DNA of 62,897 bases, filler included, from Lenisia limosa (GCA_001655205.1; 12 parts of 12 records of this genome joined end to end with filler, not necessarily neighbours in it), one strand, 5' to 3'; numbered from the whole stretch's first letter, positions 1 to 62,897 are shown. Notes: a model not told the origin generated them from the sequence alone. Made by a program: numbers and translations.

Positions 1-56
1 TTGATTATTATATATATAATCTACTTATTATATCCTACCCAACTTTTTTTGAATAG

Positions 57-2330
57 GTGATACACAGTAGCTATTTTCCATCCCACTTCATGAGTAACCA
101 GACAACATTGATTTAATGCAACTTCAGATTCAAAAGGTTGTGCAAACCTGTCTTGAAGAAAACCCATGGCTCTCTTCTGACCCTCTGAAGGACTTTTGTA
201 TTTGTTCTGGAGATGGTGAGCTTAACTCTACATGAAGTTTCCCATATTAGTCATGTAGACTTTTACTTCTTAGGACCATTCCTTCTTGATTTCTCAACTT
301 GTGCTCCAACAAACATTCTCCAGTAAGCATATCTATGAATGGTTGTATTTCAAAGCTTAATAGTTTGAATCGTTTTTCTCCTATAAGAAAAACCAGGGGA
401 TTTTCATAAATGGTCACAATTGCGCCTTTGAAATGTTATTGAACCAAGACCAATCATCTTCAGAGTCATGAATGCAGTTCTTGGAGATTCCCACGGGGAA
501 ACACATTACTGGGCATGGCGGACTGACTTGAAGAAATTGTACCCGAATTGTCCAGTCCAGTTCATCCCTCCAATACATCCAAATGGAATCAAATTTGCTT
601 CAAGTTTTTTACAGGAGGTTTGTTCTTTATTTTTCTTTCTGAGTATTCTTATACTGCTCATTGATTTAAATAGGATGAACGGGTGCATCCTATTCTCCCA
701 CAGATTACAGCACAAGGAATAAAAGTAGGCTCGTACAGGTATCATCCATCATGAAAATGGCTTCTCACCCTTCTCCCTTTTCAGTTTTTGAGCGAGATAG
801 ATGACTTCTTTGCAATCTCAGTAAGCTGATGTGATATTATATTCCGTTGGCAAAAGTGGTGAGATGATACTGAGGCAAAGCACAGTCAAATATTTTTTTC
901 TCATTTCTTCAAAATAAACAATTTAGAATCAACCAGTTGAGATGATAGGACTAGCGTTCAGTGTCTTGTGGAATGGTGAGATGGAAATCATTTCAATATT
1001 TTTTTCTTCTCTAGCTGTTGCCGTTGATATGCCATGATTGGAAGCTTGTGTTACTGACTCCTTTAGCCACCTCCTTTTCGCTTCTTCTCTTCCGATGTGG
1101 AGAGCTCANNNNNNNNNNNNNNNNNNNNNNNNNNNNNNNNNNNNNNNNNNNNNNNNNNNNNNNNNNNNNNNNNNNNNNNNNNNNNNNNNNNNNNNNNNNN
1201 NNNNNNNNNNNNNNNNNNNNNNNNNNCTTGGGAGAGGTATTCTCATGACATCCCTTCCTTTTAATGTTTCCAGGTTGACCTCATTGTATCGCTTCGAAAC
1301 TCCGCCTCTCTTTTATTGAGTTTGTTTTCCATTATTGTTTTATTGTTAGACATGCAGTTGTCACATCCTGTTCTCCATTCTCTTTATGAAGATTCCAATA
1401 AATATGCCTCCCAATTGGTGAGGTTTCAACTGCCAGCGCTTGAAGTTTCTCTGGAAGGACTTCATATTGGTAGGAATTGAAATCACCATACTGCTTCCGA
1501 GTCTTTGTGAAAACATGTCAAATCAAATGAATAATATTGGTGAAATACTTTGAGTTATATTTTCTATTTGACAAGTTCTTTGTTCTGAACTTTAAAGCGG
1601 AAAATGAATTGCGTTGACAGATATCCAGGCCCACCTATACCAGCAGCTGGGAGCATTACAGACACAAGCCGACTTGTGGTGACCAACACTGCACTTGGAA
1701 ATTATGAGAGTTTGTCTTCAGTGTATGAGTACCAGTCTTACTGTCTAGATTATCAGCAACCACAAAGCACTCCAATGTTCAACTATAATGATATCGCAAG
1801 TCTCATTGATGTTTTTCTCTTGTTTGAGGGACTGGTATAAAAAAAGTGTTTATTTATACATTCCGTATGCTATTGGCAAAAGAGCTTGGTATTTGGTACA
1901 ATTTTCACACTTCACACTTTAGGCACCAGGCATCCAAGACCGAAATGTACCTGTCTGATAAGCAGCGAAGTCTCTTATCCATGATACCCCATGACTACTT
2001 CCAGTCCATGGTGGTTTCCAAGAATAGAATGAAGGTATTATGAGGGTGTCCTTGTTGACATTTGTAATATTGAGGTGGAATTAAACCATCCTGTCTCACA
2101 AATAGATGTATGGTCAGTGTTTTTGAACGAATTACCCGAAGCCTATTCAAACTTGCGGAATATTTCCAAATCAATCATAATCATGTAGTCTGTTGCAAAT
2201 GTCGAGTATGAGCCACTTCTCACACCAACGGAGCTGCTCCATAATGATATATACCCTCAAGATGTGGACCAGGTTCCTTTCATGCAGGACTATAGTCCAA
2301 ATGAGCAGTTGAGTCCATTTCTATTTGAAC
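57..2330 (+). pseudogene. Degenerate intron-containing gene remnant, product unknown
   Basis: Exon-like blocks with GT/AG boundaries (e.g. DNIDLMQLQIQKVVQTCLEENPW; MNAVLGDSHGETHYWAWRTDLKKLYP; YEGVLVDICNIEVELNHP) interrupted by in-frame TAG 68, TAA 95, TGA 429 and TAG 2186; no family recognised. Confidence 0.3.
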
Positions 2331-2716
2331 ATGTATGCTTTGTATCTTATTGTGTCATGCTATTTTCTTTCATTGATACTTATTCCCTAGTCACCCTTCT
2401 TTGATGAATCTCCTGTAAGTGATGACCCATTTTTGGTGGGTATGGCTTCGTGATTTGGAAACTAAGCCTTAGCGCGTTTTTGTTGTAATTGTAAAAATTT
2501 GTTTTCAGCGCCAAATATTACACTTAAGTAATTGGTCTAGGATCCACTGAGTCCCCCAATTGACTTTCCGTTCTAAGCAAAAAATATGGAATATGGAATG
2601 TAGTTGCTAATCTTAATGGTAGTCTTTCTAGTTTTATGTTTAGGTTCGTTCTTTTAAATTGTTTCAATGTACTTCTTGAATTATAACAGAAAGTTAGTAA
2701 GGCCCTAATATACAAA

Positions 2717-3871
2717 TTACTCTCCGTGAATGGTAGCCACAAATCTGCGAGCCCCTAAATAATTAAGGAGGCTGCTGATTGCAACAGAATAATCAGAAAA
2801 TTCTTATATATAAAAAAAAAAGTAAATGTTACTCATCAATATGATATGATATATCTCACACGTAATTATACAGGTTGTCTGTATTATATCATAATACATA
2901 CCTATTCCATAATCGTTCAGAGTAAACATACCGCCATGGTCCCTTGCCTCAACAAGGTAGATACCCTGCCAAGACCCAAGGTTGAGCTTGCCATTGGTGA
3001 TGGGGATTGTGAGAGAGACCCCCATCAGTGAGGACTTGACATCTGCATCCGTCAAATAGATCTTTCATGCAATGAAAAAAGTGGCAAAGAATGTAGACGA
3101 TAAAGGATATTCTGAATTATATGGTTAACAGCACTCCATAATTATGACCTGAGTCAATGAAAGACCCATTTCGAAGCAGGAAAAATAAGGGGGGGATGGG
3201 GTGTTGCGAGGTTCAGACATGGTAATAAGCCCATTAAACACAAAGACAAACGAAAACCCAAGGCAACCCTGTCCCTTCTTACGAGCAGGCATATCGTCTG
3301 GTCCTGTGTGGTGAAATCGATTGAATTTTGTACATAAGACAATGACATTTTCCATTTATATCATGGACATATATAAAACAGCTAAACTTGATACCTTCAT
3401 CACTGTGCTCGTAGTTTAAAGTCTCAGGTGCAATGCGGTCAAGAACCATATTTAAATCTGCCCTACAAAATCAGCAGGATACTGATATGAACCATATTTT
3501 TGAAGACCTGAGAGACAACACAATAGCGGTGAAAGAAAGGAAGGCAAACCTGACATCGGCACAGCAGTTTTCATTGATAGTCAAGCCTGCAGATGTGTGC
3601 ATGATGAAGAGGTGACAGATTCCAATACTAAGAAGGTAAACTATGGACCATGAAGTTTAAGACAGTATTGCAACAGCAAATATATGATAATACATCGTGC
3701 CGCACATGACATATTATATATTGATATACTCTCAAACCCCAAACTTGATACCCTTCAGCTCTTCTTGGATAGCATTTTTAACCTCACTGGTGATGAGATG
3801 ACACCCTCTAAATGGTTAATTACTCATCAACATTTTGAAGCTTAATTTGTAGAGTAGGTTTACCTTGCCAT
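2717..3871 (-). CDS. yjbQ: YjbQ/UPF0047 family protein (spliced; start uncertain, may extend to ~4340)
   Basis: Spliced exons read [10 protein letters not shown]...[104 protein letters not shown], matching HTSA, EGPDDMPAH and LGxWQGIY motifs. Confidence 0.93.
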
Positions 3872-4531
3872 TTCCAAAGAAGAATACCTCTCACCACCCC
3901 ACACACATAAGTTGGCATCATACACAACACTATTTAAACACGTTTTCGCGCTCCAAAACAGCATTTATGAAGAGCCCTATAATCACAACACCCCCCACCC
4001 ACCCACCTTGATTTAGCTTTTAATGTAAATGTCCTTTGTCTAAACACCATTGTTGTCTCTAAACCCAATCTCAACCTCTAAATGAATCAATCTAAAATGA
4101 AAACAGGAAAAACAGTGCACCAACAGGTAAATGATCACCACGATCTTACCCTTTTCCCGAAAAAATGGGTGCTTTTTCATTCAATTGTTGGAACGTAGAT
4201 CTATTGGAGAAGAAGAAAGAGAAGTCTAACATTGGCATTGAATCGTGAAACAGCAGCCATCGTATAGAGTTTGTCCTCAAACCAGGAAATATAGACACCC
4301 ATTTTGGTATCCGCCGCGCTATCTGAAGACCATTACTCATATTAACGCTATGTAAACGGGTCTAGCGCATTCCTTCAGGATGCCTCCCCCACTTTGGGAG
4401 CAAGCCCTGAGTGTGGTAAGAACGTCCCCTCACTCTAGATGTGATGCTTCACTTCAGTCCATTGCACCTCCACAGGCTGAATCTTGGAGACAGGTTTGTT
4501 TGAAGCATCTTTGTCACGTCTTTGCCATCTT

Positions 4532-4631
4532 NNNNNNNNNNNNNNNNNNNNNNNNNNNNNNNNNNNNNNNNNNNNTTAATTAATTAANNNNNNNNNNNNN
4601 NNNNNNNNNNNNNNNNNNNNNNNNNNNNNNN
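4532..4631. other. Artificial scaffold linker (N-run, TTAATTAATTAA, N-run); recurs at ~23464, 24841, 28033, 31487, 38419, 42720, 50158, 53766, 55847, 61638
   Basis: Identical 12-mer with stops in all six frames inside ~100-nt N pads; genes are cut off at each one. Confidence 0.95.
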
Positions 4632-6521
4632 CCTCAGTCTACACCGTCACAACCGTTTTGCCTGCATTCCTTTAAAAGACAAAAATAAATGCAGCCCTAA
4701 AATTAGGATTATGGTGGTTAAATAATTAGACAAATCCATTTTGCTTTTTGATCGTGAACAGACCTTTGACTTTCTGGCACCTGCAAATGCCAGTTTACTT
4801 GCTTTGAGGCGGTCAGCAAGGTAGGTGATGGCATGCTTCTGTGTCTTGACGGACTTCAGAACCGGGTCAGTGAATGTTGGCATAATATTCTCGGTAAGCT
4901 CCTGGAAATGTCAAACAAATACGAAAAAATTAAAACAAAATTGCGATAATTTAAAAACCTCCCAACAAAAACATCAGAAAAGAAAAAAACTTTAAGGAAT
5001 GGTCCGTAAATTTCTCACCTTAGTTCCTCCAATCATTTCGACAATCTCTTTATCGTGAACCATACCCATAGCCTAGACAATTAGCCCAAGTCAAAAGTAA
5101 CCACAGCATTGTTTGAATGAATATATTCCCAAAAATAATGACAAGCCAACCAACCTTCAAAACAACAACAACGGGGATATCTTCACTGAGGGTGTTGGTT
5201 TTCATGTAAATTCGACCATTCTTCACCACCAAGTTGGTTCGTGACTTTCTCTCGTGTGTTGATCTGAGAGTCAGAAAAGTTACTATACTATATCTTTGAA
5301 GAGGTGATACATAATAACCAAGACTTCTGGAACAACATCGATACAATGCCTTCCCGTTTTTGCCATTAATCGCCACCTACGAAGTAACCGAACAACAGAC
5401 TTGACCCTTGGAGTCGTTTTCGATAATGATACGGTTGTGAGAAAGTTGCTCTTGGATGAGGATCACCTTTTCGGTTCCTCTCACAACAAAATAACCTCCT
5501 AGAAGAAATTACAAAAAATAAGTCAGTATTTCTCAACAGACTTCTCCTGTAAATACCTGTATCAATAGGACATTCTTTGTAGTTGGCCATCTCTCCATCT
5601 GAAGCTCCTGTCAAGATGCAGTGTGATGACCTGCACAAAAATAAGTATGAATGAAGTGCCCAATGGTATACCTGAGCATGATGGGCATTCGACCAATCAC
5701 CACGTCATCTTGTCTGATGATTTGGTTTCCGCTAGAAAGATTAGTCAAGCTGATATACTGAGTAGGGGGAGGGAGTGGGTTCCTGCACCCCTCTACCCCT
5801 CCCCTACACCTATGAAACCACCATTGCATATGCACATATCCCATTTCCTCAAAAAGACCCAGGTACAGTGGGCGAGGGGCAAATTCCACATTGGAACTAC
5901 GCTGTACAAGATCCCTTCCGACAGAAAAAGATAACCTAACACCCTCCCCCAGCCACTCCCAACAAACCGAGTATAAGAAACATCCACAACGATATTAGCT
6001 GAATACGACAAGTCACGAAGACGGCACTGGTGAGGGGTGATCGCACTGGTGATCATGTTTTCTTCGATACTTGGCTTGCAAACACGAATATCATGATACC
6101 TGCAAAGGTAAAAATATTCACTAATTCAAGAAGAAGTCTGGTTAATGATCAGATCAAGGCAAGGAGTGCAATTAGTGAAAGGAAGAACAGCAAGTTCCCC
6201 ACTGTAAGAAGAAGTTTGGGTCTGCGGAACTGAAGATACGGTTGTTTGCAGCGAGAATCTTCTTGAGGTCGACGTTAATGAAGTAATTGAAGCTGTCAAT
6301 GTGCTGTCTCACCAGTCCTCGGACCTTGAGGAAGGCGGGAAGGAGCTTAAGTTTCTCCTAAATATATAAATTTAGGACTCAACCAAACATTACGAGCATC
6401 AGCATACCTCATATGTGGGAATAGCGTCAGTGAGCTTGTCTTTGTTGTATAGGTCTCCGTAGGAAGAATCTTTTTTAGTACCAGCAGCCTTAGAAGGCTT
6501 GCCTGGGTTAAACTTCTTCAT
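4632..6521 (-). CDS. RPC2: RNA polymerase III second-largest subunit, 5' part (truncated by linker)
   Basis: Exons [95 protein letters not shown]; [12 protein letters not shown] and STHERKS are RPC2-type. Confidence 0.95.
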
Positions 6522-6761
6522 CTGAAGCAGACTAATGTGAGAACGACGAGTCACATAAGACCAAAAACCAATATTTCAAACGTAACTCTAAATATATCTT
6601 CACTATTAAGGCTTTGTCTTTGAAACTGCGTCCAAAAAACAACCTTTAAATATTTACAGTGTAGTTAATGTAATGTTGAAAAGCGACAAAGCAAAAAAAC
6701 AAAAAGAAAATGATTTGATGACTGTATTTAATTAACCATCATTTGTATCTTTGTATCCAAT
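6522..6761. promoter_or_regulatory. Putative bidirectional promoter between divergent RPC2 and channel ATGs
   Basis: 240 bp separate ATG 6521 (-) from ATG 6762 (+); no element identified. Confidence 0.45.
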
Positions 6762-9700
6762 ATGGGAAAGCGTAAAAAGGTTGTTCGGTACGAAGACGAC
6801 GTTTTTAACGAAGTCGGTGATCTAGACGATATCGAGCTACAAGAAAGCACCTACACCACCACTGGTCTTGATGATGATGTTGACAAGCAGGGGCTTCTTA
6901 AACTGCAGCAAAGTGGGTTTTGGGGCTTCCTCTGTACCCAACAAATTTCAATTTCAATTCAAGTGTTCTTTCTAATAAGCTCTGTCGTTAAGAATTTTAT
7001 TTGAAAAAATGTTGGTTTAAATCTTTACCATTTGTTTCAAATTTGTATTTTGAAGCATATGCCCTTTGTTTTATCACCTTTCTTTCCCTTTATCAAACAT
7101 TTATTTCGGATAACTCTGTCATTGTTAGCGCAGCTTCGGACTTATTCATCAGAGTCGCAAGAAGACTTCAGTACTCCTCAGCAAATTGCAAGTTACTCCG
7201 CTAATTGGAGCTTTGGGAGAGTAAAAAGTGAGATGCCACTCTAACGAGTTGATCGAGTTTGCCTAAGTGACTTGTATTTTTTTGAAATTGTTCTCATATG
7301 TAGAGCTTCGCCAACATGGAGGTGATTCGTGGGGCGAGAGCTGCGAGGACCTTGGACAATGTGAGCAAAAGATCCATTGTTTAATTTTTTTTCAAAAGGC
7401 TTTGATACTTTGAGATATTACCACTCATATTCACCCAACCCAGTATATGACCTGGTGTGGCAACCAAAAGAGCCTGAGGGCCCCTACCTTGATATGACTG
7501 AAAGAATGCTGCGTGCACAAGCAAGGAAAGAAGCCAGAGGTAAGAAATACTCTGTAAACATTTCTCATATTTTTTTCCTTCGGTTTGGCCCTCTAACTCC
7601 AAAGCCCAAATGTTGGTATCTTGTAGAAAGCCGCTGGACACTCACATCATACATTCGGCCCTCGTCGAAACAAACGTTAGTGTGGAGCACGAAAACCTTG
7701 TACATTTACTTTCTTGGCTATCTCATTTTAACCCTGGCAGAGTACTGGAAGGGATGTCGACGCATTAATCATTGCTGACTCAAGAGAAAATGAGTCATCG
7801 CGCTTGGCATACAACAAAACCAAACAGGTTGCAGTGATACAACATAGCTTGTTGTCAGAGTATATTTCTTGAACTGCTTTTGAGAGTTGAGTCTATTTCT
7901 CTTACTATTATGGTTTTTATTTCATTTCCCTTCAGAAATCTGAGAGAATCCGCGTTTCTGCCAACTATGTAAAAGATGCTTTCACGCGACGATACGCTTC
8001 TGACCGCTCTTGGAGTCTCAAATACTGCGGCATGAGGGGGGTTGTTTTCTGCTTTTTGCCCTTTCCCAGCTCATGTTTTAGGATGTTTGCAGCGAAATCG
8101 ATTTTTTGTTGGACTGGTCTACATATTCATGTTCATCCACTGCTGCCTTGTGGGTGGAGGGTCTTCTCGTTTTATACATTTCTTGTATTAAGCAAGCCGT
8201 TAAACAATGGCTTGTTTTCTTCAGTTTTACGAAGTGACATCATAGACCTTTTTTGAGCCACCGAGTGTCCATGAAGCGGAATCCTGGGTTACTATGGTAG
8301 AAACTGCCTGTATGGCCTTCTACATTCTCGATATATTCAGGGCCATTCTCTTCCTTGGTTTGTTTTTGTTTCAACATTTTTGAATTGATGCATGGCTCTA
8401 TGCTTATACCCCAGGTCCAGGGCAATTTGTGAAAGCTTACACAAAGCTCTACTACCTCCTCATTGTCATTGTGGGTGGATGTTTCTACTATTAAGCGTTA
8501 TAATGTTTTCCTGTTATTTTTTGAACTTGATTCTGGTATTCGTTATTGCTTTTTTTAAAAAAAAATAGTTTTTATTACAGTTTCAGATTGTTCATCTTGA
8601 GATTAATATCTCTAAAATTTTCGAGTTGCCAAATTTACTCTCCCCGCAGGTATTGACCTATGATCTTGGCGTCAATGGTCTGGGCTTGGTTGAGTCTCGG
8701 CCACTTCGAATGTTTCGGCCTTGTCTACTCCTTGTGAGATCCTCAGCACTAAGGTGAGGTTGCCCTTTAAAAGCTGGTAACTCTATTGAATAACTATTCA
8801 GACGATCTGTTGTCAACTTCATAGCGGTGACCTACGCTTGTATTCCCAACCTCCTCATTCTCCTTACTACCACAATGATTTACGGCGCCATAGGCATCCA
8901 GGTATGACGTGAACAGTTCCTGGTAATCATTTCACTTTTCAGCTCTTTGGAGGACAGTACCAATCAGGATCATTTGATAACACGTCTTCGTCCTTACTCT
9001 CATTGCTGGTACTTTTAGCTGGTGGCAACTACCCAAACATTGCGTGGGCTCCTGTAAAAATAATTTATTTTTTTTCATTTTCCCCTCTTCAGTATCATGT
9101 AAAAGAAGAAATTTGTCAGGATTTGACCCCTTGACACCCCAGACTTTCAGCTTGGAATGAGGATCCCCTCTTCATCATCTTCTTCCTGTCCTACATTGTG
9201 ATTGCTGCGTATCTTCTTATAGCCAACATCCTTGCGGTTTGCTCCATTGATAGTAGTCTCTCAAGTTGTGTCTTAGTTTCTTAAGATACTGTGCCTACCC
9301 CTTTGATATGGTGCATGTTACATTATACACTGTTTCATTACAATTTAGGTTGCAATGGACACAGTGTCTCAAATTGAAAAGGTTAGTGGAAGCGTGCAGT
9401 TCTCAAAACCTCTATCTTTTGATGAGATTCTTCTTTTCCTATTTCGATGTTTTGACTTCATTTATTGTCACTATAATGCCACTTTAGCGCCGTGTTGTGA
9501 AGCGTTTTGTTCGCGAACGCCAGGCTCTCTGGAGTGCCTTTGCAGTGCTTGATAGACAGGATACTGGGTATATCAGCGTTGATAGAGTGGGGGGGGGGGG
9601 GNNNNNNNNNNNNNNNNNNNNNNNNNNNNNNNNNNNNNNNNNNNNNNNNNNNNNNNNNNNNNNNNNNNNNNNNNNNNNNNNNNNNNNNNNNNNNNNNNNN

Positions 9701-11735
9701 NNNNNNNTGATAAGGTTTACAGACAAATGATCGCCAATGACAAGTGAGTGGGCACAAGCAATCCTCTTATATCGCATTTCCCTCTATTATGACAATATAG
9801 CGGAATTGAGCGAAGCCTCATGCGCGCTGTAAGGTCCAAGACCCAACTATCGGCTGCTGAATTCTTTGACCTTGTCGATGGACTTCTTTTGAGAGTCCGG
9901 CCTTCCGCCCTCGAGGTAATGTGGGGTAATGATGCACAGCGTATTGTTAACGCTACAACTTGATTCTGCTTGGAGTTCTATTCACCACACAGGAATCGTC
10001 AACATCCTTCAACAATGTCGTATCACAAGGCTCTGAGGCTCTCAGATCGTTTATGACTTCCAAGTAAGTGTGTTTTGGCAGTTATTTCTTCTCCTATGAT
10101 ATACTACTAGTAATACATGGTATATTATGTCACATATGATCCTGATACGATTGACTAAAGATTACACTCTATATATAATGATATATTCTTATTGTTACTT
10201 TGCACTTACCCCCTAGGTTTGTTGCCCTGGTGTGGGGAATTATTCTTATCGCGGACTTTGTTGTTCTTCTCTCCTTTGACGATAATGTTTGAGAGTCAAG
10301 TTACTCAACTGAACCAGTGACTCTTTCTTGGATATCCTTATAACTTCTTTAGTACACAGAAGAGGACTTCAAGAAGCAATACACTATCAACGCTGCCTTG
10401 GTCGCTGCCTCTGTCTTCATTGTCATTCTAAATGTATGCTCTAGTGTAGATGGTTCGTTGTTACTTTTTAGTTGATTGCGTTTGGTCTTCAAGAGTATTT
10501 CACAACAGGCTGGCATCTTTTAGAATTCTTCTCTGTTTTAACATCAGCCATCGCCCAGGTAGGTGAGGTTAGGTTTTCCCCTTTTTTCAAACAATCTTCC
10601 ATGTCATTACAATATTTATCACTTTTTTGGTCACAGCTAGAATGAAATGTAGTATTGGGTTGGCTCACATTGTTAGGCCTATCTCCTCCAAGGTATGAAC
10701 AGACCATTGGGTGCATCATCTTGGGGTGATAACAACGAAACAAGGGGTGTCTATGCCCTCACAGCTACAAGGTGTGTAGGACTTCTTTACAATGTGTCTT
10801 GCACTGGGAAGTGTTACTGTTTCTTAAAGCTGCTAACAATGACAATAATAGATTATTCCGAGTTGTTGCTGTTAACAGAAGTACACGCCGAATGGCATCG
10901 TCTCTTTTCACTGCGCTAAAGTCCGTGCTCCCGTTAGTGATGGTGAGTAGTGCCTTCTCTCTTGCTGGTCAGGCTGTTCCCTGCCTCCTCTAAATAAACC
11001 CTCCAACAGGTGATTTTAGTCTTCATCTACTCTGCTGCCCTTGGAGGCATGGAACTCTTTCATGGTGAGCGCTGAACCGATAAGAATGTTCTTCTTGAAG
11101 ACCTGTGTGCAAGCACTGACCCTTAGAACATTCCGCTCAAGCAGGCCCGGCCTGGGATGGTGGTGCCAACCTGTCCGACGCTGACGCCAAATTAGGCTCT
11201 TTTGAGACCTTTGCCAGGGCCCTTCTGAGTGTCTCTACGGTTTTGTCGCAAGGACGCTGGCATGCTGTTGGGAGGGGGTGATTACATCCGATTTGATATT
11301 GTTTGTTAACAACCTCCAGACAATGTTTGGTCAAATGGAAGCCTCCGATAACGGTTTCATTGCGTTCTACTGGGTTGGTCTCTACACAATTCTTGGTAGG
11401 CTGAGACTTCCCATTTTTTTACTCATTTTTGGGAAGAGTTTTGAAAGACTCCTTTAATAATTCGCTTACAGCTCTACTATTCGCCAATGTTGTTGTTGCC
11501 GCACTTCTACGAGCTTTCAGTCTCTTAAGAGACCTCAGAAGGGCCGAGTCTGACGTTTTCATGAACACCCTTACAAGAAAGGTGGGTGGGTTGCTGCTTC
11601 CGACTGTGGCTTGGCTTTGGTGTTTTTTCTGATACCCCCGTTTACAGTTCCTCATCTTCTCTCTAGAAAACAGGGGGACTCTTCAGCGATGACACTGATG
11701 ACCTTGCACATGACGTTGATGCGCTCCGAGATATG
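6762..11735 (+). CDS. TPC: Two-pore channel (2x6TM, EF-hand linker); N-terminal module of a probable fusion gene ending at 15811
   Basis: ~29 exons: SANYVKDAFTRR, TFFEPP, IS4 SRPLRMFRP, pore I LLVLLAGGNYPNI, EF-hand-like AFAVLDRQDTGYIS, IIS4 ATRLFRVV, pore II SFETFARALLSVSTVLSQGRW, IIS6 LLFANVVVAALLRAF. Confidence 0.85.
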
Positions 11736-11871
11736 GTGGGGGTCTTGAGGGGAAACAGATACCCTGCTATCACCTTTTCGAACCAAACATATCATCATAT
11801 ATGATGGTGTTTTATCATTTGAGCTTTTTTCTTGTTGTTAAAACTGGTGTTTTGTGAGTTTCACGTTTCAG

Positions 11872-14800
11872 CAAGAGCTTCAGATCCGAAACAGAAGAAA
11901 ATTCCGTCTGAAGCACTCAGTGTATTCCTCGCAACTTTCAGGAATCATTCGTCAGTTTTGTCGGTTATTATTTCATGCTGCTCTCTGTTTTTGTTATTGT
12001 AACCATCCCAGAACTTCAGGCCATTATTCGAGGCTTCCTGGGAAGAGTGGAATTCAAAGAAGTATTGAGAGAACAGTTTGTGGATTATTTGTAACTTTAT
12101 TGCCATTCACAATCTTGACTTCCTTTAGTTCGGCAACCGTGATTCAACGAGCTTGGCACTCCTACAAAACGCGCGAGTGGTTTATCAAGGTAAAAATAAG
12201 CCTTCCACTCAGTCTTCATTGTTTTTATTGTTGTTACCTTTACTTCAATATGCCTTCCTCAACCTTTCAGATGATGCGGTCAGTGAGAATCGCCCAGAGA
12301 GTAACGCGAGGCTTTATTGAAAGGAGGCGTTTCAAAAAGTTCAGGAAAATGGTGGGTGTTCTCAACCATTGTGTGTTTATTTGTTTCATAAATTTTCCAA
12401 TTTTACCCCCCCACCACCACCACCAGGCATGGCATCGCGCCAAAGTCGTAGAAGAAATCCTGTCTTCTGAACGTGTGTACTGCAACCAACTTGCTGCTAT
12501 TCGTGATGTCTTCTACGGGCCCATGCTTGATGATAACCTCATTGATGAAAAAGGTTGGTTCCGAAGAGTTCCGTAATATGTTTTCCAGTAGCTCATCGCT
12601 AATCGCGTCATTTTTGGTCCGGTTTGGGTCAAATATACTGTAATTGGGGCGTCTCTGTACGATGACGGGTTGTACCAGGGGTATATTCCTGAAATCCGCG
12701 AATTTGAAAGGACAAGAAATGTATTTATCTAAAAACAATTTCGATATTATGGAAAAAACTTGCATCGGGAAATTAAATGGGGGTATCGCTTTCGGCTACG
12801 GTCATACTCTGGGGGCCATCGCGCATCCCGTCCGCTCTGCGAACGCAAGCCCCAGCAGGCCTTGGTAGTACTGACGNNNNNNNNNNNNNNNNNNNNNNNN
12901 NNNNNNNNNNNNNNNNNNNNNNNNNNNNNNNNNNNNNNNNNNNNNNNNNNNNNNNNNNNNNNNNNNNNNNNNNNNNNNNNNNNNNNNNNNNNNNNNNNNN
13001 TAACATTTCGGAGATCTCTTCCCTTTCCTCTCAACTGCTCAACAAGCTTGTGGACAGAATCGAATCCAACACCTATACCAACGCTCATAGTGTCATTAGT
13101 GAGTTCCCAAGGGACAAGGGGTTTTTTGGTCGCCGTTCTCTCTTTGTTACATACATATTCTTCATTAGGCTTTGTTTTTACCGAAACAGGTGACATTTTT
13201 GAAGAAATCGCACCCTCCCTTGAAGCCTACACCTCTTATGTCAACAATTACAACAATAGCCTCATGACATTGGCCGACCTGCGTGCACGACCAGATGTGG
13301 AAGAAGTTAAGGGGGGGGGGGGGTTNNNNNNNNNNNNNNNNNNNNNNNNNNNNNNNNNNNNNNNNNNNNNNNNNNNNNNNNNNNNNNNNNNNNNNNNNNN
13401 NNNNNNNNNNNNNNNNNNNNNNNNNNNNNNNNNNNNNNNNNNNNNNNNNNNNNNNNTGCCCAAACCATTGTTTACCCCTTTTAGTTTGTCCTTAAAGCCG
13501 AATCGGACAGCGCTGCTCTCGGCTTGGGCCTCTCGGATCTCTTGATCACACCTGTCCAGGTTTGTCACTGTAACCAGACTGTATAGCTCTCCATCTTTGC
13601 TCTGATACGGATATTATTTGTTCTATTGCACAAGAGAGTGTATACCACCTCACCTTCCAGAGATGCCCCCGCTACATTATGCTTCTCAGTGATCTCATGA
13701 AGGTTTGTACGAGATTTAGAAATTCGCTCTAAACCTTCACTCCCAACAGAACTCATGGCCGGAACACCCCGACAGACAAGGCCTAAGTGTGGCTGTGGCA
13801 GCCGTTCAGACCCTCACTACCTACATTAACACACAAAAGGTGGATAATTGCACATTCTGATCTTCTTAAGCTTGGCTGAACCCAAATTATTATTATTCAG
13901 GCTGATTCTGAGAATGTGCTCCGCGTAATGAACATTATTGAGTCGTATAAGAATCCTCCTCCAGAAGCAGTGAGTGGTTTGTCTCATATTTTATTAGTAC
14001 ACTATCAAGTATTCTCCTCATTACATTCCATACCTCAGTTTACTCTCTGTAGTCGAGAAATCGGTCCACCCGTCGTGTTGTTGTGGAGGCCGACTGTCTT
14101 TTCGTAAGATGGGTTACGCTTCTCATTTCTTCCCGTTCATTCTCCCTATCTAATGCTGAGTTCATGGTACAAATATACTTTGTATATTATATTGTGTATG
14201 ATATAGTATATCATATCATATTATATTGTGTATGATATAGTATATCATATGATATTCTATACTAGAAAGTATAGTATATTCCATACCGTTTACTCCCCCC
14301 CTTAGGGCAAAGTTGGCGATACGAGCACCAAGAGACGGCATATTGTGGTCTTCAATGACGCTGTCGTCATCGGTGAAAGGCAGAAAAGCATGTTCGGGTG
14401 GGGTGGGGGTGACACAGCTCTTCTAGCTGTTTTGCTTGCTTCTATGGATTGTGTCGACAGATCATGTTTTCTTACATCTGCAGCTCCAAGGTGTCTATGA
14501 AGATGCTGAAGTGGTACGACATTCGAAGCTGTCAGGCGGTATCGTCCTTCAAACGAGTGAAGGGTGAAGGTGGGAAGCTGGTTTGTCTTCTGTGAAAAAA
14601 CCTGTTTTTTTTTTTGTTTTTTTTTTCTATTATAGATACTCACGCTTTAGAAATGGACCATCCTGTTGGCTTGGTCACGCCGGAGTCTAAAGTGGAAGGC
14701 ACCGCGTCTCATGTGATCTATCTCAGCAGTGGTATGACAATCGAAGAACCTGCTGTTGAATCAGACAGACATATATATATTTATCTTTTAATCCCTCCCC

Positions 14801-15811
14801 TCCCCCAGCCATTGACACTAATGAGTGGTATGATAGTGTTCCGCGCGCAGTTGCGTCAGCGCTCAGTGGAACGGAATTCAAGGCCCCTACACGACAGAAA
14901 ATTGAAAAAGTGAGATGTGTCTTCAATATCAACTGTCTACTTTGTTTATTTTCCCGTTGTTATCATTTTAGATGGTGGCCATGTACAACTTCAACGCACC
15001 CATGTCTGATGAGCTCCCTTTCAAAGTGAGAGTCCTATTGAGATAAATAGCGCTATTTACTACTTTACACCTTTCAGGAAGGAGATGTGATTGCGATCAC
15101 CGACCGAAGTTGTGGTGTACAAGGCTACGTTAAAGGACAGGTGAGGGTATATATATACTAATATGCGCTATTTGGGGGTATGTAGTCAGGACATAATTCA
15201 AATGTATGTATGGCAATGGGGGTATGTCCCTATTTCTGGGAGCAAAATGTATATTGCAATTTTATCTTCTTTTTTTTTTACCCTTGTTTTTTAAAAAAAG
15301 TGACAAAAATTACCGGAAATATAATTGGTGAACCTCTTAAGATTATTGATGGTCAGATTCACCTGTTTTTTTTTTCATTTTTTTTTTTTTGAACAATTTG
15401 AAGTAAAAGCACACAATTGTCTTTTGGAAAATTTTATAATTATATACTACATGTAATATGTATATATCATATATTTCATTTGTATATCTGGCATTGTATA
15501 TTATATGTAATGTATACATATATGATGGGGTATGGGGGGTATTATGTCTGAAACCAAAAACCAAAAAAAAAACTACATATCTCGATATATATATATCATA
15601 TATATAGTATATTTGACGTTGACCCTGAGTTACTGGGCCCTTATAGAACAAGAGTCTGGAGCACATCATTTGGGCTGTAAAAAAACAGGATAATTCTCAC
15701 TGACTTCTTCAGCTAAATGGTCGAATGGGGATATTCCCTGAGAGGTACGTTTCCAGCATCCGAAACATCAATGCCTCTAAATCCATGTATCGACGGACTG
15801 TTCAAAGGTAG
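11872..15811 (+). CDS. IQ motifs + RhoGEF (DH) + PH + SH3 module; no own start codon, probably C-terminus of the TPC gene
   Basis: IQ: IIQLQAIIRGFLGR, TVIQRAWHSY, IAQRVTRGFIER; DH: RAKVVEEILSSERVY, GDIFEEIAPSLEAYTSYVNNY, LSDLLITPVQRCPRYIMLLSDL; PH: RHIVVFNDAVVI; SH3: VAMYNFNAPMSDELPFKEGDVI...LNGRMGIFPERYV; TAG at 15809-15811. Confidence 0.9.
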
Positions 15812-15992
15812 ACAATACTTAGTGTTTGTAGCTGTATATTTTGGGTTAATGTTTCTCGCTTTCTTATAATTTTGGTTTGTATTTAACTTACTTTCTTTAT
15901 CGTTTTGATAACTTTTGTTGAAATAATTAATACTATAATACATAAATGAACATAAAACATACTATAATACATACACAAGCACCCCAGCATCA

Positions 15993-18900
15993 CTAAATAA
16001 GAGTCATGCAGTTGTCCGAAGTAACCATTGACTCATAACCAAATTCCGACGACCCAACAACCTCCGTTTCCATTGACTCATGCTATGGGGTTAGTGAAGA
16101 CAGGTTTTTGAGAGCAAGAGGCAGCAGTCCTCTTCAACCAACCTGTGGTGACTCCAAACCAGTATCAAAGTCAGATGAAATTTCCAAAACACTACTGCTG
16201 CTATTACTTCCTAAAACCATAAATTCGGATGATAATTCTAATTGTGGCCGGTCACCTAACCAGATGATAAGTCGCTTTTAGCTTCTTGGAAGTCGACTTT
16301 GGAATGAATGTTACGTTCAGAAGCGGTTATCTCTAAAACATTAGTTGAAACATTCGCGCTCCTAAAACAGGCATCTCACCTTGGTAGACGGCCAACACAC
16401 ACAGGAAGAACGTGGATATGAAGACGAGCAGAACAAGAATAACCATGATGGTGAGCTCTGTAATAGTGAAAACATTGGGTAAGAGAGATGCCTCTCACCG
16501 AATCCCTCAGGCTGTGAATGGAGGAAGAGGTAACTGATCGCCAGGCTGAACTAAAAGACATGACCAATTTCCTCAATATCTTTTTACAGGGAATCAAAGC
16601 TTGAGTCTTCAAGAGCCCATTCCAACCAAAGAGCTCAGGCATGTTGCATTCTCAAGGCGGTTTACGGCCGAGGAGATATATGGGGTGTTTTCAGCCTGGA
16701 CTACGAGACTTGCCATTAACACCAAAAGAGCAAGGAATATCTGGCAGGAGGAGGGGGGAGGGGGTCAACGGCAATGGCAATAAGAGTATGAATAAACACG
16801 GCTTAGGTAGAGACTGTGAGAATATCATCCATATTTTGTGCATACCTGAATGTTAGGGTTGGCTGAGAAAACACGGACAGCCACGGCCATGCAAAGAGAC
16901 CGACAGAAGAGGATCAGCTCCCATAGATAGAACTGAGGCCGGAACCTCAGGTACATAGGACCAAGCCTGATTAAATGAGACTTTCGTGCATATGATGTCA
17001 GACTAAATTCAGATAAGGGGGGTCTTGTTTAGGTTTGTCAACTAGTGTGCAGTCGATGAAGAATTTCCAGGAGGGGGTCATAAAATTAAGCGAAAAACAA
17101 CAACAAAAACAACAAAAAAAACCAATATCCCCCCCCCCCCCNNNNNNNNNNNNNNNNNNNNNNNNNNNNNNNNNNNNNNNNNNNNNNNNNNNNNNNNNNN
17201 NNNNNNNNNNNNNNNNNNNNNNNNNNNNNNNNNNNNNNNNNNNNNNNNNNNNNNNNNNNNNNNNNNNNNNNNNNNNNNNNNNNNNNNNNNNNNNNNAAGA
17301 GGATGATGCCAACAACCCCAGGTACTCCAACAACGAAAACCACCACACACAGCACGGCCTTCCACATTTCTGCCATGTGCGTTCCTTCAAAACACGTGAT
17401 CGAGGGCTCTGCGGAGATAAATATGTTGCTTTTAAAGGATCGGATAAGTGCTTTTTTTAAGACAGCTTCATGGTCCGAAGGTAGATATTTGTTTGATATT
17501 TTTCCACAATTTGTTAAAAATGCTACTTTATGACCAAAGCGAAGTCCTACTTATCACTAGGGCTTCACCGGTAAAATATCGATAGTTTTCGAGGATATCT
17601 TTTTTCGAACCGAAGTGAAGCCCTATCAATGAAGAATTCCATCGAACCTTTACGTAGGCGCCAGTGGCCGTCAGAGTCGTAAGTGCAGTCGAAGTACGTC
17701 ATAGTTGCCATTGTGACTGGGAAATATGTCACTGACAACACCAGAAGAACAGTGCGTGTGAAGGTTATTCTGGAGGGTGTAAAAAGGACAATGGGTTTTG
17801 GGGATGATTAACTACAGAAAAAAAATGTATTAGAGAGATTGAACATTATTATACATCGTACCCACTTGGCCATTTGCGCATCAAAGGTGATTTGCGTGAC
17901 AAGATAGATAAGCGTCAAGATGAGTAGAACAATCGGGATTATGGTCATTTGCAACAGGTAAGTTGACATGAAGTCTACTTTTCCTATCCTGGGAGGGGGG
18001 GGGGGNNNNNNNNNNNNNNNNNNNNNNNNNNNNNNNNNNNNNNNNNNNNNNNNNNNNNNNNNNNNNNNNNNNNNNNNNNNNNNNNNNNNNNNNNNNNNNN
18101 NNNNNNNNNNNNNNNNNNNNNNNNNNNNNNNNNNNNNNNNNNNNNNNNNNNNNNNAGAAAGTAGGGAGGGGGGCAAAAAAAACCAAGACTAGCGTCTGAT
18201 AGTTTGATATTGATTAAACACTGTTAAAAAATAGAAATATAATTATATATTTATCTGTATATAATATATGATATGTATTATATGATATGAAGTATATACT
18301 ATCACATAAAGAGCTTTTGAGAGACCCAAAAGGATTTGTACTTCGCAATTAGAGAAGAAACACCCCCCCCCCCCCAACTGGCATTCCGGTTGTNNNNNNN
18401 NNNNNNNNNNNNNNNNNNNNNNNNNNNNNNNNNNNNNNNNNNNNNNNNNNNNNNNNNNNNNNNNNNNNNNNNNNNNNNNNNNNNNNNNNNNNNNNNNNNN
18501 NNNNNNNNNNNNNNNNNNNNNAGGGAGTGTAAGAATATCCGGCAAACGTTGTATAAAGTGGCCAGGGTAGCAGGCCATCTTATGTCAAATTGTCCGTAGA
18601 GACTCGTCACCTGTTGAGTAAAACAAGAATATGGGGGGGGGGTGGGTTACCTTCTTTGGTACTTATAGCGAGACAACACAATCTCAGAGTTGAACAAAGA
18701 AATTAACTACACAGAAGATTCGGTCCCTTTCCCCATACCTGAATAAACTGTATAGCCACCCGAGTAGCTGCAAGCCGTGACGAGCTCTCTTCAGCGTCCC
18801 AATTGGCAGCAAAGATGATGACAGTGATAAGGAAGAGGGCAGCACCGCAGAGGGGAAGAAGAAGGGGCGACAGTCGCTCACATGGCTGTGGGTGCATCAG

Positions 18901-21900
18901 AGAAGGAAATGCTTCATATTATATCGTATAGTGTAAATAATATGGATAAAATACAAAGCAGTGGATGCAGCAAGTCATAATCGGTCCCAAAGCCCCTCCC
19001 TCTCACCAAACACTCCTCGGCTCTTTTATAGTAGTTGTCCTCACATTGGCCACAAAGAAATCCCGTATAACCGTCAGCACATTTGGAGGCTCCAAGACAC
19101 CCCGTACTACAGAATAAGCTTCACTGATCTAATGGGCTGAGCTCAACAAGGCAATTCCCATCCATCAACCTGCTGGATGGACACTCCACAAATATCGCTT
19201 CGTTACTAGCGTAGAAACCCGGCATGGCTTCGGGTTGGGCCATTCCTCCGGCACACACCGCTCCCTACACATCGTTATTTAATGCCATCCATTAATAAAA
19301 AGCAGTGCTTCATTAACAGCACCTTGGGAACGGCGAGGGTTGTGTTAAACAAACTTAGCAACACAAGTTCTTCCACCCACATTTGGGCACTCCAAGCACT
19401 TCACCTGATCACTGACTTCGGAACTATAACGGTCAATGCCGATCAAAAAAAAAAAAAAAGAAAACTGGTCATAAAAAAAAAAATANNNNNNNNNNNNNNN
19501 NNNNNNNNNNNNNNNNNNNNNNNNNNNNNNNNNNNNNNNNNNNNNNNNNNNNNACCCTCCTCTGCCCACTCTTGGAACCAGCCCGGATTACAAGAGCAAT
19601 GCTCATCGGTCTTCGCACCCACAACGTCAGACGCGGAGTTATCGGGACACAGGGTGCAGCGCGGGCCTATGCTATAAGAACTTGTTTAAGGAATTGCTGG
19701 ATACAAAAAGAGATGAGAAATAAAAACTGGTCGTATCGCGGGATAGGCAGAGCAATACAAATGGAATTGATCCGACCATCGTTAAAGCCTCGGAAGGAGC
19801 CAGGAGGGCACGGCTGGCACTTCGAGTTCGGATCCAAATAGGAGCCCGCAATGCATTGACAGCTGGACTCACTGGATAGTTAAACTGGAATTGAAATTGA
19901 AAATGTGTCAAAATCTCATAGTATATCGATGTACATATATATACATGTATACCATCACTGACACCATCCCCTCCCCCCTACGCATCACCAAGGCGTTGAG
20001 AATAAACGGGGCAAATGCAGTCATTTACAGAGAGGGATGCGGTAGTAGCTGTAGTGGCACGGTCACCGAGGCATTCGGTACATGCCTAATAAGGTAATAT
20101 GGAACAAACATAGTGGAAATCACAACATATAGTATACTAATATATATATATAGTATATCATATATTTATATATTTTGTTCAAGACTTATCCCGGTTACTG
20201 TATATTATACTAAACGAGTGCGAAGTATGGTAATCATCCAATAAAATCTTTTATGACCCTCTCAGAAAGCCTACTGTGTTACCATTGGTCGTCTTGTAGA
20301 ACCCCTTTTGGCATGGCAGACAGGCTCCAAAAGCTCCGGGTTCAAAACCTGACTTACACTCGCATCCCTCAACGCCAACTACTTGGTCCACCTGGCAGAG
20401 TACACACTTCTTGTTGAGCATGAAGCCCTCCCTAAAGAATGAAACAAAAAGAGATTAAAAAATAAGGTTAATATCATTGTCAATAAGCTTTCAAAACAGA
20501 ATTCAGAACGTTTGAATTTAAATAACCTAGAACATGACATATATCATACTTAATATCATATGATATGTTTGTTGAGAAAAGTTATGAGTCCCACTCACAA
20601 GCATTGGCAACGGACAGGGTCAGCGGTTGAATTGCTGCCTTCAGGACAAACACATTCGTCAACTGTGATACTCCCGATACTACATAATAAAACTGAGAAA
20701 AGAGATGCACTGGTCAAAAATCCCCTATTCCCTCTTGTATTGTGAGGAAATGCCTTCTGATAGGCTTGAAAATGAAAAAAAACCTCCATGTACGTGAGAG
20801 TAGTCAGATCACCCAGGCACTCGGTACAGGTGCCTCTCGAGGCTACGGGTGCGTAAAATGAGAGACCACAGGGGCTGCAGATGTTGGTGTCTGGGTCGAG
20901 TTCAAAGCCTACACCGTGATATGCTGATAAGTAGGTTTTACACATTAAGAATTCAATGTTTTCTGTATCAATAGAAGAGATATAGATTTTCACTTTGTCT
21001 GGGATGGAAGTAACGCGAATCTCCAGGTTACCCTTAACGCATTGGCAGCTTGCAAGGTCCAAGCCTTCGGAGGATGTTGAGTTGACGGGACAGTTCTGAC
21101 AGACCTGCCCAGTATACTCAGTATTGGCAGGACATGTGCATTCAGAGGGTTCTNNNNNNNNNNNNNNNNNNNNNNNNNNNNNNNNNNNNNNNNNNNNNNN
21201 NNNNNNNNNNNNNNNNNNNTTGATGCTTGGCATAAACAGGGTTTTATTTTTTAGAGAAAGTCGCAATACGATTGAGAATTGAATGTCCATACCTCCTTTG
21301 CTATTGAAAACGAGTTTGAAAGTATCAGCACAGACACAATCATCTAGAAAGATCACGACGAGGCACAGAAGTTTGAAGTCATAAAAAGCAGAAAACAAAA
21401 AGAGAAAGCTGACCGAAACTTGAAGATCCCGAAGGAGCAGAAGCGTAAGAGTAGCCACAGGAAGAACAGTACTACAACATCAGAAAAAAATGGTGTTACT
21501 CTGACGACTTACCCCAGAGCCTTTCTCGTGTTTATTGCTCCATCCAATTCACAAAGTGAGCCCATACACGGCAGAACAAGACATCAACCCTCCCCATATT
21601 AACCCATCTTCACTTCCTCCCTCCCACTGATTGCCCCCAGTCCTCTTCATCCGCAAAGGTCTGGTTCTTAAAGGAGTCACGAGGACAATTGGTGCACTCT
21701 CTAGAGCTGACGTCCATGAACTGTCCGAGGCCACATGCGCACCGATCTCCTACAGCAAAGGAACCTGGGGGGGGGGGAGTAAAATTGGAAAATTTATGAA
21801 ACAAAAAGAGCCCAAATAAACTCTGTTGGCTGACAATACAGAAAGGTTGATAACAACAAAACATACAAAGCCCAGGCCAGTCGCTTTNNNNNNNNNNNNN

Positions 21901-23463
21901 NNNNNNNNNNNNNNNNNNNNNNNNNNNNNNNNNNNNNNNNNNNNNNNNNNNNNNNNNNNNNNNNNNNNNNNNAAGCAACAACAAACATGAGCAACCAACA
22001 CTAGAACAAGACAAAAACACAAAAACAAAAACAAGCCCGAGCCAGCCTTTGAACGCAGTTAGGGAAATGTTAAAAAAATCCGACTTATTAACGGCCACAA
22101 CCCAATCATAACGCTTAGAGCCGTCCCAAGCATATCAGAGCGCGGACCAGACAATACTTCAGAAAGAATCTCTACAAGCAAACTGTGACTATTCTAAACC
22201 ATACTGATGCTGAGCAAAAAAGTAGCAATGGTACAATAAAAGGGTTGGCTGGGTAAACAAAAAGCACAAAACAAAACAAAACACACATACAGCAAACATT
22301 GAAATCGAAACAACAACACACAAAACAAAACAAAGGGACACAAGTCAAAGGTTAGAGGAGAACTTCAGAGCTAAAACAGCCCTTTCAGTGATATCAAAGC
22401 CTCAGATCATGGGTGGTGATCTTGTTTCCAGGGTCAAAGCCACCCCCCCCCCCTAACCAGAAAACATAGAAGGACACGAGGCAGCAGTTACATTGTGAAT
22501 CTGAAAGGTCAGGATAAACATCACTGTCTGCCTATTAAACTGTATCTCATATGATATTGTATACTATGTAATATATGTCTTTATAAAAAGCAAACTCATT
22601 CAACTGTATTACATTAGCTGCTGCATGAATTGGCAACACACCCTCTCACATCAAGACTTGAAAGGACAAGGTTGTTCATGGAGATGATTGAGAGCTGGAA
22701 AATGAGAAGGTGTCTTATCACAGAACTCCTCCTCCTCCCTCCCAACTGAGTAAATGCCACCTTGCGCCAGCCTAAAAGAAACATCATTGAAAACGGCTGT
22801 GCCATCAAGGGAACAGTGAACCGCGGTGTTAGCAGAGGAGAGTGGCTCCGGGGACACACTAATCTGAAGTTGGCAGTCCCCAGCTGTCGAATTGCCTTCA
22901 AAGACCGTCTGAGAGGGGGGAAATGTCACGTATATAATTATACGACTAGTATGTATAGGTTGGATTTAGTTAAGGTCAACAAACAATATCATAATCTTAG
23001 TCCAACCTGGACTTGAAGTGAAAAGCTATCGAGTCCAATGACTAAGGGAATCGCAGTTGTTACCTGAAGGGAAAATAAGCTTTTGCTCTTTTGGCTATGA
23101 AACATTTGTATTAATATAGGTGAGTTCATCCACTCCCAAAAAATAACACCAACCTCAATTGCCCTCGGCGATGACGTTGTTACCTGCAATGTGTGAGGAG
23201 TTGTTCCAAAGTAAAAAAAAGCACAGAACTAATCCAACCTTTACTGGAGAGGTGACAACATGAAGGGAATCCTGAAGAATGAGAAGGAAGGGAGGGGTAA
23301 ATTGAATTGAGGTCAACTGTACATCGAGAAAATAAACTTGTTTTGCCATTAAAAGAATAGCAATAAAGAAGACCAGTCAAATCTATCAACCCAACAAACC
23401 TGTGTGATGGCAACATTGGTCAAAGAGGGTGCAATACTAGGCTCAATAGGACATCTCGCAAGC
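15993..23463 (-). CDS. Large surface protein with GCC2/GCC3 (ephrin-receptor-like) Cys-rich repeats and a C-terminal multipass TM region; 5' truncated
   Basis: Repeats such as CSPCGLSFYAP...CTECLGD, CQPCPPGSF, CLPCQKGFYK; CADGYTGFLCGQCEDNYY; TM segments QFDIRWPATL, YFPVTMATMTYFDC, EPSITCF, LGPMYLRFRPQFYLWELI. Confidence 0.8.
17560..17623. mobile_element. MITE family A (TIR GGGCTTCAC...GTGAAGCCC), internally deleted copy
   Basis: TA|GGGCTTCAC...CGAACCGAAGTGAAGCCC|TA. Confidence 0.75.
21766..21880 (-). repeat. Repeat family E (acceptor-abutting), full copy
   Basis: CTGGGCTTTGT...TGTCAGCCAACAGAGTTTATTTGGGCTCTTTTTGTTTCATAAATTTTCCAATTTTAC(C)nAG ending at an intron acceptor. Confidence 0.85.
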
Positions 23464-23609
23464 NNNNNNNNNNNNNNNNNNNNNNNNNNNNNNNNNNNNN
23501 NNNNNNNTTAATTAATTAANNNNNNNNNNNNNNNNNNNNNNNNNNNNNNNNNNNNNNNNNNNNCCCCCCCCCCGCACCTCCTTTTTCGAGTTGAGGGGCA
23601 TAGTAGTTA

Positions 23610-24838
23610 CCTGCACAGAGGACTTCAGAGCATGAAGCTCATCTTCAATTCGGGCAACCTGGAGGGGGTAAACGAAGGATCATTATGTGGGTGGTGAGAC
23701 ACTACGGCGCATCAACTTGGGATTCTTGTGAAAACGTTGGAATTCCCATATTTTACATGGAAATCCCATGGAATTTGAAGACATGTATGGGATTCACATA
23801 AAATATAAGGGCATCCCAAGTCGATGTGCCGCAGTGTAAAAAGAAGGAAGGGGACGAAGGGGAGTTGTAAAAATGGAGAATATATGGGTGACAGTATTTA
23901 GAGATTCGGATTATTGGATTTTCTGAGGGGTAAGGGGGGGGGGGGGGNNNNNNNNNNNNNNNNNNNNNNNNNNNNNNNNNNNNNNNNNNNNNNNNNNNNN
24001 NNNNNNNNNNACACATGATGGTTGAAAAACAAAACAAATAAAGCCCGATGAAAAGGGTAGCTTGAGATTGAAGTTCGTATTCTAGTGGCTACCAGGGTAA
24101 AACGAAAGGAAAAATGTTGCGGGGAGTAAAATGACGGAAATTACTACTTGACATGGACAATTGATGAAACACAGAAGCACCAAAGCTCTTTGACTAGGGT
24201 TTCATTTCGGTTCGAAAAAAGACTGAATTTGTCGATAAATCTTCAAAAACTATCGATATTTTACCAGACTTTTTCAAACCGAAGTGAAGCTCTTATGACA
24301 AACCTTAGTCTGAAGAACCTGCTTTTGCTGGGAGAGAACAATTGCTTGTGACCTAAAAAAATAAAAAAATCCAAGTTGACTCTGGCTGAGACTGGATCAT
24401 GGTATATGGCAGACGCTGTCCACACCATCACGCTTATAAGAGTAATTTGAGCCCAATAAACTCACTTCTCAAGATAAAATGTGACCGATTTTCCCAAGGG
24501 TAAAGTTGATGGCAGTCAAGACTTACCACAATCAATGTACATGTCATTAGCGATATACAGTGACATATAGCAATGAGAAATTAAAAACAAGGTTGTATAT
24601 ATGCCGAAGCCGTCCACACCACCATGCTTATACTATCAATAAACTTAAAAGACAACAGCAATAGAGCAGTATACAATGACAATAAAAAAAACAGAGTATA
24701 AAAAAACATCTCCATCCACGCACTTGAGATGTCTAATGTCGGAAGTGCAATCAACCCTTGTAGTAGGGCGTGCAGCTAAAGTGCGTTCGCGCGCGTGTAA
24801 AGTGGCGTAGCGTTGCGCGTGAGAGGCATGTTCTTCCT
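23610..24838 (-). CDS. Fragment of unknown spliced coiled-coil protein
   Basis: Exon-like VARIEDELHALKSSVQ (23610-23658) and KEEHASHAQRYATLHARERTLAARPTTR (~24755-24838) with GT/AG flanks. Confidence 0.35.
23700..23836. mobile_element. MITE family F
   Basis: CACTACGGCGCATCAACTTGGGAT...ATCCCAAGTCGATGTGCCGCAGTG|TA; interior matches the 41817 copy. Confidence 0.82.
24197..24292. mobile_element. MITE family A
   Basis: GGGTTTCATTTCGGTTCGAAAAAAGACTG...TTTTTCAAACCGAAGTGAAGC. Confidence 0.8.
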
Positions 24839-27800
24839 TANNNNNNNNNNNNNNNNNNNNNNNNNNNNNNNNNNNNNNNNNNNNTTAATTAATTAANNNN
24901 NNNNNNNNNNNNNNNNNNNNNNNNNNNNNNNNNNNNNNNNATGAGTTGTTGACGCAGCATATACTTTAATCAGACGTCTATTTCGTTCATTGGCTCCATT
25001 CCATTATAGAGACTGAACAAGGAAAATTCTTGAAAAAAACCGTTACAAAAGTTGACTTAAATACCTCAAAATCACTACAGTTTCTCCAAAAATGGACTTC
25101 AGATTCGAATTCTCCTTTAAAATCTGCGTTTCTATAGTGGGGCACTTTAATAGGCTCAAAATGCTATTATTCTGAAAGAGGGGGGTTTCAAAAAATATTT
25201 TCGATTAAAGGAAACTGGGTGACCCCGGCCGGGTTCGATTCTGATCAAATTTTTTTTCGATTTTTTTATCTCCTCTTTTTTCTTTTTTGCTCAAAATATC
25301 TTTGTTTTGATATTACTGATAGTATAGTACTCAAAACTGCTGAGTTTCACACTAAAAAGGGTGTTATTGAAGCGATTTATGTCGATTTTTGGCTTATTCG
25401 CGGTTTTAAACACCAACCTATATCATATGCATATGATATGCATACTAGATATGATATATACTCCTGCTTAATTTTCCCGAAGGGTCACTTTGATTACTTA
25501 CGCAATTTATTTTTGAAAATAATTTATTGCAAAAAAAAGACCAAACCTTTATTATTCAAATGGTTTACTCAGTGTTTAATTAAAAAAAAATGGCCGTAAT
25601 ATTTCTTAGGCTTTTTTGAAGACATTTTAAAATTACAAGATACTGACCAAAGATTTGATGGAATTGGATGGGGGATCTGACATCTAGCCTTTTTACTTCT
25701 AAGGTATTGTGACTACTCGTTATCTTTGACTGTTCTTCCCTCTTCTATTTTGAAGGTTCTGTTACTTTTTAATTTGTCTCAGTTCAACTTGGACTTTAAC
25801 TCTGTTGCTCAGGTATTTGAAAAAAAATTTGTTTTAAAGGTATTTCAAATATTGTGTTTCATTCCCATAGTTTATTCGACATATTTCTCGAATAATTGGG
25901 AAGAAAAAAAATTCTTCCAGCAATCTTGAACATGAAGAATGCATCTTCTCTTCAATGGTTTTCATTAGTTTTTCATGTTGAATTCTTCAATGGGCATAAA
26001 TGCGCAAAACACAAATGACGAAGTAGCTGGTGATCTTTCTGAGGATTCTCAAAGTGAACATACAGTGAGAATTTATTCTCTAATATTTTTAGTTGAAAGG
26101 TGTTTTGGATGGTTTCAGTTGTTTTAAGTCATTTTTTGTTTTAAAAGGAAAACTGTGTATTGATTTCAAGCTACCTGGTTTTTCCCCCTTCCTAATTTGT
26201 TTTCAAACAATGGAATATATTTGAAATATGCTTAAATTTATTGAAAACAACACTAGTTCGAGCAATTCCTGATATTAGTAGTGGTTTGATGTCAATAGAC
26301 AAAGTACTTCTTTTTGTTATCAAACTCAGAATTCTCAGGCTTATCAATGTAGTACTTTTGGTGTGAATTTAGAAGCAGTACGGCAATTTTATGAAGTGGT
26401 TGATTTGAATGCAATCCATACAAATGACATACAAGTATTTTTTCATAATTATTCTTGGCGTTTCGTCAGCATTACGGAATTGAGGCGTGCAGAGCTTCAA
26501 TAATACAGGAGGTTTTTCTTGCTTCCTTTGAATTTTTTTTTTTTTTTTTTTTTTTNNNNNNNNNNNNNNNNNNNNNNNNNNNNNNNNNNNNNNNATCAAA
26601 CCAGGAGCACAGATTAGGATATTTTGTGGAGACCTAGATCTCCGACTGAAAATATTGTTTCTTTTTCTCCACCAAAAGTTGTCAAGGTCTTGGCGTCTAA
26701 AAAAAAACATTAAAACTTCATATTCACACGCAAATGATACGCAAACAGGCAGCTCATCCCCTTTGAGGGCTGACTCTAGCCTAAAACACTCCTCACGGGT
26801 TTTTCAAGAATTTTCCATGTTCAGCCAATATAATGAAACTTATGGAGGAAAAAATCTTCAAATCGAAGTGTATGCTACATCAGTAAGGCATTTATCGTTC
26901 TGAAAAGACACAGAAGGTGAAAGCCAAATTGGCTTGATTTTTTTACATTGTCTATCATATTTTTGCCCTTTTTTTGAGAAATTTACGCTCATTTTTAATC
27001 GATTATTCTCGCTCTGTATGCTCGAAAATTGCCCTAGAGTAGTAGAAATTAAAATTATTGATGTAAAAACACCTTTCTTTTCCATCTTGCACATATTCTT
27101 TGTTTTTGATGTATTTCGAAGGAAATAATGAGGTTTGTAACGCTTTTACAATGAAATCGTTGATAGTAGTAATTCAGGTTTGCATTCATTACACCTTATC
27201 GAAGTAAACTGAGGGAGCTCCTAAGAAACCTGACTACTAGCCTCATAGAATCTAGTTCTACCTTGGAGGCGTGTATAGCATCTTACGAATGAAGACTAAA
27301 ACACGATTTAGCTGTAAAAGTGTGGTTAACTTCGCTTTTACTCAAGATATAAATAAGTGTTGAAAAAGCAACTTCGGGTGTCAATGTCTCAATTTAAGAG
27401 AGAGGGTAATATTTTTGGAAGATTGGGAGGGGAGAGTGTTGCTTCATGAAATACATATACTATATGCTAAGAACATTTGATCCGATTATTGGGTGTTCCT
27501 TTTAGAAATTGGCCTCTAAAAACGTGAAATTCCATTGAATATCACGCAAAACTGAAACAAATACTAAATAATAACCAAATTGATAATTAAAATTCCAGGA
27601 AAATTAATACCCGGGGCCTGGGGTCCCTTTTTTGAAAGACAGGTTCAAAAATTTTGCTGTTTTTGGTGTTTTAAGTTTTTCTTTGATTCCGGGAAAAGTT
27701 TGCGGAAGTAACATAACTTTTGTGATATTTTTGTGAATTTGTCCCCAAAAGTTCCAGAAAGTTCTTGCCTAAATGTGAAAACAGGTTCCAATAGTCGAAA

Positions 27801-28132
27801 AAACAGCTTTTTCTTATCTTACAGCCCTTTAAATCTTATAATGACGTGAGAAGCCGAAAGCCAGACCCCCAAAATTCTTAAAATGGTCGAATCATGTTTT
27901 AAAATGACTTTATTAGGCTCGAGATATAAAGCCTGACATTTTGACTGAAATTACCAATTATGGTAAAGTATAGATATCACACCGTCCATATATCTGTGAA
28001 TTTTCCTCTATCTGTGATTTTTTTGAAATATANNNNNNNNNNNNNNNNNNNNNNNNNNNNNNNNNNNNNNNNNNNNTTAATTAATTAANNNNNNNNNNNN
28101 NNNNNNNNNNNNNNNNNNNNNNNNNNNNNNNN

Positions 28133-30742
28133 TAAGAAGAAGCGCGTCTGGAGCCGCTGCTGATGGTTCGGTAGAGAAGGGCTCTGTGGAATTAGCGGTT
28201 TTAGGGATGCCGCAAGGTCGATTATTTTCTGAGCCACATACCGTGAAAGGAAGTCATCCTCAACATTGAAGAGGGCCGCGATAGTTGGAAGCAGGTTAGC
28301 ATTCTCAATCTAAAGCGTAAAACCCGGCTATTACTTTTGTAATCATGTTATCAATGTACTTAATGGCCTCCTTACCTCAGCGTTTCCAGATTCAGTATCA
28401 CGGAAGTTGACACATCCAAGATGAAGAATACCAGCAAGGACCTGGGGGGGGGGTGAAAAATGGAAATTTGGNNNNNNNNNNNNNNNNNNNNNNNNNNNNN
28501 NNNNNNNNNNNNNNNNNNNNNNNNNNNNNNNNNNNNNNNNNNNNNNNNNNNNNNNNNNNNNNNNNNNNNNNNNNNNNNNNNNNNNNNNNNNNNNNGGTCT
28601 GACACTCTTCGTCGATCCCCACTGAATGCATGGCTTTCTGAAGAATTAGAGGGATGTCCTAATCTGGACAAAATAATGTTGAGATAAGGAGGTATTCATT
28701 TGAAAATAGTTGAAAAACTCAACTTGTGGCAATTGTCCTTTGAGCACCCTCAGCCTACCACCACAGCCTTGAACTCCTTATTGTCATTCATTCCCTTGAC
28801 CTCGACACATCCACTGGACGCTAGATAGGGATACTCCATGACGTCTCCAAGGGCAAGATCGCCTGGGGGAGGGGGGTTAATCAAAACAGAATATGGATTC
28901 AATTTTGATGATTAAGCTAACAACTTGTTTCAGCCACAAAACAAATTCGAAAAAAAATAAAATAGAAAGAGCTGGAACTTACGCTTATGAAAACCAGGGC
29001 CCACCCTTTTCCTCAACACTGAGTCCCGCCATCATAAAGTAGAAGATGTGGAAGTTGCGCTCGCTATGCGGTTATGCACAGAGGGGAGGGGGGGGGTAAT
29101 ACAAAAGACTCTACAATGGAAGTGGAATGAATATCTGACTAAAGTAGTCCACAGCACTGTGATTAGAAATATAAATCACTTTAGCCTATAAGCTGTGTGC
29201 AAAAAAGATTGCTCTTAGAATTAACGAGAAACTCAGTCTTTCTGGTGCCTTATGATGATTCCTATCGATAGGTCTTCATAAACAGCTTACTTGGGAAGGG
29301 GGAAAACAACACGGGATTTCTCCAGGAGGTAGTTTGAGATTCTGTAAGGGTAAATGCCAAAACATGAAGAAAACCTTGGCATTCTATTTTTACATTATTA
29401 TGCCAACAGTATTGAATTTCAAAAACAGAAACACTGAAAAACAAGGAGTAATAAGGTTTAACGTTAAGGTCAAACCCCCCCCCCCCGAATTTAACTAATA
29501 AGAAGCCGTCCCACGTTGAAGGCGACAGAGATAAGTGTATAATATTCCTTCACCCTTAAAAACATACTCTCTAATACTACACTGCTACTAATAATAATAA
29601 CAATCAAGTGAACTTAACCAATGATACCCCGCAACCTTCCACCGTTGGGCAGTCCGTTGTACCCAAACTGGATCTCCATGTACTTGCCGAACCTTGAGGA
29701 GTTGTTGTTGCGCACCGTCTTCGCGTTTCCTGAGCGGATTATTCCCAAATAATATGACTGGGGTGTGTCAAAAACAGAGAATGGGGTCATGGCAATATAG
29801 AGGACTTGATACATCATGAAGCACAACATGAGTAATGAAGTCTGATTATTTTATCTTTGTCTAGAGTTCCTCTAAAATAGGTCCCCGGACTAACTACCCC
29901 CAACCAAAGGCCTCAAGGACAGGGTTGGAGTTGAGCAGCTGCTGGTTCAAGTCATGGACATAGGGCGAGAGTTCGCCAGTGATGGAGGCAATGTATTGCA
30001 TGACCTGCTTGGCGGCCTCGGTCTTTCCTGCTCCTGACTCTCCTCTGAGGGGTTGGAGAAAGGCAAAGATAGATAATTTCGGGAATTGGAACAACCGACG
30101 GTTTACCATATCACCCTCACGTTCTCAGGAGTTAATTTATGACCGTCTTCAACGATGAAGGATATGTAATAACAAATACCCGCAAGGGGCCATTTGACAA
30201 TGTTGATATTATGATTTGGTTATGGAAAAATTCCTCTGGAGGATGGAAGGCGGCTGATTGTAGATGGACAGAATTAACGTAAGAGAGCAATTTAAGAAGC
30301 GGAACTACCCAACCCACGAGATGAGAATACACTGAGACTGTCCCTCATGCATAAGCTGGCGATAGGAGTCCTCAGCAACAGCAAAGATGTGCGGCGGGTT
30401 TTCATATCTAAAGGAAGTTACGTCAACAGGTTGTTGCAAAGGCTTTTGCTTACGAATAGCGTCCAATGAACTTTCTGATCTCATTCTTAGCTAGAATACG
30501 ATAAGATGTGGCGTACGAGGTTCGACTTACTGTAAAGTCCGAGATCTTTGTAAGGATTGACGACAACAAGAGTGTTGCTTCCTCCAATATAGGTGTAAAT
30601 TGCGTTTGAGACGTATCTCTCCTTCAGAGTCGAGACAATATCGGTTTCAGAGAGCTTTGTGAGAAGAGTCAAATCATCAATCTTCCTTTTCTTGGACTAT
30701 ATATCGTTAGAAAGCAATTAACACAACCGAAAACACTACCAT
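28133..30742 (-). CDS. MYO1: Class I myosin, motor-domain 5' part (truncated by linker)
   Basis: [89 protein letters not shown]; short N-terminus and KTEAAK are class-I-like. Confidence 0.92.
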
Positions 30743-31586
30743 TGTGAACTGAAAAGGTTGAAAAAACTGAAGGAGTACTCGAAGTAGCTATTCCTCTAAA
30801 GCAATAGAGAAAAGATAGCTTTTAAAGTTCCGTAGCAAATCACAGCAATTTGGCAACAATAACAAAAAAAAATCCTAAAAGTAATTTGGTGACGTGTTTT
30901 CGGTTAGGACGGTAAGAGAACGGATAATTTTTTGACAACCAGAAACTGCCTTGAAATTATTTTGTATGCCTGTATAAGGTGCGCGTGTAACTATGTGCAC
31001 ATATTGACGGGGGTCTCCGCATTGTACTTCACCAGACAAAAGTACGGCGGAGTATGGAATTTTTGGCAGTTCAAGTTCCATGTATATTTTTACCTTTTGT
31101 GGAGATGGGGTTTTGGTCAAGTGTTGGTTGATTCCAACCAAATATAAAATTGACAAAAATGAGACAGGGCAATAAGCAAGTTTCGTGGTGAAGTATGGAA
31201 ATTGTAGTTATTCTAGTGGTGAAGTCTGGAGTATGGTGAAGTACAATTTTCCAGGAGCTGTGGCCCCTTGCATATTGAGTTGGTATTGAGTGAATTCAAT
31301 GTGAAGTCAGTGTGGAGATGTAATTATGGACCTGGTTAAACCAAGTGATACAGGTTTGCAGTAGTACATTCTCAACCTTTCAGGAAACAAAACAGAGACA
31401 AAAACATTATTTATTATACAACTAGTTGGAGATGAGGTCGAAGGCAGATCGGGGGGACTGGAACACAGCGGATGTGTCCGAGTTTCNNNNNNNNNNNNNN
31501 NNNNNNNNNNNNNNNNNNNNNNNNNNNNNNTTAATTAATTAANNNNNNNNNNNNNNNNNNNNNNNNNNNNNNNNNNNNNNNNNNNN

Positions 31587-34500
31587 AGGGGAGCAAGAAG
31601 CATCATCATCAAGAGCCCCACAAGAGTCAATAGAACCAGTGCCGTGGTCACAACCATCAGAAATAGCACTGACTCCAAAATGATCCTCTCGTTATCTACA
31701 AGGGGGTAAAATTGGAAAACTATTAAAAAACGAAAACAACCCAAAATCAACTCTGTTGGCAAGCAACCTGGATGGTATTGATCAACGATCATATGAAACA
31801 ACTGTAGCCCTCTTTTGGATGCATGCCTACCCTTGGCTCGAGACTTGTCGTAGAAGATCTCAAGAACTCTCACACTGACAATGAACATAATCAGCGCTAA
31901 AATCGAAAAACCTGGGGGGGGGGTGATGCTTGTTGCGGGTAATTAGACGAATAAGTGAGGATTCACTCTGACCCAGAAACGACTAATTTCTCAATAAATA
32001 TCGATATTTTCAGTATGTATGACTCACTATACCAGCTCACCAAAGGTTCTTTTGAAAGTGGGCAGCTTGCGTCCCTCAAAGAAATCCTTGAGCGACTTCT
32101 TTGACTTTCGTTTCCTCCCGTTAGCCGTGCGGTACCTGTCGGGTCAAATGGTGCAATTAATGTGACAATCTAATTTCCATCATATTGTATGATGTAATTT
32201 ATTGTACCACTATTTGATATATAATAGCTATGTCTTTGTTTGTTGATATCATCCAAATTTTAACCCCCCCCCCCTCTCAGGCATTGTATGGAAAGCGATA
32301 AAACGAATGTGGGGACAAATCGTTTAAAGGGATAGTATTACAATAATGTAGGATCACATAATTATTGGTAGGGCTTCACTTCGGTTCGAAAAAGACTGGT
32401 AAACTATCGGTAGTTTTCGAGGATTTATCGAAAAAGTCAGTCTTTGTTTTGAGCTGAAGTGAAGCCCAATTTACGGGATTATATGAGTTAACTTCCATTC
32501 AATAATGAATAATGTGGCCTACTTTGGTGGCGCGGGAGTTGCTTGGGCTTTAGGAGGGGCTTCAGTTTTCTCCTCATCCACATCAATTACACTGTAAACG
32601 TCAAGAATCGCATCAATCACGTATTTCATATAATCTGAAGCCCCCTGTTCAACACCTTAGATATACCACCCACCCATCACTCCCAATACCACAAAACCTG
32701 CAGAAGACAGACCTAAAAAAAAAACCCAAAACACACTTGATTCTCGAGTCATTAAAAAGCTGCCCCTCCATTGGACATACCCTCCCTTCAGCCTACACGG
32801 AAACGCGAGGGAGTTGATTTTGGTAATACCCCCCTTACACAGAATCTGAAGTCGCAAGGGAGTTGATGTTGGTCGCGAGGCGACATACAGCTTTTCGAGG
32901 CTGTTCGTACTCCACGTCATCAATTTTGGCCCTAGGAGGGGGTTATAATTGGAAATTTTATGAAACAATAAATGCCCGAAATCAACTGTTAGCTGATAAC
33001 ACACGAGGTTTCAAAACAACAAAAACAAAGCCCAGGCCTGTCTGAAAACAATGGAACAGAGTGCGGCTTCGGATCGGCAATTGGGAGAAATCCGGGACTT
33101 TTGAAAACAAAAACTCAACACTTACTGAAATACCTTCTTCCTCCCAATAACACACACACACACCCTTTTAAACAATTCGGGATCCCCCCCTCAAACTTGC
33201 ACTCCTGACAAAGGACCTCGTCATTATCAGGCGGTTGTCGTCTTGGAAGGTCGTTAGCGTTCCTCAGAAACATCATGTCTATTCGGCTAAACTGGGAGGG
33301 GGGGTGAGGAAGAATAATGGGGGCACAAGCATCATATTTGTCATAACAACACCCGCACACAGAGAGAGAGAAACTTTCTAATATCTCCCTAATTTAANNN
33401 NNNNNNNNNNNNNNNNNNNNNNNNNNNNNNNNNNNNNNNNNNNNNNNNNNNNNNNNNNNNNNNNNNNNNNNNNNNNNNNNNNNNNNNNNNNNNNNNNNNN
33501 NNNNNNNNNNNNNNNNNGAGAACAAGGCCTATCACCTGGAATTGTAATAAGAGATGTGGTTTGTACCCCCAAATTCTATTAAACATAAACATAAGGTAGG
33601 ATTTAAGATTATAAACCCTCTAATTGTTGACAATGATGTCCATGATGTGAGAGGCTAGATAACACTGTGCTCACGGTGTAAAGAACAATGAAATGCGTGG
33701 CAAAGTACCAGGGAATGTCGTCATCGTTTTCGTACTTCTTTGCGTCGTTGAACCACTCAGGGTAGTGTTTCAACATCAACTGGGAGTGTCAGGGGGGAGG
33801 GGGGACTTCACTTCGGTTCGAAAAAGACCGGTTTTTCTCGGTAGTATTCGAGGATTTATCGAGAAATTCAGTCTTTTTTCGAGATCAATCATTTCGATAT
33901 GATCATATCACTAGTGGATATGGGTTTAACATACCATTTTTGGAAGGGCAAATATCAAAGTCAACGGAATGGTGAAGATAATGAGAACCACAAGGAAATA
34001 AGCCACTCTCAGGAGAAACCGGAAGGGAATCCAATATACTGCGGAGGTTAAATGGGATGGTGATTATATCTAGAGGTAAGAGAAAAATATGTGCGCGGAG
34101 GTATGGTATACTTGTTTGAGATCATTAACATAATAGATTTTTTACTGTTCCAAAGAATGTACACATTAAAATATTTCTTGTTCAAACAAGAGCTTGAATA
34201 CTCCGTCCAGCAACCTACACAATAGCTTCCAAGACGAAGGTGCCAAGAACTGCTCTTTCGTTTTCCAAACCCACGAGGCGGGCTCATCCACTATGGTGTC
34301 AGGCTATAATGGGATCCAATATAGACAAAATGGCTCAAATATCAAGTTGATTCAGATGATCAGAAATAATGACTAATGGTCAATATGAGAACAGGCAATA
34401 CCCCCCCCCCCAGGAAACACACATAGCAGATAACATACGGGTGAAATAACTAGGGTTCCCTTCGCCTCAAAAGATATTCTCGGTACTCCACAAATAATTA

Positions 34501-37230
34501 TCGATATTTTGACGATCTTTTGTGGAGTAGGGATGCCCAAGAAAAAAAAAACATATCTGTACATGAGAGATAAGGGGGGGGGGGACACACGTAGAAGATG
34601 GGGATGGGTGAAATAGCTATGGTAAAAACAGTTGATCGATACTTGACGGTTTTTGTGGACTATTGGGAGGCCCCAGAATAAACATACATAAGAGATGGGG
34701 GGTGAAATCGACAATCGGGTTGTCGAAGTAGGGCATGGGGTCCATAGCAAGAATATGGTGTCTTCCTGAGGGGTGTAAGTTTAGATGCTATCATATTATA
34801 TTTATAAGAATTCGGGCAGGGGAGCGAGAAGACGATTGGATTTTTGCTGGAATTGAAGTGCCCTTCAGCAGACTCCTCAGAAAAAGGTGAAAATTATTTG
34901 GAATTGTTCGAATATGACCTTTGGATTAAGGTCTGGGCTTCACTGAACCTCGATAATCTCTTTTGAATTCGGAACAAATATCGACCTATTTTGGATGGTG
35001 GGATAAGAGGAGCTGCGTACCTCACACATATAATTTGTATGATCGATAACAGTAACAATATGATGTATCAAATGATATGTGATGTACTATTGGGATGGGG
35101 GTAAGATCGGATTTGATACTCCTACTATGTACATACACATTTTCTTACTCAAACCCACCCCCTCACCAGCGACAAACCTATTGAAGCGGAAGGCAAGACG
35201 TGCTGTTGGAGTTAAGTAGATAAAGTGAAACGAGGCGATATCTGGCCTAAGCCGTCCACACCATTACGCCTATGTGATAATATTGGATTATAGTAATAAT
35301 ATACTCATTTTGACTCGAAAGTCGGATATAATATGACACATATGATCACAGTACAAGGTTCCTGTGTCAAGATATAAAACAGTCAAAGAGGAAATAAGAA
35401 ATTCAACATAAGAACCCTCAATTCTGCTATGCAGCTCTTTTATACACAGGAGTCTTTTATAGTATTATCTACAACTTTCCCCCTGTCTTGAAGCTTGGCA
35501 AACCCGTTAACCCACAAAAAAGGCGAGTGAGGTAGATGGTCAGAGGCAAAACTGAAATGGTGATTCGGCAAAGAATGACAAAATGATTTGTTAAGTTCTT
35601 AACCCAATACCCCACGTTCCTATGCCCCGTAGAAAGTTTGTAAGGATGAACTAATAATAAGCATACTAACAGTTCTCACATTGCCACTAGTATATGGTTT
35701 TTTATTTAATTTCATAAACTGTTTATTTTTTGACCCTGTCCCCTCTCACTTAAAATAGTCGCAATCGTCCAAATACTACTGAGAAAAGCGACTAAAGAAA
35801 AGTCAGCCATAATGCACCTGATGAAATAAGGGCTTCACTGCGATTAATCATTATTAGGACTTCCCTACGGTCCAAAAAAGACTATGAAAATATCAATATT
35901 TATCAAAGATTTATCGATAAATTCAGTCTGTTTTAAGGACCATAAGGAAGCTCTAATCATTCTATCACCTCCCTACCAATGAGAACGAAGAGTAAAATGA
36001 CAGCAAAGAGGGAAAACGCCAAGTCACAAACAGCATGCGGAATAACCATCCAAGGGCGAAACGCAAAAATGAAGCCGAAGTAGCCTGAATAAGGCTCATA
36101 ATCCTCAGGAGCTTGTCCCTGATTTGGTCACACGGGGTCCATGTTTATAAAAAACCACATAAAACTGGGGAACACAAAAATTCAAAGGAGGGGAGTGGNN
36201 NNNNNNNNNNNNNNNNNNNNNNNNNNNNNNNNNNNNNNNNNNNNNNNNNNNNNNNNNNNNNNNNNNNNNNNNNNNNNNNNNNNNNNNNNNNNNNNNNNNN
36301 NNNNNNNNNNNNNNNNNNNNNNNNNNNGTGGCAAAGTTAATGGAATACAAAACTACGACTCTGGGCAATTGATTTGATATTATTATGAATTTTGAAGTGC
36401 GCCATATTTTTACCACGAGATCCCCCTTTTAGACACTTAAAAATACTTTGGGTTGTGGTTTCTAGTATTGACAAATACGTAATATTGATGTCAGTATATA
36501 ATAAAAAGCTCTTGTAAGATACCAGTAAAATATCGATAGTTATCGAGGATTTATCGTGACATTCAGTCTTTTCTGAGACTGTTGGGAAATATGATTGATA
36601 TAAATGAGAATAAAAAAAGGTTGTAACTGGCCAAAGCAGTCCACACTACTATGCTTATAAGAGACATTGCAATACAGTACACCTGGCCCCACATAAGCAT
36701 CGTCGCAGTTGGGGCAAACTGCCTTCTCCTCGGATTCTTCGGCAATCGTGGGAGTTAGCTCAAAAGGGGCTAGCATTTCTACATAACTGGGATAAGAGGC
36801 ATTTTTCAAAAAGTCACCCAATTATTTGCCTTAAAACTCTGTGCACACAGCTTTCTGCGTGCCTCGGGTAATATGTGAGTGTGAGACTTGTCGGCCAATT
36901 ATCACAGGAGTGGAAAGAAGGTATTATACCAATGCATAGAAAATAAAAGCTCAACCGTTTGAAATTGACCCAAAAAAGTTATATATTTCTCCTAAACACT
37001 TTCCCCATCCCATCATCATACACTAACGCAGCATATAAAACATGAAAGACTAGCAAATCCCCTACATAGCACCCCCTTCCCACGCCCCCTTCCCCACCAT
37101 CCGCACATATAGTATTATAAAACATGAACCGTGCACGAATCGTGAAGTATTTCAGCATACCAGTAGACAGCGGCGTCCGCTTCCTCGGAGTTGAGGGTGA
37201 ACAGGTCTCACATGAGGGACGGAAGCCCGT
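31587..37230 (-). CDS. Unidentified spliced multipass membrane protein (possibly two genes)
   Basis: Minus-strand exons with GT/AG ends: GYFGFIFAFRPWMVIPHAVCDLAFSLFAVILLFVLI, YWIPFRFLLRVAYFLVVLIIFTI, IPWYFATHFIVLYT, FSILALIMFIVSVRVLEIF, IILESVLFLMVVTTALVLL. Confidence 0.5.
32371..32467. mobile_element. MITE family A
   Basis: GGGCTTCACTTCGGTTCGAAAAAGAC...GAGCTGAAGTGAAGCCC. Confidence 0.8.
32932..33040 (-). repeat. Repeat family E, full copy
   Basis: Same consensus ending in CCTCCTAG acceptor. Confidence 0.82.
33802..33883. mobile_element. MITE family A, right end decayed
   Basis: CTTCACTTCGGTTCGAAAAAAGACCGG...GAGGATTTATCGAGAAATTCAGTCTTTTTTCGA. Confidence 0.7.
35830..35952. mobile_element. 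MITE family A, variant subfamily
   Basis: CTTCCCTACGGTCCAAAAAAGAC...GATTTATCGATAAATTCAGTC...GACCATAAGGAAG. Confidence 0.65.
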
Positions 37231-37637
37231 TTTATTATTGACACTTTATTGACCAATAATAATATTTATATTTAATTGTCTAAAAAGCCCAATGGCAAAA
37301 GCTGGCAAAAGAACCCAACACATAAAGAGATCAGTAGATCACTACTAATTCCCAGCGTTTTGCGTTTTTCCCCATCCAACTGACTACATCTCTCAGCCTC
37401 TCAGTATGCCAATGTATAATAAAAAAAAAAGATTAAATGATAGATAATTACTATTGGGCATTCTCTTATATCTTCCCACTGCCTCCACAATCCACACATT
37501 CACCTGCTCTTGTCTCCTAGTCTCTTGGAAAGTAACGTGTTAAATATATCATCTAACCCTAGACCCACAACTTTCTAAACTGATTATTGCCAGTGTAGTT
37601 GTTTGTGTTTGTGTAGTTGAAACAAAGCTTTGCAATT

Positions 37638-38343
37638 ATGTCGCTATTCGAGGCTGCAGAACAGGGTGACCTTCAAATGGTGAAACTCCTTTTGGAACGG
37701 GGCGCTGATGTTAACAAAATCGATACCGTAGGTGGGGGTTGGATGAAGAGAAATGCAGACAATGACTGATCGTAGAAATAAAGCTCATGTTATCCCAATT
37801 TTATTAGATATTCAAGTTGTATATGATATATACATATACCTTGTACCTTTTTTCTTGTTCTAAAGACCCTCAGCACCAACCAGCCCTTTCCAGAGCTGTA
37901 TGCAGTGGCCATCCAGATACAGTTAGACTTCTGCTCGAATCTGGGGCAGACGTCAACTTCCGGAGTCAGGTTGGGTGGTATCGACTGATATAATATTATA
38001 ACTTTCGTGTAGCTATGTCATCCCATGTTCATTGTTTATGGTTTTATGACTGAGTTTCACATTAAATGGAGACTGTAACAATTTTCTGTTTTGGATAGTC
38101 TCTGTTATGTTGCTCAGTGTCTTCGTCCATGACTCATATGTATGATTAATTGCGTAGTGTTATGGACAGCTTATGCATCAGATTACCTCTTTGCATTTCT
38201 TATTTTGCCATTTCCCCCCTTTCTGCCTCATCTCAAGCCTCTAGTCCCTCAAAACTGCCCTTAATCACGCTGTAAGTATCGGCAATATTGACACGGTACA
38301 AACCCTGTTTGATTACAATGCCGACGTATCAATTGTCAACAAT
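37638..38343 (+). CDS. Ankyrin-repeat protein, 5' part
   Basis: LFEAAEQGDLQMVKLLLERGADVN; ALSRAVCSGHPDTVRLLLESGADVN; TALNHAVSIGNIDTVQTLFDYNADVSIVNN. Confidence 0.9.
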
Positions 38344-38518
38344 GTATGTGTGGTCAAACTGATGATATGTGCATATAGTATATATATACCCCCGTCCACA
38401 AAAATCGGTGCTTTTTGGNNNNNNNNNNNNNNNNNNNNNNNNNNNNNNNNNNNNNNNNNNNNTTAATTAATTAANNNNNNNNNNNNNNNNNNNNNNNNNN
38501 NNNNNNNNNNNNNNNNNN

Positions 38519-41500
38519 CCAAGTTCTAACCATCGGATATAACTTCACCAAATAACTCCCCACATACGGGATAAATCTTGACCGATTTTCTAGTTTCCCA
38601 AGGACACAAGACTCATCCCCGGTCACTGTGTATCTCCTCCCCTTATACCCCCCAGAATATGACAATCGACTTTGGACGACAACTGGTCATTCACGGCAAC
38701 CTCACCAAATTGACGACGTTGGCTTTTGTATAGAGCTCCGGGCAATTAATATCAATAAAAATTTTTAATATCTTAATATCATATTACATTACATTGATAA
38801 GTATATGATATCATATTAATATTACTGGGCAAAGCCGTTTCACACCATTACGCTTGTAAGAGATATTGGATTTATATATGCCTGGACGGGCAAACCCTAT
38901 AACCCGATAATTTTTTTTCCACCCCAAATGTCTTAATTTTTTAAAATCATTCTTCTTTTTCTTTTAATCTCTTATCCTTATTTTAGACAAACCTTCACTT
39001 AAACGTATTTTTTGGTTATAAGAAAAAGTAAATACTGTAGCTCATATGACAAACAAGTTTTGCGAGAAAATTAACACATCAAAACAGGAAAATATGATTG
39101 ATATAATGAAAACACAGCTTAAATTTCAGGACAAGGCTCACCTTGAACATGATTCAATAGAAAATTCAAAAATGCAAAAGCACATTATTTCTTCCTGGGC
39201 TTCTTTTTCGGGGCAGTGGCCTTCTGTTGAGAGTCGAGCTTCTTGGCTTCTGCGATGCGACGTTTCATATTGGCAGTGAGCTGCTTGGTGCCATCAAGAC
39301 TCTCAAAGATCTCCTAATACAGGTTATTTCAAGATAATGAAAATCAGAATTCAAAGAAATATTAGAACAAGCAGCCCTACTTTAGGACCACACATCAGGC
39401 CATGGAATGAGTTAATGCCTGATTCCGAAGAACAGACTCCTTGATGTCAGACTCATCAGCGATAAGTTCTCCTGGCTTGAGGGCAANNNNNNNNNNNNNN
39501 NNNNNNNNNNNNNNNNNNNNNNNNNNNNNNTAATAAAAAAAAACAATGAAAATATAGGGCAAACCTTCTTCACAGCGATGACATTGTATGAAGGCAGTTC
39601 TTCAAGGATTGGTCCGACAGACACAGTCTGAAGACACGCATGAGAGACCATAGTGGCAGTTGTCTCAGAATGCTTGCCACCTTAAAACACCTCAAAATGT
39701 CAGTCGAAAGCTCAGGGTGTCAAAACGTCAGTCGAAAGCTCAGGGTGTCTCGCAACAGATGCATTCACATAGTCCGCCAGTAATACCAGATGCCAAATGA
39801 CGGACATTGTTGAGTAGAAGGAACTCTTATTAACTCCAAGAAGAAAGCAGTTGTTCTCGTCACAGATGTCCTTCATTTCATGGGATGGTTTCAGCAGGTT
39901 GGGGGAAATGGCATCGGGGTGCTCTCGGTACCACTTTGCGATGGCATCATTATGTTTGTCTCCACAAAGAGGTATGCTCACTGAGATTGGGGGAACCATT
40001 TCACCAGCACGTGATTAGGCAGCTTTCACGGGATCACTACCACCAATAATGATGGATGCAGGAACGTATTCGGCGGTCATTCGTGTTACACTGAGTGTTG
40101 AGGCCATTACATCACCTCGGATACCTTTAAAGTAAGCGGGACTGAAGGCAGTTTCGTCAGCAAAGAACCCATCGTAATGGGTGAAATACAGTGTAATAAA
40201 CATAGAACCGAACAAACAGTAATAACAGCCGAACANNNNNNNNNNNNNNNNNNNNNNNNNNNNNNNNNNNNNNNNNNNNNNNNNNNNNNNNNNNNNNNNN
40301 NNNNNNNNNNNNNNNNNNTTTAAAAGGACTTCAACCATCGAGGTACAGTCAAGATTTTCACTTTCAACGCAAAATGCCGCGGCAGCTTCACGTGTGGTTG
40401 CTACTTTTGAAACATCAATGGCGTGTTTTACATCCAGAACTTTTTCATAGATACTTCTCCTGTTGAAACAGGCTCCGATTCAGACTCTCTTTCTTGGCTG
40501 CTATCTCCATTGCAGCTCACATCTTCATCCGTGTCTTCCTCATCAATATCTTCAACTTCGACTTTACTCAACTTCTGAAAGATTTTGGTCTTCAACATAA
40601 CACGAAACGTTATAAATTATGTGAGCTCATGTCTAATATCTAAGGATCAAGGCAGAGATCATCATCATTGAAAAAGAAAATAACATAGCATACCTCCGCT
40701 TGCTTCGCTTCAAAAGCGTGCTGCGTCTTTTTTGACTCTTCATACTGAGCTTGAATCAGAAGAAGCTGGTCTTGGGGGGTTTTTGAGAGGTAGTTCCCAT
40801 ATTCCTTCTCCCAATCAATTGTGTTCTGATAATCTCCTGCAGAAGGTGCAACATTATTTTTTTCGTGATACATGTTTAATTCCTCTCTCTGAGCATGGGT
40901 AGTAGATAGTTGGTCTCTTTTACTACCATGCTCATAATAAATACCTGGGGGTGCGAAATAGTCTGTACACCGTACACCGCCACTAAAATCTGGCTGTACA
41001 CCGTACACCACCACTTTTCACAACCACCTGAGTGGTGTTGAACATATTTTGGGGAGTGCCCCCCCCCCCTTGAGTTTTTGTGTTTCAAAAAAATTATTTT
41101 TTTTTCCACATGACATTTTATTGAATTTCTCTGAGTATTTGGACTCAAAATATTACTGTGTGTCTGAAAGTATTTTTTTTTTTATGATCTTTAATCTCAG
41201 CCATCGGTTTTAATAAATGTTCCAGGTATACTCGTCGTCCAGGCATAGATATATCTCTCTCTAAATTCATTGATACTTTTTGGATCACTTTGAATTGTTT
41301 GAATTTGGGTTAAATATGGGTTTTACAATTTGGATTTAAAAACCTAGAGGTGAGAAATAAAACATGTATACTTGACCGAAGCCACCCTAATAACCCCCAG
41401 TAATGTCAAGCATGAGTCCCACTTCTACCTCTACAACGACAGCATCAGTGGGTGATTGGTACTTTGACATCGGAATCAGTATTTACTGATTTAGCCCCCC

Positions 41501-42690
41501 CGCTTTTTTGTTATTGCTGTTGTGTTGTGTTTCTTTTCACTTTTTTCCAGTGTACCAAGACAAGGAAGTTAACCTGAAGAAGCCAAAACCACGCCGCATG
41601 AAGGGCCGAATGTTGATGGGAGTAACGTGGCCTCGCGACCTGCCAGATACGCCAAGTTGGGGAGGGGGGTATCAGCAGAGTTATAAGGCAAATGATTGGT
41701 GAATTAATACTATACTATAATCCAATATCTCTCATATGCGTGATGGTGTGGACNNNNNNNNNNNNNNNNNNNNNNNNNNNNNNNNNNNNNNNNNNNNNAC
41801 AGATACGACAGTCCTACACTACGGCGCATCGACTTGGGATTATTATGAAAACGTTGGAATTCCCATATTTTACGTGGGAAATCCATAGAATTAATGGAAT
41901 CCCAAGTCGATGCGCCGTAGTGTAGGCTTTGTTTGTTTTGTTGCTCGCACTCAACTCTCTTGTGATATCAGCCAACAGTTGATTATGGATTTGTTTTTTT
42001 GTTTTTTACATTTATCGTAATATTACTTCTCATTATAGTTCAGAATTCAAAAACATCTTCCAAATTGTCGCGTCTCACAAGACCTATACCCTCCTAGCTG
42101 ACACCCCACAGGAGAAGGTGGGGGGTTTAACAATCCTGTCATTCTCAACCTTTTATACTGCTGTCCATATAAACCAACAATACTCTGTCATAATTAATCT
42201 GGAAATAAAATTGTCATTGCTAACCAGGTAATAATAGTCTTGTCATAATTAATCTGGTTGTTATAACCTGGCACTCTTTTCATCATTAATCTGGATAGTC
42301 CTGTCTTGGGATTCACTACGTCCGAACAAAACCAATAAAATACCGATAGTTTTCGGAGATATATCGGAGAATTCATTCTTTTTTTGGGACCGAAAGGAAG
42401 CATAAACACCTGACTACATAGAAGCTTAGTGTGATTATCATGGCTCTGTAAGATGCTCTTGATTATTTTTACTATTATTTATATCTCTTTTTCAGCGTGA
42501 TGGTGTGGACGGCTTCAGCCAGATCCAACCTTATTTTATTTATCATCTTATGATTTATTGACTGGGATAGAATATATAGTATATATATTATATATATATG
42601 ATATAATGACTCTGTAGATGCTGTGGATGACCACGATGGAGAATATCAATGGACAGATTTACAATGAGCGACCTGAAATTGAGGGTAGGA
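38519..42690 (+). CDS. PH-domain protein fragment (DH-PH-type PH) with a 2.7-kb intron (38718-41400)
   Basis: Phase-compatible exons join to GRQLVIHGNLTKLTT|NVKHESHFYLYNDSI|MYQDKEVNLKKPKPRRMKGRMLMGVTWPRDLPDTP|KFKNIFQIVASHKTYTLLADTPQEK|MLWMTTMENI. Confidence 0.78.
38879..41245 (-). mobile_element. Decayed TIR DNA transposon, probably pogo/Tc1-mariner superfamily, inside an intron
   Basis: TA|TGCCTGGACG (38879-38888) and CGTCCAGGCA|TA (41236-41245) form 10-bp TIRs with TA flanks; internal antisense broken ORF. Confidence 0.65.
39185..40880 (-). pseudogene. Disrupted pogo-like DDE transposase
   Basis: GFFADETAF (first-D-like), SRAGEMVPPISV, LVLLADY (second-D-like), C-terminal KKKPRKK*; in-frame TAA at 40015, frameshifts and a 28-bp tandem duplication (39693-39748). 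Confidence 0.5.
41817..41922. mobile_element. MITE family F with perfect 25-bp TIR and TA TSD
   Basis: TA|CACTACGGCGCATCGACTTGGGATT...AATCCCAAGTCGATGCGCCGTAGTG|TA. Confidence 0.9.
42308..42401. mobile_element. MITE family A, variant subfamily
   Basis: TTCACTACGTCCGAACAAAACC...TTTTTGGGACCGAAAGGAAGC. Confidence 0.6.
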
Positions 42691-42819
42691 AATCCCCATT
42701 ATTTATTGTTATTATTTGGNNNNNNNNNNNNNNNNNNNNNNNNNNNNNNNNNNNNNNNNNNNNTTAATTAATTAANNNNNNNNNNNNNNNNNNNNNNNNN
42801 NNNNNNNNNNNNNNNNNNN

Positions 42820-45800
42820 GTGGCGACGTGCCCCCAGGGACGAAGGCCGAAATAATGATCGGTTTTGCCGGGCGTGTGGCCGGGTCCTTCACCTCTGAGG
42901 CCTTGATCTTGGATCGTTATGGCCGACAGTTGGCCGTGTTTATGTTGAGTGCCACCTGCGGAGTTTGAGGGGAGGGAATTTGGGGCTTTTTGTTTTATAC
43001 CCCTATCACACCACCCCGGAACACACACAAAATATCCCAAGCCAGAACTTTTTGGCTTCCATCTCAATGGGGGTTGCCTTAATCTGGTTTGTCACTGTTT
43101 TGTTTTGTTGGCCTTATACTTCTCTTTGTTTACCCACGTTTGATGGCGTATTAGAGTTGATTTTGTTTTGTTGCATAAAAGGTTTCCGCTCTCACCCCCC
43201 CCCCCCAACCNNNNNNNNNNNNNNNNNNNNNNNNNNNNNNNNNNNNNNNNNNNNNNNNNNNNNNNNNNNNNNNNNNNNNNNNNNNNNNNNNNNNNNNNNN
43301 NNNNNNNNNNNNNNGCATGCAGAGTTGGAAATGTGAATGGGTATCTTTTTAGCACAGATGCATTTAGGAAAAGTCTCCCTACATTGGCAAAAAATTTACC
43401 CAGGCTTTTGTGAATCGAAATATAGTTTACTGACGGAGGAATGGTTCCTTCTGTACTACGTACAGTGACCGGGATAAGTTCTGACCAATTTTCCTTGGGA
43501 ATTCAGGCGGCAAATTGGTCAAGACTTATCCCAGTCACTGTACATTTTCTGCTTCTCACCATCAAGGCTGTGAAACGAATGCTACCACTGCACAACACAG
43601 GATCGTTTCCCTGCACCTTCACTTCGAGAATGATTGAGTGAGTAAATGCTACTCTGGCTATTTTATATCATATTTTAATAGAAAAGGGTTATTGATTTCC
43701 ATAATATAATTAGACCCCCTCTGTTCACCAATATAGACCAAATGCGTCAACTGATACGTCTGAATTGGGGCATTTCAAGCAGTCACCGTAAGCATTTTAA
43801 TACCCCTGCATTAACATAAGATAATAGAGCCGTTTCTTTACAATAAAAAATGAGAGGTTGTTCATCTTATTTTTAGAAATACCATCCATTCTATTAGCCG
43901 TGAACCCTCACTATGTCACACTCTATTGCTGACCACCCCCAGTTCCTCGGGAATCCTCGGTGCGGGAGAAGCTCTTCTTTTAGAAGTTGTTTTTGAGCCG
44001 AAATTTGAAGGAACAGCAATGGCCGATTTGCGTATTGAGTCCAATTCTGATGCTGTTGAAGGTAGGTGATGATGGAGCAGGGAATACCTTTGAACTGTGG
44101 TAATCTATACACCTCTTTTATAATTTTTTTCTCTCTCAAATTACTTTCCGCTCACCATTTTGGTCAATAGTATCACGACACAACTGTTTCCTTCTCTCAA
44201 ACAAACATGGATATTTCCCTTCCCCAGCCTGATTTGTGATGGTTGTGAACTTGATAAATTCACCCCATTAAATCCTAATGAAGCAAATCATAACATCAAA
44301 TCCCCTATTTAAACGCCCCAGTCACTCTTCTCGGAACCGGAGGAGAGAGCAGCCTTATTCCCGTCTATCTCGACTCCTCAGACGCCGCTGCCGCCGTACT
44401 CGACTTCGGCACCATTCGTGGGAAGGGAAAAGGGGGTATTGGGGTGGAGCCATGGGAGGGGGCTAAGGTCAACCGTACTGTGAACATGTCTATTACCTTC
44501 CTCGCAGCTCAAGCAACGCCATTCCTAATAACACTCGCTTAATTTATTACCTCCCTATGTGTTATTTTTTGTTTTGTTTTGTTTAATGAATTTTCTTGTT
44601 TTATAATTCTCAACCAGCTGTTGGCAGACCAAGTACAAAGTCGTTCACACTGCACAACCCAACCCTCCAATCCATCACCTTGTCGCTCTCTGTGTCGGAA
44701 GGAGGCATCACTACCGACCCTCCACTTAGCAGCTTGTTCGATATCCGTGGGTGGAACTTGATTGACTATGGTGTATCAATTTGAAGTTTGACAGAATACG
44801 ATAATGTTTTTTACTCACCCCCCCCCCCCCNNNNNNNNNNNNNNNNNNNNNNNNNNNNNNNNNNNNNNNNNNNNNNNNNNNNNNNNNNNNNNNNNNNNNN
44901 NNNNNNNNNNACTTAGCGTGACTCAACCTTTTTCTTTCTCCTTTCTGCATTATTTTTATCTGTGGAGCAACACATATTTTCAAGTGAAGAAATATTTAAT
45001 ACATAATATCATATCATATGGGGTATTAATTATGTATCGATATATGTGTGATGCTGACGACGGCTGACGCGCATAGCAAGCCTGGAGACTCAGGTTATCA
45101 ATGTCACCATGAGGGTGCATGAAGAGGGATACCGCTCCACTGCGCTAGTGGCCTCTTTTGATGATGAGACTCTCTCGTTCCCCTTGAAAGTTAGGGGTGG
45201 CTTTTGCTATATTGGAGTAGTGTACGTAGTGTTTTTTTAAAATTACAACCAAACCCATTGTCCAAAATTTCGGTTTATATCAAAAAGCCAATATCTGTAT
45301 GAATCCAAAAAAAATTATCACACAGAGGTTTTATTTGGTAATATGCACTTGCGAGCGAACTTGAGATATAAACTTCATATAATCGACTAGCCTGGGATTT
45401 TGCTGCTTTAACCCCATTATCTTTGTGCGTGCTATGATACTTTTTTAATTTATTTCACCCTATCATGACTAACCATACAGGTCAAGGCCGCTCTCCCCTC
45501 TCTTCATGCTGAAGGTGAGGCTGACCTGGGTGAAGTCGCTGCTGGCTCACGGAAACTACTCAGGTGGGGAGGGAGGGGGGGGGGGCAAGGAATCAATACT
45601 GNNNNNNNNNNNNNNNNNNNNNNNNNNNNNNNNNNNNNNNNNNNNNNNNNNNNNNNNNNNNCTGAAAATCTTCTACATGTCCATCTTATGTGATACTCTG
45701 AAAATCTTCTACATGTCCATCTTTGCAGAAACCATACAAAACTCCCTTTTTGACTTTTTAGATTCAAGGTGACAAACACAAGCTCTGTCTCAATTCCGTT

Positions 45801-48800
45801 AAGGTTGGAGTGGAATACTGATAGAGTGTCAGTTTACCGTTTTTCTTGAACAAAATAAAAACATGATGGCAGCACATGTACATCATACAAACCAATCGAA
45901 AGCCTCTCTGAGGGTTCTTTTCTTTCCAATATGATATCCTATCTTCTATTTTCATGAGAGATGTACACATCCTATCCTACGAGATAATATCTGAAAATAA
46001 GCGGTAATTCTCACACAATCAGCTCGCGAATCGAACCGGCGTCCGTCAGGGAAATTGCCTCAATCGGCTTCCTCGGAGTTGAGGANNNNNNNNNNNNNNN
46101 NNNNNNNNNNNNNNNNNNNNNNNNNNNNNNNNNNNNNNNNNNNNNNNNNNNNNNNNNNNNNNNNNNNNNNNNNNNNNNNNNNNNNNNNNNNNNNNNNNNN
46201 NNNNNNNNNNNNNNNNNNNNNNNNNNNNNNNNTGAGTAAATCAATAAAAGCATTCCAATATCTCCCTTATGTTTTATTCCGTTTCCATCCAAATGCTCTC
46301 AATTATCTTTTCTCACCCCTTTGTTAACTTTACGATTTCTTCCCAAATTGTTATCTGACTCTCAGGCCGGTGGTTCTTGAGGCTGGTGCTTCTGTTGAGG
46401 TTCGTTTCGAGATTCGACCCAAAGACTCCACTGAAGAGATAGCGGGATCGGTTGTCTTCCACTCCTCTGAGGATATTGGCTGTGGGGGGGTGAAGCACTT
46501 AAAAAGTCAGCCTCTTTTTGTGTTTTTGATTTGAGTTGCACTCCTGTTTAAAGAGGAATATTACTCATTCATCGTGCTCATGTACTAGGCCCTGAATGTG
46601 TCATACCAGTCACCGGCACTGTACCGTCCGCCAGTATTGCAATGTCCAATCTTGGTGACGTTGAGTTCGGAGCGGTTCCTCTTGGTATGAACTAGTCCTC
46701 TTTAGAGAAAATCCCATTTCGTTGTGTTGTCTTTCTTTTTTTTTCTTCTTTTTTTTGACATTTAGGTCGATCACGGAGTGTCAGTCGGACAATTGCCAAC
46801 ATCTCCGACCGCCCAATGAGAGTGGAAGCCCAATATATGGGTGCGCTGAAACTAGTGCAATTGAATGATCTTGTTTATCAGATATTATATATTATATACG
46901 TATATTTATATGCATGCCTCCAGTTCCCCTAGTAATCGCCAGCTAACAACAGCATCCAGTCGTATCGTTCATTAACGACTACAGGTGAGATCGGAGACGA
47001 GTCGTCAGTTATGGTGTCGGCAGGCCAATCCCTTTTACAACCGGGAGAGGAGACGGAAGTCAAAATCACCTTTTCTCCTTCGGTATGTACAACTAATCTT
47101 TTCTCCTTCAGCATGTTCAACTAATGTCTTCTTCTCCTTTACTATACAGCATATACATATTTCTCACATATATTTCCCCCCTAGACCCGACCAGACTCGT
47201 CGCTGTCTGTTGACTCGCCATATGGGGACCGACGGCCCGGCACTGGCTCTTTGCAGCCTGTCTTGGAGGAGCAGAACAACGTCATGCAGGGTGGGGGAGA
47301 GGGGTCTGATCTGATTGTGGTGTCCAAGGGGGTGTTAGACTATATATTACAGTGCTTTGTATTAGAGAGTTGATATTTTACTTTTCCCCTCCCTTGATTG
47401 GGGTTCTTTGTTTCATAAATTTCCAATTTACTCCCCCTCCTTGCAGGTACCATTACAATCACGACGAGTCTTGAAACTGAGGAGCCTGGAGTAACCCCCA
47501 TTACCGTTGAAATGCCATTTTCTGCTGTTGCTGGTGGGAAAGAAGATGGACAAGATTTAGATTTCATGGTCATAGATAACTTTTTATTTTGTTTTCCTTT
47601 TTTTGTGAGCTTTCTTGAAGTTCATATCATCAAAACGTGTCAATAATTCGAGGCGCTCTCATTGATCTTCACTATCTTCACCCTTCATAGGCGTACCTCG
47701 CCTTGCACTTAACTTCGGTCGTCAACCTTCAGCACACAACNNNNNNNNNNNNNNNNNNNNNNNNNNNNNNNNNNNNNNNNNNNNNNNNNNNNNNNNNNNN
47801 NNNNNNNNNTTTGTTGCACACCATAAATTCTCTTTTGTCAATTCTATCAGTCATGTTTAACCTTCGCAGATTTCGGTGTATTACCAGTATCTCGGCTCGC
47901 GCGGCGGCACTTTTGGGTCCGAAACGTCGGAACCGGCCCTGGCGTTGTGTTTCTGCACTTGTCCGCTCCGAGCCGCGATATGCTGCCGTTCCTCCACCTT
48001 TTCAGCGTGAAGCCCTGCGGCACAGGCAAAGACCTCGATCTTTTCACCGCAGGACGCGATAACCTCATCGCTTCGCCCGTGCTCTTCCCCGACCCGTGGC
48101 CGGACCTCAGTGATGACGTCACCAAAACAATGCCTGCCATCGACGATCCCCCTCCTGGATGGACTTTGACCCTCCCGCCGCCGGACCGCAGATGGGACAA
48201 TGCCGATCGGATGGTAGCTTTTGTCCTCCCGGCTGCACAGTGCGCTCGGGTGGCTGTGGGTTTTGCCCCGGTAAACGGCACGGCTTTTGGCTTAGAGCAG
48301 ACAATTCACGTATTTCAACGGGCGGCGTCTGACAACGAAGTCAGTGAGTCCAGGGTGGATTGGGCTGGCTGTCCGCCGAACCTACCCAATGTGTTGAGCA
48401 TGACAAATAGTCTCGATGCTTTGTTGGCATACGCTTCGACTGAGAATAACACGACGTATACTGCGGCAAACACAATGCATGTGACAACTGTCCGTGTTTT
48501 GGCTGAAGCTGCCTTGGTTCAGATGGAGTCAGACAGCATCCCTTCTAGTGTACAGCTACCTGAGGCTTATTTAGGTGGGAGGCTGGTATGATTATTTATA
48601 GATGTCAATGTTATCATATTGTCCTGATTTCTACGGATGCTCTTTGTTATATTAATGATATACTATACAGTGATCGGGATAAGTATTGACCTATATTCCT
48701 TAGAAAATCACAAAGCAAATCGGTCAAGACTTGTTCCGGTCACTCTATACATAATATATACATCCATTCTTATTAAAGGGTCGTGGGGAGGTGATACATC

Positions 48801-50157
48801 CTCCTAGACCTATCAACAAAGATACTTCCCTTAAGGCCTCATACCAATGATTTTAATAACACTCCCTTTCAGGTGACGAGGTTCATGGAGAAATCGTCAT
48901 TCCAAACCCCTCAAACAGGCCGCTTTCCATCCAGGCAAGTCTCAATCCTGATGATACCTTTGGAGATTTGGGAGGTTTGTGACGTTTAATTATTGTTATT
49001 TTTTGTTTGAAAAACTCTGTGGTTATTATGTTGTCCTACTTTGCCCCCCCCCCCCAATGNNNNNNNNNNNNNNNNNNNNNNNNNNNNNNNNNNNNNNNNN
49101 NNNNNNNNNNNNNNNNNNNNNNNNNNNNNNNNNNNNNNNNNNNNNNNNNNNNNNNNNNNNNNNNNNNNNNNNNNNNNNNNNNNNNNNNNNNNNNNNNNNN
49201 NNNNNNNNNNNNNNNNNNNNNNNNNNNNNNNNNNNNNNNNNNNNNNNNNNNNNNNNNNNCAATTTTTTTTTTTTGTTTGTTTGTTTTGTTACTTAGAGCG
49301 ATTCAATTATGAAACATCTTTTTTCCACAAGGAAAATAAGGCATATGGCTCGATATTGACCTGGCAGTAGCTTGCAGCAACTCTTTTCGTAACATAAAAC
49401 GCGCACGCACAGATACACAGTATTTGTGTCCTTTATTTTTCCCTTTTTCTTCACTGATTTGTTGTCTCGTTTTACCGTTTTCTAGTCCAAGCAATTTGGT
49501 ACCATTGCCATCAAGTCGCATACCAGTGTGCCGTATTCTGAAGACCGAAGTGTTGACACCGACGCACTGGCCAAAATGATGGGAACTAACACGGTTCGTT
49601 GTGTTGGGGGAATCTTTGACTTTATATTTCGGGCTAAGTATACCATTAATATACAACTGTAATTTAATATATCTTATGGACGGCTTTGACCAGAGACTAC
49701 CTTGATTTAATTCTCAATTCAACAAACGATATGAATTCCTTTTACTTATTACCACAGACACACGTGTTCCTTATGACAGCCAGTGGCAAGCAGCATGTTG
49801 TCAAGGTCACCCGAGTGGTATGAAGGGCTGTGGGTCCATCAAAGGCGGTCTGAAAAATATCCGGTGAAATATCGTCAGATTTCTAGGATTTATCGATAAA
49901 TTTCGATCACTTTTCGGACCAAAGTAAAGCCGTAGTTGAAATGTGGTGATAATGGACTGGTTTTTGTATCTTCTCACCATTACTCAACAATTCCCTAAAA
50001 ATCTATTTGTGAGCATTTGCAAACTTCTCTCAAATGTTGAAAGCTGCAACTAATGAGGATGTCTTCTCACCGTATTAGGTATCCATTCGGAAGCTTCGAG
50101 TTAAGCCGGACGAGCTTGATTTCGGCGCGTTATTCAGCGGGGAGAGCAGATGTGTCT
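42820..50157 (+). CDS. Hydin-like protein with many ASH (ASPM-SPD2-Hydin) Ig-like domains; partial at both ends
   Basis: Recurring ASH signatures: LPLHNTGSFPCTF; SSGILGAGEALLLEVVFEPKFEG; LLGTGG...LDFGTI; KSFTLHNPT; VEFGAVPL...RTIANISD; DFGVLPV...FWVRNVGTGP; VKPDELDFGAL. Confidence 0.72.
43463..43540. mobile_element. MITE family C (Tc1-like CAGTG ends, TA TSD)
   Basis: TA|CAGTGACCGGGATAAGTTCTGACC...GGTCAAGACTTATCCCAGTCACTG|TA. Confidence 0.85.
45662..45723. repeat. 36-bp-period tandem duplication
   Basis: CTGAAAATCTTCTACATGTCCATCTT at 45662 and 45698. Confidence 0.85.
48668..48745. mobile_element. MITE family C
   Basis: TA|CAGTGATCGGGATAAGTATTGACC...GGTCAAGACTTGTTCCGGTCACTC|TA. Confidence 0.8.
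49843..49931. mobile_element. MITE family A, diverged
   Basis: GGTCTGAAAAA...GGATTTATCGATAAATTTCG...TTTTCGGACCAAAGTAAAGCC. Confidence 0.6.
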
Positions 50158-50855
50158 NNNNNNNNNNNNNNNNNNNNNNNNNNNNNNNNNNNNNNNNNNN
50201 NTTAATTAATTAANNNNNNNNNNNNNNNNNNNNNNNNNNNNNNNNNNNNNNNNNNNNGGACAGCTTGAAGTTGACACCTTGTATAGGCCATTGTTAGTGT
50301 TTTTTTTGAAAATCTGCTTCGACGATACATAGAGAAATGGACCTCCTAATGTTCCCCAACCTTTTTCAATTTTGAAAAAATGTCAAAAATCCGTGAATTT
50401 GGTCTCTCGGGTGTCCCCCTTTTGCCTTTTCACAGGTTTTTTTTCTGAATCTTACCCTCTTTTAGTGTAAAGAAACAAAAAATTTGTAGTAATTGGTCCG
50501 GGTTTCCCCTTTGCTTAGTCTATGTAATGGTGGATTTTGAGAATACTTTCCCGGATAGTTGCCATCTATTCCTTGAGTATGGTCTTTTTTCACGGTTTTT
50601 TTTTGTGTTTTTTGACAGTATTTGGGCCTTAAACAGACGGCTTAGACACTTAATTTGGTTTTGACCCGACAATATGTACAATTGGCGTTTCATCCTTTGA
50701 TTAAGATTGAAATTACTTTTGAAAACAAAAGGGAAAGAGGGTTTATGATGACTTTATATGAAAAAATCATGCTGTCCGGGAGTTTTGATGTGTTCGGTGA
50801 ATTTTGAATGATGTCCGTAGCTTTGACTATACATACTTCTTTTCCATTCTACCAT

Positions 50856-53420
<2,565 letters not shown>

Positions 53421-53864
53421 TATCTTCTCAGTGGGTTTGATTGAGTATGGCTTCCCTACGTTCCGAAAAAGACCGTTTAACGAGAATATATCCAGAAATC
53501 AGTCTTTTTTGGGACCGAAGGGAACTCCTATGATTGAGACTTCATAAATGGCTATTATAATAATGTGGCACACAGAAAGCTGTGTAACTGCTTGGGTGAA
53601 TAACTATTACTCTATTATCCGATACCTCTTATAAGTGTGATGGTGTGGATGGCTTCAGCCAGGTTCTAACTATTCTCATCTCTTCATATTGATAGTATTA
53701 TCATATCATATTTTACATGTAGTATATACTATATGATATGATATATCTAAGCCCCCCCCCCCCCCNNNNNNNNNNNNNNNNNNNNNNNNNNNNNNNNNNN
53801 NNNNNNNNNTTAATTAATTAANNNNNNNNNNNNNNNNNNNNNNNNNNNNNNNNNNNNNNNNNNN

Positions 53865-55790
53865 NGCGCTGAAAGTTTACGAAAGCGCGCGAAAAGACTA
53901 CCATGAGTCCGTCAAGTCCCTGGCAGGGTCAAGACCAAACCCCGAACCCTTCCTTGAAGTAATTGGCAGGATCAAGAAGAAAATGAAGGACCTACAGAAT
54001 AGACTTAGCGAGGTAGGAGGGTGATGAAGGACCTCCTGTGTTTGTCAGTTTTATTTCATGAACAAAATAGATAATTCAATCATATCAATTTTTGACTAAA
54101 CACTGTTATCATTAGAAAAACAAATTGTGGAACCAATGGAATAATAAATTGTGGAACCCAATGGAATAATGTACAGAGTTGTAAGGCAAATGATTGGGTG
54201 AATTAATAGTTTACTGTCAATATCTTTTATAAGCGTGATGGTGTGGACAGCTTCAGCCAGATACAACCTTATTTTTTATTTCTCATGCTCTATATAATTG
54301 AATAGCACCGACAACAGCTCACTCGTTTAGAACGATGCGTGGAAGAAGGGACAGCCGCGATACTTCGAGGACTTGGACGAATCCGAAGCCAAGCCCAATA
54401 AAGGTGGGCTTGCATGCTGGATATGATAGATATCGATATATTATATGAATAAAAAATGTTGTATCGGCCGACGTTGATATAAAGAAATAGAACAAGGTTG
54501 TATCTGCCGACGTTGATATAAAGAAATAGAATAAGGTTGTATCTGCCGACGTTGATATAAAGAAATAGAACAAGGTTGTATCTGGCAGAAGCCGTGATAT
54601 GATAGATATAGATATAGATTCTTTGTTTTTTTTTGGGGGGGGCAGTGGAATATTCACTGTGACTGTTCAGTGGAATACTAGTTATGACTTTTCAGGAGAG
54701 GAAGAATCTTTTGAAACGAAGAGTATTCCTTTTGACTTTTTAGGAGAGGAAGCGGAAGTGGTTATTACGAAGTCATTGGGCCAGCTTCTTCGCCATGTTG
54801 CTGAATGGCGAAGTACCTATGACGTTCGCCTCTGTCAGCTCAACAATATTCCCACTGAGAAACTAGTCGTNNNNNNNNNNNNNNNNNNNNNNNNNNNNNN
54901 NNNNNNNNNNNNNNNNNNNNNNNNNNNNNNNNNNNNNNNNNNNNNNNNNNNNNNNNNNNNNNNNNNNNNNNGGCATACATTGTACTGTTGCTTGGTATTT
55001 TGTATTTCCTCAAACTAATACATTTCAAATACTGTTTCCATTTTCCCTACATCCTTGGAAAACATATAATTGCTTTGCCCTCCTAATCTGATCAAAAAAA
55101 AAGGGGCAATGTCTTCCTGACAACTTTTCTGTTCACTTCATTCACCTTTTTAGCCCGAAGTGGACTTAGAATTTGAAAGGAACTACCAAAATATGACTTC
55201 TCAAGAAAAGGTTAGTTTATTTGTCATAATAATAGTCGATGGTATGCAGTGCTGCAGAAGCGACATGCTAGGGCTTTGTTTTGTTGTTAACCCTCGTGTC
55301 GTCAGACAACAGAGCTGATTTGCTTTGCAGATGGAGCATATTGACAAGATTGGTGACTTCTATGAGAAAATCAAAGAACTACGACGCGACCCTCCAAAGC
55401 ACGTGCCACACCGCCATAGTAAGCCATTGTACCGTTCTTCTGATTTGCTATTAAAAGTGTTGGTTAACCTGGTGATATTGTTTCTATTTTGAAGTTTTGT
55501 TCGAAATTACGTTTCTTGAGTAAAATTGCCCCCAGTCCACGCTGGAGGGATNNNNNNNNNNNNNNNNNNNNNNNNNNNNNNNNNNNNNNNNNNNNNNNNN
55601 NNNNNNNNNNNNNNNNNNNNNNNNNNNNNNNNNNNNNNNNNNNNNNNNNNNNNNNNNNNTGTTTGTTTCATAACTTTTCCAATTTACCCCCAGTTGCGAG
55701 ACTTCTTGAGGAGTTCGACGCGTGTTTGTCCGACCTTGAAGACCGCCTTATTTCAGTGTCAAGAATACTGGAATCCCACTTGTGGGGGGT
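53865..55790 (+). CDS. Unknown helical/coiled-coil protein fragment
   Basis: Exons ALKVYESARKDYHESVKSLA, IKKKMKDLQNRLSE, GEEAEVVITKSLGQLLRHVAEW, MEHIDKIGDFYEKIKELRR, VARLLEEFDACLSDLEDRL. Confidence 0.5.
54181..54294 (+). repeat. Interspersed repeat family B, fullest copy (others ~24381, 24566, 35241, 38826, 41684, 42495, 52396, 53625, 55947, 59168, 62002)
   Basis: Shared core TATAAGCGTGATGGTGTGGACGGCTTCAGCCAGATACAACCTT...TTTCTCATTGCTAT; no TIR seen. Confidence 0.85.
54458..54594. repeat. 39-bp tandem repeat x3.5 derived from family B (reverse)
   Basis: Units GTTGTATCTGCCGACGTTGATATAAAGAAATAGAACAAG start at 54458, 54497, 54536, 54575. Confidence 0.9.
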
Positions 55791-56029
55791 AGTCGTGAGG
55801 ATTGGTACTTGTCGAGGGTAGTCGTGAGGATTGGTACTTGTCGAGGNNNNNNNNNNNNNNNNNNNNNNNNNNNNNNNNNNNNNNNNNNNNTTAATTAATT
55901 AANNNNNNNNNNNNNNNNNNNNNNNNNNNNNNNNNNNNNNNNNNNNGTCCACACCATCACACAAAGTAGTTACTACATATTGAGAGAAAAAGACAAAAAA
56001 AAAATTGAGAGAAAGATAGAAAGAAAGGC

Positions 56030-59000
56030 AAAATGCCCCACCATTAGCCTTGACCTCTGCTTGTAACTCTTCAGGAAGCAGGTTGAGAATACACTGTACA
56101 CCGCCACGTTCAATGACACCCTAGATACTATTATTCTGAAAGAATAATGTCATTTTTATGATATGATTTGTGATTGAAAAAGAAGAATATGATAGGTACT
56201 ATTATCAAAGAAATATTATGATAGGCATCTAATTTCTAAGGATAAATATGATAGTTGAGAGAGCCTTGTTATCAAAACTGTGAGTATCCATAGGTACATG
56301 GTGACCGGTATAAGTCTTGACTGATATACTCTATGATTTCCCAATGACATTCGGTCAAGACTTATCCCGGTTACTATAGGGGGTGGTGGGGGTACTTATG
56401 TCGTACTTTCAAAAATCAAAGTTAAAACAGCAAAAACAAAAAAAAAACACCAACCCACCTGGACACAGTCAGTATATCGCACCAAAGTGCCAAGCATAGC
56501 ACAGGAAAGCTGAAGAATAGAGGGCGACGAATCCAGATCGAGAATACTGGGGGGGGGGGGTAAAATTGGCCAATTTATGAAAAAAACAAAAAGAAAGCCT
56601 AAATCAACTCTGTTGGCTGACAACACACGAGGTTGATAACAACAAAAACAAAGCCCAGNNNNNNNNNNNNNNNNNNNNNNNNNNNNNNNNNNNNNNNNNN
56701 NNNNNNNNNNNNNNNNNNNNNNCGGCAGTTTGAGGCTGACAGTTCGACCGAGTCTGTTTCGCATAATCGACGAAGGATCTCACAGGCCAGTCGCTGGCTG
56801 CAGTGTGAGTTTTAAGAGCATTTAAGGAGCTTTTAAGGAAATTTATCATGAATTATTATTGAGGATTTAGGGTTTAAAGGGGTTTATCGAGGGGTTTGCA
56901 TTATAAAGGTAGAAAAGACTTATTTTTTCAAAAAAAACAAAGTACAACAGCGAACCTGGTAGACTCGTACTCTCGTAAAATGCGCATAAGCGGTGTGAAA
57001 GAGTCCAGCTGAGACAAGCCCTGGACCATGGATTTCGACCTAAAGGGGACATAAAAGTGGAAAAATTATGAAGACATGATCAGATGCCGGACTTTCAAGT
57101 CGAAATGATGAATGAAGGTAACATCAGGGCCCAAGTGTATCAGAGTATCATTGGGACTTGTCGGTCATATACATAGTATATTATAATAATAAATTTGAAC
57201 TAGGGATGCACTGATTCAAAAAATACTAAAAAAAAACAACAAAAAAAAAAAATTAAAAAAATATATAGTATTCTATATATCATATCATATATATTATTAT
57301 ATTTATCAATATATCATAAAATTTATATATATACATGTATATATATTATTAAAAAAAGAACAAAAAGAAAAAAAGAAAACGCGACACCGGGTGTAATCGA
57401 GCAACCTGCAGCCATAGACCCCTGTGTTTTAACTGTAAGCGCATGGGTCACCCTGAAAAAGCCTTATATTCAGTTGAATATCAAGCTCTCGGTGAAGCTG
57501 ATGTCTTAGATTCAGTTGAATATCATGATCTCGATGGATGGGGCGGTGGGATGGTCGTGACCTGAAGCTACTTTGGGCCGACGGTAACGAGGGGCCAACC
57601 TTGGAGCCACTGGTGACATGGGCTTCACTTTGATTCGAAAAAAAGACTGAATTTCTCGATAATTCCTCGAAAATTGTCGATATTTTGCCGGTCTTTCTCG
57701 AACCGAAGTGAAACCCCACTGGTGACTGGTGTGTGTTGGTATATTACGTGACTTTTAAGTAGGAAATGCAGTCAACGGGGAAAGGCCTTGTTGTTGGCGT
57801 CTTCAGGTGAAGAGGACTCAAGAACTGCTTAACGCCTTGACAAACACAAAACCTGAAATATGGCCACCTTAAGGGAAACTGTCTGCGACAAGGCGAAAAA
57901 AGAAGAAGAGAAATACAAAAGAAAAAGAAAAAAGGGGAAAAAGATGAAAAAAAAGAAAGAAAGGTGAAAACCTCAGGAAAAAAATACGAAAATTAAAATC
58001 CCTAGGACACATGATATCACTGCGATAATGAATGATAGTTTACACGTGTGAAATGACCCAAAACGTGATATGTTGAGCCATATCCACTTTAGGAGAAGAA
58101 GAGCCCACACGACCCTACCCTTCAACAAGTCTGAGAAGCGCCACCAGCACACAATGCACCAATAGAAGGTCGGAACTGGATATGTTAAGTGATAAATGAA
58201 ACTGGTAAGTAAAAATGAATATGGTAAAAATATATACAGTAATGAAGTTTAATATGTGTTAATACATGCAGCCACGTCATACCTAGATAACAAAGACACA
58301 AGTGTCACGTGACCTTGGTTACGAAATACCTCGTCAGAGGGAAGCTTTTTGATGACACTCGTCAGCTCAATCAGGCTCTCAACAATAAAATGTTCGTGGG
58401 GGGCCTTGAAGTGTTCGGATTCTCGATCGGCCATCGCCGCACACACCACTTCAATGTTGCAAACTGGAGAAATGAGTGGAAATTGAGGCCTGTATTACCC
58501 TCCCCTCCACCAGTCCCTATCCTTTCATGTAATACCCCCCATAAAATGCTACAGCTTGGGCCTTCCTTCGGTCGAAAAAAAACTGAATTTCTCCATAAAT
58601 CCTCGAAAGCTATCAACATTATAACAGTATTTTCCGAACTAAAGTCTACAACAGCATAATTTCCATCCCTCCCTTCACCCCAATCCCCCCCACCCCCGTC
58701 ATGGGTCGGGAAGAGGCGTCTGCGGCCGCTTCCTGGCCGTTTTGAGGCCGGCGGCGTGGGCTGGTAGAGTGGGGTACCTGTGGGAGTAAAATTGGTAAAA
58801 TTATGAAACAAAAAAGCTCAAAATCAACTATGTTGCCTTTGTGAGTAAAAAATGTACCCGTGTTAGTCTAGGGAGTAATATTAGAAAAGTATGGAATAAT
58901 ATAAGAGCCCAAAATCAAATCTGTTGCCTGGTGGGTTCTAAGAAAAATAGAGATGATACCTCTTACGTTACTACGAACATAATAACCGATATGGGGTGAA

Positions 59001-61560
59001 GTGCTCCATTCATATGCATATCGACTCGAAAGTCGGTCATATGATCATATCACTAGTGGGGATCCTGTAATATAATCCACTGATCCTTGACCCACCTGCA
59101 ATGGGGGTACATGTCTCACTTCGAGAAGGAGGGGTGTCCAAGTCAGACTATGACTGTGAAGGGAAAATCTGGCTGAAGCCGTTCTTGATGATATTGGTTG
59201 GACTCCTTATGTCTAATTGGTTGCATTCCTTATGTCTAATTGGTTGCATTCCTTATGTCTAAACACATTCTTAGAAATAACTTAACCTCAAGACCTCGTA
59301 AAAATAAGCCGTATATTCATAAGGTTCCAGCAATCAATTGAAAAGATAATGACATTTAAAAGTACCATATTAAGACCAAAACATGAGACACTAATTTCAA
59401 AATTCCCGAAAAAAAACAATTCGAAAAATAAGAGCCAATTGTGGAATTCGAAAAATATTGAGTATGTCCACCACCCTACCGAAAGTGAAATCGTTGACAG
59501 CTCGTTATGAAGGGCAAAAGAAGAGAAACTGGGCTGGGGGGTGGCAGGCGCGCTTTGGTTGGACGAAAAAGATGCCAGAAGTGGCTCGGAGCGCAAAAGC
59601 AGCCGCAAACATTGCGTCACACGCAAGAACATGACACTGCTAGAATTGAGCCTCCAATTCCTTCGGAGTTAGTCAAGCGTTGCAGAATATCAAATGCTCA
59701 TATCAACACCATTACTATTATCTTATTAACCTAACAACATCATATCAACATCACTGTCAACATCTCAATCACACCAAGATCTATCTGCCATATAACAGAC
59801 GATCAACATATCTAATAACATCAAATCAACACTAAATCAACTCAACATTATCAACATCATATCCACATTATCAACATTATTCCACATTCACAACATCATG
59901 TGACATACGCGTTATTGAGCCTGGTTGCGATGAGAAGCCTCATTAGAGCCATGCCACTTTCGAAGAGCGAAGGGTCCGGGGTAACACCGGGAGTGACCAG
60001 GGACACCCCCCTTGTCGACTGCAATCGTGAAACTTTTTTTTTGTTATGAGCAAGAAAAAATCTTGGAAAGCAAATATATAAGGGCCACCACAATACAAAT
60101 ATACACCAAAGGTTTATGTTCATCGTTAGAATTAGAGAAACCGTAAAACAGCTTGTCATTCTTGTAACAAGACAATCATATTCTCTTATTCTATATGTAG
60201 TTTATCACCTTTTAAAAAAGACTTTTTCTGCCGTGAAACGACCATTTTATTATTCTAATCATTCCTTTTCATCCCTCATGGAGAGGAAATGTCCAGTTTA
60301 AATAGGCACAAATATGGCTACAACGTATTTAAGGCACAACATTGCTTCATATGCTTTTATTGGTGAATAGATTCAATAACATTATGTGAACATCTCCAAA
60401 AAAGCAAATGTTCAGCGATATTGAAAAATTCCAGCTATTCAAATGACTTCATAGTCCAGAGTATCTGACTATTGAACCCTACATAAGGTTGAAAGGAAAT
60501 TCATATGACTTTACTTTCATTAAAACTCCTTGATAATAAATCTCTTAATCCCCATTATCGAAGTAATATGTTTAACTTTCAAGAAAGTCGCGAATCAAGC
60601 CCCTACCTGGTCTCCAGCACTCGACGCGATGACATCGTCCAGACCAGTGGCGATCTCTTCTTCTAAATCCGGGTCTAAGTAATCAGCTTTTAAATCATCA
60701 CTATACTATTATAAGTCATGGATTGCAGAGGAACGCAGTGGAATACGAGGCTTACCTTCTTTGTTTTCAACGAGAGGCTTGGACAAAAGGTCAATCAGCT
60801 TATCATACAGGTGCATTGTTCTTTTTTTTAAAAGAACATAACCTTGTCCGATAGTACTTTATGAAGCATGGGAATGTGGGAATGAATGGAATGAAGCGCT
60901 GGATCTTGGCTATGATTATATCGGTAACTTTCGGAAAAATATCGACTATTTAGTAAAATGTTGTGGAATGAAACTCAAGCGGTTTAAACATTATATTGTT
61001 TTTTACACGTAAATAATTTGATAATTTGATAAGGATTTAAACGACTTTAACTCTACCAAACCTCGAGAAACGCCATGTCGCTTGCCCCATGGCTTGCACT
61101 GCTTTTCTGCGTGCAGTTTATCATTGCAAAACCATCAAATGACATCATATACGTCAATAGCGACGAGTAGGTTCCTCGGCTCATGAGTTCAGCTGATCTT
61201 AGATTTCCGCTGCTTCATCCAATTGAATGGAGATTGTATTTCTTGTTATGATGACTTTGACGTTTCCAGCTTGGTGTACTACATGAACATTGACGCATCG
61301 TGCCTCTCTGTCAACAACACCATCTCGCCAAACCCCGCTCCCACATCCCTCACATACTCTAAGAACAAGCTCCTCTGGACGATTGGTGAGGGTTAAGGCT
61401 AATATGGCATTTTTATAAGTTTATTACACTCGTGTTCTGTTCTATTTTGAAAGGGATTGCTTTTTGTTTGTTTGTTTATTTTACCTTCCCAGGTTCGAGA
61501 AAAGACAGTATTTGCGGTGTCCTTCAGGTGCAGTCTCCGTACGATGTCAATGCCAACAGT
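56030..61560 (-). CDS. Armadillo/HEAT-repeat protein fragment
   Basis: Helical-repeat exons: GVIERGGVQCILNLL, ILQLSCAMLGTLVRY, QRLACEILRRLCE, SFTPLMRILREY, LVHCVLVALLRLVE, GMALMRLLIA, LYDKLIDLLSKP. Confidence 0.6.
56297..56376. mobile_element. MITE family C (solo right ends also at ~20180-20200 and ~51596-51620)
   Basis: GTGACCGGTATAAGTCTTGAC...GGTCAAGACTTATCCCGGTTAC. Confidence 0.78.
56548..56658 (-). repeat. Repeat family E, full copy
   Basis: Same consensus ending in (C)nAG acceptor. Confidence 0.85.
57620..57716. mobile_element. MITE family A
   Basis: GGGCTTCACTTTGATTCGAAAAAAAGACTG...TCTCGAACCGAAGTGAAACCC. Confidence 0.8.
58558..58650. mobile_element. MITE family A, diverged
   Basis: GGGCCTTCCTTCGGTCGAAAAAAAACTGAATTTCTCCATAAATCCTCGAAA. 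Confidence 0.6.
59205..59262. repeat. 23-bp tandem repeat x2.5
   Basis: CCTTATGTCTAATTGGTTGCATT twice plus a partial copy. Confidence 0.9.
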
Positions 61561-61873
61561 ATGCAAGGGGAGTGTTTATTGAGATTATGAACAAAAATGA
61601 TTGGGCTTGTTTGGGGGGATGTTGGATTACGTTGGTGNNNNNNNNNNNNNNNNNNNNNNNNNNNNNNNNNNNNNNNNNNNNTTAATTAATTAANNNNNNN
61701 NNNNNNNNNNNNNNNNNNNNNNNNNNNNNNNNNNNNNGGATAAAATTATCTTAAACGCTCTGCAGAGCCCCCACACAGATCAATCCTTCGTTTTTTTTTG
61801 AATCCTTGTGTGTTGTCAGCCAACAGAATTGAATTGTTTTCTTTTTGTTTCATAATTGTACCTCCCCCTCCCA

Positions 61874-62575
61874 GATCAGTCCAACGTTCCGCGCCTTCGA
61901 ATGAGCCAGCCAGACGGGCTTTGGAGTATCAAAAACATCGCTGTTGATCAAATGGGAACTCTCGTGGGGGGTGGTATATTCTTGGGGTGAGGAGGTCTTT
62001 CATGATTGGGTGAATTAGTATGAGTAATTATACTAACATCCAAAATCTCTTATAAGCGTGATGGTGTGGATGACTTCATCCTTGTTTTATTTCTCATTGC
62101 TATATATCTTACCCCTCCCCCGTTATATCTCAATTTTACTTCCTTTTATCCCGTCTTACCCCGCAGGCATTTGCTATTACCGGACACAATAAGGAAGTTC
62201 GAAGGATCTGCCTTCGGACGTCAATGAAGGGTGGAGGGAAGGTTGTGACAGCTTCATCGCTCGTGTGCATGCGGAACTCCACGACCGTTAACTTGGAGGT
62301 GTCCTGGGTGATATCTTTTTGTACCTTGTCTTGGGTGATATATTGTTATACCGTTGGTCGTGTTTGTTTTAATTGCTTTTTTTTTGTTTCTGTTTGGAGT
62401 TTCAGATTATTCAGTTCGTGATTAGTATCTTAACGCCAATATTCTTCAAAGAATATCTTTCGTTTTACGCACTCCCCCGCAGGTAATTGAACGCACAAAA
62501 TACGGCAGCATGCGCCTGTTTATTCTCAAACCTGGGGATGCCAAGTACCTGCCTCTTGAAACCGCATATTCCGGT
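61874..62575 (+). CDS. VPS13: VPS13-like fragment (VAB/SHR-binding repeat)
   Basis: WSIKNIAVDQMGTL; GGKVVTASSLVCMRNSTTVNLEV; ILKPGDAKYLPL resemble the VPS13 repeat pattern. Confidence 0.5.
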
Positions 62576-62649
62576 GAGGGGTGAACACGACCCCCCCCCC
62601 CCCATTCAAAAAAAAAGAAGAACTTCACTCAGCGAAACACATTGTTTCT

Positions 62650-62870
62650 TCAAGATTTATCAATAAATTATCGTGGATGTATCGAGGATTTATCGAAGAT
62701 TTATCAATAATGTATTTAGGATTTATCGAGGATTTATCGAAGATTTAATTTGTCTTGGATTTTTCAAAGATTTATCAATAAATTATCGTGGATTTATGGA
62801 AGATTTATCAATAATTTATCAAGGATTTATCGAGGATTTATCAATGATTTATTGATATTCAGTCTTTTCA
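62650..62870. repeat. Degenerate minisatellite of GATTTATC(G/A)A units, derived from the family A core
   Basis: Repeated AGATTTATCAATAA / GGATTTATCGA ending in the family A motif TTCAGTCTTTT. Confidence 0.8.
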
Positions 62871-62897
62871 GCTTCAAACACCTTTTCTATTCTCACC

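Follow-up and report, generated by a model that had tools for sequence, protein, structure and literature searches.

Gene structure and transcript support

The locus lies at 6762-15811 on the + strand of a window of 62,897 nucleotides of Lenisia limosa DNA (GCA_001655205.1; 12 parts of 12 records joined end to end with filler). The draft gene model consists of about 48 exons encoding about 1351 aa, with the exons before 9488 inferred, and reads from a two-pore channel (TPC) type sequence into three IQ motifs, a DH (RhoGEF) domain, a PH-like domain and an SH3 domain. Its features are the following.

6762-6912, 7153-7227, 7304-7360, 7444-7539, 7605-7675, 7741-7833 (+): predicted 5' coding exons, dynamic programme only; N-terminal extension of about 180 aa
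7936-9381 (+): TPC repeat I (pre-S1 to S6), exons predicted from GT..AG sites and reading frame, with colinear PDB matches; exons 7936-8040, 8093-8149 (S1), 8246-8357 (S2), 8421-8470, 8650-8753 (S3/S4), 8802-8901 (S5), 8943-9043 (pore, ..AGGNYPNI), 9143-9236 (S6), 9349-9381
9488-10063 (+): linker with two degenerate EF-hand-like segments, RNA joints 9587>9708 and 9743/9801; exons 9488-9587 (plus 13 nt from RNA replacing the gap 9602-9707), 9708-9743, 9801-9915, 9993-10063
10217-11735 (+): TPC repeat II, S1-S6, with a short C-terminal tail ending DVDALRDM, from RNA joints and PDB; exons 10217-10286, 10353-10433, 10472-10558, 10677-10771, 10852-10943, 11011-11064, 11127-11266, 11320-11395, 11472-11581, 11667-11735
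11736-11871 (+): intron between channel half and GEF half, 136 nt, GT..AG, spliced out in a 732-nt RNA contig
11872-12351 (+): IQ region, from RNA joints, Pfam IQ and pattern matches; exons 11872-11950, 12012-12075 (IQ1, LQAIIRGFLGRVEF), 12129-12189 (IQ2, IQRAWHSYKTREWF), 12271-12351 (IQ3, AQRVTRGFIERRRF)
12427-13969 (+): DH (RhoGEF) domain, from RNA joints, Pfam and PDB; exons 12427-12553, 13001-13098 preceded by 19 nt in the gap 12877-13000, 13190-13305, 13485-13559, 13661-13702, 13750-13839, 13901-13969
14053-14909 (+): PH-like domain, from RNA joints and Pfam PH; exons 14053-14103, 14306-14397, 14484-14569, 14651-14731, 14809-14909
14972-15811 (+): SH3 domain and C-terminus with TAG at 15809-15811, from RNA joints and Pfam SH3_9; exons 14972-15025, 15078-15140, 15713-15811

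From 9488 to the TAG, spliced RNA contigs follow one open frame. They come from a single polyA run (X1), at depths of 4 to 14.3 among contigs, and with one run of such low depth (4-14) minor channel-only or GEF-only isoforms may occur as well. The three assembly gaps, which were tested first, were all resolved in frame by RNA. Across the gap at 9602-9707 the RNA joins 9587 to 9708 via 13 nt, keeping the frame and omitting the G-run at 9588-9601; across that at 12877-13000 it joins 12553 to 13001 via 19 nt, again in frame, which places an exon start within the gap; and the gap at 13326-13456 falls within the intron 13306-13484. The longest intron (15141-15712, 572 nt) is bridged by a 148-nt loose RNA end past 15140 that matches 15713 onward.

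The exons at 6762-7833 were predicted by a dynamic programme for splice sites and codons that was trained on exons with RNA support, and the predicted start, ATG 6762, is the first ATG past an in-frame stop. No homology was found for these exons. Run X1 contains 10% of the words sampled from 6700-9500.

The channel half

Hydropathy and landmark mapping found S1-S6 twice, with no further repeat anywhere in the continuous ORF. A single chain with exactly two tandem 6-TM repeats of Shaker type and their pore loops is the arrangement of animal TPC1, TPC2 and TPC3 and of plant TPC1, and by this arrangement and the sequence of repeat I the channel half is assigned to the TPC family. In PDB searches the pre-S1 to S4 segment of repeat I (VSD I) matched only TPC3 (6v1q residues 36-177, E 4.5e-5), while S5 to S6 aligned without gaps over 99 aa to mouse TPC1 (6c96 residues 231-329, E 2.6e-10), including the post-filter N-[FY]-P-[DN]-[VI]; TPC1 scored 43.7 bits, and no single Cav repeat exceeded 21.5 bits. 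These colinear matches validate the inferred exons of repeat I.

Repeat II, with the pore sequence ..VLSQGRW.., differs from other TPCs in lying as near to Cav repeat II (E 5e-5; Cav1.2 repeat II 26.8 bits) as to repeat II of Arabidopsis TPC1 (residues 541-665, E 5e-4, 23.6 bits), so that this repeat does not discriminate TPC from Cav. An Atlas feature search with repeat II found Ion_trans in 89 of the 100 nearest named clusters; Pfam searches with the separate channel exons (30-46 aa each) gave no matches, Ion_trans PF00520 included. Further differences from TPCs are the filter residues, the long predicted N-terminus and about 515 aa added at the C-terminus (three IQ motifs, DH, PH, SH3), which no described TPC is known to carry.

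As in plant TPC1, the linker between the repeats has EF-hand-like segments, here putative remnants whose loops seem unable to bind Ca2+. Pfam EF-hand_6 scored 17.7 bits on 9488-9586, under the cut-off of 25, and Pfam gave no EF-hand match on 9802-9915; in the PDB the linker had weak matches to EF-hand proteins only, TPC1 not being among them. In loop 1 (DRQDTGYISVDR) positions 3 and 12 are occupied by Q and R, acidic ligands are absent from loop 2, and both loops are devoid of canonical Ca2+-coordinating residues. The linker looks degenerate, and Ca2+ would more probably act through the IQ motifs. Of the original interpretation, the single in-frame TPC-type channel with three IQ motifs, DH, PH and SH3 stands, and the parallel with plant-type EF-hand gating is weak.

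The junction and the GEF half

The last exon of the channel half ends ...DVDALRDM at 11735 with the donor GTGGGG, and the first exon of the GEF half, preceded by the acceptor TTTCAG, begins at 11872 and reads QELQIRNRRKF.... The original prediction held that the two halves are apparently fused in frame and named RNA across 11735/11872 as the check. Such a transcript is present: the 732-nt contig of polyA run X1 (depth 6), spanning 11126-12352, is spliced exactly at 11735/11872 and at six adjacent GT..AG introns, and its translation stays in a single frame through the junction. The 136 nt reported to separate the parts are an intron in which RNA depth is almost nil (X1) and in which a hexamer check found neither AATAAA nor ATTAAA; its retention would end the channel 22 codons on, at the stop 11802-11804. 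Also confirmed is that the GEF part lacks an in-frame ATG ahead of its first IQ motif, counted from the stop at 11839-11841 on, and the first DH exon is likewise without a start of its own.

Downstream, the spliced RNA contigs pass through IQLQAIIRGFLGR and two further IQ motifs and then through all of the predicted DH, PH and SH3 regions to the TAG ending at 15811. The pattern [FILV]Qxxx[RK]Gxxx[RK]xx[FILVWY] was used for IQ motifs, with matches at residues 864, 889 and 912. IQ1 fits it fully and is a predicted calmodulin-binding motif; IQ2 and IQ3 are variants of the consensus, with HS replacing RG and A at position 1. Pfam IQ gave 18.6 bits against a cut-off of 20.3, scored on the unspliced stretch.

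The DH region aligned almost without gaps to the DH domain of intersectin-1 (E 4.2e-14 over 151 aa), one of 55 DH structures in the PDB at E<=1e-3. The alignment pairs SERVY with TEENY and PVQRCPRY with PMQRVTRY, and the conserved CR1 Glu and CR3 QR..RY are kept; two Pfam RhoGEF pieces scored 19.9 and 21.5 bits. On this alignment the region is assigned to the Dbl-family DH domains, which are freely shuffled among protist proteins. The PH-like domain scored 18.2 bits with Pfam PH (E 0.0036, profile positions 14-100 of 105), under the cut-off of 25.1, and sits at the canonical place straight after DH. An SH3 domain is identified by Pfam SH3_9 (46.3 bits, cut-off 30), SH3_2 (39.5) and SH3_1 (39.1), with the first ligand-binding Trp replaced (GYVKG, where the usual sequence is GWWKG).

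Interpretation and relation to known systems

We consider it probable that a single nuclear gene encodes a TPC-family channel whose cytosolic C-terminal tail runs on without a stop into three tandem IQ motifs, DH, PH-like and SH3 domains, and we propose that its product is a channel-anchored, calmodulin-coupled GEF. The same RNA could also stem from occasional read-through between two adjacent genes, a TPC and an IQ-RhoGEF, giving a conjoined transcript while separate proteins are the normal products. The single low-depth run, the unequal depth of its contigs (4 to 14.3) and the channel stop reached on intron retention would fit this; the halves, however, are only 136 nt apart, which leaves no space for a 3' UTR, a promoter and a first exon, the GEF part has no ATG ahead of IQ1, and the intervening intron has neither RNA coverage nor a polyA hexamer. 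Depth rises at about 13273, in the middle of DH and not at the channel/GEF junction, as 3' bias would predict, and we regard read-through as improbable. An artefact, whether through a chimeric RNA contig or through mis-joined genome sequence, is given hardly any credence. The assembly contains gaps edged by G-runs, the Logan DNA contigs end within the low-complexity intron 12352-12426 with an overlap of just 20 nt, and IQ3 is linked to the first DH exon by 12-13 RNA letters followed by adapter. Against this, the 12 RNA letters past 12351 are exactly the predicted start of the next exon, and the channel/GEF joint falls precisely on canonical GT..AG sites with the frame kept. There is no shared 30-mer such as a chimera would require; 9708-12405 lies within one 8-kb DNA contig; RNA and DNA reads come from different samples (S1, S2); and the relative P0001 likewise has IQ immediately before DH.

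A real fusion in which one half is vestigial, whether a non-conducting channel serving as membrane anchor or a pseudo-GEF with a scaffold DH, is unlikely, although less so than either of the preceding explanations. The filters are unlike those of characterised TPCs (AGGNYPNI vs TANFPDV in pore I, SQGRW in pore II), the EF-like loops are degenerate, PH is sub-threshold, the SH3 Trp is replaced, and there is no orthologue to show purifying selection. Yet the channel keeps all of its 12 TM segments, its two pore helices and its S4 arginines intact, the frame stays open over 48 exons, DH retains CR1 Glu and CR3 QR..RY, and the gene is expressed in polyA RNA.

For the proposed channel-anchored GEF, the channel would hold the exchange factor at its own membrane, probably endolysosomal, vacuolar or phagosomal by likeness to other TPCs, a family marked by residence in endolysosomes or vacuoles and by channels that open on NAADP, PI(3,5)P2, voltage or Ca2+. 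Ca2+ from the channel or nearby would load calmodulin onto the IQ helix beside the pore, which may relieve or impose inhibition of the adjacent DH-PH, with SH3 possibly serving in autoinhibition or in binding a partner. Wherever the channel fires, a Rho-family GTPase, and through it actin, would be activated locally, and the IQ-calmodulin unit might in turn act on channel gating as in Cav/Nav. Calmodulin-coupled Rho activation at the channel membrane would connect organellar ion/Ca2+ sensing to actin. Its strongest form, a true channel-GEF whose own ion flux directly switches the attached Rho-family exchange factor via calmodulin on the three IQ motifs, is a tentative suggestion that we hold to be possible but doubtful.

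Several known systems resemble parts of this protein. In Cav/Nav channels, as here, IQ motifs immediately follow the final S6 of a cation channel of voltage-gated type, and calmodulin resident on the IQ senses Ca2+ entry through the pore and regulates the channel; the difference is that one IQ is present there and three in tandem here, followed by an enzyme domain, and no EF-hand-like pre-IQ domain was detected in the channel tail. RasGRF1/2 (PH-CC-IQ-DH-PH-REM-Cdc25) also place IQ just before DH-PH and are activated by Ca2+/calmodulin, a precedent for calmodulin control of a Dbl-type GEF; the present protein has no N-terminal PH, and its N-terminal partner is a channel. Membership of the RasGRF family is rejected: REM and Cdc25 are absent, the ORF ending with SH3 and the stop at 15811, the likeness is confined to IQ-DH-PH, and the best DH matches in the PDB are intersectin, ECT2L and FGD6, with RasGRF not among them. 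The order DH, PH, C-terminal SH3 is that of the ephexin/ARHGEF16 group and of Trio GEF1, and SH3 autoinhibits DH in Asef, collybistin and ephexin-type GEFs; by PDB match the DH resembles that of intersectin-1 (E 4e-14) more than that of ARHGEF16 (E 1.5e-4).

Endolysosomal trafficking, phagocytosis, macropinocytosis and cell migration are under TPC control, and each of them depends on actin being remodelled locally by Rho GTPases; to our knowledge no direct molecular link between TPCs and Rho GTPases is established. No TPC-RhoGEF pair was described in the literature searched, and searches with pieces short of the full-length spliced protein found no relative with the TPC-IQ-DH-PH-SH3 architecture, so conservation gives the function no support; the TPC-RhoGEF fusion is a candidate new combination, not a proven one. 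With one organism, low RNA depth, no conserved relatives and shuffled DH domains, it may be a lineage-specific curiosity. A natural fusion in one polypeptide is also classic 'Rosetta-stone' evidence of functional partnership; if the model is true, it would predict cooperation of separate TPC and IQ-type RhoGEF proteins in other eukaryotes, and an organellar cation channel would here be known for the first time to be hard-wired to Rho/actin signalling. The model, Ca2+/calmodulin on the channel tail gating the GEF, is testable. The closest parallels in kind are the chanzymes (TRPM6/7 kinase, TRPM2 NUDT9-H, Paramecium/Plasmodium K+-channel-adenylyl cyclase), in which a signalling enzyme is covalently attached to a cation channel and ion flux and enzyme output are thereby brought to one location. 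The present protein differs from them in that its channel is a TPC and its enzyme a Rho-family exchange factor, which would extend the few known channel-enzyme fusions by a new class of enzyme.

Gene model and spliced transcript of the fused gene

6762-15811, plus strand: gene under study, draft model of 48 exons and 1351 aa
11736-11871, plus strand: 136-nt intron between the channel half and the GEF half

The piece of the window that carries this gene is eukaryotic DNA of ~40% G+C, in which the plus strand has many short segments free of stops. The sequence was contained in two runs of the same study, made from different samples: X1, from polyA RNA, and the DNA-like X2, whose contigs were placed on 9708-12876 and then on 9500-15499. 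A 732-nt X1 RNA contig with a depth of 6 spans 11126-12352 through seven GT..AG joints (11266/11320, 11395/11472, 11581/11667, 11735/11872, 11950/12012, 12075/12129 and 12189/12271). The fourth of these is identical to the channel-to-GEF junction of the original prediction, which was thereby borne out. The contig translates in a single frame as ...FYWVGLYTIL...DVDALRDM|QELQIRNRRKF...IQLQAIIRGFLGR...ATVIQRAWHSY...SVRIAQRVTRGF..., and an 8-kb DNA contig covers 9708-12405.

A further 13 GT..AG joints seen in RNA bring the frame to TAG 15809-15811, and a loose RNA end of 148 nt beyond 15140 matches 15713 onward. RNA support is weakest at 12351/12427, where just 12-13 RNA letters are followed by adapter sequence; these letters match exactly the predicted exon start at 12427, the DH exon beginning there lacks its own start codon, and the order IQ then DH is also present in the relative P0001, an IQ and DH protein encoded on a metagenome contig. 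The data show a single gene whose spliced polyA mRNA carries one open frame, encoding a TPC-family channel followed by three IQ motifs, DH, a PH-like domain and SH3, as the in-frame fusion had been proposed.

Two separate genes joined by a minor read-through transcript are an unlikely explanation, given that the gap between the two parts is just 136 nt, that the GEF part lacks an in-frame ATG before its first IQ motif, and that intron 11736-11871 has essentially no RNA depth and contains neither AATAAA nor ATTAAA as a polyA signal. That the fusion is an artefact is very unlikely, as splicing is canonical and in-frame in an independent RNA sample. The fusion may also be real with one of its halves vestigial.

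The model counts 33 exons between 9488 and the stop, most of whose joints were directly seen in RNA; joints 9915/9993, 10558/10677, 10943/11011 and 11064/11127 were set by combining loose RNA letters with GT..AG sites and the frame. Among words sampled from 6700-9500, 10% occur in X1, and part of that region is therefore transcribed. The exons upstream of 9488 were derived with a splice and codon model trained on verified exons and then corrected from the DNA. In this process a 6-nt micro-exon at 9093-9098 was rejected in favor of joint 9043/9143 (DNA reading and gapless TPC1 alignment), and exon 8082-8107 was rejected in favor of the S1 exon 8093-8149 (DNA reading and colinear TPC3 alignment). 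The exons at 6762-7833 (~180 aa) are predicted by the model to belong to the gene.

Known introns range from 38 to 572 nt (median ~77 nt), with GT..AG in 29/29 scorable introns. Intron density is extreme, with 47 introns in 4.06 kb of coding sequence within 6762-15811 and a mean exon of ~84 nt. At 8413-8421 (CAGGTCCAG) lie tandem acceptors with a spacing of 6 nt; either would leave the frame intact, yielding ...LFLGPGQFVK... or ...LFLGQFVK.... The longest intron of the gene (15141-15712, 572 nt) splits the SH3 domain; the lowest G+C of the gene lies around it (28% in bin 15132-15631), and it holds a repeat at 15362-15394 that was left out of read placement. Scans of the piece for Rfam families and tRNAs gave no match.

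Domain content of the channel and GEF halves

Pfam gave no match on five TM exons of the channel, and in the PDB single exons or unspliced stretches matched nothing, or matched LRR or designed-repeat proteins by chance. Since single channel exons are too short for these searches, domain-sized spliced pieces of 128-155 aa were used as PDB queries. Repeat I S4-S6 was best matched by mouse TPC1 (E 2.6e-10), in an alignment of 99 aa without gaps to residues 231-329 that includes ...LLAGGNYPNIALSAW... against ...LLTTANFPDVMMPSY...; TPC2, TPC3 and plant TPC1 were matched as well, with Cav lower per repeat. The piece from pre-S1 to S4 of repeat I had zebrafish TPC3 residues 36-177 as its sole match (E 4.5e-5), and this match also validates the exons predicted at 7936-8753. 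For S4-S6 of repeat II, Cav repeat II (E 5e-5) was about as good a match as repeat II of Arabidopsis TPC1 (E 5e-4). A plant-TPC1-like alignment of the linker was not supported; its matches were limited to weak ones with EF-hand proteins, and its loops are without canonical Ca2+ ligands.

Behind the pore stand three IQ motifs with a spacing of ~24 residues. The DH domain matched intersectin-1 (E 4.2e-14) and retains the Glu of conserved region CR1 and the QR..RY of CR3. A putative PH domain with a sub-threshold score lies at the canonical place after DH, and the SH3 domain is a clear match.

Search for the architecture elsewhere and proposed function

The unrestricted query of the protein library was 11842-12573, the sole long stretch free of stops: 244 aa, of which 115 are coding, with IQ2, IQ3 and the beginning of DH among them. 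This query had a single, weak match at 35 bits, P0001, an ORF on the 1.8-kb metagenome contig L001; both the protein itself and a close orthologue of this segment are therefore absent from the library. No channel was found in the 556 nt upstream of the P0001 ORF. This ORF (L001:557-1084) reads as an IQ motif, ~20 odd residues (SCETFPAFRTFLVFLTYHG) and then the DH start. To judge from the sequence, the odd residues look like an intron read through in frame, at the position of window intron 12352-12426; if so, the intron position between IQ and DH would be shared with the window gene.

A metagenome scan with a junction-spanning piece yielded no relative. A second scan, with a DH alignment, yielded 80 loci (30-44% identity); none of the 80 matched the channel half by tblastn, although several have 5-10 kb upstream, and the long ORFs at these loci carry PH, FYVE, ENTH, RanBP zinc-finger or ARM as other partners. 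A homologous-protein search with the repeat I piece had no match within the length range covered. Literature searches on TPC with RhoGEF, channel-RhoGEF fusions, both Pfam accessions together and chanzymes with GEF returned nothing relevant. A survey of Dbl-like GEFs in 175 genomes mentions IQ partners and no channel or transmembrane partner (PMC5499878), and protist TPCs are described as little known (PMC8490419). Within the libraries, metagenomes and literature covered, the fusion brings known domains together in a new way; it is seen in one organism at low RNA depth, with a predicted 5' end.

The original prediction had one polypeptide coupling organellar ion/Ca2+ sensing to Rho-GTPase control of actin; spliced RNA supports the one polypeptide, and the coupling is what we infer from the domains. 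The channel would keep the GEF at its own membrane, where calmodulin bound to the IQ helix that follows the pore closely could sense local Ca2+ and regulate DH-PH, and perhaps, in parallel to Cav and Nav, the channel also. Autoinhibition or partner recruitment may be the role of the SH3 domain, and the output would be local activation of Rho-family proteins.

Assembly gaps and neighboring genes

At gap 9602-9707 the RNA reads 9587, 13 letters and 9708 with the frame intact. The G-run 9588-9601 (14 letters) and 106 N stand in for these 13 nt, and the run is consequently not real sequence. G or C runs also abut N gaps at 13311-13325 and other edges (e.g. 17130-17141, 17996-18005), and these probably reflect the same artefact of sequencing or scaffolding. 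At gap 12877-13000 the RNA reads 12553, 19 letters and 13001, so that an exon starts within the gap; the frame is intact, and ...DEKEAENLFSNISE... across it aligns gaplessly to intersectin DH. Gap 13326-13456 lies inside intron 13306-13484.

Word depth in the DNA-like run is ~52,000 at 12352-12426 and ~4,000 at 12782-12876, versus ~36 elsewhere, and the contigs of this run break at both places. In intron 12352-12426 there is a low-complexity, CCA/C-rich stretch that recurs at many other sites across the sample.

~5050-6357, minus strand: exons of DNA-directed RNA polymerase second-largest subunit
~18900-21500, minus strand: gene with repeated Cys-rich modules, interrupted by several assembly gaps

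The polymerase subunit gene (RNA_pol_Rpb2_1, 39.7 and 25.4 bits, profile position 1 near 6315) and the channel gene are transcribed in divergent directions, with ~400 nt between the starts. The Cys-rich gene matches Ephrin_rec_like, TNFR/ELAPOR-like and DUF7630 (28.2 bits).
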